A stretch of 64,000 nucleotides of DNA, from assembly GCA_965652295.1 (NCBI GenBank), contig CBFGTS010000001.1:224001-288000 (forward strand). The letters are read 5' to 3'. This stretch comes from an uncultured Haloferula sp. (GTDB taxonomy: Bacteria; Verrucomicrobiota; Verrucomicrobiia; Verrucomicrobiales; Akkermansiaceae). Every line of letters starts with the position of its first letter. Positions within the stretch are counted from its first letter, which is position 1. Of the stretch, positions 1-64,000 are shown piece after piece. The position numbers and the translations under genes were made by a program. The notes beneath the pieces were generated by a model. That model was not told the DNA's origin, did not search any database, and saw only the letters and a list, made by a program, of their open reading frames with translations.

Positions 1-2
1 GG

Positions 3-161
3 GGTCGCGGTCTGGCCTCGTGGATCGAGGAGCCGGTGAACAACGCCCGCCTCAATGCCTTCACCACCTACGAGGAACGCGTCCCGCACTTCACCGCGAT
101 GATCGAGCAGGCAGGCGGCGATTTCGAGGTGTTCTGGGAGTCAGTGAAGGATTCACGGTAG
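3..161 (+). CDS. 3' end of a putative aminopeptidase (PF10023-like), truncated by the window edge
   Basis: Own translation of frame 3: GRGLASWIEEPVNNARLNAFTTYEERVPHFTAMIEQAGGDFEVFWESVKDSR*. The W..P.NNARL...Y...VP.F.......GD...F pattern resembles the C-terminus of that family. Confidence 0.55.
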   Translation, partial: GRGLASWIEEPVNNARLNAFTTYEERVPHFTAMIEQAGGDFEVFWESVKDSR

Positions 162-236
162 GTGCCAGGATCGAACACGATCCCGCTGAAGTCTTCGCCG
201 AGAAAGGGCCGGGATGAGACAGCCGTAGGGGAAGGT

Positions 237-1307
237 GTGAAGTTTCTGGCGGTGTGGGTTTCGTTGGTGGCGTGGTGTTGCGCGGCGGAAGTCCGGTGGC
301 TGCCGAAGACGCGGGTGATGGTGGCGCGAGGAGGGTATGCGCGGATGGCGCGGGTGGGTGAGGCGCGGTTGCTGTGCGCGTACTCGGCGCGTGGGGGGAT
401 CCGGGTGAAGGAAAGCCGGGATGGAGGCCGGACGTGGGGAGACGAGCGGCGGGTGGGCGAGGAGGAGGGCTCTTCATTGACGAACGCGGAACTGCTGGTG
501 CTGCGAAACGGCGAAGTGTGGTGCCTCTACAACCGTCGTCCGCGGGAGGGGGCCGGTTCTCGGTTTGCGGTGGGTTTTTTCCGTAGCAGGGATGGAGGTG
601 AAACCTGGGGGGAAGCGGAGGTGCTCTATGAGGCGGGCCGCGAGTTCGAGAACGGCTGTTGGGAACCGGCGGGGCTGGAGCTTCCGGATGGGGAAATCCA
701 AGTGTATTTCGCCAACGAAGGCCCCTACACGAAGAGCAATGAGCAGGAGGTCACGCTGCTGAGATCGCGGAATGGCGGGCGCATGTGGGACAAGCCGGAG
801 ACGGTTTCATTCCGTGCCGGATCACGCGATGGGATGCCGGTGCCGGCGCTGTTGCCGGAGGTGAAAGGGATCGCGGTGGCAATCGAGGACAATGGGCTGC
901 GCGGGACCTTCAAGCCGGTGATTCTGGGCACGAGCTGGGTTGGCGGCGGCTGGAGGGACGACGTCGTCGATGGCGACCATCGTGGCCGCTGGCCGGCCCT
1001 GGCGGAGCGGTTGCCTGCGGAGACCTATGCCGGTGCGCCTTATCTGCGATGGGTGCGGAAGGGCGTCACGGTGATTTCCTTCCAGCTCGCCGAGAGCGGT
1101 GACATGAACGACGCGCGGATGGCGGTCTGTTTGGGAAACGGCCGCGCGGAGGATTTCGGCGAGTCTTCGTTTCCGTTTCCCGAAGGGCGGCGCCAGCTGT
1201 GGAACTCGCTGCTGGTGAAGGACGAGAGCACGATCACCGCAGTGAGCGAGGCGACCGTGGACGGAGTGCGGGGAATCTGGGCGATCGATGGCGAGATCAA
1301 GCCGTAA
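237..1307 (+). CDS. Secreted BNR/Asp-box beta-propeller (sialidase-family glycoside hydrolase)
   Basis: Three Asp-box repeats (SRDGGRTW, SRDGGETW, SRNGGRMW), plus WEP and RDGMP motifs. A signal peptide follows the GTG at 237. Confidence 0.75.
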   Translation: MKFLAVWVSLVAWCCAAEVRWLPKTRVMVARGGYARMARVGEARLLCAYSARGGIRVKESRDGGRTWGDERRVGEEEGSSLTNAELLVLRNGEVWCLYNRRPREGAGSRFAVGFFRSRDGGETWGEAEVLYEAGREFENGCWEPAGLELPDGEIQVYFANEGPYTKSNEQEVTLLRSRNGGRMWDKPETVSFRAGSRDGMPVPALLPEVKGIAVAIEDNGLRGTFKPVILGTSWVGGGWRDDVVDGDHRGRWPALAERLPAETYAGAPYLRWVRKGVTVISFQLAESGDMNDARMAVCLGNGRAEDFGESSFPFPEGRRQLWNSLLVKDESTITAVSEATVDGVRGIWAIDGEIKP

Positions 1308-2229
1308 CACGGCGGCGACGCAGGGCGAAGGAGATGCCGGCGAGGCCGTAGAGCATGGTGAGGGCCGGTTCGGGCACCGCCACGATAGCCTCGATCTGCG
1401 CGCCGTAGAAGGACAGATCGGCGATGTAGGTGCCATTGCCGAAGACGGCACTCGTGGTTCCGCCGGGTTGATTCTCGAAGTTCGCGACCGCGTGGATCAT
1501 GCCGGTGAGTTCCCAATTGCCGCCGTTTTTGATGAACACGGCTCCGCCGGAGTCTCCTTGGACGGCCTGCGCCTCATTGGCGACAGCTCCTCCGCCATCG
1601 GTGAAGGTGGTGGTGAAGGAACGGACGGTTCCGTGCGAACCCGTCACGTCAAGGCCTGTGCTGGAGGTGAGGTTTTCGCCCCAACGGATCGAGTTGCCGC
1701 TGCTGGCGAGGTAGCCGCTCCGATCGGCAGGCGGCGGAGGGGTGACGACCGTCCAAACATCGTCCGCGGATCCTGGACCCACGGTTACATCCCAAGAGGT
1801 CAGGGAGGTGGCGCGGTTTCGCCCGTTTCCAATCATGACGAGGGGATCGCTGGTGACGGTAGGGGCGGAGCTGATGGAGAGGCTGGCAAGACCCGGGTCG
1901 GTTGCGAGACGGAAGAGGACGAGATCGGTCGAAACGGTCATCCCCGGGGTGCTGTTGTTGTTGAGCCGCTGCCACGTGGCCGCCTCGGTGGCGTAGCTGG
2001 TGCCGCCGAAGTTCACGCTGGCCGGAAGGGAATTCGCCACGTGGTGGGCGGTCAGAACCCACCGGTTTCCGAGATAGATGGCCGAGGCGCTGTTGAGTTT
2101 CCCGATGTTGGCGAAGCCGGGGTCGTCCACGGGTGCCGAGGTGTTTCCCGCTCCGGTGCCGCCGGAAATGACGACCGCTGCGGCGGGTAGGGAGAGCAGA
2201 GAGCAAATTGCAAAGGGGAGCCGGATCAT
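1297..2229 (-). CDS. Trypsin-like serine protease with PEP-CTERM sorting signal
   Basis: Signal peptide; LTAHHV (His), TDLVLF (Asp), GDSGG (Ser); C-terminal VPEP + hydrophobic helix + RRRR. Confidence 0.85.
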   Translation of the reverse strand: MIRLPFAICSLLSLPAAAVVISGGTGAGNTSAPVDDPGFANIGKLNSASAIYLGNRWVLTAHHVANSLPASVNFGGTSYATEAATWQRLNNNSTPGMTVSTDLVLFRLATDPGLASLSISSAPTVTSDPLVMIGNGRNRATSLTSWDVTVGPGSADDVWTVVTPPPPADRSGYLASSGNSIRWGENLTSSTGLDVTGSHGTVRSFTTTFTDGGGAVANEAQAVQGDSGGAVFIKNGGNWELTGMIHAVANFENQPGGTTSAVFGNGTYIADLSFYGAQIEAIVAVPEPALTMLYGLAGISFALRRRRVTA

Positions 2230-2356
2230 GGGTTCGCGGAAGTCGATGAGGGTATTTCACAAATGAAGTAAGTCGGCAAGAAGTTGTGGGACCCGTCTTC
2301 GCGGAGGCACTTCAAGCAGGCTGGACAGGCGGCAGGGGGCTGCGCACCTTCGCCGC

Positions 2357-3466
2357 GTGGCGGGCATCCATGCGATCATCGGAACCGACGAAGGTCGGGT
2401 CAAAGAGGAGGCGCTGCGGCTCCATCGGGAGCTGACGGGCGGCAATGACGACGGCTTCACCCACGAGACGATCGACGGTACCGCGGACAACGCCGAAGGG
2501 GCGTTCCAGATCTGCAGGTCCGTCGTGGAGGCGCTGAACACGCTGCCGTTTTTCGGAGGGGAAAAGGTGGTCTGGCTGAAATCCGCGACCTTTCTGGTAG
2601 ACGACGTGACCGGGCGGGCGGAGCGGACGCTTTCCGGGGTGGAGGCACTCAAGGACTGTTTGGAGGCGGGCTTGGCGCAGGGAGTGACCTTCCTGCTTAG
2701 CGCCACGGGCATCGACAAGCGGCGGGCGTTCTGGAAGTTCCTCGAAAAGAACGGCACGGTGCGGAGCTTCGACCGGATCGATACTTCGAAAGAGGGTTGG
2801 GAGGAGGAGGTCGCGCGGCTGGTGCGCGGGCGGGCGAAGGATCTCGGACTGACGTTCGAGGCGGAAGCGCTGGAGCTTTTCGTGATGCAGGCGGGCGAAG
2901 CCACGCGGCAAATCGGCTCGGAATTGGAAAAGCTGGACCTCTACCTCGGACCGGAGCGGCGCACGGTGGAGCTGGACGACGTCCGCAGACTGGTGCCGAT
3001 GAGCCGGGCGGGCATCGTTTTCGAAATCGGCAAAGCCCTCCAGACCGGCGATGCGGCGCGGGCGATCGAGCTGATCGACCGGCTGCTGGTCAGCGGGGAA
3101 AGCGCGATCGGTCTGATGCGGGCCTCGATCATTCCCACCGTGCGGAGTCTTTTCATGGCGCGGGTGGTGGCGGACATGGGCGTGCGCGGTGGCTCGTATC
3201 CGGCGTTTTCCAGTGCCTTGGAAAAGCTGCCGCCGCTCAAGAAGGCGTGGCTGCCGCAGAAGAAGGCGGGCGGGGTGAATGCGTATCCGCTGTTTCTTTC
3301 CCAGCAGGCCGCCGGAGCGTTCACCCAGCCGGCCTTGCGCTCGCTGATGGAGTCCGCGCTGAAAGCCGACAAGGCGTTGGTGACGACCGGTTTGGATCAC
3401 CGCCTGGTGCTCCACCGTTTCGTCGCGGAAATGAGCGCTGCGGTGGAAAGGAAGCGGGGAGCGTAG
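2357..3466 (+). CDS. holA: DNA polymerase III subunit delta
   Basis: IIGTDE start, TLPFFGGEKVVWLK, ELEKLDLY; 369 aa. Confidence 0.85.
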   Translation: MAGIHAIIGTDEGRVKEEALRLHRELTGGNDDGFTHETIDGTADNAEGAFQICRSVVEALNTLPFFGGEKVVWLKSATFLVDDVTGRAERTLSGVEALKDCLEAGLAQGVTFLLSATGIDKRRAFWKFLEKNGTVRSFDRIDTSKEGWEEEVARLVRGRAKDLGLTFEAEALELFVMQAGEATRQIGSELEKLDLYLGPERRTVELDDVRRLVPMSRAGIVFEIGKALQTGDAARAIELIDRLLVSGESAIGLMRASIIPTVRSLFMARVVADMGVRGGSYPAFSSALEKLPPLKKAWLPQKKAGGVNAYPLFLSQQAAGAFTQPALRSLMESALKADKALVTTGLDHRLVLHRFVAEMSAAVERKRGA

Positions 3467-3553
3467 CGGCGTCGATCCTGGAGTGTGCCGCAGCCGGAGG
3501 CGATGGCGCGGAATTCCGCGGCATCGCGGTCGATGCCCTGTCGCAGCTCCACC

Positions 3554-3586
3554 AAAAAGCCGGGCGCCTGTTGGGGCGACCGGCTT
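3554..3586 (-). terminator. Intrinsic terminator of araA
   Basis: The minus strand reads AAGCCGGTCGCC-CCAACA-GGCGCCCGGC followed by TTTTT, just downstream of the araA stop. Confidence 0.65.
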
Positions 3587-3608
3587 GGAAGGCGAGGCAG
3601 CTACGGGA

Positions 3609-5111
3609 TCAGGCGTAGGTGATCTGGAGGCCGTAGGCGACGTCGTTCCATTCGAGTTCCTGGCGGAACTGGCGGACCTTGGTGTCACCATCGATCACGA
3701 CCAGCTCGATGCCGGCGATGTTCGCGAAATCCTCGAGCATCTCGGTGGTCACCGCCTGGCTGTAGCCGGTGTGGTGGGCTCCGCCGGCGTAGATCCAGCA
3801 GGCGCAGCCGTCTTCGAAGTTCGGCAGCGGCTTCCACAGCGCTTGGGCGACGGGAAGCTTGGGCATTTCCGGGCCGGTGGTGCCTTCGACTTCATTGACG
3901 AGCATCCGGAAGCGGTTGCCCATGTCGATGATCGAGGCGTTGAGACCGGGGGCGGCCGGGGTGTTGAAAACGAGGCGGGCGGGATCGGCCTTGCCGCCGA
4001 TGCCGAGCGGGTGGACCTGGAGCGAGGGTTTGCCGTCGGCGATGGTCGGGCAGATTTCCAGCATGTGCGCGCCGAGCACCTTCGGATCGGCGGGGTCCAT
4101 GTGGTAGGTGTAGTCCTCCATGAAGGAGGTGCCGCCTTCGAGGCCGGTGGCCATGACTTTCATGGCGCGGACGAGTGCCGCAGTCTTCCAGTCGCCCTCG
4201 CCGGCGAAGCCGTAGCCCTGGGCCATGAGGCGCTGAGGCGCGAGGCCGGGGAGCTGGACGAGGCCGTGGAGGTCTTCGAAGGTGGTGGTGAAACCCTTGA
4301 AATGGCCTTCTTCGAGGAAGGTCTTGAGGCCGAGCTCGATGCGGGCGGCCTCACGGAGCGACTCGTGCCGGGCGCCGCCCTTCTTGAGATCGTCGGCGAT
4401 CTCGTAGCTGGATTCGTATTCGGCGATGAGGGCGTCGAGGTCGGCGTCGCTGACGGCGTCCACTTTGGCGACGAGATCGCCGACGCCGTAGCCGTTGACG
4501 GAAAAGCCGAACTTGATCTGGGCGGTGACTTTGTCGCCTTCGGTCACGGCGACCTCACGCATATTGTCGCCGAAGCGGCAGAATTTGCCTCCCTGCCAGT
4601 CGTGCCAAGCGGCGGCGGCGCGGGTCCAGGCACCGAGTTTTTCCTGCACCGAGTCCGCCTGCCAGAATCCGACGACCACCTTCCGCTTGCGGCGGATGCG
4701 GGACATGATGAACCCGTGCTCGCGGTCGCCATGGGCGGCCTGGTTGAGGTTCATGAAGTCCATGTCGATGGACGACCACGGGATGTCGCGGTTGTACTGG
4801 GTGTGGAGGTGGCAGATGGGCTTGGAAAGCAGGCCCAGGCCGTTGATCCACATTTTCGACGGAGAGAAGGTGTGGCACCAGGTGATGAGGCCGATGCAGC
4901 CAGGGGTGTTGTTCGCTTCCCGGCACAGCTCGGTGATCTCGGCCGGCGTTTTCATCACCGGCTTGAAAACCACTTTCACGGGGATGCGAGCGCTGGCGTC
5001 CAGACCGGCGGCGATTTCCTCCGAGTGGGCGGCGACTTGCTTGAGAGTTTCGGGGCCGTAGAGGTGCTGGCTGCCGGTCACGAACCAGACTTCGAGTTGT
5101 TTCAATTCCAT
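3609..5111 (-). CDS. araA: L-arabinose isomerase
   Basis: [55 protein letters not shown]; 500 aa from the ATG at 5111. Confidence 0.97.
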
Positions 5112-5147
5112 GAGTGCTCTGGGTTGAGAAGAGTTGCTGAACGAGAG

Positions 5148-5161
5148 ACAGGAAACGTTTC
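5148..5161. promoter_or_regulatory. Candidate LacI-type operator between divergent araA and GH43
   Basis: ACAGGAAACGTTTC contains the perfect palindrome GAAACGTTTC. A 13/14 copy lies at 14620-14633. Confidence 0.5.
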
Positions 5162-5292
5162 TCTCGCCTGCGGTGCAAGAGATGTTTGGTCGATGACGGC
5201 AAATCGTCCCTTCCAAAGTCCGTCAACCCGCGGGTGCCGGCCGGGGTTTTCGGGTGGAATGTCCGGCCTCGTTGGGTAGCGTGAGGAAACCC

Positions 5293-6318
5293 ATGAATGC
5301 ACGTTCGTTTCTTTGTTCTTCGATTGTTTTTCTAGCCCTCGTTGGTGCTTCCGCCGTCCGGGCGGAGGTTCTGGAGTATGAGAACCCTGTCTGGGACGGC
5401 TACCTGGCGGACCCGTTTGCGTTCAAATCCGGCGACACGTGGTACGCGATCGGGACCGGAGAGACGGAGGACGGGAAGCAGTTTCCCATTCTGAAGTCGG
5501 AGAACTTCACCGACTGGGAGCTGGTCGGAGGTGCCTTGGAGAAGATCGAGGGCATCGACGAATACTGGGCACCGGAGATTGCGGAAAAGGATGGCAAATT
5601 TTACCTCTACTGGGCCGGGAACCGGAAGATGCGGGTGGCGGTGAGCGATTCCCCGACCGGTCCGTTCAAGGACACCGGCAAGCTGATGTTTCCGGACCTG
5701 GATTTCTCGATTGATGGCCATGCCTTCAAGGATCCGCAGAGTGGGCAGTGGTACTTCTTTTTCGCCAAGGACTACTTCGATTTGCGGCCGGGCACGGCGC
5801 TGGCGGTGGTGAAACTGGGCGATGACATGATGACGCCGGAAGGGGAGCAGAAAACGGTGATGAGGGCCTTCGCGGACTGGCAGATCTATGAACGGGACCG
5901 CGAGCTCTACGGCAAGAAATGGAAGGCATGGCATACGGTCGAGGGGCCGGCGGTGGTGTTCCGCGACGGGCTTTACTACCTCTTTTACTCCGGCGGAAAC
6001 TGGCAGACGCCCGGGTACGGAGTCGGGTGTGCGAACAGCGCCACGGTCGATGGCCTCTACGTCGATGAGCTTTCGCGGGACAAGGCGGGCGTGATCCACA
6101 CGATTCCCGGGGAGTTGATCGGCCCCGGTCACAATTCGGTGGTGCTGGGTCCGGATGGGGAGACGTGGTTCAATGTCTATCACTCTTGGAACGAGGCACA
6201 GACCAAGCGGCAGATGTGCATGGACCCTCTGGTGTGGGTGAAAAACGGGGCCCGCACCCATCAGCCCGGCCGTGGCAGGAAAACCGTCGAGCTGCCTCTG
6301 GAAAATGCAGCGGAGTAG
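5293..6318 (+). CDS. Secreted GH43 glycoside hydrolase (arabinanase/arabinofuranosidase/xylosidase type)
   Basis: Signal peptide; ADP, WAPE, IDG, EGP and GPGHNS motifs; divergent from araA. Confidence 0.9.
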   Translation: MNARSFLCSSIVFLALVGASAVRAEVLEYENPVWDGYLADPFAFKSGDTWYAIGTGETEDGKQFPILKSENFTDWELVGGALEKIEGIDEYWAPEIAEKDGKFYLYWAGNRKMRVAVSDSPTGPFKDTGKLMFPDLDFSIDGHAFKDPQSGQWYFFFAKDYFDLRPGTALAVVKLGDDMMTPEGEQKTVMRAFADWQIYERDRELYGKKWKAWHTVEGPAVVFRDGLYYLFYSGGNWQTPGYGVGCANSATVDGLYVDELSRDKAGVIHTIPGELIGPGHNSVVLGPDGETWFNVYHSWNEAQTKRQMCMDPLVWVKNGARTHQPGRGRKTVELPLENAAE

Positions 6319-6322
6319 CGGC

Positions 6323-7213
6323 CTACGAGAGTAGGAGCAGACCTCCGACGATGCCCGCGACGCAGAGCGACTTGGCGACGAGGTGCCTTTCGCCGAACAC
6401 GAAGATGCCCAGCAGGAAGGATACGATCACCGAGCTGCGACGGACTGGAGAAATCAGCGAAATCATGGTGTCGATCTGGCTGATGGCCACGAAGTAGAGC
6501 AGGTCGGCCGCCAGCAGCGTGACGCCGATGACGGGGATCGCCCAGTGCCAGCGGAAGGGCTTCCGGTTGCGGCGACGGTGCCAGAAGAAGAGCCCGGGCA
6601 CTAGTAGGAGTGAGAGATCGATCGTGAACCAGGCTTGGACCGCGGTCGCCGGGATGGCGGCACTTTGCAGCAGGAATTTGTCGTAGAGCGCGGAAAGGGC
6701 ACCGAGCACGGTGGCGACGATCATGAACCCGACGCCCTTGTCCCGGTGGAAATGGATGCCCTCTTTCCGTCCGACGAAGGTGAAGGCGAAAAACGAAACC
6801 AGGATGGCCGAGAGGCCGAACCATTGGCGGGCCGAAGGGGCTTCGCTGTAGAGCAGGACGGCGAGACCGATGGTCCACAGGGGGCCGGTGGCCCGGATGG
6901 GGGTGGCGATCGAGAGCGGGAGCGACTTCAGGCCGTGGTAGCCGCAGACCCACGAACAGCCGACGAGCAGGGCTTTGAAAAAAAGCAGGACGTGCTCGCG
7001 CGGTTCGAGATGGACGACGTCCAATGCAGGATGGGGCAGGCTGCCGGGGGAAACCGCGGCCCACACCATGAAGGGCAGCCAGAGGAGCGAGGAGGCGGCG
7101 ACGCTGCCGAAAAGCACCGGCGTCACGTCGTTGTCCCGCAAGGCCGTTTTCTTGAAGTAGTCGTAGAACCCCAGGAAGACGGCGGAAACAACGGTGAGGA
7201 CGAGCCAGGACAC
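6323..7213 (-). CDS. EamA/DMT family transporter
   Basis: About 10 hydrophobic segments in two repeats; 296 aa; GTG start. Confidence 0.8.
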   Translation of the reverse strand: MSWLVLTVVSAVFLGFYDYFKKTALRDNDVTPVLFGSVAASSLLWLPFMVWAAVSPGSLPHPALDVVHLEPREHVLLFFKALLVGCSWVCGYHGLKSLPLSIATPIRATGPLWTIGLAVLLYSEAPSARQWFGLSAILVSFFAFTFVGRKEGIHFHRDKGVGFMIVATVLGALSALYDKFLLQSAAIPATAVQAWFTIDLSLLLVPGLFFWHRRRNRKPFRWHWAIPVIGVTLLAADLLYFVAISQIDTMISLISPVRRSSVIVSFLLGIFVFGERHLVAKSLCVAGIVGGLLLLS

Positions 7214-7252
7214 CCGCCGGAGTTAGCGCGGACAGGACTGATGGAAAGGCAT

Positions 7253-10200
7253 TTATCGGATTCCTCCCGTGCGGAATGTGCGGATGTCGAAGGCACGCCA
7301 CGTGGAAGCGGCGGGCACGGCTTCCCGTTCCATCAGATCGGTCTCCACCCAGGGAAGCCCGAGCGCATCGGGTGCCCCGGCGGCCACCGCGCGTCCGGCG
7401 GACTCGACCCAGCGCATGACGAGCCCGCGGCCGTCCTCGGCACGTTTGAGCGCCTCGAGGGTGAGGCCGGGCGACACGGGAGAAACCCATGTTGCCTCGG
7501 CCGACCCGCGGACACGGCCGGGACGGATGAGCAGCGGGGTGTTGAGCGAGAGAGCTTCTTCGATGACGCCGCCGCTGAGGTGGTTTCCCGGATGAGGGAA
7601 AAGACTGAAGGTCCTGCGGTGAATGCCGAGATCCGCGACGGGGTCGGGCGCGCTGGCTGATTTCAAAAGGGTGAGCCGCACCCGGCCGTCCAGCACGTCG
7701 CAGCCGAAGATGCCGTTGTTGAGCACCGCAACGCCGCGGTCGGACTCGGTGAGGTCGAGCCAGCGGTGGACCGGCATCTCGAACTTCGCGGCGTCCCAGG
7801 AGGTGTTGCGATGGGTGGGGCGCCGGACGTGGCCGAACTGGATTTCACAGGTGGCGTGATCGGTCCGGACGGCGAACGGAAAAGCGACCTTCAGCACACG
7901 GTCCCGCTCGCGCCAGTCGACCTCCGTTTCAAAATCAAGCCGGGCGCTGCCCGCGCGCAGCGTGATGGATTGGGTGACGACCGAGGTGCCGAAGGTCCGG
8001 CGGATGCGGAAGATCGCCCGGAGCGGGCCGGACTCGACCTGTTGGCCGTGGCCACCGTCGCCGACGATTTCGAAATCGTCCATGGCGGAAGCTTCGATGT
8101 CCCACGCGCTCCAGCGGTTCGGGTAGTCGCGCAGCAAATGGAGCTCGTTGGCCGGACCGGCGAGGGTTTCGAGGCCACTGCGGAGGTCGCGCAGCGAGTT
8201 CACGACGCCGTTCCGTCCGAGCGAAACGGAGATGAGTCCGTTGGCGATCTGCCAGCCCTCCAAGGTTTCCTCCACGGTGACGGGCGCGACTCCGTCCGGG
8301 AGTCCTGCGGATGGCGGGGAACTACGGTACCCACAGGACTTCACCGAGATCCAGAACGGAAGGCCGTCGTTCTCAACCACCTCCGACCGGTCGTGGGCGA
8401 GGGTGTTGAAAACGGTGATGTCCTCCGATGGTTCCAGTAGTTTGGTCATGCCGGCCTCGCGGATCGCGTGGGCGATCGTGTGGATGACCTCATAATCGCG
8501 GCGGCTCTCTTCGTAAACGCGGTGGATCGAAGAGCCCGGGAGGATGTCGTGGAATTGATTGAGGAGCAGAAGTTTCCACGCCCGATCGAGGGCCTCGGAA
8601 GTGGCGGAACCCTGCTTTTCCGTCGAGTGCCCGGGGACGTCCCACGGTGTGCGCTCCGGATACGGGTCGGCCTCGATCAGCTCGCCGGGCACGAGCACCG
8701 AGCAGACCGCGTCGAAGAACTCGGCCTCGCGCAGCAGCAGCTCGCAACGGCGGTTCATGAGCTTGTTGTGCGCCTGACTGGTGTAGGTGCCGCGGTGGAG
8801 TTCGAGGTAGAGTTCACCGCGCCAGACGGGAGGTTCGTCGATTTCGGATTCGGCCGCGTCGAAAAAACCTGCGACGGTTCCAAACTCCACCTTGGGAAGG
8901 CCCTCGAAATCGGAGTAGCGGCGGATGCGTTCGATCATTTCGATCGTCGGGCCGCCGCCGCCATCGCCGTAGCCGTAGGGCAGGAGCGAGCGTGACGCGC
9001 GGTCTTTCTGGGCGAACTGGCGCTCGGCCTTGGCCAGCTCGCGGGCTTCGACCCGGGCGTTGTAGGTATCGACGGGCGGGAAATGGCTGAACACCCGGGT
9101 GCCGTCGATTCCCTCCCAGAGGAAGGTGTGGTGGGGAAAACGGTTGGTGTCGTTCCAGGAGATCTTCTGCGTGAGAAATCGCCCGACCCCCGCCTTCTGC
9201 AGAATCTGTGGCAACGCGGCGGAGTATCCGAACACGTCGGGCAGCCACAGTTCGCGGCTTTCGATCCCGAACTCATCTTCGAAGAATTTCTTCCCATGGA
9301 CGAGCTGGCGGACGAGCGACTCACCGGAAGGGACGTTGCAATCCGGCTCGACCCACATCGCTCCCATCGGCTCCCATTGGCCGCGTTCCACCGCGGTACG
9401 GATCCCCTCGTAGATCGTCGGATAGTGGTGCTTCATCCACAGGTAATGCACCGGCTGGGAGGCGCTGAAGCGGTAGTCGGGATGGTCCTTCATGTAGGCC
9501 AACGCGGTGGAAAAGGTGCGGGCACACTTGCGGATCGTTTCGCGCAGCGGCCAGCACCAGGCGGTGTCGATGTGGGCGTGGCCGATGGCGGTGAGGGTGT
9601 GGCAGGTGCTGCCATTGGTGGCGGCGAGGAGCGGGGCGAGCTTGGCGCGGGCGGCGGGGAGCCAATCGCGTTGGCCGCGTTCCATCAGCTGGCAGGTTTC
9701 ATCGAGGACCCGCAGGAGTCGGGCGCGGCGGGTGCCGGATTCCGGCAGCTCGAACATCGCCTCCCGGCAAACGCGGAAATCGATGAGAAAGGCGAAAACC
9801 TCGTCATCGTAGACGGCCAGCCTGGCTTCGCGGATCTGGAAGAGCCGCTCCCCGGAGTCGCGTTCGCGGCCGTCGTGCCAGTGCCATTCTTCCTTGGGAT
9901 TGGCCGATGCCTCGACGTGGAAATCGACGGTCTCGCCGCCCGCTGCGTGCGGAAAAAGGGGGGCCGCGGTCCGGCGGCGGCTCAGCGCGATGACCGGCCT
10001 GCCGTCCTGCCACACCTGGCCTTCCCGGCCGAAGCCCTCCTCGTCCTCGAAGCTGAGGTCGATGAGTGCGACAACGTTTTTTCCCTGCCACTCGGCGGGC
10101 ACGGTGCCGGTGAAATGGAACCAGGCGGTGCCCCACTCACGGCCCCAGCGGGTGCCTTCGGCGACTTCCGTGAAGGGTGAGGCGAGGGCCTCCTGATGGG

Positions 10201-10327
10201 AAACCGGCTCGCTGGGTGCTTCCCACAGGGCGATGTGCAGCGGCGCGGTGGCCGGGTAGAGGAGCGGGAGAATGAAGCGATTTTCGGCGAGCTGGATGCG
10301 GGTCTCGATCTTCTGCTGGGTTTCCAT
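7253..10327 (-). CDS. Alpha-mannosidase GH38
   Basis: GHAHIDTAWCWP, LWLPDVFGYS, GELYLELHRGTYTSQ, LNQFHDILPGSSI. Confidence 0.93.
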   Translation of the reverse strand: METQQKIETRIQLAENRFILPLLYPATAPLHIALWEAPSEPVSHQEALASPFTEVAEGTRWGREWGTAWFHFTGTVPAEWQGKNVVALIDLSFEDEEGFGREGQVWQDGRPVIALSRRRTAAPLFPHAAGGETVDFHVEASANPKEEWHWHDGRERDSGERLFQIREARLAVYDDEVFAFLIDFRVCREAMFELPESGTRRARLLRVLDETCQLMERGQRDWLPAARAKLAPLLAATNGSTCHTLTAIGHAHIDTAWCWPLRETIRKCARTFSTALAYMKDHPDYRFSASQPVHYLWMKHHYPTIYEGIRTAVERGQWEPMGAMWVEPDCNVPSGESLVRQLVHGKKFFEDEFGIESRELWLPDVFGYSAALPQILQKAGVGRFLTQKISWNDTNRFPHHTFLWEGIDGTRVFSHFPPVDTYNARVEARELAKAERQFAQKDRASRSLLPYGYGDGGGGPTIEMIERIRRYSDFEGLPKVEFGTVAGFFDAAESEIDEPPVWRGELYLELHRGTYTSQAHNKLMNRRCELLLREAEFFDAVCSVLVPGELIEADPYPERTPWDVPGHSTEKQGSATSEALDRAWKLLLLNQFHDILPGSSIHRVYEESRRDYEVIHTIAHAIREAGMTKLLEPSEDITVFNTLAHDRSEVVENDGLPFWISVKSCGYRSSPPSAGLPDGVAPVTVEETLEGWQIANGLISVSLGRNGVVNSLRDLRSGLETLAGPANELHLLRDYPNRWSAWDIEASAMDDFEIVGDGGHGQQVESGPLRAIFRIRRTFGTSVVTQSITLRAGSARLDFETEVDWRERDRVLKVAFPFAVRTDHATCEIQFGHVRRPTHRNTSWDAAKFEMPVHRWLDLTESDRGVAVLNNGIFGCDVLDGRVRLTLLKSASAPDPVADLGIHRRTFSLFPHPGNHLSGGVIEEALSLNTPLLIRPGRVRGSAEATWVSPVSPGLTLEALKRAEDGRGLVMRWVESAGRAVAAGAPDALGLPWVETDLMEREAVPAASTWRAFDIRTFRTGGIR

Positions 10328-10441
10328 GGGTTGATGGGCGGATACGACGGAGAGGATGCCGGCTTGGCAAAAATGCAGAAGCAATCGTTTTGCGGAGTCG
10401 CAGAGCCGACCTATCGGTTAGCGAACCTGAATCCCAAACTG

Positions 10442-10618
10442 ATGAAACTGATGAAACCCGTCCTCCTGGTGGCCACCGGCCTGTTCGCGCTCGGCGCTGT
10501 GGCGTGCGATCGCAAGGAAACCGTGCTGGATGTCGATACCCCGGGTGGCGAGCTGAAGGTGGAGAAAGACAAGGATACCGGTGCCGTGAACGTCGAGATC
10601 GACGGTGACGGCGAGTGA
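10442..10618 (+). CDS. Small lipoprotein, hypothetical
   Basis: MKLMKPVLLVATGLFALGAVAC: basic N-terminus, hydrophobic core and lipobox Cys; genome-typical codon use. Confidence 0.65.
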   Translation: MKLMKPVLLVATGLFALGAVACDRKETVLDVDTPGGELKVEKDKDTGAVNVEIDGDGE

Positions 10619-10728
10619 TCCTTCATGGTTCTCCTGTTTCCCCGGACAATCGACCCATGCCGGTTGTCCGGGTTTCTTATTATAAACAAGCAAGCGGCGG
10701 AGGGCGGAGAAATGCTTAGCTTGGTGGG

Positions 10729-11130
10729 ATGAAGACCCCCCGGCTTCTCTCCTCCGTGGCCCTCGGGGCCGTCCTCACCGCCATTTCCTCCGCCCAACAG
10801 GCGGGGTGGGTGAGCCTGGCGTCGATCGATGACGAACTGAAGCTCGGCAAGGGCGAAACGGCGTTCGTGGTGAGCGTTTCACAGCCGATCTATCTATCGA
10901 TCGAGCCGAAGGATCAGGCCGGCCGGGGCATCCGTTTGCGACCGCATATGCCGGCAAGCCTGATCGAGCGTCCCGGCCGGAGCTACTATGAACGCAGTGA
11001 AATCACGGCGGTGGGGTGGCATCAGCCCTTTCCGATCGCGGGACCGTGCACGATCCGGTTGGGCACGGCGGCGCTGGTGACGATGCAGGTGGTTTCCCCG
11101 CAGCCGGTGCCGCAGGTCAGCCGACGGTGA
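10729..11130 (+). CDS. Hypothetical secreted protein
   Basis: Signal peptide MKTPRLLSSVALGAVLTAISSA; fills the gap between genes. Confidence 0.6.
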   Translation: MKTPRLLSSVALGAVLTAISSAQQAGWVSLASIDDELKLGKGETAFVVSVSQPIYLSIEPKDQAGRGIRLRPHMPASLIERPGRSYYERSEITAVGWHQPFPIAGPCTIRLGTAALVTMQVVSPQPVPQVSRR

Positions 11131-12241
11131 AGGGCGTGGCTTCGATGCCGTGGGCCTCGCCGACGGCGGGACAGGTGAGCCGGCCTTGCCAGGTGTTGAC
11201 GCCGCCGCCGAGGGCGGGGGTACGGAGGACGGCTTGCTCGAGTCCGTGTTCGGCGAGTTCGAGGACGTACTTGAAGGTGATGTTGGTGAGCGCCTGAGTC
11301 GCGGTGCGGGCGTAGGCGGCGGGCATGTTGGCGACGCAGTAGTGGAGCACGTCCTCCTCGAGGTAGGTCGGGTTTTCGTGAGTGGTCGGCCGGGTGGTTT
11401 CGCAGCAGCCTCCTTGATCGACAGCAATGTCCACGACCACCGTGCCGGGCTGCATTTCGCGGAGCATCGAGCGGGTGATGAGCTTCGGAGCCCGCGCTCC
11501 CGGAACGAGGACCGCTCCGATGAGCAGATCGACGCGTGGCAGCATCTCCATCAGGTTGGCTTCGTTCGAATAGAGCGTGTTGGCGGCCCCCATGGTGACG
11601 TCGAGAAAACGCATGCGTTCGAGATCCACTTCGAGGATGGTGACATCGGCCCCCATGCCCATGGCGACGCGGGCGGCATTGACGCCGGCCGACCCGCCGC
11701 CGATGACGCAGACGCGGCCGGGGAGGACGCCGGGGACGCCGCCGAGTAGGGTGCCGCGGCCACCGTTCTGGGTGCCGAGGTGAAAGGCACCGACGATGGC
11801 GGACATGCGACCGGCGATCTCGCTCATCGGTTCGAGCAGCGGCAAACGGTGATTCACCTCGATGGTTTCGTAGGCGATGCAGGTCGCGCCGGAGGCCATC
11901 AGCCCGCGGGTGAGTTCGGCATCGGCGGCGAGGTGGAGGTAGGTGAAAAGCGTGTGCTGCGGGCCGAGAAGCGGGATTTCCGATGCCTGCGGCTCCTTGA
12001 CTTTGACGATGAGGTCGGCGCTTTCGAACACCGCCTCGGCGGCATCCACCAGTGTGGCTCCGGCACGCTCGTAAGCCTGGTCCGGGTAGCCCGCGCCGGC
12101 ACCGGCCCCTTTTTGGACGACGACCTTGTGGCCGTGGCGGACGAGTTCGGCGGCGGTGGAAGGAATGAGGGCGACGCGTTTTTCCTGCGGTTTGATTTCG
12201 CGCGGAACGCCGATGGTCGAAGGCTGGGACGGTGGGTTCAT
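11117..12241 (-). CDS. ald: Alanine dehydrogenase
   Basis: [55 protein letters not shown]. Confidence 0.95.
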
Positions 12242-12300
12242 GAAAGGACGCCTCCCTCAGCAGCCGGGCTGCCAAGGGAGGTGGAAATCTCAAGTCGGGA

Positions 12301-14619
12301 TCACTCCATTTGGACGGCGAGTTGGTCGCCGACGTAGATGCGGTATTTGTGAATGTCGCCGGGGTTGTCTCCGGCGCGGGGGACGAGACGGAAGCCGCCG
12401 ATGGTTTCCTCCTTGCCGAGGTCGATGACGAGGCGGTGGGGGTAGCCGGGCTGGGCGTTCTTCCATTCGGTGTGCCAGAAGTCGGAAGTCTGGCCGTTGA
12501 TGGCGTTACTGGCCGATCCGTCCTCGCCGACCATTTCCTGGCTGCTGGCGTAGGCGATGGTCCAGGTGGCGTGGGAAATCGAGTTCCCTTGGCGGTCGAG
12601 CAGATCGAGCTCGGCAATGGCCGCGTGGGGTTTGTCGTCGTGGGAGCTGAGCGCCTCAAGGCAGAACTGGGTGCCCTTTACCGGGATTTTGAAATCGACG
12701 ACCTTGTCCTTCTTGTCGCGGTCGAAACTGCCTTCAAGCACCGGCTTCACGCCATCGAGTTTGAGATTGGCCTTGCTGGCCGCGCCGCGGGCGAAGTCGA
12801 GTTCGGGCCGGAGTTCGTTGAGGATGGGGGTTTCGAGTCCTGAGGATACCGGCTTTTCCGGGCCGACGAGATCGAGGATGACGATCTCGTTTTCGCCCTC
12901 CTTCAGCCACGGGCCGGGAATGTAGGCGGTCTGGGTGGGGCCGATGTTCCAGTAGCGGGCGAGGCATTGACCATTGACCCAGATCACCCCTTTGCCCCAG
13001 CTGCGGAGGTCGAGGAAGGTGTCGGCCGCTTTCTCCAGGGAAACGGTGGCACGCCAGAATTTCGGGCCGTCGCCAGCCGCGGCGGCGGGTTGCCATTTCA
13101 AGGAGGCGAGCTGGGCGTCATCGAGCGGCAGGCGGTAGACGCCCCATGGTCCGGCGACTTCCTTGCCGTCGAGTTTCACGGCACCCTGGATGCCCTTCCG
13201 GTCGTGGATTTCCTTGCCGAAATTCACGTGGCCCATGGTGTGGACGAGGATGTCGAGGATGGCTTCCTTTTCACGGGCGGGGAGGACGACCTTGAAGCGA
13301 CGCGAGCGGCGGTCCATGACGCCGACCTCCTTGCCGTCGACGCGGATCCAGGCGAAGTCGTGGACTTGAGCGATCTCCAGTGGTGAGGCTGGGCCGGCGG
13401 GGATTTTCGTGCGGTAGAGCATCGTGCCGTGGCCCTGGTCGTATTTTTCCATGACCTGCGGGGCGTCGGTCATGGCGGGTTTCGGCAGGTTGTCGTAAAC
13501 GGCGGCGGCCTGGGTGAATTCGAACTCGGGAACGGTGATGACGGGCATCGGCGCGGGAGGATCCGGCAGGGTTTCCCCGGGCAGCAGGTAGCGCTTCATC
13601 AGGGCGCGGGTCTTGTCGAACTTCTCGCCGATCCAGCCGGCCTCGCTGATCGGGGCGTCGTAATCGTAGCTGGAGGTATCCGGCTTGAAGGGGCGGTCGG
13701 CACCTGCCCACATCCCGAAGGAGGTGCCGCCATGCGCCATGTAGATGCTGAAGGAGGCTCCTTCCTTGAGCATGTATTCGAGGTCGGCGAGGTTCTGATC
13801 GAGGTTGCCGAAATGGTGCGGAGCGCCCCAGGTATCGAACCAACCGGGGTAGAACTCGCCGCAGACGAGCGGACCGTCCTTCTGGATCTCGCGCAGCGAG
13901 GCGAAGGCCCCGGCGGGGTCGCTGCCGAAATTGACGACGGAAAAGAGGTCGTCGAGGTAGCCGTTGCGGAGGTTGCCCCGTGGGTTGCAGGCGAAGAGCG
14001 GGATGTCGAAGCCGGCGTCGAGCATCACCTGGCGCAGCTCGTCCATGTATTTGGCGTCCTTGCCATAGAAACCGTATTCGTTTTCCACCTGGGCCATCAG
14101 GATCGGGCCGCCGTGGGTCACCTGCTGCGGACCAAGCACGCGGCCGACTTCCGTGAGCCAGCGTTTGGAGGCTTCGATGAACTTCGGGTCGCGGGAGCGG
14201 AGGGCGATGTCGTCGTTTTTCAGCAGCCACCACGGCAGGCCGCCGCCGTCCCACTCGGCACAAGCGTAGGGGCCGGGGCGCAGGACCACCCACAGGCCTT
14301 CCTCCTGAGCGAGCTTGCAGAACTCGACCGCATCGCGACGGCCACTCCAGTCGAACTTCCCTTCTTCAAATTCGTGGAAATTCCAGAACAGGTAGGCGCA
14401 GACGGTGTTGAGCCCCATCGCCTTGCAGAGCTGGAGGCGGTGACGCCAGTATTCGCGCGGCACGCGGGCGAAGTGGATTTCGCCACAACGCATCTGGAAG
14501 CGTTCGCCATCGAGCAGGAACTCCTTTTCGCCGATCTCGAAGGTGGTGTCGGCGGCGGTGGCGGGCGCGGCGGACAGCAGGGCCGCGGCGAGGGCGAGGG
14601 TCTTGAGAGTGCGGATCAT
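12301..14619 (-). CDS. Secreted beta-galactosidase GH35 with C-terminal F5/8 type C (discoidin/CBM32-like) domain
   Basis: GEIHFARVP..YW, LRPGPYACAEWD.GGLPWWL, QVENEYG, EFYPGWF, TSSYDYDAP; C-terminal AINGQTSDFWHT..PH..IDLG. Confidence 0.93.
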   Translation of the reverse strand: MIRTLKTLALAAALLSAAPATAADTTFEIGEKEFLLDGERFQMRCGEIHFARVPREYWRHRLQLCKAMGLNTVCAYLFWNFHEFEEGKFDWSGRRDAVEFCKLAQEEGLWVVLRPGPYACAEWDGGGLPWWLLKNDDIALRSRDPKFIEASKRWLTEVGRVLGPQQVTHGGPILMAQVENEYGFYGKDAKYMDELRQVMLDAGFDIPLFACNPRGNLRNGYLDDLFSVVNFGSDPAGAFASLREIQKDGPLVCGEFYPGWFDTWGAPHHFGNLDQNLADLEYMLKEGASFSIYMAHGGTSFGMWAGADRPFKPDTSSYDYDAPISEAGWIGEKFDKTRALMKRYLLPGETLPDPPAPMPVITVPEFEFTQAAAVYDNLPKPAMTDAPQVMEKYDQGHGTMLYRTKIPAGPASPLEIAQVHDFAWIRVDGKEVGVMDRRSRRFKVVLPAREKEAILDILVHTMGHVNFGKEIHDRKGIQGAVKLDGKEVAGPWGVYRLPLDDAQLASLKWQPAAAAGDGPKFWRATVSLEKAADTFLDLRSWGKGVIWVNGQCLARYWNIGPTQTAYIPGPWLKEGENEIVILDLVGPEKPVSSGLETPILNELRPELDFARGAASKANLKLDGVKPVLEGSFDRDKKDKVVDFKIPVKGTQFCLEALSSHDDKPHAAIAELDLLDRQGNSISHATWTIAYASSQEMVGEDGSASNAINGQTSDFWHTEWKNAQPGYPHRLVIDLGKEETIGGFRLVPRAGDNPGDIHKYRIYVGDQLAVQME

Positions 14620-14689
14620 GGAACGTTTCCTGTATGAAGCGGCCCGGATACTGGCGATCGTTCCGGGTCCTTGCAAGCCGGCCGGGAAA

Positions 14690-15616
14690 TCAGGGCAGGA
14701 TCCCCTTCGCTTCCGCATAATCCCGGGGAACCACCAGTTTCACGCCGCCGGGGATGACGTGGGCCTCGAAAGGCGTCGTGCCGATCGGCTCGCCGTCGAT
14801 TTCAAGGTTGAGCGGTGGGTCGGCCTCGACCCGGATCCTTTCGGCGGAAAAATAGCGTAGTTCGGGGGTGCCTCCGTAGCGGCGGGTGAGCAGACGGAAG
14901 ACGACCTTGAGAATGCCGGCGATGCTGCGCGGCGAAACCACGGCGAGATCGAGTTTGCCGTCGTGCGGGCTGAGGTTCGAACCGAGCGCGATGCCGGAGC
15001 CTTGGATTTCGCCCACATTGATGGCGATCACCGTATGCGCGCGGAACCGCAACGTGCGGTCGTCGATGGTCAGGCGGATGCGCGAGCGCTTGAGGGAAAA
15101 CAGGCTCTTCACTCCGGTGATGATGTAGGCGAAGAAGCCGAGGCGGTCTTTCAACTTCCGGTCGGCGGCCTTGATCAGGTCGGCGTCCCAGCCCGAGCCT
15201 GCCATCAGGGCGAAATAGCGGTCATGATCGATGAGGTGGCCGACATCCATCGGCACCGCGACGCCGGTCCGCAGTGCGAGGTCGAGCGCCTTCTGCGGAT
15301 CGGTCGGAATGGAAAGCGCGCGGGCCAGCAGGTTGGCGGTGCCGGTCGGGATTTGGGCGAGCGGGATGCCGGATCCGTTTTCGATGATCCCGGACATGGC
15401 TTCCATCACGGTGCCATCGCCTCCGGCGACCAGCAGCAGGTCGCGGTCGGTCTCCGCCGCCCACTTCCGGGCGTCGCCCTCGCCCTGGGTCTCGCGCATT
15501 TCAAAGTCCAACCCGCTTTCCTCAAGCGCGGTGCGGATCGTTTGCAGGATCTCTTCCGCCTCGTCCTGCCCGGCGGCAGGATTGATGATGGCGAGGACTC
15601 GGCGGGGTTGGCTCAT
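14690..15616 (-). CDS. Diacylglycerol kinase family lipid kinase (YegS/BmrU-like)
   Basis: IINPAAG, AGGDGTV, IPTGTANLLA, DGKLD, IDGE. Confidence 0.88.
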   Translation of the reverse strand: MSQPRRVLAIINPAAGQDEAEEILQTIRTALEESGLDFEMRETQGEGDARKWAAETDRDLLLVAGGDGTVMEAMSGIIENGSGIPLAQIPTGTANLLARALSIPTDPQKALDLALRTGVAVPMDVGHLIDHDRYFALMAGSGWDADLIKAADRKLKDRLGFFAYIITGVKSLFSLKRSRIRLTIDDRTLRFRAHTVIAINVGEIQGSGIALGSNLSPHDGKLDLAVVSPRSIAGILKVVFRLLTRRYGGTPELRYFSAERIRVEADPPLNLEIDGEPIGTTPFEAHVIPGGVKLVVPRDYAEAKGILP

Positions 15617-15663
15617 TCGGTATTGGCACGGATAGCCCGGGGGTGCCGGAAGTCCAACCGGCG

Positions 15664-16293
15664 CTAGTCGATGAGACTCTGCTTCACGGCGTAGCGGGTG
15701 AGATCGACGTTGGTGGCGAGTCCGAGCTTGGCGGAGATGCGGGTGCGGTAGGTGGAGATGGTCTTCTCGCTGAGATCGAGCATGGTGGCGATGGCTTTGA
15801 GTGAGTGGCCGGCGGCGACGAGCTTGAGGACCTCCAGTTCGCGGTTCGACAAGGCGTCGTGGGGCGTCGCGACGGTGGTGCCGCTGAGGGAACCGGCGAG
15901 GTCTTCGGCCAGCGCGGGGCTGACGTAGCGCCCGCCGGCGAGGATGCGGTTCACGGCGGTGACGAGCGCGTCGCCCGCGCTTTGTTTCGAGACATATCCG
16001 GCGGCACCCAGCTTCAGCGCGCGGATGCCGTAGTCCCTTTCGGAAAGGGCGCTGACCACCAGCACGGGCAGGCGGGGTTTCGCGGTGCGGATGTCGCGCA
16101 ACAGGTCGAGGCCGCTGCGGCCGGGCATGGTGATGTCGGCGATGACGAGATCGAAGTCGGTTCCGAGGATGACGTTCAACGCTTCCTCCGAGTTGCCGCA
16201 TTCATGGAAATCCAAGCCCATGATTTCCTCCCGCAGCAGAGCGATCATGCCCTTGCGGACGACGGCGTGGTCATCGACGAGAAGAAGTTTCAT
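15664..16293 (-). CDS. NarL/LuxR family response regulator
   Basis: REC domain (LVDDH, DITMPG, K) plus LuxR HTH (LSNRELEVL..IA..LDLSEKTISTYR). Confidence 0.93.
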   Translation of the reverse strand: MKLLLVDDHAVVRKGMIALLREEIMGLDFHECGNSEEALNVILGTDFDLVIADITMPGRSGLDLLRDIRTAKPRLPVLVVSALSERDYGIRALKLGAAGYVSKQSAGDALVTAVNRILAGGRYVSPALAEDLAGSLSGTTVATPHDALSNRELEVLKLVAAGHSLKAIATMLDLSEKTISTYRTRISAKLGLATNVDLTRYAVKQSLID

Positions 16294-17306
16294 GCCACCT
16301 GCCGATCGGGAGGGTGGTCATTGAGGGGAAGTATGAGACGCACCGTGGTGCCGCAGCCGGAGTGGGTTTCGAAAGAAAGCTCTCCGCCCGCGTTGCGTGC
16401 CCGCTCCCACATCCCGAGCATGCCGAGCGAGATTGGTTTTTCCGCGAGGCCTGGATCCATGCCGCTGCCGTTGTCCTTCACGGTGAGACGCAGGCGGCCT
16501 TCTCCCACTGCGCAGGCGGCCTCCACCTCGGTGGCTCCGGCATGGCGGGCGACGTTGGTGAGGGATTCCTGGAAGATCCGGAACGCGGCTGTGGCGAGCG
16601 GGCGGGGCAGGGGTCCGTTCATGTCGCCGAGCGAGAGCGAGCATGGGATCTCCGTGTGGTGGGTGAAGTCGCGCGCCTCCTCTTCAAGAGCCGCGGCGAG
16701 GCCGATGTGATCGAGCGTTTGCGGACGCAAGCCGGACGCGACGCGACGGACCGAATCGATCGCCTCGTCCACCAGACCGGATGTTTCCACGATGAGATCG
16801 ACGAGGGGGTTCAGCCCGCGGTCGGCATGACGATCGAGGATTTTCTCCGCCAGACGGAGCTTCAGCTTGATGCCGGTGAGCTGCTGCCCCAGCTCGTCGT
16901 GGATTTCCCGCGCGATCTCGGTTCGCTCGTCTTCCCGCAGAGCCTGGAGCCGTGCGGAGAGCTCCCGGAAGCGTTCGCAGTAAGCGATCAGTTCCTCCGC
17001 GCGAAGCTTCTCCGCCTTGCGCCACCCCCCGAACGACCAGCGCAGGGCGGTAAAGAGCAGGAGGGAGGTGATGAAGATGAAATTCAGGCCCTTGAAGGAA
17101 TGGAGGGACTCCGCCATCGGGTGAAGGTCCGACAGCTGCTCGACCACGGTGTCTGATCCGATGATCCACGCGCAGCCGAGGAAAAGATAGGCGAGCGAGA
17201 TTCGGACCTCAGGCAGCCGCAGGAATGATTTCAGCCCCGAGGGGGTGCCCGGATCCGCTCCCGAGGCATCATGTCGGGATTTGGTGACGTCGGGCCAACG
17301 GTCCAT
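16290..17306 (-). CDS. Membrane sensor histidine kinase (HisKA_3 type)
   Basis: Two TM helices; ERTEIAREIHDELGQ, FRIFQESLTNV, DNGSG, GMLGMWER; ATGA overlap with the regulator. The start position is approximate. Confidence 0.88.
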   Translation of the reverse strand: MDRWPDVTKSRHDASGADPGTPSGLKSFLRLPEVRISLAYLFLGCAWIIGSDTVVEQLSDLHPMAESLHSFKGLNFIFITSLLLFTALRWSFGGWRKAEKLRAEELIAYCERFRELSARLQALREDERTEIAREIHDELGQQLTGIKLKLRLAEKILDRHADRGLNPLVDLIVETSGLVDEAIDSVRRVASGLRPQTLDHIGLAAALEEEARDFTHHTEIPCSLSLGDMNGPLPRPLATAAFRIFQESLTNVARHAGATEVEAACAVGEGRLRLTVKDNGSGMDPGLAEKPISLGMLGMWERARNAGGELSFETHSGCGTTVRLILPLNDHPPDRQVA

Positions 17307-17393
17307 GCTGATTACATGACTGAACCCGCTACGGTTTTGAAGCAAGATCGGAAAGGGTAATGCATGGTCGAAGCGTGTCACCGTGATGAAAAA

Positions 17394-18899
17394 TCACCGT
17401 GCTCCCGAGGGAAATGGCTGGGGTGAGGAGGTGGGGCCGTGGATCTGGATGACGTCCGGGCCTCCATCGGGATCCGGGACGAAGCGCACGCGGTCGATGG
17501 CGAGATGGCGCGGGTTTGTCCGGGTGGAGCTGTGGTGGCGGTGATAAACGATGAAGGTTTCCCTGCCATCAGGCGAAGGGGTGAAACAATGGTGGGCGGT
17601 TCCGCGGGCATAGGCGGTGGATTTCATCACCGGGTTGAATTCATGCTTTTTCCACGGGCCCAGAGGGCTGTTGGAGGTGGCGTAGCCCACGGCATACTCC
17701 GGGGCTTTGAAGTGACTGCCTGAATAGGTCAAATAGTAGGTGCCCTTGTGCTTGAGCATCTCCGGTCCTTCGGTGACGGCTCCTTGGTGAAGTTCCCACT
17801 CCTGATCGGGCTTCATCATCCGCCGCAGGGTGGAGGGATCGACGGTGACCATGTCGTCGTTCAGTTTGCCGCCCCAGATCTCGTTCCCCTCGCCGAAGCT
17901 GACGTAGTAGAAATAGCGCTGGCCGTCGTCGTCTTCGAACACATGGCCATCGATCCGGATCTCGGCTGGCTCCATCGGTGCGTGATCCTCCTGGCGGAAG
18001 GGTCCGTTCGGCGACTTGGCAGTGGCGACGCACATGCGTTCCTCGGAGGCGTAGTAGAGATAAAACATCCCGTTCCTTTCCACGATATCCGGTGCCCAGA
18101 AACCGTGGTCGCCCCAGCTGTCCTGATCCTTCAGAACGAATCCCTCGTCCTTCCACTCGACGAGGTTCTTCGACGTGTGGAGCCGGATGCCCTGCGTCTT
18201 GCCGCGGGTGGGAGCGGTGTGGGTCGTATAGGCGTAGTACTTCCCGCGGTGGTGAAGCACGACGGGGTCCGCACAGCCCGGTTGGACGGGATTGGTGTAG
18301 GTCCGCAAGCTTGGATCGGGCCGGTAGGGGGAGATCTTCAAGTTGCGGAAGGACGCGGCACCGTTCAGGGCGTGGAGGGCCACCGTTCCCTTGGCGAAGG
18401 CGGTATCAAAACCGTCGAAGACCGGCCAACTCCTGGCGGTGATACCTTCGTTCTCCACGAAAATGCGAATGTGTCCTCCCGAGGCCTGAATGCGCAGGTG
18501 CTGCCATTCATCGACTCCGACAGGAACCGGCCGCCGGGCGATGATGCGCCATGTCGGATCGGTCGCAGCCCAGGTGACGGCATTCGTTCCGGCGGTCACG
18601 CCGACATAGTAGCCTTCGGATGAGTTGTCGCGGGCACGGAAGACCACACCCACCTCGGTGCCGGATGCCTCCGGCCGGACCTCGACGTCCAGCTCGAAGT
18701 CGTCCGCTTCCAGCCCCCTGAGCACCGCCGTGGCTGTGGAGCTCGGACGCGCGGTGAGGATGCCGTTCTCGGCCGACCATTCACCGCCCGACATCGTCCA
18801 GCGATGCGGCAATGGGTTGCTCAAAGGATCCGTGAACTCCACCGCGGCGGCGGAAAGGGAAGCGAAGACGGGAAACAGGCAGGCGAGGCGGCGGATCAT
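17394..18899 (-). CDS. Secreted GH43 hydrolase with N-terminal DUF1080/ConA-like domain
   Basis: Signal peptide; N-terminal beta-sandwich (W...G.W, DFELDVEV, GVVFR, WQHLRI, FRNLKI); GH43 ADP, WAPD, IDG, EGP, SPLGPW. Confidence 0.85.
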   Translation of the reverse strand: MIRRLACLFPVFASLSAAAVEFTDPLSNPLPHRWTMSGGEWSAENGILTARPSSTATAVLRGLEADDFELDVEVRPEASGTEVGVVFRARDNSSEGYYVGVTAGTNAVTWAATDPTWRIIARRPVPVGVDEWQHLRIQASGGHIRIFVENEGITARSWPVFDGFDTAFAKGTVALHALNGAASFRNLKISPYRPDPSLRTYTNPVQPGCADPVVLHHRGKYYAYTTHTAPTRGKTQGIRLHTSKNLVEWKDEGFVLKDQDSWGDHGFWAPDIVERNGMFYLYYASEERMCVATAKSPNGPFRQEDHAPMEPAEIRIDGHVFEDDDGQRYFYYVSFGEGNEIWGGKLNDDMVTVDPSTLRRMMKPDQEWELHQGAVTEGPEMLKHKGTYYLTYSGSHFKAPEYAVGYATSNSPLGPWKKHEFNPVMKSTAYARGTAHHCFTPSPDGRETFIVYHRHHSSTRTNPRHLAIDRVRFVPDPDGGPDVIQIHGPTSSPQPFPSGAR

Positions 18900-19089
18900 C
18901 GGGATGAAGAGCTGCCTTTCATAACGTGATGACCGGGGCCGGGCTTTCGCCCGCGAAGTGCCGTCGGAGAGGTTCGTGCAGAATGCGCGGCCGTGACGCG
19001 GCCACGCAACGGACGAGGCACACGAACGACGAGGATCTCCGGTCTCAGGAAAACCGGGCGTTGGCATGAGGGCTGGTAGGGCGATAGGG

Positions 19090-20085
19090 ATGACCATTTC
19101 GAAACACTCGACGCCGGACACCGGCCTCGGTGCCGCCACGCCGCGGCGGATCCCGGTCCGGGGTTGGCTGTCGATCGGAAAGCGGGTCTACGGACAGATC
19201 GGCCAGGATCATGTGCAGATCGTCGCTGCCGGAGTCGCCTTCTATTTTTTCCTGAGCCTGTTTCCCGCGATTGCGGCGGTCCTTTCCATCTACGGCCTGA
19301 TCACGGCACCTGCGGAAGCCGCCGCCCAGATGCAGCAGCTTGAGCCGCTGTTGCCGGAGCAGGCTTATACCCTGATCTCCGACTTCGCCGGGGGCCTGGC
19401 CGGAAATGAAAGCGGCAGCCTGGGATGGGGGGTGACCGTGAGCATTCTGCTGAGCCTGTGGAGCACCAACAAGGGCACCGCCGCGCTCTTCACCGGGTTG
19501 AACATCGCCTACGACGAAAAGGAAGCCCGGCCGTTCCTGCGGCGCAAGTTGCTGACGCTGGGCGTCACCTTGGGGGCGATTCTCGCCGGCACGCTGCTGC
19601 TTTCCGCCATCGCCGTGCTGCCCGCGTTGAGGAACATGCTGGTTTTGCCTGGATGGCTCGATGCCGGGGTCGGCTGGCTGCGCTGGCCGTTCTTTGCCGC
19701 GGTCGCGCTTTTCGGCTTGGGTTTTCTGTACAAGGTCGCACCGCACCGGACGAATCCCGAGTGGCGCTGGATCACCCCGGGATCGCTGGTGGCCACGGGG
19801 CTCTGGCTTCTGGGCTCGGTCGGCTTTGCCTGGTACATCGAGAGCTTCGGGGACATGTCGAAAACCTACGGCAGCGTGGCGGCGATCGCCGTCTTGATGC
19901 TGTGGTTTTTCATCACGGCCTTCGCGATCCTCATCGGGGCGGAAATCAATGGTGAATCCGAGCATCAGACCGCGCTGGATTCCACCGTGCCCCCCGAAAA
20001 ACCCCTCGGTGAACGAGGTGCCTACTACGCCGATCACGTCGCGGGTGATGAAGAAAACGCGGAGGAATTTTCGGAGAAGGGATGA
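19090..20085 (+). CDS. YihY/virulence factor BrkB family membrane protein
   Basis: AAGVAFYFFLSLFP, LNIAY, TYGSVAAIAVLMLW, GAEIN. Confidence 0.9.
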   Translation: MTISKHSTPDTGLGAATPRRIPVRGWLSIGKRVYGQIGQDHVQIVAAGVAFYFFLSLFPAIAAVLSIYGLITAPAEAAAQMQQLEPLLPEQAYTLISDFAGGLAGNESGSLGWGVTVSILLSLWSTNKGTAALFTGLNIAYDEKEARPFLRRKLLTLGVTLGAILAGTLLLSAIAVLPALRNMLVLPGWLDAGVGWLRWPFFAAVALFGLGFLYKVAPHRTNPEWRWITPGSLVATGLWLLGSVGFAWYIESFGDMSKTYGSVAAIAVLMLWFFITAFAILIGAEINGESEHQTALDSTVPPEKPLGERGAYYADHVAGDEENAEEFSEKG

Positions 20086-20213
20086 AAGATATGGCGTCGG
20101 CGGTGGCAAGAAAACCCATGGGAATCCTTTCCCGTCGGTAGAACTTAAAATGGCCGTGGTTTTTACCTTGGCATGCCGGGGATCAGATGGTCTGCGTGCA
20201 GGTCCTCCTCCTC

Positions 20214-23200
20214 ATGTCTGGCCTCAATTTGTCGGCTGGTTCAGCCTCTCTTCCTGATTGCCTCCGCGCCTTCGCGCCGGCTCGCATCCGGGTGCTTTTC
20301 GCCATCGCGGGTTTCGTCTCAAGTGCTGCGCTACCCGCGTCGGCAGCCCCCGTGCTGATCCACCGCTACAGCTTCGATACACCCGGTGCGGCGGAGGATA
20401 CCGCCACGGGCGGCACGCGGGGCGGCGCACCGGAGCTGCTTCACGGCACTCTGGTGGGAACTGCGACGGTCAGCGGAGGATCGCTGCGGACAAATGGGGA
20501 GGCGAATGGAAAGGCCTATGTCGCCTTACCGGCCGGGGTCACCGCCACGCTCAACGGCTCGTTCACCATCCAGCAATTTGCCACGCCGGAGTTTTCCGCA
20601 GGCTTTTATCAGACCCTCTCCGCTTTCACCAAGCCGGGCGACGACAATCATGATGGCAGCCGGGAAAACCTGCTCATTTCCCAACCCGTGCGCAATCAGG
20701 GCGGCAGTCCTTCCGCCTTCGGCTATCGGCAGGAAGGAGTGAATGGCGGCAATGAATGGCTGCTCACCGGCAGCCCGGGGGACACGGGCGGCACGATGCA
20801 CACGTTCACGACCACCTTCGATGCGGAGGCAGGCACGGCGCGGTATTACCGGGACGGCGTGCTCGTGGCCACCAGCGCGACCGGCGCGCTCGCGGGCTTT
20901 GATCTCTCGCAGCTCACCCAGATCGGTATCAACGGCCGCGCTCCGTGGAACGATCCGAGCCTCTCGGGCTCCACCCAGGAATTCCGCATCTACCGGGGTC
21001 TGCTCACGCCCCAGCAGGTGGCCGCGACCGTGGCAAACCCGGACCTCACCTCCGCGGAATTCGAGGCTGCCGGCATTGATGTCCCCGGCGGAGCGCCCGC
21101 GCTCGTGGATCGCACCGTCGTACAGTCGAGCCGTTGGCATCCTTCGCAAATCCTGGCCTGGTCTCCCGCGACCGACCCGCTCGCGCCCTACAACCGCAGT
21201 GTTGTCCCGTTGGCGGAACGTTTCACCGCACCGAAGGCTTCGGACAACCCCGCGCTCAACGCGCTCTGGAACGTGAACCCGCACGCGCGCCCGGAAGAGG
21301 CCCGCGTTCAGGCCGTCACGACGTTCAACACCATCCCCGCCGGCATGCCCAACGGCTTCCGCACCACCCGGCTTTATGCGCCGAGCATGTGGCAGTATCT
21401 CGACAGCATGGCCTTCTGGGGCAGCTCGGACCGCGACGACCGGGTCATCATGTGCCCGACCGCGCACACCATCGATGCCGCGCACCGCAACGGCGTCCGC
21501 ATCTACGGCAAGATCTTCTTCCACTGGAATGCCTCGCCGGACGATGTGGCGCTGCGTCGCATCCGCGATCTCATCCAGAAGGACGGCGACACCTTCCCTG
21601 TGGCCGACAAGTTGATCGAAGCGGCGCTCTATTACGGGTTCGATGGCTGGTTCCTCAATCAGGAGAACTATCAAACGAACTCGGCTGACGCGCAGGGAAT
21701 CCGCGACTTCATGGCCTATTTCCGGGCTAGGTCCGAGGACATGGGTGCCTCTCACCTCAAGATGGAGTGGTACGACGCGATGGCGGAAAACGGAAACCGC
21801 TCCTTCCAGAACGCGCTGACGAACAGCAACGACGGCTTCATGAAGTCCGGGACGAATGTCACCGATACGGGCAGCACGCTGGCGGCCCATGAGATGTTCC
21901 TCAACTTCTGGTGGTACTACAACAGCTCCAACCTATCCAATTCCCGCGCGCTCGCCCTTTCCCGCGGCATCGATCCCTATGATCTCTTCGCCGGCATCTG
22001 GACGGAGAACTATCGGAACTATGGCAAAACGCCGGATCCGAACAGCGCGGGGAATCTCGACATCACCTGGAGCCATCTTTTCCCGGAAGGCGCTCCGCAC
22101 AACACCTCCGTCGGTCTCTTCGCCGCGGAAACCCCCTGGTTCAAGGCACCTTTCCCGGCGGGAGGCGTGGCGCAGGATCAAATCTACTGGTCTGGTCCCA
22201 ACAGCGATCCGACCGATACCGTGCCGGCCGCTGGATCGCCCACGCCGAACTGGTACGGCCTGGCCCACTACATTCCGGCGAATTCGGTGATCACCCGGCT
22301 GCCGTTCGTCACGAACTTCAATGTGGGACAGGGATCTTTCTACAAGATCGACGGCACCACGGTCATGACCGGTCCGTGGACCAATCTCGGAGTGCAGGAC
22401 ATCCTCCCGACCTGGCGATGGATCGTCACCAGCACGGGTGCCGAGACGCTGACTCCTTCGCTCGATTTCACGGAATCCTATTACGGCGGCAGCTCGCTCA
22501 AGGTCACGGGTTCGCTGCAAGCGGGCGTCGCTCAGGAGATCAAACTCTATCAGACCCGCCTGCCAATCACCTCCGAAACCTCGCTGAAGCTGATTTACAA
22601 ACCGGGAGCGGTGGACAATTCCCGGATCCAGGTGGGGTTCGCATTCGAGGACGCACCGGGAACGATGGTTTACTCCAATGCGGCACGGGCGTTGACCACC
22701 TCAGGCTGGAGTTCGCTCACGGTTCCGATGAGCGCCTACGCGGGTCGCAGTCTGGCGCTGATCACGTTGCGTTTTTCCAGCCCGACGACTCTCGGCAGCT
22801 ATACGACAGCCATCGGCCGCATCCAGGTTTCCGACGGTCCGATGGTCGCGCCCCAGGCTCCGTCCGCGCTGGTGTTGGAAGGAACGATGCCCAATCCCGA
22901 CGAAGCCTTCTCGACCACCTTGCGGCTGAAGTGGGCCGCCTCGCCATCACCGGTGCTCTACTACAACATCTATCATCGCCGGGACGATGCCGCCGAGTCG
23001 CCGCGGGTGTGGTTGGGCGCAACGGCCAACGATCACTTCGTGGCGCAGGACGTCCGCCGTTTCGGAACGGAAGCTGCGGGTTTCATCGATGTCGAGGCGG
23101 TGGGCCCGGATCATGGGACCTCGGCACCGGCGACCACGCCCGGAGCGACCTTCGAGTTCGAACCCTATCCGAACCTCCATCGGCCCTTGATTCCGTCCTA

Positions 23201-24917
23201 TCCGGTCTCCGCGCCGATCACGGTCATCGGCAGCGGGACGAACCCCGCGAACATGACCCGCGCCTTCGACAACAACACCGCCAATTTCACCGAGCCCGGT
23301 GGAGCGGACAACGCCTGGGTGGGGATCGATCTGGGGGCCGGAAATGCGGCGAAGGTGACCGCCGTGCGTTTCTTTCCACGGGCGAACGAGGCCAACCGGA
23401 TGCTCTACGGAAGGTTCCAGGGATCGAACACCGCGGACTTCAGCTCCGGCGTCGTGGAGTTGGTCAGAGTGGAAACCCGTCCTCTTGGAGGCGTCTACAC
23501 CACGCTCACGGTTTCCGATCCGGGAACTTTCCGCTACCTGCGCTACCTTTCGCCGAACGGCGGCTGGGCGAACGTGGCTGAGATCAAGTTTTACGGAGAT
23601 GGCGATCCGCTTCCCGCGCAGCCTCCGCTCTCGCTCCAAGCCACGGTTTCCGGCTCCACGGCGAACCTCAACTGGCTGCCCGCGCTCTCCGGGATGACCA
23701 ACGGCTACCATGTGCTGCGCTCGACGGTGAACGGGGGTGACTACACGACGGTCGCATCCGGGGTGAACGCGACAAGTTGGCAGGACTCCGGACTGCAACC
23801 CGGGACGATCTACTACTACCGGGTGGTTGCGGAAAACGAGCTTGGTACCAGCGAGGCGTCGAGCCGCCTCGTCGTTTCCCCGCCCGCTTCGCGCAAGCTC
23901 GGCGGTTCGGTGATCGGCACCAACGGCTCCTGGAACAACCTCGGCGACGACAAATTCAAAGTCTTCGACGGAAATCCCGGCACCTTTTTCGACGCGGTGG
24001 AGGGAGATGGAGCCTGGGCCGGTCTGGATCTCGGCAGCCCGAAAAAAATCACTTCGATTCGCTACAGCCCTCGCAATGCCGACAACTGGTTGGCCCGAAT
24101 GGTGGGCGGCGTGTTCCAGGCTGCGGACAATCCGGCGTTTACCAATCCGGTGACGCTCTTCGTGGTGCCCTCGATTCCGGTGATTCACACCTACACCATC
24201 GCGTCCGTGGAAGACGTGCCCAGCTACCGATACGTGCGGTATCTCTCGCCGTCGGGAGCCCATTGCAACATATCGGAGGCGGAATTCTACGGAGTCACGG
24301 TCCCGACGGCACCCTCTGCGGTGGCGATTTCCCCTCAACCCGCCAGTGCCGAGCTGGAATGGATTTCCGTTGCCACGGCGGTTCAGTACCGGGTGAAGCG
24401 CGCGACGACCATCGGCGGTCCCTATCAGCTGGTGGGCGAAACGCTCGGCACCCGCTCTTACGACGATCAGGGACTGGATCCCTACACGACGTACTACTAT
24501 GTGGTGAGTGCGGTCAATGAAGCCGGGGAAAGCCCGCCCTCAAGCGAGGTCGTGAAACAGGATGCCTACGGTGCCTGGCTCATCGCCGCGGGCGGAACCT
24601 TGGAGGGTCCGGGCAGTGGATTCGATGAAAAGCTCGACGGCACGGGACCTGCGAACGGAGCTCGCTACATGATGCCGGATGGCGTGGAAGTCCGTGCCGC
24701 CGCGGCCTCCCGCGAGGTCGGTGGAGTCGTCCGGAATGATCCAAACGTGACCGTTTCGCTGTGGCGGTCCGACGATCTTACTGGGTGGGCGGAGGTGCCT
24801 TTCGTGGATTCCTCCGACCAAAGCAACGTGGACGAAGGCTTCCGCCGGGTGGGGGCGGTGATCGAGGGGCCCTTCGACGGGCAGCCGGTGTTCTACCGCT
24901 TCGAGTTCATCCGTTGA
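20214..24917 (+). CDS. Multidomain endo-beta-N-acetylglucosaminidase GH85 (LamG-like + GH85 + FN3 + F5/8-like repeats)
   Basis: YNRSVVPLA.RF, WQYLD..FW, IDAAHRNGV, YYGFDGWFLNQE (catalytic NxE), WYDAM, QDILPTWRW; FN3 repeats (YYYRVVA.N, YYYVVSAVNEAGES). The start is uncertain (20187-20290). Confidence 0.88.
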   Translation: MSGLNLSAGSASLPDCLRAFAPARIRVLFAIAGFVSSAALPASAAPVLIHRYSFDTPGAAEDTATGGTRGGAPELLHGTLVGTATVSGGSLRTNGEANGKAYVALPAGVTATLNGSFTIQQFATPEFSAGFYQTLSAFTKPGDDNHDGSRENLLISQPVRNQGGSPSAFGYRQEGVNGGNEWLLTGSPGDTGGTMHTFTTTFDAEAGTARYYRDGVLVATSATGALAGFDLSQLTQIGINGRAPWNDPSLSGSTQEFRIYRGLLTPQQVAATVANPDLTSAEFEAAGIDVPGGAPALVDRTVVQSSRWHPSQILAWSPATDPLAPYNRSVVPLAERFTAPKASDNPALNALWNVNPHARPEEARVQAVTTFNTIPAGMPNGFRTTRLYAPSMWQYLDSMAFWGSSDRDDRVIMCPTAHTIDAAHRNGVRIYGKIFFHWNASPDDVALRRIRDLIQKDGDTFPVADKLIEAALYYGFDGWFLNQENYQTNSADAQGIRDFMAYFRARSEDMGASHLKMEWYDAMAENGNRSFQNALTNSNDGFMKSGTNVTDTGSTLAAHEMFLNFWWYYNSSNLSNSRALALSRGIDPYDLFAGIWTENYRNYGKTPDPNSAGNLDITWSHLFPEGAPHNTSVGLFAAETPWFKAPFPAGGVAQDQIYWSGPNSDPTDTVPAAGSPTPNWYGLAHYIPANSVITRLPFVTNFNVGQGSFYKIDGTTVMTGPWTNLGVQDILPTWRWIVTSTGAETLTPSLDFTESYYGGSSLKVTGSLQAGVAQEIKLYQTRLPITSETSLKLIYKPGAVDNSRIQVGFAFEDAPGTMVYSNAARALTTSGWSSLTVPMSAYAGRSLALITLRFSSPTTLGSYTTAIGRIQVSDGPMVAPQAPSALVLEGTMPNPDEAFSTTLRLKWAASPSPVLYYNIYHRRDDAAESPRVWLGATANDHFVAQDVRRFGTEAAGFIDVEAVGPDHGTSAPATTPGATFEFEPYPNLHRPLIPSYPVSAPITVIGSGTNPANMTRAFDNNTANFTEPGGADNAWVGIDLGAGNAAKVTAVRFFPRANEANRMLYGRFQGSNTADFSSGVVELVRVETRPLGGVYTTLTVSDPGTFRYLRYLSPNGGWANVAEIKFYGDGDPLPAQPPLSLQATVSGSTANLNWLPALSGMTNGYHVLRSTVNGGDYTTVASGVNATSWQDSGLQPGTIYYYRVVAENELGTSEASSRLVVSPPASRKLGGSVIGTNGSWNNLGDDKFKVFDGNPGTFFDAVEGDGAWAGLDLGSPKKITSIRYSPRNADNWLARMVGGVFQAADNPAFTNPVTLFVVPSIPVIHTYTIASVEDVPSYRYVRYLSPSGAHCNISEAEFYGVTVPTAPSAVAISPQPASAELEWISVATAVQYRVKRATTIGGPYQLVGETLGTRSYDDQGLDPYTTYYYVVSAVNEAGESPPSSEVVKQDAYGAWLIAAGGTLEGPGSGFDEKLDGTGPANGARYMMPDGVEVRAAAASREVGGVVRNDPNVTVSLWRSDDLTGWAEVPFVDSSDQSNVDEGFRRVGAVIEGPFDGQPVFYRFEFIR

Positions 24918-24966
24918 TCATTTACTGGCCTCGGCCTGCACCCGGTGGATAGTTGATTTAAAAAGA

Positions 24967-24980
24967 TGTTCGAAAGAACA
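24967..24980. promoter_or_regulatory. LexA (SOS) box, Verrucomicrobia type TGTTC-N4-GAACA
   Basis: Exact TGTTC-GAAA-GAACA inside the longer palindrome AAAAAGATGTTCGAAAGAACACCTTTTT, in an AT-rich intergenic stretch about 95 bp upstream of the ATG at 25075. Confidence 0.75.
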
Positions 24981-25074
24981 CCTTTTTGTCTTGATGTCCG
25001 GAATGGTCGTGATAGAAGCATCATCCGTGGACCGTGAATCGCGGCCCCCATCCCAGCAACAGCCTGACATCATC

Positions 25075-25593
25075 ATGAAAGCCGATAGCGCCACCCTGCC
25101 CGAAACCGATGCCCGCGCCGATGCTCCACACGAGGGGTCCCGCGATGCAGCCAATGCAGCCTATCTGAACCGCCTGCCGCAGCATGCGATTTACAAGCCG
25201 AACTCGCGTGGGAGTGGCGGCGTCGTCCGCTTCGAGCTGAACCTTTTCAAGAATTCCGTTTTCGTCGATGCGGCGCCGCAGGTCGGCGAGCGCCAGTTCG
25301 ATTGGGACGCGAAGCTGACGATGAAATGGGGCATTCCCGATCTCGGAGCCGCGCTTGCCGTGCTGCAAGGTCGTCAGCCGGCAGCGAACCTCTTCCACCG
25401 TTCCGAGCACTCGAACAGCGCCTGCGAACTCGTCGCCCGGGCCGATGCCGAGCGCGCGCCGTATCTGCTGAGCCTGTCGCGGCAGGAGGAGGACAAGTCG
25501 GTGAAGAAGGTGACGATCCCCTTGACTCACGCCGAGGCCGCCGTGCTGGAAACCGTGCTCCACCGCGCCGTGGAACGGCTGGTGGGGTGGTGA
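25075..25593 (+). CDS. Whirly-like putative ssDNA-binding protein
   Basis: AIYK ... VFVDAAPQVGERQFDWDAK ... LFH ... LSLS ... IPLTHAEAAVL ... RLVGW matches the recalled plant Whirly order SIYK ... FAPAAGVRQYDWSRK ... FFH ... FNLS ... IPVTKAEFAVL ... YLLGW. Confidence 0.7.
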   Translation: MKADSATLPETDARADAPHEGSRDAANAAYLNRLPQHAIYKPNSRGSGGVVRFELNLFKNSVFVDAAPQVGERQFDWDAKLTMKWGIPDLGAALAVLQGRQPAANLFHRSEHSNSACELVARADAERAPYLLSLSRQEEDKSVKKVTIPLTHAEAAVLETVLHRAVERLVGW

Positions 25594-25854
25594 CGCTTCT
25601 GCGTCATGCACCTCCCTCGCAGCTGTTGGCGTGGCGGCGGATTGCATCCGCCATGCCGCACTGATCGATGGAGGCGCTGCGGGGAAGGCGTCTGCTCAGG
25701 ATCGGGTTTCGGCGACTAAATCCGTCGCGACCGCCCGAACTCCGAGACCGCCCTTGTCGAACAGCTTTGGTGCATCGGCGGGACGATGTCGGTGAGTGGC
25801 TCGGGGCACAACGAAACCGTTGCACAACGAAGTTGTTGTTGAGCCCTCTCTTTC

Positions 25855-28578
25855 TCAGTTCGCGACGATGTTCACCAGGCGTCCGGGGACGACGATGATC
25901 TTGCGGATGGTCTTGCCGGCGAGTTGCTCCTGGACCTTGTCGGTTGCCTGGGCGGCGGCTTCGATGTCTTCCTTCGGTGCGTCTTTTGGGACGGTGATCT
26001 TGTCGCGGAGCTTGCCGTTGATTTGGACGACGATCTCGATCTCCGACTCGATGAGCGCGGCTTCGTCGTGCTGCGGCCAGGGTTGCTTGGCGAGCTGGCC
26101 GGAGTTGCCGATGAGGCGGTGGATTTCCTCACTCAGGTGAGGAGCGAAGGGGTTCAGGACACTGAGGAGCAGGGTGAACTCTTTCAGCGGGACGACCTCG
26201 GCGGCGGTGAAGGCGTTGGTGCAGACCATCATCTGCGAGATGGCGGTGTTGAAGGACATGCGGGCGATGTCGTCGGTGACCTTCTTGACGGTCTCGTGGA
26301 CGACCTTGAGCAGGGCCTTGTCGGTGCAGGGGACGTCCTGGAGTTTTTTGGAAACGGTCCACTCGCCGGCCTGGTCCTGTTCCATGGCCACGCGCCAGAC
26401 GCGGGCGAGGAAGCGGGAAACGCCTTCGACGCCTTTCATCTGCCACGGCTTCACTTCGGTGAGCGGGCCCATGAACATTTCGTAGAGGCGCAGGGCATCG
26501 GCCCCGTACTCGCGGACGACTTCGTCGGGGTTGACGACGTTGCCGCGGGACTTGGACATTTTCTGCCCGTCCTCGCCGAGGATGAGGCCCTGGTTGACGA
26601 GCTTCTGGAAGGGCTCGTTGGTGGAAAGGTGGCCGAGGTCGTGGAGGACCTTGTGCCAGAAGCGGGCGTAGAGGAGGTGGAGGACGGCGTGCTCGGTGCC
26701 GCCGACGTAGAGATCGACCATGCCGGTCGCGCTGCGCGCGGAGTGATCAGTGCCGAGTGCCGAGTGATCAGTGGAACTCTTGCCGGCGACGCCGGACCAG
26801 TATTGTTCCGCTTCGCGGGAGATGAAGCGGTCGTTGTTACGGGGATCGCAGTAGCGGAGGTAGTACCAGCAGGAGCCGGCCCACTGGGGCATGGTGTTGG
26901 TTTCGCGCTCGAACTCGTCGCTGTAGGCGATCCAGTCGGTGGCCTTGACCAGCGGCCCGCGGGGGTCGCCGGTGGGCTTGAAGTCCTCCATTTCGGGCTG
27001 GAGCAGGGGCAACTCGCTCTCAGGGAGAGGCTCGTGATCGCCGGTTTCCTTGTTCCAGAGGAGCGGGAAAGGCTCGCCCCAATAGCGCTGGCGGCTGAAC
27101 AGCCAGTCGCGGAGCTTGTAGTTGATGCGGCGGACGCCTTTGCCCTCGGACTCGAGTTCAGCAATAATTCTCTGTTGAGCAATTGAAACGGGGAGTTCCG
27201 AATAGTTCCCAGAGTTTTTCAGGATTCCAGCAAGACTCGTAAACGGTTTTTCAATCGACCAAATCTCTACAATTTTGCCGTTTTCGTCCACTCGATGAGC
27301 TTCGTGTGGCTTCGATAGGCCCAAGTCCTTTCCAGTTGGGAAAACCGGATCTACGAAGATCCAATCTGAGTTGGGTTCAACAACCTCGCGTATCTCCAAT
27401 CCAAAATTCGTGGCAAATTCGCGATCTCTTATGTCGTGGGCGGGGACGGCCATGATGGCTCCGGTGCCGTAGCCCATCATGACGTAGTCGGCGATCCAGA
27501 TGGGGATGCGCTGGTCGTTGACGGGATTGATGGCATACGCGCCGGTGAAGACGCCGGACTTGTCCTTGTTGAGGTCGCCGCGTTCGAGGTCGGACTTGCT
27601 GGCGCAGGTCCGGACGTAGTTCTCGACCGCTTCCTTTTGTTCCGCGGTGGTGATTTCCGCGACGAGCGGGTGCTCGGGGGCGAGGACCATGTAGGTGGCA
27701 CCGAAAAGGGTATCGGGGCGGGTGGTGAAGACGGTGATCTGGGCTTGGCGGATGGAATCCGCCGCCACGTTGAAGTGCACTTCCGCGCCCTCGCTGCGGC
27801 CGATCCAGTTCTTTTGCAGGAGCTTGATGCCTTCGGGCCAGTCGAGCGGGTCGAGGTCGTCGATGAGGCGCTGGGCGTACTTGGTGATGCGGAGCATCCA
27901 CTGGCGCAGCGGCCGGCGCTCGACGGTGTGGCCCTTGGATTTCCATTCCTCGACTTCCTCGTTGGCGAGGACGGTGCCGAGATCGGGCGACCAGTTGACG
28001 GGGGCCTCGTGGATGTAGGCGAGGCGAACGGCGTCGATCTGCTCGCGGGTCCAGCCTTTCTTCTCCAGCTCGGAAACGGGAGCTGCCTTGCCGGTTTCTT
28101 CGTCGAAGTAGGACTTGTAGAGCTGGAGGAAGATCCACTGGGTCCAGCGGACGTATTCGGGATCGGTGGTGGCGATCTCGCGATCCCAGTCGTAGCCGAA
28201 GCCGAGGGACTTCAGCTGGCGGCGGAAGTTCTCGATGTTGGCCTCGGTGGTGAGGCGCGGGTGTTGGCCGGTTTTGATGGCGTACTGCTCGGCAGGCAGG
28301 CCGAAGGAGTCCCAACCCATCGGGTGGAGGACGTTGAAGCCCTGGCGCAGCTTGGTGCGGCCGATGATGTCGGTGGCGGTGTAGCCCTCGGGATGGCCGA
28401 CGTGGAGGCCGCTGCCGGAGGGATAGGGAAACATGTCGAGGACGAAGAACTTCGGTTTCGAGGGGTCGAAATCCGGATCGCCGGGGTTCGGGGTGCGGAA
28501 GGTTTTTTCCGCGTCCCAGAGCTGCTGCCAGCGCGGCTCGAAGTCATCGAAAGGGAAGGGCTTGCGGCGGTCGGACAT
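25855..28578 (-). CDS. leuS: Leucine--tRNA ligase
   Basis: [14 protein letters not shown] (HIGH), FTTRPDT and [14 protein letters not shown] (CP1 editing domain), SRQRYWG, KMSKS. Confidence 0.98.
26741..26775. repeat. Five tandem heptamers (SAGTGNN) inside leuS
   Basis: GAGTGAT CAGTGCC GAGTGCC GAGTGAT CAGTGGA, translating in leuS as [12 protein letters not shown]. Confidence 0.75.
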
Positions 28579-28755
28579 GGTCGGAAAAAGTTCGGAGTTT
28601 CCCTTGAGGGGGCGCGGAAATTGGCCAAAGGGGCCGGATTTGAAAAGGAAAACTCCCGCTGCGCCGCAGGGTGGCGTCGGGAGGAGCGCGCGGTTTTTCC
28701 GGTTGCGGCATCGGGAGGCCCCTCTTTCTTTGGGATGGCTCCCGCGCTGCCAATC

Positions 28756-29157
28756 ATGCCCATCCCCTCTGCCCCGTCCCCGAATACCCGCCGATTGAAG
28801 ATCCTCATCGCCGACGATGGTCGCAACGCTGCGGACGTGATGGGGCTGTTTTTCGAGCTGGAAGGCCATGAACCCATGGTGGTCTACGATGGCGGGGCGG
28901 CGGTGGAGGCGGTGAAGGATTTCGGCCCGGACGTGATCGTCATGGACCTGACGATGCCGGGAATCGACGGACTGGAAGCCGCACGGGCGATCCGCCGGCT
29001 GGACCCTGGGAAGCGGCTCCGGATGTATGCCTGCTCTGGAGGTCCGCCGGAGGAGGATGCGCGGCGGGCGAGGGAGGCGGGCTTCGATGGCCACCTGCCG
29101 AAGCCGGTCACGCCGGACATGCTGCGGGAGTTTCTCGCGGCGCAGGCGGCGGGCTGA
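28756..29157 (+). CDS. Single-domain response regulator receiver
   Basis: [27 protein letters not shown]. Confidence 0.88.
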
Positions 29158-29171
29158 CCCGGTGGGCGCGC

Positions 29172-31478
29172 TCAGTTCATGCTCGGCAGCTCGGGCCGCT
29201 GGCTGGAGAGGGCGGACTTGAGCTTTTTGAGATCGACCGGCTTCGGGATGAGCTCGTCGGCCCCGAGAAGTTTCACTTCCTCGATGCGCTCCGGGCGGAC
29301 GTCGCCGGAGACGACGAAGATGGAGGTGAGCGTCTCGCAGCGGTTTGCCTGGAGGCTCTTGAGAATCTCGGTGCCGTCGAAGTCGGGCAGGTTGAGGTCG
29401 AGCAGAAGAATCTCGGGTTTGCAGCTGGAGAGGAGGTTGAGGGCTTCGCGGCCGGTGGCGGCTTGGAAAACCTGGGCTCCTTCGGCGGCGAGCAGGGTGG
29501 AGGTGGCGGTGCGGGCGGTTTCGTGATCCTCGACGAGCAGAATCCTGACGCCTTCGAGGGACAGCCGGGGCAGCTCGCGGGCGGGGCGGAGGTTCCGTTC
29601 GTGGATCGGGGAAAGATCGTCCTGGGGTTTCCGTTCCGCTTCTTGTGGCTCGGAGCCGGTGGTGAGAAGGGCGGCGGGAATGCGGACGGTGAAGGTGGAG
29701 CCGACGCCGACGAGGCTTTTCACCTCGAGCTTGCAGCCGAGGCTGTCGAGCAGGCGGCGGCAGATGGCGAGGCCGAGCCCGGCGCCCTTGTTGCGGTTCC
29801 GCTCGGGGTTCTGAAGCTGGAAGAACTCGTCGAAGATGCAGTCGATCTTGCTGCCGGGGATACCGACGCCGGTGTCGGCCACGCGCAGGGCGAGCCCGCC
29901 GTCCTCGAGCATTTCGCCGTGCAGGCGCACCTCGCCATGTTCGGTGAACTTGAGCGCGTTGCCCACGAGGTTGCTGATGACGCGGGTCAACTTGGTGCGG
30001 TCCGAGCGCATGCGCAGCGGGGTGGGTGGCAGCTCGACGCGGAGCTGGAGGCCTTTCTTTTCGGCAACGTGCGAAGACTGGCGGGCCTCCGCTTCGATCA
30101 GTTCGGTGAGGGAAAACTCGGTGATGTCGAGGTCGGTCACGCCGGTATCGAAGCGGGTCAGGTCGAGCACGTCGCTGACCAGATCGATCATGGAGCGGGC
30201 GTTGCTGCCGAGGTCGTGGGCGAGCTTGGGCACTTGGTGGAGGCGCTCGGGGTCGTCGGCGCAGCGTTCGATCAGCTCGGCGAGGAGCGAGATGGCGTTG
30301 GCCGGCGTGCGGACGTCGTGGGACACGGCGGCGAGGAAGCGGGACTTCTGCAGCGAGGCCTGCTCGGCAGCGGCCCGCTTTTCCTCAAGCTCCCGCTGGA
30401 ACCGGAGCGATTGCAGGGCGAGCGCGGCCTGGGCGGCGAGCCATTCGATCACGCGGAAATCGTCCTCGCTCCACCTCCGGGGGGTGTTGCTGAAGACTTC
30501 CAGAGCGGCGATGACCTTGCCCTGGTACCAGATGGGCGAGCCGAGGATGGCATGAAACGGCCGGCCGGCACCGGGCTTCGGAAGCTGGAGATCTGGGCGC
30601 TGGGCGACGTCTTCGAGGCTCGCGGTACGGCCACTCTCGTAGATGAGCGCGGCAAAGGTCTCGTCGAAGGAGATGTCCGGCGTGACCGCGCCGTGCAGGC
30701 CGAAGCCGGAGTCGCCACGCAGGTGCAATCGCCCGTCCCGGTTTTCCACCACGCAGGAGGCGTGGACGGCGTCGCCGAGGATCTGCAGGGCGGCGTCGCA
30801 GATGCCATTCATTACAACGGCCTCGCTCAGATCGCCGCGCAGCCAGCGGCCGGATTCGAGCAGGATCTGGAGGCCGCGTTCGCGCCGGCTGAGTTCTTCG
30901 TTGGCGTGCTGGAGGTCGGAACTCTGCTGCTCCATTTCCTCGGTCTGCTGGCGTAGTTCCTCGGACTGCTGCTCCAGCTCCTCGGCCTGGCACTGGAGTT
31001 CCTCGTTCTGCCGGCTGATCTCTTCCTCGCGGGCCGCAAGCTCCTCATTGCTGGCGGAGAGTTCCTCGTTGCCCGCTTCGAGCTCGGCATTGAGGTCGGA
31101 AAGCCTGCGGCCTTGGGTGACGAGGCGACGGCGGATGTTCAGAATGACGTGGAAGACGCCGGCGAAAACCCAGATGTCGAGGAGCTGGGTGGCGATGGCC
31201 ACGTTTTCCACCGACCGGGGAAGCGTCTGGTCGGGAATGACCTCGGTGATCTTGTAAACGGTGATCGCGCTGAGGAGCACGGCCATCCCGTAGAGCACGC
31301 GCAGGTCCCGGTTCCAGAGGCAGAGCAGCATCGGGAGGGCGGCGGAGAGGGGGAAGATGCGGTCGTCGAAGATGCTGATACGGGCCCAGATCATCAGGGC
31401 CGCAGCGACCAGGCAGGCGAGGAGCGATACGGGGAGGGAAACCGCGGCTGCAGGGCGGGGGTCGAAATCAGACTTCAT
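29172..31478 (-). CDS. Hybrid sensor histidine kinase (TM + coiled coil + GAF + HisKA + HATPase + REC)
   Basis: N-terminal TM helices; NEEL heptad coil; GAF-like segment; [35 protein letters not shown]-terminal REC (LVEDH, DLNLPD, KP). Confidence 0.92.
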
Positions 31479-32413
31479 GCGACAGGGGGTGAATCTTTGC
31501 GATAGACGCAGGGGGAAACCCGCTGCAGCCCGTCCACTTGGGGTTTTTCGGCTTTCCCCACGATCAGGAATCCGCCGGGGCGGAGGCAGGTTTCAAGCTG
31601 CAGCCAGAGCTGCTGGGCTTGGTGGGGATGCAGGTAGATGGCGAGATTGCGGCAGAGGATGAGGTCCCAGTCGGAGCCTTCCGGCTGGGCGAGCAGGTCG
31701 GCGAGTTTCCACTCCATGGCGGTGGCGATGGAAGGGTGGAGGCGGCAGTGCTTTTCATCACAGCGCAGAAAGCGCCCGACGAGGTCCGGGAGGAAAAGCT
31801 CTCGGGCTTCCGGGGGATAGATTCCTTCGGCTGCTTGGCGCAGGGCCGAGGGGCGGCAATCGGTGCCCAGAAACCGGCTGCGGTCCAACCCGCCATGTTT
31901 CGCAAACAACATGACCACGGAGGCCAGCTCGGAGCCATCGGAGCATGCGGCGCTCCAGACCCGCGGCTCGTCACGCTGCGTCAGGAGGGCGGGGATGACG
32001 GATTCATCGAGTTCGCGGAAGACGGACGTATCCCGGAAGAAGCTGGTGGTGCCGATCAGGAGCGCATTGACGGCGATCTGCAGCCGCTGGGGGTCGCCTG
32101 CCACCACCTGGTCCGCCGCTTCCTGGTCTTTGACCCGCAGCGCTCGCAAACAGGCGGGGATGCGGCGGATGAGCGGCGTGATCCGATAGCCCTCCGCCCG
32201 GATGCCGGCCAGGCGGAGCATGCGGCGGACGAAAGCGACGTCGGCCATCGGGTGCCGCTCCATTTCCTCGCCGGTGGGCACTCGGATCGGGCTGACGTGA
32301 TGGATCGGCCCGGTATCCACTCCGGCCGTCCGCTGCGGACGGGGCGAAGGTGCGCCACGGAAGGAAATGCCGCGGAAGCGTGGATCGAGCGGCGGCTGTT
32401 CCAAAGCAGTCAC
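31475..32413 (-). CDS. cheR: CheR-type protein-glutamate O-methyltransferase
   Basis: IGTTSFFRD, RVWSAACSDGSE, GTD, WDLILCRNLAIY, LRPGGFLIVGKAE. The GTG at 32413 is preceded by GAGGAG; alternative start 32263. Confidence 0.85.
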   Translation of the reverse strand: MTALEQPPLDPRFRGISFRGAPSPRPQRTAGVDTGPIHHVSPIRVPTGEEMERHPMADVAFVRRMLRLAGIRAEGYRITPLIRRIPACLRALRVKDQEAADQVVAGDPQRLQIAVNALLIGTTSFFRDTSVFRELDESVIPALLTQRDEPRVWSAACSDGSELASVVMLFAKHGGLDRSRFLGTDCRPSALRQAAEGIYPPEARELFLPDLVGRFLRCDEKHCRLHPSIATAMEWKLADLLAQPEGSDWDLILCRNLAIYLHPHQAQQLWLQLETCLRPGGFLIVGKAEKPQVDGLQRVSPCVYRKDSPPVA

Positions 32414-32610
32414 GTTCTCCTCGCCCCTGCCGGGTGAGGGCAGAGGGAGCGGAAGGGAGCTTTCCGGCCTGTGTTCGACGCGCACACGCTGTAGTAACGA
32501 GCGCTGCGGGGCTTTGTCAAAACCCTCGCTCCAAGCCTGCAAATTGCAGCGGCGGGACGACGGATGCGGCGGAAAGCGGGGCAGAACGCCCTGTTGGAGG
32601 ACCTCCTCGC

Positions 32611-33078
32611 TCAGCGAGTGGCGGTCTCCGTCTTTTGGCTTTCGGCGATCAGCTCCCGCAGCTTTTTCACCCAAGCCTCCGGGTCGTGACCGAACTCACC
32701 GAGGTCCTCGGAGAGTTTTCGACCCTCGGCATCGAGCAACCAGACGGTGGGATAGCCGCCGGCGAGGTAGTCCTTCTTGAGCTGCTTGTTCTGCGTCTTC
32801 AGTTCCGCCGGCTGTTCCGACTTCCGCGGGTAGTCCGCCTCCATCAGCACGAGGTGGTCTTTGGCGAAGTCACGGAAGGTGGCGGTTTCGAAGACGCTCT
32901 TTTCCAGCTTGATGCACCACGTGCACCAGTCGGAGCCGGTCAACAGGAGGAGGATCGGCTTTTCCGAAGTTTTTGATTCGGCCTTGGCGGCGGCCCAGTC
33001 GGTCATCCAGCCATCCGCGGCGGTGGCTGGCACGGCAGCGAGCATCAGGCCGCAGGCGGCGAGCAGGAGAGCTTTCAT
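32611..33078 (-). CDS. Secreted thioredoxin-family protein (CTWC)
   Basis: Signal peptide, LTGSDWCTWC, GYPT. Confidence 0.85.
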   Translation of the reverse strand: MKALLLAACGLMLAAVPATAADGWMTDWAAAKAESKTSEKPILLLLTGSDWCTWCIKLEKSVFETATFRDFAKDHLVLMEADYPRKSEQPAELKTQNKQLKKDYLAGGYPTVWLLDAEGRKLSEDLGEFGHDPEAWVKKLRELIAESQKTETATR

Positions 33079-33080
33079 GA

Positions 33081-33539
33081 TCAATCCAGCGCGGCGCGCT
33101 CCGAAACTTTGTCGAGGTGGGCCAGAAACTCATCCACCGAGGGGTATTCGGAGGCGTAGAACCGCGACAGTTCCTTGCCTCCGGCATTGAAGATGATGAC
33201 CGTCGGGAAACCCTCGATCTCGTATTTCTCGGCGTAGGGCTGGTGCTTTTTGGCGAGCGCCTCGTCGCCGCGCGGGAAATCCAGTTCGACCAGGATGAAA
33301 TCTTCCGACGCCTTGCTGACGAACTCGTCCTTGGTGAAGACGTTCTTGCGCATCATCTTGCAGGGCGGGCACCAGTCGGATCCGGTGAACTCGACGAGCA
33401 CCGCCTTGTCCTTGGCCTTCGCGTCCTTGAACGCCTGTTCGAGATCGGCCGTCCAGCCCTTGGGGATGTTCGCCAGCGCGGTGCTGACCATGGCGGAACC
33501 CGCGAGGGCAAAGGAGGCAAGGTAGGTGATCGCTTTCAT
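33081..33539 (-). CDS. Secreted thioredoxin-family protein (CPPC)
   Basis: Signal peptide, FTGSDWCPPC, GFPT. Confidence 0.88.
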   Translation of the reverse strand: MKAITYLASFALAGSAMVSTALANIPKGWTADLEQAFKDAKAKDKAVLVEFTGSDWCPPCKMMRKNVFTKDEFVSKASEDFILVELDFPRGDEALAKKHQPYAEKYEIEGFPTVIIFNAGGKELSRFYASEYPSVDEFLAHLDKVSERAALD

Positions 33540-33650
33540 CGGTCCATAGGCGTAGGCGAGGATCGGATTATTTCAAATTTCTAGCGACATCCGTTCAGAA
33601 CGGACCGCAGGGGCTTGCCGGCAAGGCGCAAACCGGGTGATCTGACCGCG

Positions 33651-34253
33651 ATGACGACGAGCAAACCCCGATTGGTGGTGGCGACGCGGAACGCGCACAA
33701 AACGGAGGAGATCCGCCAGATGGTCGGCGACCGCTACGAGGTCCTGAACGCGAACGATTTCCCCGATCTGCCCGAGGTGGAGGAAACAGGCACGACCTTT
33801 TTGGAAAACGCGACGCTCAAGGCGCTGGCGGTCAGCCGCGAGGTGGCGGGCCTGGTGCTTTCCGACGACTCGGGACTCGAAGTCGATGCCCTCGGCGGTC
33901 GCCCCGGCGTGTGGTCGAGCTCCTTTGGCGGCGAGGAGGGCAATCACGCCAGGAACAATGCCCGGATGGCGGAGGAAATGGCGGGGGTCGAGGACCGTGC
34001 GGCGCGTTTCCGCTGCGTGATGGTGCTGGCCCGGGATGGGCAGCCGCTTGCGGATTTCTCCGGCGCGGTCGAGGGCCGCATCCTGCCGGAGATGAGGGGG
34101 GAGGACGGATTCGGATACGATCCGTTTTTTGCCCCGGAAGGACACGATCAGAGCTTTGCCGAGCTCGGTCCGGAGGTGAAAAACCAGCTCAGCCACCGGG
34201 CGCGGGCGCTGGCACAAGTCGTGGAATTCCTCGACTCGCGACCAGATGCTTAA
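33651..34253 (+). CDS. rdgB: Non-canonical purine NTP pyrophosphatase (RdgB/HAM1)
   Basis: ATRNAHK, E.G.TF.ENA..KA, DDSGLEVDAL, GFGYDPFF, SHRARA. Confidence 0.95.
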   Translation: MTTSKPRLVVATRNAHKTEEIRQMVGDRYEVLNANDFPDLPEVEETGTTFLENATLKALAVSREVAGLVLSDDSGLEVDALGGRPGVWSSSFGGEEGNHARNNARMAEEMAGVEDRAARFRCVMVLARDGQPLADFSGAVEGRILPEMRGEDGFGYDPFFAPEGHDQSFAELGPEVKNQLSHRARALAQVVEFLDSRPDA

Positions 34254-34304
34254 GTTTTAAAAACATTTTGAACTTTTTAACCAAATCGACTAAAAGCGGC
34301 AGCG

Positions 34305-34823
34305 ATGAAAGCTTTGAACGCGTCTGCGATGGCGGTTTTGTTCTTGTTGGCCTTGGTTTCCTGCGGCCGGCAGGTGAAAGCGCGGCATGAGGTGTCCTAT
34401 CATTTCGAGCGGGGCCGGACGGCTCTCCTGAGGAATGGTCTGGCGTATCCGCCGCCGGGAGCACCGGACGCGGTGAAACACGCGATCCAGGCTGGCAACC
34501 GCTTGCAGACGAAGCCGTACAAGTGGGGCGGCGGCCATGCGGTGCTGAACGACACCGGATACGATTGCTCCGGTTCGGTTTCGTACGTGCTGCGGGAAGC
34601 GGGCTTGATGAAAGGCCAGATGCCTTCGAGCGGATTTTTCAGCTACGGCAAGAAGGGGGCGGGCGACTGGATCACGGTCTATGTGCGCCATGGTCACGTT
34701 TTCATGACCGTCGCCGGTCTGCGGCTCGATACGGGCTACGGTGGAGGCCGTACCGGCCCTCGTTGGAAGCCGATGCCGCGGCCCTCCAGCGGCCACGTGA
34801 TGCGCCACCCGGCGGGCTACTGA
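34305..34823 (+). CDS. NlpC/P60-like lipoprotein (peptidoglycan endopeptidase)
   Basis: Lipobox LVSC; PYKWGGGH, GYDCSG, HVFM. Confidence 0.82.
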   Translation: MKALNASAMAVLFLLALVSCGRQVKARHEVSYHFERGRTALLRNGLAYPPPGAPDAVKHAIQAGNRLQTKPYKWGGGHAVLNDTGYDCSGSVSYVLREAGLMKGQMPSSGFFSYGKKGAGDWITVYVRHGHVFMTVAGLRLDTGYGGGRTGPRWKPMPRPSSGHVMRHPAGY

Positions 34824-35506
34824 GGGGACTCCGTCTCGCCCAAGAGATCCGGGCGGTTGGCGCGGGTGCGTTCGAGGGCCTGCTGCTTTTTCCACGCGAT
34901 GATCTTCGCGTGGTGGCCGGAGAGAAGTACGTCGGGGACCTTGAGGCCGCGGAAATCGGCCGGCTTGGTGTAGGCCGGAGCTTCGAGCAGGTTGGGATCG
35001 GAAAACGACTCGTCCTCCGGCGAGCGTTCGTCGCCGAGCGCGCCGGGCAGGAGGCGCACGATGGCGTCGGTGACGACGGCCGCGGCGATCGCGCCGTTGG
35101 TGAGGACGTAGTCGCCGATGGAGAGTTCGAGGTCGATGAGTTGCTCGATAACCCGGTGATCAACGCCTTCGTAGTGGCCGCAGACGATGAGCAGGTGGGT
35201 TTCCTCCGAAAGCTCCCGGGCGACGGCCTGCTTGAACGGTTTTCCCTGGGGGGTCATCAGGATGACCTTGGTTTCCGGGCGTTTGAGTTCTCCGATGGCA
35301 TCGAAAAGCGGGCCGGGAAGCAGGAGCATGCCTTGGCCGCCGCCGCAGAGGTAATCGTCGGTGCGGCGGTGCTTGTCCTTCGCCCAATCGCGGAGGTTAT
35401 GCGCGCGGATGGCGGCGATCCCCGCCTCTTGGGCGCGCTTGATGATGCTCTCGCCCAGCGGGGCGAGCGCGATTTCGGGGAAGAGGGTGAGGATGTCGAT
35501 TTCCAT
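34817..35506 (-). CDS. trmD: tRNA (guanine37-N1)-methyltransferase
   Basis: ILTLFPE, GGG.GM, CGHYEGVDHR, SIGDYVLTNG, VPDVLLSGHH. Confidence 0.97.
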   Translation of the reverse strand: MEIDILTLFPEIALAPLGESIIKRAQEAGIAAIRAHNLRDWAKDKHRRTDDYLCGGGQGMLLLPGPLFDAIGELKRPETKVILMTPQGKPFKQAVARELSEETHLLIVCGHYEGVDHRVIEQLIDLELSIGDYVLTNGAIAAAVVTDAIVRLLPGALGDERSPEDESFSDPNLLEAPAYTKPADFRGLKVPDVLLSGHHAKIIAWKKQQALERTRANRPDLLGETESPQ

Positions 35507-35564
35507 CGGGGAGAGCAGATTCAAATGGCGGCTTGCCGGACATGTCCAGCGGCTGCTCGGCAAG

Positions 35565-36773
35565 CTAGCGCTGGAAGAGAAGGAACAGAACTGCCAGGAC
35601 GATGAGCGAGAGCAGAACAACGAGGGCCACCTTCCACGGGGAAATCGGGAACTTGGCGTAGGTCTGGCCGGTGACGGCGTTGGCGGCTCCGTGGTAGGGT
35701 TTTCCTCGATACTGATAGGCGAGGATCCAGATGGGGCAGAGGATGTGCTTGAAGGTTTTGGCTGAATACTCCGGGTGGATGCGGAGGTTGCGGTAGGTGT
35801 CGCCGGGGACTTCGCGGCCGCACATTTCGCGCAGCAGTCCCTCCATGATGCCGAAACCGGTGCGGGCTCCTTGGAGAAGCGGGACCTGGTATTGCTCGAC
35901 GGCCCAGCCGGAGACGTAGCGGGTTTCGTAAGGTACGAGATCCTTTGTAGGAAAGGGTTCGAGGCGGCTGAGGATGCCGGGATCGAGGCCCTTGGAGGCG
36001 GTGACGAGGATGTCGTCGAACCAGGTGGAGACGTGGCCGCTGGCGGGCCGCCAGCGGATGCGGCGCTCCTGGCGGGTGACGGTGCGGCCCTGGGAGTCGC
36101 GGTCGGTGACGGTGACGTAGTAGTAGGTGCCGCTCTCGGCGGTCCAGGGGCACTCGGCGGCGCTGTCGAAGGTCCAGTAGGGGAGGTAAACGCCGTGGAT
36201 GCGATCGACGAGGTTGCGCTTCTTGAGGTCGCCCGGCGCGAACCACTTGGAGGCGAGGAACTGCTTCAGTGCATGGTAGGCCTGTTCCTTGGAAACGATG
36301 GCGGGGAGGAGCGATTCGGGGCGGACGGGTGCCTCGATTTCCTCGTAGTCGAGCATCTCGGGCGAGCCGCAGAAATCGCAGCTCTGGCCGACGTTGGCGG
36401 CATCGCGGGTGAGGACGGCATGGCAGTGGGTGCACTGGACCTTGCGTTCGGCGGTGCGGACGGTGGTGCCGGCCTCGCCGAGGCGGGCAAGCATGGCGTC
36501 GAGGTCGTGCTCGGTGATGTCCGGCAGCGGTGGCGGGGCGACGCGCTCGAACTCGGTGCCGCAGTAGGGGCAGACGAGCTTGCGTTTGCCGGGATCCCAT
36601 TCGCCCTTGCCGCCGCACTCGGGGCAGACGTGGCGTTCGAGCGAGCGCACCTCGGCCGCCGCTCCCCGGAGGTTCGGGAGCGGGGGCGGGATCTTGCGTT
36701 TTTCGACAACGAGGGGCGCGGTGGGTTCGTCCGCGTCTTCGGAGTCAGGGAAGGGTGGGGGCTCTGGGGCCAT
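35565..36773 (-). CDS. Multi-zinc-ribbon protein with C-terminal TM anchor
   Basis: Four CxxC pairs (CPEC, CPYC, CTHC, CDFC), GVYLPYWTFD, NAVTG and a C-terminal TM helix; this architecture usually accompanies SPFH genes. Confidence 0.8.
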   Translation of the reverse strand: MAPEPPPFPDSEDADEPTAPLVVEKRKIPPPLPNLRGAAAEVRSLERHVCPECGGKGEWDPGKRKLVCPYCGTEFERVAPPPLPDITEHDLDAMLARLGEAGTTVRTAERKVQCTHCHAVLTRDAANVGQSCDFCGSPEMLDYEEIEAPVRPESLLPAIVSKEQAYHALKQFLASKWFAPGDLKKRNLVDRIHGVYLPYWTFDSAAECPWTAESGTYYYVTVTDRDSQGRTVTRQERRIRWRPASGHVSTWFDDILVTASKGLDPGILSRLEPFPTKDLVPYETRYVSGWAVEQYQVPLLQGARTGFGIMEGLLREMCGREVPGDTYRNLRIHPEYSAKTFKHILCPIWILAYQYRGKPYHGAANAVTGQTYAKFPISPWKVALVVLLSLIVLAVLFLLFQR

Positions 36774-36829
36774 GACGGGCTCGTGCGTTCATGACCGAGA
36801 CGGTCATGCCACTGGCAGGGGCGTGCCCT

Positions 36830-37900
36830 TTACTGGGCGAGGAACTCGTCGAGGGCGAAGCGGGTAATGCGGTGGACGGAGCCAATTTTTTTGGCGGGCA
36901 GGTTACCGGCTTCGATTTCGGCCATCACGTCGGCCTCGCTGACGCCGAGCATGCGGGCGACAGTGGCGGGGTCGAGAATGTCCGGGCTTTGCGCCACGGG
37001 TGCGGCGGCGGCACCGGGTTGGCCGGGCAGGGGAGGGGGGGAGCCGGCCATACCGGAGGATTTCATCATTTCCTGCGCCATGGCGAAACCGATGGCCATC
37101 TCGCTGGCCATGCCGGCGGCACCTCCGCCTTCGCCGGCGGCCATGCCCTGGCCCATCTGGTATTTGACGTAGTCGTTGAGGTTGCCGATCGCCGACATGG
37201 CGGAGCGTTTGTCGATGGCTTCCTCGACTTCGGGCGGGACGCTGACGTTCTCGACGATGAACGAGGCGACCTCGATGCCGTATTTGGTGGAAATGGCGGG
37301 GTTGATCAGCGGCAGCAGGGCGTCGCCGAGTTCCGAGTAACGGGTGGCGACGTCGAGAACCGGGACGTGGGCCTGGGCGAGGGCTTCGGAAAAGATGCTG
37401 ACGATGCGCGAGCGCATGGTGTCGGCGAACTCGTTGACCCGGAAATCGTGGTCGGAGCCGGCGACCTCCTTGAGGAAGGTCTGCACGTTGACGACCCGGA
37501 AATCGTAGGTGCCGAAGGCGCGGGCGCGGACGATGCCGAAGTCGGGATCGCGCAGCATGATGGGATTGGAGGTGCCCCATTTGTTGCCGGTGAACAGGCG
37601 GGTGTTGACGAAATAAACGTCGGCCTTGAAGGGCGATTGGAAGCCGTATTTCCAGCCCTTGAGGCGGGTCAGGACGGGAATGTTCTCCGTGGTCAGCGTG
37701 TGCTTGCCCGGCCCGAAGGTGTCGCCGAACTGGCCGAGGTAGACGAACTGGACGGTCTGGCTTTCGCGGCAGATGAGCTGGGCGCCGTTCTTGATCGCCT
37801 TGTCGTCGTCGGGGAAACGCCAGGCGATGGTGTCGCGCGAATCGTCCTGCCACTCGATGATTTCAAGCAGCTCGCCTTTGATGAAGTCCATGATGCCCAT
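36830..37900 (-). CDS. SPFH (YdjI-like) domain protein with C-terminal excisionase-like HTH
   Basis: IIEW, GAQL..RESQ, FGPG.HTL.T.NIP, SPFKADVYF, WGT.NP..RD..FG.VR.RAFG; the tail LDPATVARMLGVSE..V...IEAGNLPAKKIG..HRI fits HTH_17. Confidence 0.85.
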   Translation of the reverse strand: MGIMDFIKGELLEIIEWQDDSRDTIAWRFPDDDKAIKNGAQLICRESQTVQFVYLGQFGDTFGPGKHTLTTENIPVLTRLKGWKYGFQSPFKADVYFVNTRLFTGNKWGTSNPIMLRDPDFGIVRARAFGTYDFRVVNVQTFLKEVAGSDHDFRVNEFADTMRSRIVSIFSEALAQAHVPVLDVATRYSELGDALLPLINPAISTKYGIEVASFIVENVSVPPEVEEAIDKRSAMSAIGNLNDYVKYQMGQGMAAGEGGGAAGMASEMAIGFAMAQEMMKSSGMAGSPPPLPGQPGAAAAPVAQSPDILDPATVARMLGVSEADVMAEIEAGNLPAKKIGSVHRITRFALDEFLAQ

Positions 37901-38104
37901 AGTCGTGATCGGTTGAGGTTGTCGGCATCTTTCGCTGTCGGGCGCGGGTGGGGCAATGAGAAATCCACCGTGGAACGCGGTGTGCGGGAAAGCCATGGAG
38001 CCCGTTTCGTGCAGAGTGAGGAAGCGTAGGTGGCGTGAAGGAGGCGATGAATGCCCGAATGTGATTTACTATGTTAGGAAACGTTGCTTTCCTCCGTGGG
38101 CAAA

Positions 38105-38848
38105 ATGAAGACGATCTCCAAATTCGCTGGGACGCTCGCCGTGCTGCTATGGGTCGGAGCGGCAGCCGTGGCACAGGATGTCATGGAACTCACCGACAAA
38201 AACGGAGCCGGCATCAAGGTGAAGGTGGAAGCCTGCGACGGAGTTCAGGTGGAGGTGACGCGGGTGACGGACAGCAAGGCATTTACCATTCCCCTGAGCC
38301 GTCTCGACGAGGCATCGGTCAAGCAGCTTCAAACCTGGCAGGCGAAGGGCGGGGGCTTGATCAAGCGTCTGGACATCGATGTCAGCACCGGCAAGACCAC
38401 CCGTAACAAGGCGGGGGACGACTTCGACGACAAGCGGGTAAACCTGGATCCGGTGGTGACGCTGAGCAACCCGCATTTGTCGATGAGGTCCTGCTCCTGC
38501 AAGATGACCGTGGTGTTCTATGGCCGGCCGATCGTCGATCGGAGCGCGATGCACATTTTCAAAACGGCCACCTTCGATGTGCCGGAACTCGGCCCCGGCG
38601 AGGCGAAGGAATTCAAGGTGGGCAAGATCTCCTCGGCCTACGACAACCGTGGCTATGCGAAATTCGGTGCCCGGTACGGCGGCTATGCCGTGGTCGTGCA
38701 TGACCCTGCGGGGGAATTCACCTACTCGTCGAAGTCCGTTCCCTCAGCGCTCGTCGAGGGACAGGAGCTGCTCTTTCTGAAGCTCAAGACGGGAAAGGAC
38801 TACGACAAGAGTTTCGAAGAGCTCGACCTGCCGCGCTACGAATACTAA
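38105..38848 (+). CDS. Hypothetical secreted protein with SHD1-like N-terminal domain
   Basis: Signal peptide; LTDKNG..I.V......V......FTIPLSRLDEAS...L..W. Confidence 0.65.
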   Translation: MKTISKFAGTLAVLLWVGAAAVAQDVMELTDKNGAGIKVKVEACDGVQVEVTRVTDSKAFTIPLSRLDEASVKQLQTWQAKGGGLIKRLDIDVSTGKTTRNKAGDDFDDKRVNLDPVVTLSNPHLSMRSCSCKMTVVFYGRPIVDRSAMHIFKTATFDVPELGPGEAKEFKVGKISSAYDNRGYAKFGARYGGYAVVVHDPAGEFTYSSKSVPSALVEGQELLFLKLKTGKDYDKSFEELDLPRYEY

Positions 38849-38871
38849 CGAAGCGTCACCGGCGGCGAGGT

Positions 38872-40365
38872 TCAGCGTTTCATGGAGCCGGTGGCGAGGA
38901 ATCGCCGGTGGAACTCGAAGGCCATCTGGAGGCTCTGCGGCGTGTGCCCCTGCATCACGCCGTGGAGGTAGGCGTCGAGTTCCTCGCGATAGTCGGGATG
39001 CACGCAGTGGGCGATGATTTCCTCGCCGCGCTCGGTCGGATCCTTGCCGCGGAGGTCGGCGATGCCCTGCTCGGTGATGACGACCTGCACGCTGTGCTCG
39101 CTGTGGTCCATGTGGCTGACGAGCGGGACGATCGTGCTGATGTCGCCGCCCTTGGCGATGGACGGGCAGGTGAAGATGGAGATGAAGGCGTTGCGGGTGA
39201 AATCGCCGGAGCCGCCGATGCCGTTCATGAGGTCGTTGCCCATGAGGTGGGTCGAGTTGACGTTGCCGAAGATGTCGATCTCGATGGCGGTGTTGATGGA
39301 GATGATCCCGAGACGGCGAATGAGCTCGGGGTTGTTGGAGATTTCCTGAGGCCTCAGGACGATGCGGTCCTTGAAGTAGTCGAGATTGGCATAGACTTCG
39401 GAAAGCACCGGCGGACTGAGCGTCAGGGAAGTGCCGCTGGCGAAGGTGATGTCGCCCTTTTCCATGAGGGCGATGACGGAATCCTGCACGACTTCCGAGA
39501 AGAGCTGAAAGGGCGGGATGTCGGGGTGGGAACCCATGGCACCGAGGACGGCGTTGGCGATGTTGCCGACGCCGGATTGGATGGGCAGGAACTCGGGTGG
39601 AATTCGGCCGGCGCGGAGTTCGTTGGCGAGGAAGGTGGCGACGTTCTCGCCGATCTTCTTGGTGGTTTCGTCGGGTTCCTTGAAGGGTGCGACCTCGTCG
39701 GGAATGTTGGTGCGGACGATGCCGATGATCTTCCGTGGATCGACACGGACGGAGCGGCTGCCGATGCGGTCGTGCGCGGCGGTCATCGGGATCGGCAGGC
39801 GGTGTGGTGGATCGTAAGGTTCGTAGATGTCGTGGATTCCGCGCAGGCCGACGGGGTGGAACTCGTTGAGTTCGACCAGGATCTTGTCGGCCATGTGGCA
39901 GAAGGTCGGAGCCGCGCCGACGGAGGTGGTGAGGACGATCTGGCCGTCGGCGGTGACGTCGCAGGCTTCGACGATGGCGAGGTGGAACTTGCCGAGAAAG
40001 CCGTAGCGGACGTTCTGCGGCAGCACCGAGAGGTGCATGTCGAAGAAATGGGTTTTCCCCTCGTTGATGGATTTCCGCAGGGATTTGTCGGATTGGTAGG
40101 GTGTGCGCCACGAGATCGCCTCGGCGCGGGCGAGTTCGCCATCCAGTGAATCGCCGGTCGAAGCCCCGGTGACCACGCCGACCTTGAACTCGCGGCCTGC
40201 GGCGTGTTCCACCCGGGCGCGGGCGGCGATAGCCTTCGGGATGGCTTTGGCGGCACCGGCGGGGGTGAAGCCGCTGAAGCCGATGGTCATGCCGTTCTCG
40301 ACATGGGCTGCCGCTTCCTCGGGTGTTAGTTCGGGGAAGGTCCGGGGCGTGAATGGGTGGGTCAT
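38872..40365 (-). CDS. scpC: Succinate/propionyl-CoA CoA-transferase (acetyl-CoA hydrolase/transferase family)
   Basis: SGFTPAG, TGASTG, PYQS, DMHLS, QSGVGNIANAV, SEV.QD, NGIGGSGDF.RN. Confidence 0.85.
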   Translation of the reverse strand: MTHPFTPRTFPELTPEEAAAHVENGMTIGFSGFTPAGAAKAIPKAIAARARVEHAAGREFKVGVVTGASTGDSLDGELARAEAISWRTPYQSDKSLRKSINEGKTHFFDMHLSVLPQNVRYGFLGKFHLAIVEACDVTADGQIVLTTSVGAAPTFCHMADKILVELNEFHPVGLRGIHDIYEPYDPPHRLPIPMTAAHDRIGSRSVRVDPRKIIGIVRTNIPDEVAPFKEPDETTKKIGENVATFLANELRAGRIPPEFLPIQSGVGNIANAVLGAMGSHPDIPPFQLFSEVVQDSVIALMEKGDITFASGTSLTLSPPVLSEVYANLDYFKDRIVLRPQEISNNPELIRRLGIISINTAIEIDIFGNVNSTHLMGNDLMNGIGGSGDFTRNAFISIFTCPSIAKGGDISTIVPLVSHMDHSEHSVQVVITEQGIADLRGKDPTERGEEIIAHCVHPDYREELDAYLHGVMQGHTPQSLQMAFEFHRRFLATGSMKR

Positions 40366-40399
40366 GGCGGGTGGGCGTGTGTGGGTTTCTACTGGATCT

Positions 40400-41929
40400 C
40401 TAGTGACCTCCGAGCAGGGCGAGGAAATAGCCCGCGGCCAGGGCGGTGCCGATGACGCCGGCGACATTCGGGCCCATGGCGTGCATCAGCAGGTAGTTGT
40501 GTGGATCGGCCTTCAGCCCCTCGGTGTGGCTCACACGTGCGGCCATCGGCACGGCGGAGACGCCTGCGGAACCGATCAGCGGGTTGATCTTGTTCTTGCT
40601 GAAAAGGTTCATGACCTTCGCCATCAGCAGACCACCGGCGGTGGAGACCCCGAAGGCGATCACACCGAGGACGATGATCATCATGGTTTCTAGCCGCAGG
40701 AAACGGTCGCCCTGCATGGTGATGCCGACGCTGGTGCCGAGGAAGATGGTCACCATGTTGATGATCTCGTTCTGGGCGGCCTTGGTGAGGCGCTCGGTCA
40801 CGCCGCACTCGCGGAGGAAGTTGCCGAGCATGAGCATGGCGATCAGGGGTGCGACCGGCGGCACCAACAGGATGCAGAGGATGGTGACGGCGAGGGCGAA
40901 GATGAGTTTCTCCAAGCGGCTCACTTTCCGCAGGCTCTTCATCCGGATCTTCCTCTCCTCCTTGGTGGTGAGCAGGTTCATGATCGGCGGCTGGATCACG
41001 GGAACGAGCGCCATGTAGCTGTAGGCGGCCACGGCGATGGGTGCCATCAGCTCCGGGGCGAGGGCGTTCGAGAGGAAGATCGAGGTGGGGCCATCGGCCC
41101 CGCCGATGATGGCGATGGCGGCGGCTTGTTGGGAGGAGAAGCCGAGCAGGACCGCGCCGAGGAAGGTGACGAACACGCCGAGCTGGGCCGCGGCTCCGAG
41201 CAGGAGCATGCGTGGATTGGCGATGAGGGGACCGAAGTCGGTCAAAGCGCCCACGCCCAGAAAGATGATCGGCGGGAAGATCTCGAGGATCACCCCGAGG
41301 GAGATCCAGTGATAGAAGCCGCCGGCGTGCTTGCTGGCCAGCTCGGTCAGCTGCTGGCCGCCGATGACCGCGCTGCCCGGCGCCGGCGTGTCTGCGACGA
41401 TCCGGCCGGAGGTGGCGGCCCAGACGAGGTAGTCGTCGGGCGTGACCTGGATTTCGCCGCCGGCGTAGGGTACGGTGATCGCTGCGTCGGCGCGCGGGTT
41501 GCCGTCGTCGGTGGGAGTGGGCGTCTCCGGCTGGACGACGAAGAGCAACGATCCGCCTCCCTCCGCGAAGAGCTTCGCTTCCTTTTCGAAAAGGGCTCGG
41601 ATTTCATCGGCATCGAGCCGGATCATGTGGTCCGGGTGTTCGTGCGGGACCCGCTCGATGGTCACGGTGTCCCCTTTGTCGACCATGGAGGCAAGGACCG
41701 TGCCGGAAACCGGAGCCCGTACCGGGCCGGGGGGCTTCTCGATGAGGTTCTCGGTGGGCAGGTTCGCGAGGAGCGCGCCGAAGGCGATCGGGATGAGGAG
41801 CAGCGGTTCGAAGCCTTTGTAAACGGCGAGCCAAAGGAGGACGAGGACCACGACCCACATCACCACCATGCGCCATTCGAGGACTCCGAATCCGGTGAGG
41901 TGGACGAGTTGCTGGAGTTGTTCGAGCAT
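40400..41929 (-). CDS. mmdB: Na+-translocating methylmalonyl-CoA decarboxylase beta subunit
   Basis: FEPLLLIPIAFG, FPP.IF.GVGALTDFGPL, IIGGADGPT, AAYSYMALVP, GSAGVSAVPMAAR, HAMGPNVAG. Confidence 0.9.
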   Translation of the reverse strand: MLEQLQQLVHLTGFGVLEWRMVVMWVVVLVLLWLAVYKGFEPLLLIPIAFGALLANLPTENLIEKPPGPVRAPVSGTVLASMVDKGDTVTIERVPHEHPDHMIRLDADEIRALFEKEAKLFAEGGGSLLFVVQPETPTPTDDGNPRADAAITVPYAGGEIQVTPDDYLVWAATSGRIVADTPAPGSAVIGGQQLTELASKHAGGFYHWISLGVILEIFPPIIFLGVGALTDFGPLIANPRMLLLGAAAQLGVFVTFLGAVLLGFSSQQAAAIAIIGGADGPTSIFLSNALAPELMAPIAVAAYSYMALVPVIQPPIMNLLTTKEERKIRMKSLRKVSRLEKLIFALAVTILCILLVPPVAPLIAMLMLGNFLRECGVTERLTKAAQNEIINMVTIFLGTSVGITMQGDRFLRLETMMIIVLGVIAFGVSTAGGLLMAKVMNLFSKNKINPLIGSAGVSAVPMAARVSHTEGLKADPHNYLLMHAMGPNVAGVIGTALAAGYFLALLGGH

Positions 41930-41972
41930 GGAAGTGGAAGGGAAAAAGTGGAGGTGCGGGCGCGGGCGGGAG

Positions 41973-42362
41973 TCAGGCGATGACGAGGAGTTCCTGTCCT
42001 TCGTCCACCGAGTCGCCTTGTTTCACGGCGATCGATTTGACGGTGCCGGCCTGCGTCGCGCTGACGACGGTGTTCATTTTCATGGCTTCGAGCGTGAGGA
42101 CCTGCTGCCCGGCCTGGACGGTCTGGCCGATGGCGACATCGACGGACACGACGACGGCGGCGAGCGGACTGGTCAGGGATCCGTCGCCCGCGGCGGTGGC
42201 CGCAGCCTTCGGGGCCGGGGCGGGTGCCGCAGCGGGAGCGGCGACGCTGGCGGCGCGCACCGGCGTGCCGATGAGCGGCTGCACGGGGCCGCCTTCTTCT
42301 CCAAGAACCTCGACGTGCACGTCGTAGGATTTTCCGTCAACGGTGATGCGGAGATGTTTCAT
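41973..42362 (-). CDS. mmdC: Biotin carboxyl carrier (gamma) subunit
   Basis: Ala/Pro linker and LEAMKM biotinylation motif. Confidence 0.9.
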   Translation of the reverse strand: MKHLRITVDGKSYDVHVEVLGEEGGPVQPLIGTPVRAASVAAPAAAPAPAPKAAATAAGDGSLTSPLAAVVVSVDVAIGQTVQAGQQVLTLEAMKMNTVVSATQAGTVKSIAVKQGDSVDEGQELLVIA

Positions 42363-42402
42363 GAGATAAGTGATGATGGATGGAATGAATGCTTGTTGGA
42401 GG

Positions 42403-42756
42403 TCAGCGGACGCGGTGGGACGAGAAGATCTGGCGGCGTCCTTCGGAGGCCCAGCCGTCGCCGGCAGGAGCGACGCGGACGATCTTGTGCGCTTGGCCTT
42501 CCATCATGACCGCCACGGCGGCGGCGAGGACGGCAGGGATGGCGTCGTCCGCGGCGGCTTGAGGGGCGGGTGCGGGCGCGGCGACCGGGACGGGTGCCGG
42601 CTTCGCCCGGGCGGCGCGGCTGAAGCCGAGGCCGTTGAGGGTGATGAAGAGCATCAGGCAGCCGAGGACGATGAGGACCATGAATTGGCCCACGAACAGG
42701 AATTCGACCGCCTCCGTCAGGGTCGGATGCGGAGCAAGGTTGGCGAGAAGGTTCAT
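42403..42756 (-). CDS. mmdD: OadG-like membrane anchor (delta) subunit
   Basis: N-terminal TM helix, Ala/Pro linker, AVLAAAVA, W..EGR; position between the alpha and gamma subunits. Confidence 0.78.
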   Translation of the reverse strand: MNLLANLAPHPTLTEAVEFLFVGQFMVLIVLGCLMLFITLNGLGFSRAARAKPAPVPVAAPAPAPQAAADDAIPAVLAAAVAVMMEGQAHKIVRVAPAGDGWASEGRRQIFSSHRVR

Positions 42757-42774
42757 GGGAATCCGGAGATATGG

Positions 42775-44328
42775 TTAGAGTGGGATGTTGCCGTGCTTCT
42801 TGGGCGGCCGGGTATCGCGCTTCGACAGGGTGGCGCGCAGGGCGAGGGCGATTCGCGAGCGAGTGCCCGCGGGCGTAATGACGTCGGTGATCATCGCCCG
42901 GGCCGCGGCTTGGTAGGGCGAAGCGAACTCGTGGCGGTATTCCTCGATCAGTTTCGCCGTCATGGCCTTCGGGTCCTCGGCTTCCTTGATCTGCTTTCCG
43001 AAGAGAATGTTGGCTGCGCCTTCGGCACCCATGACCGCGATTTCGGCGGTCGGCCATGCGAGCACGAGATCGGCACCGAGGTCGGCGGAGCACATGGCGA
43101 GGTAGGCACCGCCATAGGCCTTGCGCATGATCAGCGTGATCTTCGGCACGGTGGCCGCGGCGTAGGCGAAGAGCATTTTGGCACCGTGGCGGATGATCCC
43201 GCCGCGCTCCTGGGCAAGGCCGGGCATGAAGCCGGGGGTGTCGACGAGGTTGACGACCGGGATGTTGAAGATGTTGCAGGTGCGGATGAAACGGGCACCC
43301 TTGTCGGAGGAGTCGATGTCGAGCGTGCCGGCGCGCACCGCGGGCTGGTTGGCGATGATGCCCACGACGACTCCGCAGATGCGGCCGAAGCCGGTGACGA
43401 GGTTTTTCGCGAAGTCCGGCATGATCTCGAAGAAGCTGTCGGGATCGACGAGGCGGTCGATGACCTGGAGGACGTCGAGCGCGGACTTCGGATTGTCGGG
43501 AACGAGCTCGTTCATCCCCAGGTCCGGCGTGGTGTTGATCGGATAGTCGAGATCGTGCGGCGGATCGCAGACGTTGTTCGCCGGGAGGTAGGAGAGCAAG
43601 CGTGCGGCGAGCGCCATGGCATGGGTGTCGTCCCGGGCGATGAGGTGGATGTTGCCGCTGACGGTCGCGTGGGCGGCGGCGGAGGCGAACTGCTCAAGCT
43701 CGGCGTTCTCCCCGGTGGCGGCCTTGATGACGCCGGGGCCGCAGATGAACATGTTGGCGTTTTTCTCCGTCATGATGAGGAAATCCATCAGGGCGGGGGA
43801 GTAGGCCGCGCCACCGGCGCAAGGGCCGGCGATCACCGCGATCTGCGGGACGACGCCGGAGAGATAGACGTTCTTGAAGAAGACCTTGCCGTATCCCGAC
43901 AGCGAATCGACGCCCTCTTGGATTCGCGCGCCGCCGGAATCGTTCACGGCCACAACTGGAATGCCGACATCGTGGGCATAGTCCATGAGTTGGCAGATTT
44001 TCCGTGCGTGGATGCGACCGAGCGAGCCGCCACTGACGGTGAAATCCTGGCTGTAGGCGGCGACCGGACGGCCATCGACGAAGCCGGTTCCGCAGACCAC
44101 GCCGTCGTAGGGCAGTTCCTTTTTCTCCATCCCGAAGGCGGAGCAGCCGTGCTGGGCATGCATGCCGAACTCCTGGAACGAGCCGGCTTCGAAGAAGACC
44201 TCCAGGCGCTCGCGGGCGCAGAGCAGACCCTTCTCCTTGCGTTTCGCGATCTTGTCCGGTCCGCCGGCTTCGCGGGCTTTCTGGCGGCGGTTTTCGAGGT
44301 CTTCCAAAAGTTTCGGGTCGATGGCCAT
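42775..44328 (-). CDS. mmdA: Acyl-CoA carboxyltransferase (methylmalonyl-CoA decarboxylase alpha subunit)
   Basis: DSGGARIQEG, GPCAGGA.YSPA, DTPGFMPG, RKAYGGAY, KKHGNIPL. Confidence 0.9.
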   Translation of the reverse strand: MAIDPKLLEDLENRRQKAREAGGPDKIAKRKEKGLLCARERLEVFFEAGSFQEFGMHAQHGCSAFGMEKKELPYDGVVCGTGFVDGRPVAAYSQDFTVSGGSLGRIHARKICQLMDYAHDVGIPVVAVNDSGGARIQEGVDSLSGYGKVFFKNVYLSGVVPQIAVIAGPCAGGAAYSPALMDFLIMTEKNANMFICGPGVIKAATGENAELEQFASAAAHATVSGNIHLIARDDTHAMALAARLLSYLPANNVCDPPHDLDYPINTTPDLGMNELVPDNPKSALDVLQVIDRLVDPDSFFEIMPDFAKNLVTGFGRICGVVVGIIANQPAVRAGTLDIDSSDKGARFIRTCNIFNIPVVNLVDTPGFMPGLAQERGGIIRHGAKMLFAYAAATVPKITLIMRKAYGGAYLAMCSADLGADLVLAWPTAEIAVMGAEGAANILFGKQIKEAEDPKAMTAKLIEEYRHEFASPYQAAARAMITDVITPAGTRSRIALALRATLSKRDTRPPKKHGNIPL

Positions 44329-44341
44329 GGTCGTGGTGGGT

Positions 44342-44755
44342 TCAGGCTCCGGCAGGTTTCGACATGCAGAATTCGGTGAGCACGCCGTGGGTGGATTTCG
44401 GGTGAAGGAAGGCGACGAGTTTGTTGGCCGCGCCTTCGAAGGGGACTTCGTGGATCAGTCGGATGCCGCTCTCCGCGGCCTTGCCGAGCTGGGCGTCGAT
44501 GTCATCGGTGCGGAAAGCGATATGGTGGATGCCTTCGCCGTTCTTCTCCAGGAACTTCGTGATCGGGCTTTCGTCGGAGGTCGGTTCGAGCAGTTCGAGA
44601 TGAACGCCCCCGCAGTCGAAGAACGCGGTGCGGACCTTCTGGGATTCGACTTCTTCACGGCCATGACAATGCAGGCCGAGGGACTCTTCGTAGTAGCGGC
44701 AGGCCTCGTCCAGATTGCGGACGGCGATGCCGAGGTGATCGATTTGCTGGATCAT
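44342..44755 (-). CDS. mce: Methylmalonyl-CoA epimerase
   Basis: IDHLGIAV, LELLEP, GEGIHHIAF, FLHPKSTHGVLTE. Confidence 0.95.
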   Translation of the reverse strand: MIQQIDHLGIAVRNLDEACRYYEESLGLHCHGREEVESQKVRTAFFDCGGVHLELLEPTSDESPITKFLEKNGEGIHHIAFRTDDIDAQLGKAAESGIRLIHEVPFEGAANKLVAFLHPKSTHGVLTEFCMSKPAGA

Positions 44756-45377
44756 AAAAACGGGTCGGTCAGACGTTCAGCGGAACCTTTCCTTCCGGAA
44801 GCCGGCGTCCAATTGCCGGGCCACCCAATCCTCGATCCGGCCCATCGACCGCGCTTCACCACTGGTGGTTTCCTCCCTCGGGAAGTTCACGCCCCGACCT
44901 TCGCCGAGACCCGATCCGGGGCCAAGTTCCGTCCCTCCGCCTAAACTCGGATAACCGTCGCATATGCTCCGATGGAGGTCTCGGATGTACGGGAAATGCC
45001 ATAATTCACGCGGATTTTGAGGGGGTGGCGCGGGCCTCCAGGTTTGCGGGAGGCGTTCCGGCTTTTAGCCGGATGGAAGAGATGAAGGGGTTGACGCCGG
45101 GGTGGGTTGGCTACCAAACGAAGAAGTCGAGGATGTCCTGAGGTCTCCCGGATCGGGAGCGCGCTGTCTTGCCATGGCAGCGAGGCGTCCGGCGTCCGTA
45201 CTCTGGGAAGAGTGCGGGCCTTTCGCAAACCTGGAGGTTTGCGCCACGGCATTTCGTGCGCGGCTTTTCGGACTGGACGGGATGAGGAACTCGCGCGCGT
45301 GGAGGATATCTACCCACGCGTCGCCATTACGGTCGGCCGCGAGCGAGACACCTCAATCTTCTGCGCCCAGTCACGCC

Positions 45378-47534
45378 ATGAGTTCCACTGAAACCCCTGT
45401 TGCTCCGCCTGCTCCTTCTGCGTTCCCATCCAGCACCGAGGCCGAATGGAGAGTCGCCGCCGAAGCCCTTCTCAAGGGCGCTCCCTTCGACAAGGTGATG
45501 CGCACACCGACGCCGGAGGGCATCACGCTCGAGCCGATCTACCGCCGCGAGGTGTTGGATGGAATCCCGGCCGCTTCCGCGCTCCCCGGCACCGATGGTT
45601 GCCTGCGAGGCACGCGTGTGGAAGGGTACCGGGTGGAGCCGTGGGAGATCGCCCAGGAGCTTCCGTATGGCGCCCCTGCGGAATTCAACCGCGCCCTGCT
45701 CGCCGATCTCGCGCGCGGATTGAACTGCGTGAACGTGCTGCTCGACATCGCCACCGTGAATGGTCGCGACCCCGATTCGGCACCAGCCGGAGAGGTCGGT
45801 GCCTGCGGTCTTTCGCTCGCCTCGCTCGAAGACGCGGAGCGGGCCTTCGCCAACGTGGTGCCCGATGCGGTTTCGTTCCATTTCCAGCCCGGTTGTGGTG
45901 CGCTGCCGGTGCAGGCTCTTTTCAAAGCGTGGCTCCGGCGCAAGGGCGCGGATCCGAATAAGGTCCGCGGCGCGTTGAACATGGATCCGCTCGCGATGCT
46001 CGCCGCATCCGGATCGCTGCCGACCTCCCTCAAACAGTGCTACGATGAGATGGCTGCCCTGGTGCGCGATCAACTCGCCACGATGCCCGGCTTTTCCGCC
46101 GTCGGCGTGAGCACGCTGCCGGCCCACGGCGCGGGGGCCAGCGCGGTGCAGGAGCTCGGCATCGCGCTCGCCACCGGCCTCGCCTACATCCGCGCGCTCA
46201 CCGAGCGCGGCCTGACGGTCGATGAGGCGGCGTCGCAGACCTGCTTCACGTTCTCGATCGGCGGAAACTTCTTTATGGAACTAGCAAAGTTCCGCGCGTT
46301 CCGGCCGCTGTGGGCGAGCGTCGTCCAATCGCTCGGCGGCAGCGTGGAGTCGGCGAAACCCCGCGTCCACGGCCGCACCGGCCTCTATAACAAGACGCGG
46401 CACGATCCTTATGTGAACATGCTGCGCACCACCACCGAGGCGCTTTCCGGCGTGCTCGGCGGCGTCGACAGTCTGTGCGTCGGCACCTTCGATGAGTGCC
46501 TGCGCGTGCCCGATGAGTTCTCACGGCGGATCGCGCGCAACACGCAGATCATCCTTCAGGAGGAGTGCGAGATTCCCGCCGTGGTCGATCCTGCCGGCGG
46601 TTCATGGTTCGTGGAATGGCTGACCGATCAGGTGGCGCGCAAGTCGTGGGAGGAATTTCAGGCGATCGAGAAGGAGGGCGGGATGGAGAAGGCGCTTGAG
46701 TCCGGAGCGCTCCAATCGTCCGTTTCCAAGATTCACGTCGGCCGCGAAAAGTTGCTCTCGCAGCGTCGCATGTCGCTGGTGGGCACGAACCAGTATCCCG
46801 ATATTGCCGAGAAACCGCTGGCCGAGCGCGGGTGTGACTTCGTCGCGTTGCGCGAAAAACGCGCCAAGGAGCTCGCGGCCCTGCGCACCGGCGCGGATGC
46901 CCAGACGGATGCCGAGGTCATGGAGCGTCTCGCGGCCTTGCTCGAAGGAGAGGGAAAGGACCTGCTGCCCGGACTCGTCGAGGCCGTGCTGGCCGGGGCC
47001 ACCATCGGGGAAATTACGCGGGCGCTCCGGGCCGGAGCGGGCGAGCCTCCGGTGGTCGATCCCCTGCCATCGGGTCGCCTGGCGGTGATGTACGAAGAGC
47101 TCCGTAATGCATCGGATGCGTTCAAGTCAGCCACCGGGAAAGGTCCGATGATCCACCTGGCGACCTGCGGCGTGCTTCGTCGCCACAAGGCTCGTGCCGA
47201 TTTCACCCGCTCGTTTTTCGCCACCGGCGGCTTCGAGTGTCACTATGCGGAGGGCTCCGCCGAGCCTGCCGAGGTGACTTCCCGCGCGCTCGCCTCCGGG
47301 GCGAGGGTGGTGGTGATCTGCGGCCATGATGACGATTACCCGGACTTCGTTCCCGCCATCGCCGCAGCGATCAAGGAAGCCGACGCCGGGATCAGCGTGA
47401 TCCTCGCCGGCCATCCGGGAGATCGCGAGGCGGCCTACCGTGAGGCCGGACTCGATGACTTCATCTTCGTCAAGTCGAACAACTACGAGACCAATCGTAG
47501 ATACCTCTCCCGGATCGGAGTCCTCGAAGCCTGA
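45378..47534 (+). CDS. mutA: Methylmalonyl-CoA mutase small (beta) subunit
   Basis: [41 protein letters not shown]; lacks the DxHxxG motif. Confidence 0.9.
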
Positions 47535-47563
47535 ATTTGAAACCCTTCTTTTCCCACGAAATC

Positions 47564-49729
47564 ATGAACCAAGTCGATTTCACCACGCTGCCCTACGAAG
47601 CGCCGACGCCGAGCGCTGACGCCGCTTCCTGGAGCGCTTCCGTCTCCGCCGCCACCGGCAGGTCGCCGGATGCCCTCGTCACCGAAACGATGGAACGCAT
47701 CCCCGTGAAGCCGCTCTACACCGCGGCGGATTACGAGGGGATGACCCACCTCGACTACACCGCCGGGCTGCCTCCTTTTCTGCGCGGACCCTATGCCACG
47801 ATGTATGTCTTCCGCCCTTGGACGGTGCGCCAGTACGCCGGCTTCTCGACCGCGGAGGAGTCGAACGCGTTCTACCGTCGCAACATCGCGGCGGGTCAGC
47901 AGGGCCTCTCGGTGGCCTTCGATCTGGCGACGCACCGCGGCTACGACAGCGACCACCCGCGGGTCGTCGGCGATGTCGGCAAGGCAGGCGTGGCGATCGA
48001 TTCTGTCGAGGACATGAAGGTGCTCTTCGACTCCATCCCGCTCGATCGCGTCTCGGTTTCCATGACGATGAACGGCGCGGTGATTCCGGTGCTGGCCTTC
48101 TACATCGTCGCCGCGCTGGAGCAGGGCTGCTCGCTCGATCAGCTCAGCGGAACGATCCAGAACGACATCCTGAAGGAGTTCATGGTGCGGAACACCTACA
48201 TCTATCCACCCGCGCCCTCGATGCGGATCATCGGTGACATCTTTTCCTACACCTCGCGGAAAATGCCGAAGTTCAACTCGATCTCGATCTCCGGCTACCA
48301 CATGCAGGAGGCCGGGGCCACGGCGGACCTGGAAATGGGCTACACTCTTGCCGACGGACTGGAGTACCTCCGGACGGGCGTCAACTCAGGGCTCGATATC
48401 GATGCCTTCGCGCCGCGGCTGTCGTTCTTCTGGGCCATCGGGAAGAACTACTTCATGGAGATCGCCAAGATGCGCGCCGCGCGCGTGCTGTGGTCTCGCA
48501 TCGTCAGCCAATTCCATCCGAAGAGCCCCAAGTCCCTCGCGTTGCGGACACACTCGCAGACGTCCGGCTGGTCGCTCACCGAGCAGGACCCGTTCAACAA
48601 CGTTGTTCGCACCGCCATCGAAGCGATGGCCTCGGCCTGCGGCCACACGCAATCGCTGCACACCAACGCACTCGACGAAGCGATTGCGCTGCCGACCGAT
48701 TTCTCCGCCCGCATCGCGCGGAACACCCAGCTCTTCCTTCAGGAGGAAACCGGCATCTGCAAGGTCATCGACCCGTGGGGCGGCAGCTACTACGTCGAGT
48801 CGCTGACCCGTGCGCTGATGGACAAGGCGTGGGCGCACATCGAGGAGGTGGAAAAACTCGGCGGCATGACCAAGGCGATCGAGGAAGGAATTCCGAAGCT
48901 GCGCATCGAGGAAGCCGCCGCCCGCCGCCAGGCGCGGATCGACAGCGGCAAGGAAACGATCGTCGGGCTCAACAAGTACCGCCTCGGAAAGGAAGAGCCG
49001 CTCGACATCCTCGACATCGACAACTCCGCGGTGCGCGTCTCGCAGATCCGCCGGATCGAGCAGATCCGCAAGACCCGCGACGCCGATGCCTGCCGTCAGG
49101 CGCTGGAGGCGATCACCCGCTGCGCGGAAACGGGCGAGGGCAACCTGCTCGAACTCGCGGTCGCCGCGGCCCAGGCACGGGCGACGCTCGGCGAGATCTC
49201 GGATGCCATGGAGTCGGTTTTCGGTCGCTACAAGGCGCGCATCCGCTCGATTTCGGGCGTGTACACGAAGGAATTCGGAACCGATCCTACGATGACTACC
49301 GTAAAAGAATTGATCGCGAAATTCGAGCAGGCGGAAGGCCGTCGGCCGCGGATTCTGATCGCGAAGATGGGTCAGGACGGCCACGACCGGGGGGCCAAGG
49401 TGGTCGCCACCGCCTACGCCGACCTGGGTTTCGATGTCGATATCGGGCCGCTTTTCCAAACGCCGGAAGAGACGGCGCGGCAGGCGGTGGAGAATGACGT
49501 CCACGTGGTGGCCATGAGTTCGCTTGCCGCCGGTCACAAGACATTGCTGCCCGAGCTGGTGGCGGAACTCGCGAAGCTGGGGCGCGACGACATCATGGTC
49601 GTCTGCGGCGGCGTGATCCCGGCGCAGGACTACGAGTTCCTGCTTTCCAACGGCGCGAGCGCGATCTTCGGGCCCGGCACGGTGATTCCGGAGTCGGCCA
49701 AGCGGATCCTTGAACTCCTCCTTGCTTGA
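47564..49729 (+). CDS. scpA: Methylmalonyl-CoA mutase large (B12-binding) subunit
   Basis: [46 protein letters not shown]. Confidence 0.97.
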
Positions 49730-49749
49730 AATCCGAATCCATCGAACCC

Positions 49750-50157
49750 ATGTCCCAAGACACCACCGCCAACCTCGCCTACCTGCTGGAAACCAAGAAA
49801 ATGGACAGTGCCCGTCCCGCCGTGATCATCGGCGAGGCCTGTGACTGGCTGAAGGCGCAGCTCCACGAGGCCAACGTCAGCTATCATTTCACCGACAGCG
49901 GCGTGCAGGAGCACGGCGGCTACGGCTATTTCCAGATCAAGGCGCTCTTCAAATCCACACCGATCACGCTGCACATCAAGATCGCGGAGATCCACGAGCG
50001 TCCGTTCTGCTTCGCGGACATCCGCGTGCGTGGCCAGCACGAGCGGCTGTTGTTTCCGTTCTTCGGCGAAATTGGTTCCGACGACGGGCGTCTGACGATC
50101 CTGCACTACACGGCGGACTTCCTGCTTTCGACCACGCAGGACGTGACGGCGATGTGA
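49750..50157 (+). CDS. Hypothetical protein within the mutase operon
   Basis: 135 aa with strongly GC3-biased codons, starting 20 nt after the mutase stop. Confidence 0.7.
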   Translation: MSQDTTANLAYLLETKKMDSARPAVIIGEACDWLKAQLHEANVSYHFTDSGVQEHGGYGYFQIKALFKSTPITLHIKIAEIHERPFCFADIRVRGQHERLLFPFFGEIGSDDGRLTILHYTADFLLSTTQDVTAM

Positions 50158-50336
50158 GCGCTGCCTGGATGGTTACAGCCGATTTTACACGGAGGAACTG
50201 AGATCACTGAGTCCCGATGGATTTCATGTTTTAACGCCATTTTGTGACCTCCGTCTTCCATTTCTCCCTGTGGCAAAGGCGTGAATCAGTTTTTCCAGCC
50301 TTGGCGCGATCTGCGTCTTGGCGATGAATCGTTACT

Positions 50337-51464
50337 GTGAGCAGCAAAGGCAAAAAGCCGGAGTGGGTGCCGGAGGATGACCACCACGGCACCTACGCCA
50401 GTGAGGTGAAACCCGGCGTGCCGGGGGGGCATGACGGTTTGCCGGGTAAAGGGATGGCGTTTTCCGCGGCACCGCGGAAACGTCATGCGGCGCTGACCGC
50501 GGATGAGGCGATCAGGGGAATCCTCTCTTCCAACAGAACCATCCTCGCCCGGGCGATCACCATGATCGAAAGCCGGGCGGCGACGCACCGGGAGGTGGCG
50601 GCGGAAATCCTGCGCGGGTGTTTGCCGCATTCGGGCCGATCGATCCGCATCGGCATCACCGGTGTGCCGGGCGCGGGGAAAAGCACCTTCATCGAGCGCT
50701 TCGGGCTGGATCTTTGCGAAGCGGGGCATCGCGTGGCGGTGTTGGCGGTCGATCCGACCAGCGCGGTCAGCGGTGGCAGCGTGCTGGGGGACAAGACACG
50801 GATGGAGGAGCTTTCGCGGCATCCCTCGTCCTTCATCCGGCCGTCACCGGCGGGCGGCACGCTGGGCGGGGTGGCGGCGCGCACGCGGGAAACGATGCTG
50901 CTGTGCGAGGCGGGGGGGTACGACGTGATCCTCGTCGAGACGGTCGGCGTCGGTCAGAGCGAGGTGGCCGTGCGGACGATGGTCGATTTTTTCCTACTGC
51001 TGCAGATCGCGGGTGCGGGCGACGAACTCCAGGGCATCAAGAAGGGCGTGATCGAAATGGCCGATGCGATCGTGGTCAACAAAGCCGACGGCGACAACCG
51101 GACCCGGGCGGAGATCGCGCGCGGCGAGTATGAGCGGGTGCTGCACTACCTTCATCCCTACACGCCGGGCTGGACGCCGCAGGCGCTTGCTTGCTCGGCG
51201 TTCGATGGCAGCGGCGTGACGGCGATCTGGGAAATGATCGAGGGATTCCGCGCGCAGTTGGAGGAAGCGGGAACCTGGACGGCGCGCCGGCACGAGCAGA
51301 ACGTGCAGTGGTTTCACTCGCTGCTGAAGGACGCGGTGCTGGCGAGATTCTTCGAGTCGGAAGCTGCGGAGGCGCTGCCCGCCCTCGAAACGGACGTCGC
51401 CAGCGGGAAGGTTTCTGTCACGGAAGCTGTGCATCGGCTTCTGGGAGGAAGCATCGTGGCCTGA
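50337..51464 (+). CDS. meaB: Methylmalonyl-CoA mutase-associated GTPase
   Basis: GITGVPGAGKST, AVDPTS..SGGSVLGDKTRM, ETVGVGQSE, NKAD. Confidence 0.95.
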   Translation: MSSKGKKPEWVPEDDHHGTYASEVKPGVPGGHDGLPGKGMAFSAAPRKRHAALTADEAIRGILSSNRTILARAITMIESRAATHREVAAEILRGCLPHSGRSIRIGITGVPGAGKSTFIERFGLDLCEAGHRVAVLAVDPTSAVSGGSVLGDKTRMEELSRHPSSFIRPSPAGGTLGGVAARTRETMLLCEAGGYDVILVETVGVGQSEVAVRTMVDFFLLLQIAGAGDELQGIKKGVIEMADAIVVNKADGDNRTRAEIARGEYERVLHYLHPYTPGWTPQALACSAFDGSGVTAIWEMIEGFRAQLEEAGTWTARRHEQNVQWFHSLLKDAVLARFFESEAAEALPALETDVASGKVSVTEAVHRLLGGSIVA

Positions 51465-51494
51465 GCGGGACTCTCATGTCCCAAGGGCGCTTCG

Positions 51495-52055
51495 TCACAC
51501 CCTGAGGCATCCGCGGAAACCACGGGCGGCGTAGTAGGACTCGGCACCATTGTGGTAGATGAAGGTGCGGCCGAAGCGGCGGTCGCCGAAGATCGCGCCG
51601 CCGAGCTTGCGGATGTCATCCGGAGTTTTCAGCCAGCTGGAGGTCTTCAGGTCGAATTCGCCGAGCGTCTGGAGCTGGTAGTATTGCTCCTCGGTGAGAA
51701 TTTCAACGCCCATGGCGGAGGCCATGCCCATGGCGCTGTTGCGCGGTTTGTGCTGCTTGCGGGATTCGAGTGCCTGCGGGTCGTAGCAGAGAGAAGTGCG
51801 GCCCTTGGGGCTTTCCGGCGAGCAGTCGAAGAAGAGGATTTCGCCGGTTTCGGGATCGCATCCAACGGCATCGGGCTGGCCGTCGGTTTCCTCCATGAGG
51901 TGGAGCGAGCGGAGCTTGGCGGGATGGTCTTCGAGGCGGGCCAGCACGGTTTCCCACTCGATGCCTTGGTGGCGATGCGGATTCTTGGCGAAGCGCTCTT
52001 TCAAGGTATCGAGCAGAGCCACCTGTTCGGTTTTGGAAAGATGTCGGCTTTTCAT
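51495..52055 (-). CDS. DUF4256 family protein
   Basis: RF.KN.HRH..I.W, ME.T.G.PD, DCS.ESP.GR.SLCYD, FDLKTSSW, YHNGAESYY.ARGFRG. Confidence 0.85.
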   Translation of the reverse strand: MKSRHLSKTEQVALLDTLKERFAKNPHRHQGIEWETVLARLEDHPAKLRSLHLMEETDGQPDAVGCDPETGEILFFDCSPESPKGRTSLCYDPQALESRKQHKPRNSAMGMASAMGVEILTEEQYYQLQTLGEFDLKTSSWLKTPDDIRKLGGAIFGDRRFGRTFIYHNGAESYYAARGFRGCLRV

Positions 52056-52250
52056 TTTTCCAAGGAAGAATCATCACACGGTTTCCAAGGGCAAGGCAAT
52101 CCGTGGGCAGGGTGATCAAGTCTGGGAGAATGGTGAGCACCAACCATTCCGATTTCCCCGCAGATGAACGCTGATGCAGACATCCAGGTTTCCAAGTTGC
52201 TTTTTCCATCACCGATGCGCGGGTGCCTGGCAGACAAAGGAGTGAGGCCA

Positions 52251-53672
52251 CTAGAGCAGCCACCAGGCGAGCAGGGTGAGCAGGACGGCGAAGACGAGGT
52301 TGAGCACCAGCCCGGCCCGCATCATCTGGCGCTGGGTGACGAGGCCGGAGCCGAAGACGATGGCGTTCGGCGGGGTGGCGATGGGGAGCATGAAGGCACA
52401 GGAGGCGGCCAGGGCGATGGGGAGGACGAGGGCTTTCGGCGGAAACCCCATGTCGGCGGCCACGGCGGCGAAGATGGGGACCATGAGCGCGGTGCTCGCG
52501 GTGTTGCTGGAGAGTTCGGTGAGGAAAATCATGAAGAGGACGAGGGCGCCGATGAGCAGGATGGGCGGCCAGGTTTCAGCAAAGCCGCGCAGGCGGTCGG
52601 CGAGGTAGGCGCTGGCTCCGGTGACGCCGAGAATCTTGCTGAGGGTCAGACCGCCGCCGAAGAGCAGCAGCACGCCCCAGTCGGTGGCGCTTTCGATGTC
52701 GCGCCAATCGACCAGTCGGGCGAGGGCGAGGATCAGCAACGCGGAAACGGCGACGACGGTGTCGAAGGACGAATCGATGCCGAAGAACCGGGCGAGGGGA
52801 TCGCCGCCAAGCCAGGCGGCAATGGCGGCGAGGAAGATCGCGAGCGTGGCGATGCGGGGGCGGGTGAAGTCAAAGGTCCGGGCGGAGACCTCGAAACGCG
52901 GAATGTTTCCGGGCCGGGTGACGAACCTCAGGAGGACGAAGAGGACGGGCAGCAGGAGAGCCACGACCGGAAGCCCGATGGCCAGCCACTGGCTGAAGCC
53001 GATCTTGAGATTGGCCGCGGCAATGGCGTTCGGCGGGCTGCCGATCAGGGTGCCCATGCCGCCGATGCCGGCCGAATAGGCGATCCCCAGGAGAAGGTAG
53101 GGAGCGGCGCGTGAAAAGCTGGCATCGTCCTCGCGCTCGCGGATGGTGGCGAGGACGCCGACCGCGACGGGAAGGAGCAGGGCCACGGTGGCCGTGTTCG
53201 ATACCCACATGGAGAGAGCGGCCGAGACCAGGAAAAGAGCGATGGCGGTGGTGTGGAAACGCCCGCGGCCGACGAGCAGGATGCGACCGGCGATCCAGCG
53301 GTCGAGCCCCTGCCGCGAGAGCGAGGCGGCGAGCCCGAAGCCGCCGAGGAAGAGGAAGATGAGCGGATGGGAAAAGCCGGAGAAGGCGGCGGTGACATCG
53401 AGCGTCGCGGTGAGGGAGGCGACGACCGGAACCAGAATGGCGGTGAGGGCGAGGGGCAGTGCCTCGGTGAGCCAGAGGATCGCGGCGAGGGCGAGGATGG
53501 CGAGGCCCTTGCGCACGTTGTCGGGATCGGTGCCATCCGGCAGCTCGCCAAGGGGCAGCCGGTGGCGAATGAGGAAGAACAGCAGAAACCCGGCCGCGAC
53601 CGTGAGCTGCTTGCCGAACCGGAAAGCCGGAGCGTCGCTCGTCGCGGGCGCGGGTGGTCCATTCCCCTTCAC
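52251..53672 (-). CDS. SLC13/DASS family Na+:dicarboxylate (or sulfate) symporter
   Basis: WLTEALP, FLFLGGF, SMWVSNTAT, GSPPNAI, DWGVLLLFGGGL, TELSSNTA, AFMLPIATPPNA. The start is approximate. Confidence 0.9.
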   Translation of the reverse strand: MKGNGPPAPATSDAPAFRFGKQLTVAAGFLLFFLIRHRLPLGELPDGTDPDNVRKGLAILALAAILWLTEALPLALTAILVPVVASLTATLDVTAAFSGFSHPLIFLFLGGFGLAASLSRQGLDRWIAGRILLVGRGRFHTTAIALFLVSAALSMWVSNTATVALLLPVAVGVLATIREREDDASFSRAAPYLLLGIAYSAGIGGMGTLIGSPPNAIAAANLKIGFSQWLAIGLPVVALLLPVLFVLLRFVTRPGNIPRFEVSARTFDFTRPRIATLAIFLAAIAAWLGGDPLARFFGIDSSFDTVVAVSALLILALARLVDWRDIESATDWGVLLLFGGGLTLSKILGVTGASAYLADRLRGFAETWPPILLIGALVLFMIFLTELSSNTASTALMVPIFAAVAADMGFPPKALVLPIALAASCAFMLPIATPPNAIVFGSGLVTQRQMMRAGLVLNLVFAVLLTLLAWWLL

Positions 53673-53901
53673 CCTGATAGAGAAACGACAAGTCGAGCCT
53701 CAGGCCAAGCGTAACCGAGAAGACGCGGATGTTTTCACAGGAAGTCGATGTGATCCTCTATGCGTGTTTCACTCGCGGGCACCCACTCGTGAGAAAAGAG
53801 GAGTGCGCCCCTTGTCTCGTTGTCTATTTGGGCCGAGGTCGGCTACACCTTTAAACGCCCGCTCGCGCGCCCTTGTCCAAGCGTGCGATGATCGCCGAGT
53901 C

Positions 53902-54537
53902 TCACGGCTCCGTCTTTTCGCGTGCGGACCTATTCCGCCGGGCAAAAAGGAAGAGCAGCGCGCCGGACCCCAAGGCGCAGGCCTCCGGCTCCGGGACGGC
54001 CGTGTAGGCGACGAGATTGTCGATGCCGTAGATGTCGTTAGCACTTCCGGCATCGCTGATCGTGAAGGTGGTGAACGGCGTGTCGCTGATAAATCCCCGG
54101 AACTCGGTCGTGTCCGTCGTGGGCATCGAGAAGGTGATGTTTGCATCCCCGGTAGCGGCCGTGAACGTGTGCCCAACGCCCTGCGAACGCGGATTCACCT
54201 GGAAACCAAAGGCAATGACCGCCGAATCGAAGGTGAACGTGACAGGCCGGCTTTCGTTGACCTGGAACCGGAGATATCCAGTGCCGTCGATGGTATTCGT
54301 TAAATTCGAATTCGGAAATGCTGCGATGGCATTCCCGGAAATTACAACATCGGTCCGGGTGATGGTCGAACCGACCTTGGAGCCTGTGTCCAGATCGTCG
54401 GTGAACTCCACGGTGCCTGCTGCCTGAGCGGCGGTCGTGAAAGCCGACTCGGTGGTGTGGAGAGAGAGGGCGCCGTGAGAGGAGATGGCCGACAAAGCGA
54501 CCGCAGAACAAAAGCAGAAGGAGAAACACAAACGCAT
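53902..54537 (-). CDS. PEP-CTERM surface protein, hypothetical
   Basis: Signal peptide; Thr/Ser-rich beta domain (AFGF, FRG, IDN); VPEP + hydrophobic helix + RRNR. Confidence 0.8.
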   Translation of the reverse strand: MRLCFSFCFCSAVALSAISSHGALSLHTTESAFTTAAQAAGTVEFTDDLDTGSKVGSTITRTDVVISGNAIAAFPNSNLTNTIDGTGYLRFQVNESRPVTFTFDSAVIAFGFQVNPRSQGVGHTFTAATGDANITFSMPTTDTTEFRGFISDTPFTTFTISDAGSANDIYGIDNLVAYTAVPEPEACALGSGALLFLFARRNRSAREKTEP

Positions 54538-54809
54538 AGGGCATGGCAGGTCATTCGGAAGACGCTGTCAAACGAAAGCCTTCAGGAGTAGTTTTTCTTT
54601 TGAAGCGCGGGTCCGCGACGGTTAGATGCAGGTTACTGCTTCGTTGATCGCAGGATGTAGGATCAATCCAAGAGCCCTTTCCTTATTCGGTCGAAACTCC
54701 TTCAGGAGAAGCTCGAAACAGCTATCAACATGGGTCAAAACCTTCTCCTCCTCGCTCGACGCGGGATGGCTGAAGGAGGCAGGGCGTTCTTACCGAGCTA
54801 CGGTAAAGG

Positions 54810-55250
54810 TCATCCGCGGAGCGCTCCGGAGATCCGGGGGCGGGTCAGGCCGTGGAGGACCATCAGCGCGACGGTGGTGCCGTGGGGGAAATTCACCAGG
54901 CTGAGACAGGCGGTGAGGGCCACCCAGGTTCGTCCGCGGTTCTTGAGGCAGCAGATGCCGGCGGAGATCATGAGGAGGCCGATGATCCAGCCGAACATCA
55001 CCTGGAAGGACATGTAGGCGGCGAGAAGTTTGTTGAACCAGCCTCCGTGGGGGCTGCCGAAGGCGCTGTAGATTTCGGCGGGACTCATGATGGCGGTGGC
55101 GTTGACGGTCCAGGCCTGGATCATGGTGAGAAGCGAAAAGAGGACGGTCAGGACGCCGGCGACGATCTGGAGTTGGCCCACGAAGTAGAGGTAGCCTTCG
55201 CCGGGCTGGAAGGAGCGCACGGAGGGCGTGTGAGGGAGAGTTGCATTCAT
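54810..55250 (-). CDS. Hypothetical membrane protein
   Basis: Three to four hydrophobic segments; the G.C..NR......ACL....FP.GT pattern is typical of small membrane proteins. Confidence 0.65.
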   Translation of the reverse strand: MNATLPHTPSVRSFQPGEGYLYFVGQLQIVAGVLTVLFSLLTMIQAWTVNATAIMSPAEIYSAFGSPHGGWFNKLLAAYMSFQVMFGWIIGLLMISAGICCLKNRGRTWVALTACLSLVNFPHGTTVALMVLHGLTRPRISGALRG

Positions 55251-55441
55251 GGCGGTTCGAGTTCGGATTCGACCGGGCAAGGTGAACCCGTTTTGCATTT
55301 CATGCTACCGGAAGTTCACGGGCGGGGCCGCATGTCTTCCCGTTGTTGGAGATCCGATCCTCGCAGAGCAACGGAATGGGTTCCCCCATCACGTAGGCCG
55401 GACGTTCTTGTCGGAGCCTTTCGCCGGGCTAGCTTGGCGGA

Positions 55442-56593
55442 GTGCGATGGATGTTCCTGATGCTGTTTCTTTCCGTTGTCCTCGCCGAAGGACGGGTGTG
55501 GACGGACCGCGGCGGCCGGCAGTTCGAGGCGGAACTGGTAGGAGGATCCGGCGATGAACTGGTGATGGAGTTGGCCGGTGGAAAGCGGTTCAGCTTTTCC
55601 CTGAAGAATCTCTCCGCAGAAGATCAGACGTTCATCGCGGGCAGCGTCAGGGCCGTGAGCCAGGCCGAGCGCGGATCCAACTTGAGATCGCCCTGGCCGG
55701 ACGAGATCCGGCTGAGAGCAAGAAGCCGGGTGTCGGTGGTGGAGGAGAACCGGGATTCGGCGAGATATGTCTATGAAAGCGATCACTACCGTTTCTTGTG
55801 CAACGTGCGGCTGACCCGCGATGTGATCGAGAACTTCGCGGTGCTGTTCGAGACGACGTATGAGTTCTGTCAGGCGCTGCCGTTGGAGCTGCTGCGCTCG
55901 GGCGGCGGGTCGCGGCTTGAGGTGATCCTGCTGGAAACCGAGGAGGACTATTTCCGTGCGGGCGGGTCCCTGGGTTCGGTGGGATGCTTTTTTCCCGCCA
56001 CGCGACGGGTGATGGCTCCGCTCTCAAGTTTGGGCGTCGCCAAAATAGCTGGCGGTTACCGGCTGGACCGCGAGCGGGTGAACATGGTGTTGGTCCATGA
56101 ACTGACCCACCAACTCACACCGGATGCCTACTACCAGCCGGGGGTGAGAGGGTGGTTCTGCGAAGGGCTGGCCGAGTATGTGGCCACGACCCCTTATCTG
56201 TGGGGCTACTTCGATGTCGATCCGCACGGAAACGCGGCGAAGGCTTATGTTTCGGCCCACGGTTTGAAGCAGAACTTTGGCAGAGTGCTGGGAACGGAAA
56301 TCGCGGTGCCGCCCGTGGAGGCTTTCATGAACCAGGCGTATTCGAGCTTTTCCGGCGGCGCGGCCAATCGGAATTACGGACTCGGGCTCCTGATGGTGCA
56401 CCATTTCTTCCATTTCGACGGCCAAGGGGATGCGAGACGGATCCGGGCATTTCTTAATGCTCTGAACCGTCGGCAACCGATGGAGACGGCGATGGCGGCG
56501 CTGCTGGACGGGCGGACCTTCAAGCAGGTGGAGCAGGAGATCGCCGCGGCGTGGAGGGCGAAGGGGTTGACGATCCGGTTTCCGGAGTCGTGA
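55442..56593 (+). CDS. Secreted gluzincin-like metallopeptidase with SHD1-like N-terminal domain
   Basis: Signal peptide; RVWTDRGGRQFEAEL..LSAEDQ; HELTHQ ... WFCEGLAEY. Confidence 0.78.
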   Translation: MRWMFLMLFLSVVLAEGRVWTDRGGRQFEAELVGGSGDELVMELAGGKRFSFSLKNLSAEDQTFIAGSVRAVSQAERGSNLRSPWPDEIRLRARSRVSVVEENRDSARYVYESDHYRFLCNVRLTRDVIENFAVLFETTYEFCQALPLELLRSGGGSRLEVILLETEEDYFRAGGSLGSVGCFFPATRRVMAPLSSLGVAKIAGGYRLDRERVNMVLVHELTHQLTPDAYYQPGVRGWFCEGLAEYVATTPYLWGYFDVDPHGNAAKAYVSAHGLKQNFGRVLGTEIAVPPVEAFMNQAYSSFSGGAANRNYGLGLLMVHHFFHFDGQGDARRIRAFLNALNRRQPMETAMAALLDGRTFKQVEQEIAAAWRAKGLTIRFPES

Positions 56594-56606
56594 CCCTCCG
56601 GGCTCC

Positions 56607-57239
56607 TCAGCGTTGGAGCACGATGAGGTGGTTGTTGAAGGGGGTGCCGCCCCAGAGGGGAGAAATACGGACCTCGCCGTAGTTGGAGAGGATGCGTTGG
56701 AGGTCGGGGCCGCTGGGGTAGTGGGTGGGGGCGGCTTTCATCCAGAAGGTGCATTTGGCGAGGAGATCGCCGGCGACGGTGGCGCGGTAGCGCCAGGAAT
56801 CGCCCCGCAGGCACGAGCGGATCACCAGTTTGCCGCCGGGAGCGACGCGTGCGGCGGCGAACTGGAGGAGGGTCTCGATTTCCTCCGGGGTGAAGAACTG
56901 GAGGATGTCGAGGATGGTGACGTTGCCGCGGTGATCGGGCAGGCCTTGGCGGGCGTCGTGGAAGGCGAAGCTGAGGTCCTGGAGTCCGCGCTCGGTCGAG
57001 AGGCGGTTGGCTTCGTCGATTTTACGGCGGTCGTAGTCGAGGGAGTGGATCGGGACCTGCACGCCTTTTTCCCGCAGGAAGAACGCGAGCACGCCGAGGC
57101 CGCAGCCGAGGTCGAGGAGGGGCAGCGGGCTGTCTCCGATCTCGGCCAGAACGGCCTCGTAGAGGGGATCGGAGCGGAGTTTGGCGGCAACGTAGTGGCC
57201 GTCCCAAGTCCGGCGGAGGCGGGAGTAGACGGCATTCAT
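56607..57239 (-). CDS. Class I SAM-dependent methyltransferase
   Basis: LLDLGCGLG, DYD, D, PGGKLVI; ATGA overlap with the upstream GT2. Confidence 0.82.
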   Translation of the reverse strand: MNAVYSRLRRTWDGHYVAAKLRSDPLYEAVLAEIGDSPLPLLDLGCGLGVLAFFLREKGVQVPIHSLDYDRRKIDEANRLSTERGLQDLSFAFHDARQGLPDHRGNVTILDILQFFTPEEIETLLQFAAARVAPGGKLVIRSCLRGDSWRYRATVAGDLLAKCTFWMKAAPTHYPSGPDLQRILSNYGEVRISPLWGGTPFNNHLIVLQR

Positions 57240-58009
57240 CGTTCGTGCGGAGGACTGAGGTGGAGGAGGGGATTGGGACCGCGCAGGAGAAGCCAGGGGA
57301 GGCGTGCGAGGAAACCCAGGAAAAGCCTGAGGTGCATCCAGGTGAGAAGGGTGTTGTCCCGCAGATAACGGAACTGCGAGACGCCTCCTTGCTCCGCGCT
57401 GAGATAAAGCACGGGGGTGGGCAGGTTGATGATGGGGATGCCCTTCCAGGCGAGGCGGACGGCGACTTCGGGATCGAAATCGAAGCGGCGGGCGAAGGGG
57501 GTTTCGCCGAAGACGTCGAGCAGCGGGCGGATGGGATAGACACGCATGCCGAAGAGCGAGTCGTCGATGCCCCAACCAAGGGTTTCGAGATTGGCCCAGA
57601 AGTTGGAGATCTTGCGGCCGTTGACGCGGAGGGCGGGCGCGGAGGCGTCGAAGACGGGTCGGCCGAGCACGGTGGCCTCGGGATGACGGTGGACGATTTC
57701 CGCGAAGCGGGGCACGGCGTCGGCGGGATGCTGGCCGTCGGCATCCATGCACAGGGCGTGGGTGAAACCGAGTTCGGCGGCGTGGCGGATGCCTGCGAGG
57801 ACGGCGTTGCCCTTGCCGGCATTGGGGAAAAGACGGAGGACGGTGAGATCGGCGGAGAGCGATTCGAGGCCGGCGTCAGAGCCATCCGTGGAGCCATCGA
57901 TCACGACCAGGACCGGAACGCCGGTGCCCAGGGCGCCTGTGACGGTTTCGCGCAGGAGGGGCCCGGTGTTGTAGGATGGGATGAGGATGGTGAGGCGCGG
58001 CGCTGCCAT
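57236..58009 (-). CDS. Glycosyltransferase family 2
   Basis: ILIPSYN, IDGSTDGS, GKGNA, MDADGQH, DSLFGMRVYP. Confidence 0.88.
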   Translation of the reverse strand: MAAPRLTILIPSYNTGPLLRETVTGALGTGVPVLVVIDGSTDGSDAGLESLSADLTVLRLFPNAGKGNAVLAGIRHAAELGFTHALCMDADGQHPADAVPRFAEIVHRHPEATVLGRPVFDASAPALRVNGRKISNFWANLETLGWGIDDSLFGMRVYPIRPLLDVFGETPFARRFDFDPEVAVRLAWKGIPIINLPTPVLYLSAEQGGVSQFRYLRDNTLLTWMHLRLFLGFLARLPWLLLRGPNPLLHLSPPHER

Positions 58010-58119
58010 GGACAGGGACCTTGTAGGGGGCGGGGAGGTGCAGCGACAAGCGCCGAGGGGGATTGCTGACTGAATCGTGGTTCGACTCCCGCCCGGGATA
58101 CGCCAAAGGTGGGGCTGCC

Positions 58120-58485
58120 ATGCGAGCGCGATTGTCCAAGATCTTCCATTTCGAAGCCGCCCACACGCTGCCGACTTTGCCGGAGGGGCATCCTTGCCGA
58201 CAGATGCACGGCCACAGCTTCAAGGTGGTGATCCACGTCGAGGGTGAGGTGAATGAGGCGATCGGATGGGTTTACGATCACAAGGAGATCACGAAGGCGA
58301 TGGAGCCGTTGCTCGACTTGCTCGATCACGCCTACCTGAACGACATCGAGGGGCTGGAGGGGCCGACGATCGAGCGGATCGCGGCGTGGTTCTGGCGGAA
58401 GCTCGATCCGGTGCTGCCGGGCTTGAAGGAGATCTGCGTGCATGAGACGCCGAATTCGAGCTGCTCGTTTTACGGGGAGTTCTGA
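58120..58485 (+). CDS. queD: 6-carboxy-5,6,7,8-tetrahydropterin synthase
   Basis: FEAAH.LP, C..MHGHS, LDH.YLNDI.GL..PT.E, ET. Confidence 0.9.
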   Translation: MRARLSKIFHFEAAHTLPTLPEGHPCRQMHGHSFKVVIHVEGEVNEAIGWVYDHKEITKAMEPLLDLLDHAYLNDIEGLEGPTIERIAAWFWRKLDPVLPGLKEICVHETPNSSCSFYGEF

Positions 58486-58533
58486 AATCTCCGACGGCCG
58501 GGGATTGGTGCGCGGCCTGCGAGGGGAGAGGGC

Positions 58534-59739
58534 ATGATTCCCGAGGAAGCGGTCGCGGGCGAGGCCGTTGAAGAAGAGAGTTTCGCCGACCGGAGATCGA
58601 GGTTCTGCAGTCTGCGGGACTCGGTGAATGTGATCAGCGTTTCGCAGGTCGGGTTGTTCATTCTGGCGCTGGCCTGGGTGCTCCACCAGAGCAAGGCGGT
58701 GCTGTTGCCTGTGGTGCTGGCGGCTCTGGTTTCGCTGGTGCTTTATCCGGTCTATCAGGCATTCCGGCGGCTCCGGTTGCCACGGATGATGGCCTCCCTG
58801 GTGACGGTGGCGGGGCTGGTGGGATTGCTGGGTTTCGGCACCTATCAGGTCGTCGAACCGGGTTCGCAGTGGATGGAATCGATTGATCGGGAGGTGGTCT
58901 CGCGGCGGATGCAGGAGGTCTTCCGGCCGATGCAGGAGGTGCAGAACGAGATCAAGGAGATGGCGAACCAGATGGAATCGGTGACCAGGGCACGTTCTCC
59001 GGGGAATGCGGAAAGCAACGGTGCTTCGGGGAGTGAGGTGCAGGTTGCAATCGAGGAGGAAAGAGGCTCCGTCGCGGAGGCGTCTGCCGGGGAGGACACG
59101 GGCCCGGTGGAGGTGCGGATCCGGGAGGATCCGCTGGATGCGGTGGTGAGGAGCACGCAGGAATTCGGAGTGGGGACGGTCGCTTTCATTTTCATCGTCC
59201 TGTTCAATCTGGCGTATGGAAACCGGATCCTGCGGCGGCTGAGCGAGGGCGATCACACGGCGGCGATCTTCGAACGGATGGGGGTCGACGTGGCGCGGTA
59301 TCTTTTCACCATCACGGCGATCAATTTCTGTCTCGGCGTGGCGATCGGGCTGGCGATGTGGGCGCTGGGGATGCCGAACCCGGCGCTGTGGGGGGTGCTG
59401 GGCATGGTGCTGAACTTCATCCCTTACCTCGGCGCGCTGACCGGGACGGGATTTGTGTTTCTGGCGGCGGCAGCCAGTTTTGACAGTGCGACTCATGTGT
59501 TGATGGTGCCTCTGGCTTACTTCAGTCTCACCGCGATGGAGGGAAATCTGATCACGCCGTTGGTGCTGGGCGAGCGCTTCCGATTGAACCCGCTGATCGT
59601 CTTTCTCTGGATTTTTGCCTGGGCGGGGTTCTGGGGGGTGGCGGGGATGTTGATTGCCATGCCGGCCTTGGTGACCTTCAAGATCGTTTGCGAAAACACG
59701 GCCACCATGGAGCGCTTCCGGCGGGTGCTAACCGCGTGA
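58534..59739 (+). CDS. AI-2E family transporter
   Basis: LLPVVLA, LNFIPYLG, EGNLITP, LNP, WG..G..IA.P. Confidence 0.88.
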   Translation: MIPEEAVAGEAVEEESFADRRSRFCSLRDSVNVISVSQVGLFILALAWVLHQSKAVLLPVVLAALVSLVLYPVYQAFRRLRLPRMMASLVTVAGLVGLLGFGTYQVVEPGSQWMESIDREVVSRRMQEVFRPMQEVQNEIKEMANQMESVTRARSPGNAESNGASGSEVQVAIEEERGSVAEASAGEDTGPVEVRIREDPLDAVVRSTQEFGVGTVAFIFIVLFNLAYGNRILRRLSEGDHTAAIFERMGVDVARYLFTITAINFCLGVAIGLAMWALGMPNPALWGVLGMVLNFIPYLGALTGTGFVFLAAAASFDSATHVLMVPLAYFSLTAMEGNLITPLVLGERFRLNPLIVFLWIFAWAGFWGVAGMLIAMPALVTFKIVCENTATMERFRRVLTA

Positions 59740-59743
59740 TGCC

Positions 59744-60640
59744 ATGAACCTCTGGAGACGCGGCCTTGAGCTGGCGAAGCGATGGTTCGCCGCTTGGAGG
59801 GAGGCGGAAACGCTGATGCAGGCGGCGGCGATCGCGTTTTACGCGGCTTTGTCGCTGGTGCCGCTGCTGCTGTTCCTGCTCGCGGGGGTCGGCTGGTTCT
59901 TCGAGTTCGCGGCGCGGGGTCAGAGCGCGCGGGCAGAGGTGCTGGGGATCACCGCTCGACAGCTTTCGCCGGAGCTGAGCGAGGCGCTCGACCGGGTGCT
60001 GGCGAGCCTCCAGGCGAGCGCCCTCTCCAACGGGCCGATTGCCTTCGCCGGCTTCGTGCTCACGGCGTCGTTGGTGTTTCACCAGATTGACGTGGCCTTC
60101 GCGAGGATCTGGAAAACAGGGGAGCCGGTGCATCCTCCCGGCTGGTGGATGAAGGCGCGGTCCTTCGCCTTGGCGCGGCTGCGGGCGCTGGTCCTGCTGT
60201 TCGCGCTGGTGATGGTGATCGTGGCTGTCTTTGTGGGCGGGCTCGTGCTGCGCGGGATTTCCGAGGCTGCCGAGCGGTTTGTTCCCCACGTGGATTTTCT
60301 CTCATCGGCAGGCACGGTGGCGATCGGGATGGGGATCAACCTGATCGTCTTTTCCGCGCTCTACCGGTTTCTTTCGAAGCGGAAGGTGACCTGGCGGGCG
60401 TGCGGGATCGCTGCGGCGCTGGCGGCGGTGTGTTGGGAAATCGGCAGCCGGGCATTGGTCGATCTCTCTCTGGGCGCGAAGTACGATGCCTATGGAATGG
60501 TGGGCTCGGTACTGATCGTGCAGCTCTGGGTTTTCTACAACGCGGTGGTGCTGCTGAGCGGCGCGGTGCTGGTGAAGACCCTGACGGCGGCTCAGACCGA
60601 GGCGGCCAGCGAGGGGGCGGCTTCGAGGAAATCCGGGTAG
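59744..60640 (+). CDS. YihY/virulence factor BrkB family membrane protein
   Basis: AAAIAFYAALSLVP, AYG.VGSV...LWVFY. Confidence 0.85.
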   Translation: MNLWRRGLELAKRWFAAWREAETLMQAAAIAFYAALSLVPLLLFLLAGVGWFFEFAARGQSARAEVLGITARQLSPELSEALDRVLASLQASALSNGPIAFAGFVLTASLVFHQIDVAFARIWKTGEPVHPPGWWMKARSFALARLRALVLLFALVMVIVAVFVGGLVLRGISEAAERFVPHVDFLSSAGTVAIGMGINLIVFSALYRFLSKRKVTWRACGIAAALAAVCWEIGSRALVDLSLGAKYDAYGMVGSVLIVQLWVFYNAVVLLSGAVLVKTLTAAQTEAASEGAASRKSG

Positions 60641-61431
60641 GCGGGTTTCCAGCCGGAGGCGAGGAGGCGGGCGTTGCTCACGCGTTTGTGGGTCCAGCCG
60701 CGCTTGCGATGGGGATCCCGCGGGACAAAAGGAGGCAGGGGCTTGCCGAAAAGCTCCGCGAGCCCCTGATAGGTGTGGAGCTGGCTGCGGGGAAAGGAGT
60801 CGCTGACATTCCAGATGCCGGAGGCCAGCGGCCGCGTGGCGGCGTGCAGCATGGCGTTGGCGGCGTCGTCGCGGTGGATCTGGTTCACGAAACGGCGGCC
60901 GTCGTCTTCGATGCCGGCCCCGCCGTTCAGGAACTTTCTCAAAAGATAACTACGATGGGGGCCGTAGAGGCCGGCGAGGCGGAAAACGATGCCGTGGTGG
61001 GCGAGGACGAGATCCTCGGTTTCGCGGAGCACCCGGCCCGTCTCGCGGTCGGGCTCGGCCGGGCTTTCTTCGGTGACCGTCGAACCATCGGTCTGGGCGT
61101 AGACGGAGGTCGAGGAGGTGAAGAGGAGCGGGGGCCCGGGAAAGTGATCGAGAAGGTGGCGGCAGCCATCGAGGAAGACCGAGCGGTAGGCCCCGGCACC
61201 GCCGCCGCCGGAGGACGCGCAGTGGATGACGAAATCGGGTGCGGGGATGCTGGAGGCGAGGTCGGCGATGCTTTCGGCCGAGGCGAGGTCGGCGGTGAGT
61301 TCGGTGGCACCGTTCTCCGACGGCAGCGAAAGACTGCGGGAGACGGCGGTGACCTGCCAGCCGGCGGCGAGGAAATCCCGCGAGACCGCCTGGCCGAGGT
61401 AACCGTGGCCGCAGAGGAGGAGGTGTTTCAT
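60592..61431 (-). CDS. NAD-dependent epimerase/dehydratase (YeeZ-like SDR)
   Basis: GHGYLG, SSTSVY, RLAGLYGP, NQIHRDD, KRVSNARL. Confidence 0.85.
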   Translation of the reverse strand: MKHLLLCGHGYLGQAVSRDFLAAGWQVTAVSRSLSLPSENGATELTADLASAESIADLASSIPAPDFVIHCASSGGGGAGAYRSVFLDGCRHLLDHFPGPPLLFTSSTSVYAQTDGSTVTEESPAEPDRETGRVLRETEDLVLAHHGIVFRLAGLYGPHRSYLLRKFLNGGAGIEDDGRRFVNQIHRDDAANAMLHAATRPLASGIWNVSDSFPRSQLHTYQGLAELFGKPLPPFVPRDPHRKRGWTHKRVSNARLLASGWKPAYPDFLEAAPSLAASV

Positions 61432-61432
61432 A

Positions 61433-62731
61433 TCAGTCGGTGGCGGGCGGCCGGGCGGCGCGGTAGTAACGTTCCAGTCCGAGTGCCACGGCGCGGGCGT
61501 ATTCGCGGAAGATCGAGGGGCGCTGTTTTCCCGCCACTTCGCGCAGGCCTTCGTAGTCGCCGGCCTGGATGCGGGCGTAATCTTCCTCTGAGTTCATCAC
61601 GTAGGGTTCCAGATACACCACCGGTGCTTCGTAGAGGCGATTGGCCAGAAGATTACGACCCCAGAGGTAAGGATTGCCGGCGACGTTGACGGCCCGGTTC
61701 GAGTTGGTTTCGTAAAAGAACGGCGGCAGGTCGGTCAGCTCGGTGAAGGCCTTGATGACACTCAGGCTCGCCGCGGTTTCCTCCGCATGGCTGCCATCGA
61801 GGATGTGGCGGGCGATTTGGAACCGTTGGTCGGCCAAAGTGATTTCGGTGGACGTGTAGGCTCCGTTGACGAGCAGGTGGAGGTGGTTTCCGGAAACCAG
61901 GGTGGGTGCGGCGGGATCGCCCCAGGGCTCGGCGTTGAAGTGAATGCAGACGACGAGGTCCGGCCGGATCTCGGTGTTGATTTTGGTGGCGCGGGCGTGG
62001 ATTTCCGCCGTGCGGTAGAACAAGCGCTCGGCGAGCTGGGTGGGGGTTTCCAGAACGGAAACGGCGGCTTCGTCGAGAAAGGAGCCGGGCCGGTAACGGG
62101 TGACGGGTTGGTTGCTTTCCCGCACCATGCTGACCTCGGCACCGAGGGCTTCGAGCATCGGCCGCAGCAGCCGGGCGACGTGCAGGGTCATGTCGCCCTC
62201 GGCCACGGGCGGATCGTCGCCGATGCGGAACCAGCGTTCTTCGACCTGCGCCCAGCGCCCGCCGATGTGGCCGGGGTCGAGAGCGACGTGGAGGCCTTCG
62301 AGCGGTTGTGCGGTGGGAGCCGGGCCGAGTTGTGAGGCGGAACGCCACGCCCGGGGGGGCACCACGGGGGTGGTGGAAAAACGCAGATGGTAGGGGCGGT
62401 TGGGGACGCCGGTCTGGATGAGAGCGTCATTTTTCCCGAGCAGGAACCACTCGCGCCAGCCGCGGGAGGTTGTGAAAACCTCGTCGATGAGGCGCACGAA
62501 GTCATCCTTGGGGAGGGTGCTTTGAAAGGAATCAAGACGGCTCCAGTCCGGGGGTTCGGCCAGTTCCGAGAGCCGGAGACCGGGTTCGGACAAGGGGGTG
62601 GGCGACTCCGTTTCCACCGCAGCGGGCGGCGGCGTGGAGGGCGGTGCGGGGGCTCTCCATTTCCACAGCACCACGGCGGCGGCGAGCGCGCCGAGCAGCA
62701 TCAGCGGGAAGGAGGATCGTCGGCCCTTCAT
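61433..62731 (-). CDS. N-acetylmuramoyl-L-alanine amidase (Amidase_3-like), membrane anchored
   Basis: N-terminal TM helix; LDPGHIGG, EG, IHFNA and YLEP zinc/catalytic residues. Confidence 0.75.
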   Translation of the reverse strand: MKGRRSSFPLMLLGALAAAVVLWKWRAPAPPSTPPPAAVETESPTPLSEPGLRLSELAEPPDWSRLDSFQSTLPKDDFVRLIDEVFTTSRGWREWFLLGKNDALIQTGVPNRPYHLRFSTTPVVPPRAWRSASQLGPAPTAQPLEGLHVALDPGHIGGRWAQVEERWFRIGDDPPVAEGDMTLHVARLLRPMLEALGAEVSMVRESNQPVTRYRPGSFLDEAAVSVLETPTQLAERLFYRTAEIHARATKINTEIRPDLVVCIHFNAEPWGDPAAPTLVSGNHLHLLVNGAYTSTEITLADQRFQIARHILDGSHAEETAASLSVIKAFTELTDLPPFFYETNSNRAVNVAGNPYLWGRNLLANRLYEAPVVYLEPYVMNSEEDYARIQAGDYEGLREVAGKQRPSIFREYARAVALGLERYYRAARPPATD

Positions 62732-62785
62732 GGATTTTACTTGGCGGGCATAGGACGGCGGGGTGCGATGGCAGGCAAGCGGAAC

Positions 62786-63598
62786 ATGAACTCCTTGCGC
62801 ATTCTTTTCCTAGGCGATGTGGTCGGCGAGCCCGGACGGTCGGCCGTGATCCGTCACCTGCCCGGCTTGAAAAAGGAACTCGGCATCGGCTTTGCGATCG
62901 TCAATGGCGAGAATGCCGCGGGCGGCCGCGGGATCACGCCGAAGCTGAGCATCGACCTGCTGCGTGCCGGTGCGGCGGTGGTGACCACCGGCGACCACGT
63001 GTGGGACCAGAAGGAGATCGTCGATTACTTCCCCACCGAGCCCCGCCTGTTGCGCCCGCTCAACTACCCGGAAGGCACGCCCGGAGCGGGCTCGGTCGTT
63101 CTGGAAACAGCCGCGGGCAAGGTGGCCGTGCTCCAGGCCCAGGGGCGGACTTTCATGCAGCCGCCGCTGGAGAACCCGTTTCTTGCGCTCGATGAGGCGA
63201 TCGAAGGCCTCCGGACCGACGGGGTGAGGATGATCTTCGTCGATTTCCATGCCGAGACTACCAGCGAGAAAATCGCCATGGGCCGTGCGCTTGATGGCAG
63301 AGCCTCGGTCGTGGTGGGAACCCACACCCACGTCCAGACCGCCGACGAGCGGATTTTCCCGGGCGGGACGGGGTTTCTGACCGATGCCGGGATGTGCGGC
63401 CCGGACGACAGCGTGCTCGGGCGCTCGATCGAATCCGTCGTCTGGAGGTTCCGCGCGAGCATGCCGACCCGCTTTCCCATTGCCGACGGCCCGGTCCGGT
63501 TGTGCGGCGTGATCGCCGACCTTGATCCCGAGAGCGGGCGTTGCGTGGCGATCGAAAGGTTTCAGCGGGTGGTTTCAGAGGCCTCCGAGACAAGCTGA
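62786..63598 (+). CDS. YmdB/TIGR00282 family metallophosphoesterase
   Basis: LFLGDVVG, NGENAAGG.G, TGDH.WD, DFHAETTSEK, GTHTHVQTAD. Confidence 0.92.
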   Translation: MNSLRILFLGDVVGEPGRSAVIRHLPGLKKELGIGFAIVNGENAAGGRGITPKLSIDLLRAGAAVVTTGDHVWDQKEIVDYFPTEPRLLRPLNYPEGTPGAGSVVLETAAGKVAVLQAQGRTFMQPPLENPFLALDEAIEGLRTDGVRMIFVDFHAETTSEKIAMGRALDGRASVVVGTHTHVQTADERIFPGGTGFLTDAGMCGPDDSVLGRSIESVVWRFRASMPTRFPIADGPVRLCGVIADLDPESGRCVAIERFQRVVSEASETS

Positions 63599-63674
63599 GG
63601 CAGCCTCCGGAATCCTTGAAAAATCAAGGCTTCCGGCCTCTTCGCCAGAAATATATTTTCACCCCATATTTTTT

Positions 63675-63702
63675 TTGACAGGGTGGTCGGCTCTGTTAAC
63701 GT
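63675..63702 (+). promoter_or_regulatory. Sigma70-type promoter of the tRNA-Thr/tuf operon
   Basis: TTGACA-16 nt-TAACGT, with an AT-rich UP-like tract upstream and a GC-rich discriminator (CCGCCCCG) downstream. Confidence 0.65.
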
Positions 63703-63817
63703 CCGCCCCGCTCTTCCGGGGGGGTCACCACGGAAGCCGCTTTTCGTCGGGTTCCGCAAGGTTCCAGGCTGAGGTGGCGGAGGTGATGACCCCGAAGGAT
63801 AAGCAATCAGCCGAATC

Positions 63818-63892
63818 GCTTGTGTAGCTCAGGGGTAGAGCACACCCTTGGTAAGGGTGAGGTCGTGGGTTCAATTCCCACCACAAGCTCCA
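63818..63892 (+). tRNA. tRNA-Thr (GGT)
   Basis: Cloverleaf: acceptor GCTTGTG/CACAAGC, anticodon arm CACCC-TTGGTAA-GGGTG, T arm GTGGG-TTCAATT-CCCAC, encoded CCA. Confidence 0.97.
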
Positions 63893-63936
63893 TCGGTTTC
63901 CACTTCATCAGCAGTCCAACGCGAACCACCACCATC

Positions 63937-64000
63937 ATGGCCAAAGAAGCATTCACGCGCAACAAGCCCCACGTCAACGTCGGGACCATCGGTCACGTTG
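63937..64000 (+). CDS. tuf: Elongation factor Tu, 5' end (truncated by the window edge)
   Basis: MAKEAFTRNKPHVNVGTIGHV; follows tRNA-Thr as in thrT-tuf operons. Confidence 0.95.
   Translation, partial: MAKEAFTRNKPHVNVGTIGHV

What the first reader, a model, noticed from the sequence alone, without database searches (positions are those of the whole stretch)
27161..27430. Sharply bounded low-GC, in-frame patch inside leuS (CP1 editing-domain exit)
Seen: a hand count gives about 122/270 G+C (~45%) against ~65% flanks. Codons switch abruptly from GC3-rich (GCC GTC CCC GCC CAC GAC) to ATA AGA GAT ... GTT TCA ATT GCT CAA CAG AGA ATT ATT GCT, then back, with no stop or frameshift. The usual PAHD(E/Q)RD reads PAHDIRD, and a roughly 35-aa novel loop ([39 protein letters not shown]) precedes the NSG motif. 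Inference: this is either micro-homologous replacement from an AT-rich donor or locally targeted hypermutation of an essential gene. Either could reflect selection by LeuRS editing-site inhibitors or phage factors. No RT or template repeat is visible in the window.
Basis: partly seen in the sequence, partly recalled or inferred. Interest (0 to 1): 0.7.

Follow-up and report, generated by a model that had tools for sequence, protein, structure and literature searches.

The report
Swappable foreign cassette inside leuS
About 276 bases in the middle of the essential leucyl-tRNA synthetase gene were replaced by the matching piece of a very distant version of the same gene, and related bacteria keep swapping this same slot for other foreign pieces or for transposase domains.

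Summary
The patch is real: codons 383-474 of leuS (27432-27157) have GC3 0.42 against 0.88, the strongest internal trough in the genome, and contigs of two samples cross both edges. It is neither a novel loop nor local hypermutation. Four LeuRS proteins whose flanks group with another order carry the same segment without gaps (41-49% identical), while our flanks nest in the host genus. It is therefore an imported leuS segment, bracketed by the gene's two most conserved DNA windows. The editing-site RD pair is intact; no template repeat, DGR-type RT or self-targeting spacer was found. The wider result is that this PAHD-to-KLRDW slot is a turnover hotspot. Of 33 genus genomes, 19 have a short segment, 9 an in-frame RAYT transposase domain and 5 a long loop. 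Of 26 significant GC3 troughs in 78 leuS genes, 19 fall in the slot. A 96%-identical relative holds yet another segment. No low-GC whole-gene donor was found, and the patches have the unbiased composition of accessory DNA. What drives the turnover is untested. The scan earlier noted similar patches in hisS, ileS and glyS, and in-frame RAYTs in leuS, on other DNA.

The parts
25855..28578 (-). leuS, 907 aa, intact single ORF; the only full-length match in the genome
   Evidence: PF13603, PF00133, PF08264
27157..27432 (-). Imported tract, codons 383-474, GC3 0.42, four-fold sites near 25% each
   Evidence: gapless 41-49% identity to P0002, P0006, P0007, P0056
27247..27372 (-). Variable loop inside the tract (about aa 403-444), carrying the 36 extra residues; predicted strand, short helix and beta-hairpin
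   Evidence: pLDDT 74-89 over these blocks; 24-33% identical to the four carriers
27433..27498 (-). 5' anchor (aa 361-382, ending in PAHD), host-type codons; holds the best-conserved 45-nt window of the gene across orders; the tract starts at the next codon
   Evidence: mean identity 0.87 to 31 genes of family f12, rank 1 of 179 windows; community contigs pile up here
27124..27156 (-). Host-type stretch aa 475-485 between tract and 3' anchor; same protein sequence as G021
27079..27123 (-). 3' anchor (aa 486-500), second best-conserved 45-nt window across orders
   Evidence: 0.86, rank 2 of 179
27424..27429 (-). R384-D385, aligned to R346-D347 of the Thermus enzyme; the editing Asp is kept
   Evidence: alignment; catalytic role of D347 recalled, E. 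coli D345A described as editing-defective in PMC3747510 (passage)
26731..26772 (.). Separate small insert at a second tolerant site of leuS (about aa 603-617), two 21-nt direct repeats

Best explanation
The tract is a piece of a distantly related leuS allele that replaced the host's own PAHD-to-KLRDW segment by recombination, keeping frame and function. Shown: foreign ancestry, sharp edges, intact frame, conserved editing residues, and that this segment differs between very close relatives across the phylum. Inferred: incoming DNA paired at the highly conserved [18 protein letters not shown] anchor; the 3' end was resolved at or near the NYKLRDW-coding anchor, with the last 11 codons either never replaced or converted back; the swap is tolerated because the slot is a surface excursion at the end of the CP1 domain. 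The slot behaves as an exchangeable cassette: two conserved anchors about 200-300 nt apart around a tolerant loop. It accepts short standard segments, foreign loop-bearing segments and in-frame RAYT units. The low GC3 reflects recent arrival from a pool with unbiased codon use; the immediate donor is unsampled.
For: P0002 aligns without a gap over the whole segment at 49% while its upstream flank is only 63% identical; genus genes are 77-87% identical upstream but lack the loop. Three more carriers align gaplessly. Flank tree: ours lies in a 33-row genus clade (support 99), the four carriers with family f12 of another order. Patch tree on 42 non-loop columns: nearest rows P0002 and P0006; holding ours with 14 genus rows is rejected, p-AU 0.024. 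The two best cross-order windows of 179 bracket the tract. Contigs in runs X1 and X2 bridge both edges with 1 and 0 differences; a contig in X3, 96% identical on both sides, has 222 other letters in place of 288. Genus tally 19 short, 9 RAYT, 5 long. 19 of 26 troughs lie in the slot; within the genus 11 of 15.
Against: No donor genome was found: 0 of 400 other phylum genomes, 0 of 401 of the other order and 0 of 401 of family f12 carry this loop; the few weak hits carry other loops. The best homologue is only 49% identical and no DNA of the four carriers was available, so their GC3 is unknown. The patch tree rests on 42 columns, ours is a long branch, and its grouping with P0002/P0006 has weak support (86/60). 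The 3' edge lies about 11 codons short of the conserved anchor. Perfect runs shared with f12 genes are mostly 11-20 nt at the 5' anchor, short for RecA pairing (recalled threshold about 20-30 nt). Six of the 78 genes were found with the patch profile, which inflates the 19 of 26.
Confidence: 0.72

Rival explanations
1. Circulating conflict cassette: the segment alleles move as segment-only units among high-GC hosts and never belong to a low-GC whole gene. They are kept diverse by an antagonist (phage protein or toxin) that binds this LeuRS surface, as with Rhs tips. This extends the best explanation with a selective driver.
For: No whole-gene low-GC donor for our loop or for the L133 loop family in the genomes searched. 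Twelve patches from several families share a near-uniform four-fold composition (A .22, C .29, G .23, T .26, n = 483), like the 31 low-GC ORFs of this genome. Shared loops diverge faster than flanks: P0002/P0006 73% against 93%; L044/L053 58% against 81-85%. One 100-aa segment family sits in three genera on two separate branches.
Against: No antagonist identified. Relaxed constraint on a surface loop also gives fast divergence. Synonymous sites are near saturation, so dN/dS could not be estimated. No carrier found on viral contigs, and phage and plasmid records gave only ordinary leuS matches of about 40% or less over the full query. 19 of 33 genus genomes keep the short segment.
Confidence: 0.2
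2. RAYT-driven conversion: the resident REP/RAYT unit in this slot nicks the gene; repair from whatever leuS DNA is at hand replaces it, curing the parasite and leaving a foreign tract.
For: 9 of 33 genus genomes carry a PF01797 domain in this slot; two of our three closest leuS relatives (G021, G008) are RAYT carriers; the genome has 12 PF01797 matches, some in frame in housekeeping genes.
Against: No REP arm or hairpin in the tract (z = -0.24; no notable repeats). None of the 34 family-f12 segments read here holds a RAYT, yet several hold low-GC tracts. The ancestral state of our branch is unresolved.
Confidence: 0.15
3. Locally targeted hypermutation (DGR-like or error-prone repair) of the host segment or of an old import.
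For: Four-fold sites are close to random; our tract is the most diverged of the five carriers.
Against: Gapless homology to distant proteins; no template copy (best self-match 23 nt, E 0.077); no DGR-like RT or TR/VR pair seen; the same patch in two samples; accessory genes show the same composition without any such mechanism.
Confidence: 0.06
4. Chimeric assembly.
For: The genome may be assembled from a soil-type metagenome, and conserved anchors attract reads from many organisms.
Against: Single contigs in two samples bridge both junctions with over 70 nt on each side; the frame is kept; other genomes show the same pattern at the same site. X1 may be the source sample and X2 is from the same study.
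Confidence: 0.03

Closest known systems
Mosaic core genes by homologous recombination with distant relatives ('novel allelic replacement', PMC9426536, two passages read; penA/pbp mosaics recalled)
   Same: An in-frame part of a core gene has foreign ancestry and strongly diverged synonymous sites.
   Different: Sub-genic (276 nt); the best known homologue is only 49% identical in protein and belongs to another order; it brings a 36-aa insertion; the same slot is replaced recurrently across the phylum; no selective agent is known.
Homology-facilitated illegitimate recombination (recalled; search listing only)
   Same: One edge sits exactly at a long conserved anchor, the other short of the second anchor.
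   Different: The donor DNA is unknown, so microhomology at the 3' joint cannot be tested.
REPs and REPtrons inside genes (PMC3733652 and PMC3184786, passages read)
   Same: The same leuS slot holds RAYT units in 9 of 33 genus genomes; REPs inside tRNA synthetase genes are mentioned in PMC3733652.
   Different: Our tract has no REP, hairpin or transposase; it replaces conserved leuS sequence instead of only inserting.
Polymorphic cassettes such as Rhs tips (recalled)
   Same: A variable, GC-poorer module exchanged beside a conserved core; Rhs-like tips top the same GC3 scan in this genome.
   Different: Internal to an essential housekeeping enzyme, homologous to the segment it replaces, and with no toxin or immunity partner.
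Diversity-generating retroelement target
   Same: A short, strongly diverged window in one gene.
   Different: No template repeat, no DGR-type RT, and the tract is A/T-richer rather than A-depleted.

Membership tests
Mosaic gene by interspecies recombination | Segment ancestry differs from flank ancestry | tested here: met
   (p-AU 0.024, 42 columns)
Mosaic gene by interspecies recombination | Sharp breakpoints next to conserved sequence, frame kept | tested here: met
   the 3' edge is about 11 codons before the anchor
Mosaic gene by interspecies recombination | Donor lineage identified with near-identical DNA | tested here: not met
   best homologue 49% in protein; none in the genomes, viral contigs, phages or plasmids searched
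Diversity-generating retroelement target | Template repeat differing at adenines | tested here: not met
   assembly 98% complete in 35 contigs
Diversity-generating retroelement target | DGR-type reverse transcriptase | tested here: not met
   two PF00078 matches, both group II intron-like by my reading, no TR/VR pair near the C3 one
Diversity-generating retroelement target | Read-level hypervariability | tested here: inconclusive
   only contigs were available, which drop rare variants; two samples agree
In-frame REP/RAYT insertion | Y1 HUH transposase domain or REP hairpin arms | tested here: not met
   no PF01797 hit, no hairpin; met in nine relatives
Editing-site inhibitor resistance allele | Change at editing-pocket residues | tested here: inconclusive
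   TTRPDT and RD kept; only the residue after PAHD differs, and it varies in 11 of 102 relatives; no assay
CRISPR self-target escape | Resident spacer matching the replaced allele | tested here: not met
   13 spacers against 102 leuS genes: best match 18 nt, outside the slot
Polymorphic conflict cassette | Diversifying selection against a known antagonist | not testable with these tools
   synonymous sites near saturation; no antagonist known

The most novel reading that the evidence does not exclude
The CP1-exit segment of LeuRS is a polymorphic cassette that circulates between orders as a segment-only allele pool, using the two conserved anchors as universal recombination sites. It is kept diverse by a phage or toxin protein that binds this surface, or by RAYT nicking. 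Essential aminoacyl-tRNA synthetases would then carry built-in exchangeable modules comparable to Rhs tips, which would also account for the similar patches noted by the scan in ileS, hisS and glyS.
Probability: 0.22. Interest if true: 0.78.

Novelty: new variant of a known kind. Interest (0 to 1): 0.46.

Why it matters
It shows sub-genic exchange in an essential translation enzyme across a far larger distance (order level, under 50% protein identity) than the classic mosaic genes, and it defines a slot, with its anchors, where this recurs. The slot is shared with in-frame transposase domains, which links two phenomena. It warns against using whole leuS as a phylogenetic marker in this phylum. 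It gives a concrete, testable place to look for phage or toxin pressure on LeuRS. As a single event it is ordinary mosaicism.

Tried and rejected
SnoaL-fragment origin of the loop: a look-alike word pair came up and a weak Pfam hit (E 0.2), but none of the five carriers matches SnoaL at E up to 1 and the words are not conserved among them; rejected as chance. Ral hit (E 0.007-0.03) in our copy only; rejected. The first protein search with the patch as a region found nothing. The metagenome scan returned ten loci matching only the first 23 residues. Viral contigs gave nothing in two scans. The Atlas returned only LeuRS editing-domain clusters. The idea that all loops form one family: a profile of our loop gave only weak scores (L053 7.0 bits, L048 5.2, L047 4.0, each above 200 of 200 shuffles; most others at chance; 37 of 38 segments scored); not claimed. 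The full-length fold from five rows failed (pLDDT 44); the 256-aa fold from 54 rows worked and matched only LeuRS in the rows listed. The first trough scan had a faulty trim and was replaced. The IQ-TREE flank tree did not finish, so FastTree was used. dN/dS inside against outside was not computed, because third positions are near saturation. Lack of cover of the patch in runs X3 and X5 is not used as evidence apart from the bridging X3 contig. Ten literature searches found no description of a replacement hotspot at this leuS site; the library lacks most subscription papers and no supplements were read, though the ORF list in the supplement of PMC3733652 may bear on REPs in leuS.

Full report
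1. Observation. leuS runs from 28578 to 25855 on the minus strand and encodes 907 aa. The best two-changepoint fit gives codons 383-474 (27432-27157), GC3 0.42 against 0.88 outside; positions 1 and 2 change little (0.54/0.37 against 0.63/0.41), so the signal is mainly synonymous. The likelihood gain is 46.9, against a maximum of 10.9 in 60 simulated genes. Of 1858 long ORFs with GC3 above 0.72 it ranks fifth; of the 1148 with both flanks at 0.78 or more it ranks first. The host appears to be a Verrucomicrobiota, Luteolibacter-like bacterium; this name comes from earlier scan notes and my recall, not from a test here.

2. Not an assembly join. Four of 20 listed runs were laid. A 1589-nt contig in X1 (27086-28670, one difference) and a 610-nt contig in X2 (27082-27691, no difference) cross both edges. 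X1 may be the source sample and X2 is from the same study, so this is limited independence, and contigs hide rare variants. In X3, from another study, one contig matches 26872-27144 and 27433-27733 at about 96% but holds 222 other letters where we have 288, an 82-aa segment. The slot thus differs between alleles only 4% apart.

3. Ancestry. A search of 1.84 billion representatives with the 92-aa tract gave four hits; one is a LeuRS fragment (P0002, E 1e-15) and three are unrelated repeat-rich proteins. P0002 aligns with no gap across the segment. Profile searches added P0006, P0007 and P0056; all other hits dropped to E 7e-7 or worse. The four are 41-49% identical to us in the tract and 24-33% in the loop. 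Over the 160 residues upstream they are 63-68% identical to us, while genus genes are 77-87%. In the flank tree (102 rows, FastTree) our gene lies in a genus clade of 33 rows (support 99), nearest G021, G032 and G008; the four carriers fall with family f12 of another order (Opitutaceae-like by recall) and do not form one supported clade. In a tree of 42 non-loop columns of the segment (33 rows chosen by me) our nearest rows are P0002 and P0006, and a clade with 14 genus rows is rejected at p-AU 0.024; the columns are few and our branch is long. All five carriers have a residue other than E or Q after PAHD (I, A, A, S, D), which fits a unit starting at that codon, but 11 of 102 segments do so in general, and RD is invariant in all 102.

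4. Edges. Against 31 f12 genes the two best-conserved 45-nt windows of 179 are aa 361-375 and 486-500, on either side of the tract. The 5' edge falls right after the PAHD codons. The 3' edge falls at about codon 474/475; aa 475-486 are host-type and equal to G021 in protein. The tract has no hairpin (z -0.24) and no notable repeats.

5. The slot is a hotspot. The genus holds 35 genomes including ours, 33 with a readable segment: 19 short (68-73 aa), 9 with an in-frame domain over the PF01797 cut-off (9 of 9 scanned), and 5 with long non-transposase loops of 91-119 aa. Of 102 segments collected, 24 were dropped (flank GC3 under 0.75 or under 500 codons). Among the other 78 genes, 26 have a trough with gain of 10 or more and 19 of these lie at least 70% inside the segment; 23 of 28 long-segment genes have a trough against 3 of 50 short ones. 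Six rows were found with the patch profile and others by full-length match to carriers, so the fair figure is the genus: 11 of 15 troughs, 6 RAYT and 5 not. The troughs extend into normally conserved residues on both sides of the loops, so these are replacements, not only insertions. L084 starts at the same PAHD codon as ours. Sister genes differ in segment (L088/L133, L135/L136), and one 100-aa family occurs in three genera. A metagenome contig carries a NUDIX domain in the slot.

6. Donor. Not found. Profiles of the tract hit none of 400 other phylum genomes, 401 genomes of the other order or 401 of family f12 with this loop; the weak hits carry other loops. The L133 family gave three weak hits in 401 phylum genomes. 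The GTDB-wide pattern scan gave two non-LeuRS chance hits. Viral contigs gave none; phage and plasmid records gave ordinary leuS. Four-fold sites of 12 patches are near uniform (A .22, C .29, G .23, T .26) against A .03, C .56, G .37, T .05 in their flanks; the 31 ORFs of this genome under 53% GC show the same (median GC4 0.52; selected on GC). The tract therefore looks like accessory-pool DNA, not like DNA of an AT-rich organism. Only low-GC imports are visible in a high-GC host, which biases this picture.

7. Function. The 256-aa model (54 rows, pLDDT 83.6) keeps the CP1 fold; the loop is predicted as a strand, a short helix and a hairpin at pLDDT 74-89. It lies where the Thermus enzyme has about 15 residues, between positions 364 and 380. 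D385 aligns with Thermus D347, whose catalytic role I recall; E. coli D345A is described as editing-defective in PMC3747510 (passages). Nothing points to loss of editing or to inhibitor resistance.

8. Mechanisms excluded or open. No second copy of the tract in the genome. Two RT genes, both group II intron-like by my reading. One CRISPR-like array; its 13 spacers do not match the slot in 102 leuS genes. Hypermutation of the host segment is therefore unlikely. Best reading: recombinational replacement between conserved anchors (0.72). Open drivers: neutral tolerance, RAYT-stimulated conversion (two of our three nearest relatives carry a RAYT here, but no RAYT was seen in the f12 segments read), or conflict-driven diversification.

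9. Known context. Allelic replacement from distant relatives is described (PMC9426536, two passages). REPs inside genes, including tRNA synthetases, are described (PMC3733652, 12 of 21 passages; PMC3184786, four passages). Ten searches found no account of this leuS slot as a replacement hotspot (listings and abstract starts only). Earlier scan notes, unchecked AI notes, report low-GC patches in hisS, ileS and glyS and in-frame RAYTs in leuS, ispG and alaS.

10. Verdict. Real; an imported leuS segment in a recurrently swapped slot; a new variant of a known kind. Interest 0.46. The circulating conflict-cassette reading has probability about 0.22 and would deserve about 0.78.

Noticed in passing
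window 26731-26772: Second tolerant site in leuS with two 21-nt direct repeats translated in frame; relatives show similar short low-GC inserts there (L030, L006).
   Followed up: partly
G000 C3:252010-252861; C17:91551-91910; C17 near 82645-82812: RAYT-like domains in frame inside proteins that read as methionine synthase, alanyl-tRNA synthetase and IspG (names from my reading of the sequences). The alaS and ispG cases are already in the scan notes.
   Followed up: partly
G000 C7:142077-141958: A 40-codon low-GC3 insert with mirror-like FSVFS...LKTENF words inside a UvrA-like ORF.
   Followed up: no
L084:2818-3093 (G867): Independent low-GC3 replacement (0.53 against 0.85) starting at the same PAHD codon, 86 aa.
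   Followed up: partly
L133, L134, L135 (G901, G795, G941): One 100-aa segment family with low GC3 in three genera of family f12, on two separate branches.
   Followed up: partly
L044 and L053 (G354, G640): Same genus, same 98-aa length and trough edges, but only 58% identical in the segment against 81-85% in the flanks.
   Followed up: partly
L042:3950-4700: NUDIX domain (PF00293) inserted in the same leuS slot, GC3 0.40 against about 0.6.
   Followed up: partly
L114 (G039), about 130 to 58 codons before PAHD: A strong GC3 trough (gain 19) at a different site of leuS, before the CP1 core.
   Followed up: no
window 24991-25593: ORF with a Whirly-domain hit (PF08536, E 2.8e-7) just downstream of leuS on the other strand.
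   Followed up: no
window 20187-24917: Large GH85 glycoside hydrolase with laminin G, fn3 and F5/8 domains.
   Followed up: no
G000 C8:204779-205634: CRISPR-like array of 13 repeats with 34-38 nt spacers.
   Followed up: partly
G000 C35:795-1427 and C3:191336-192019: Two reverse transcriptase genes that look like group II intron RTs.
   Followed up: partly
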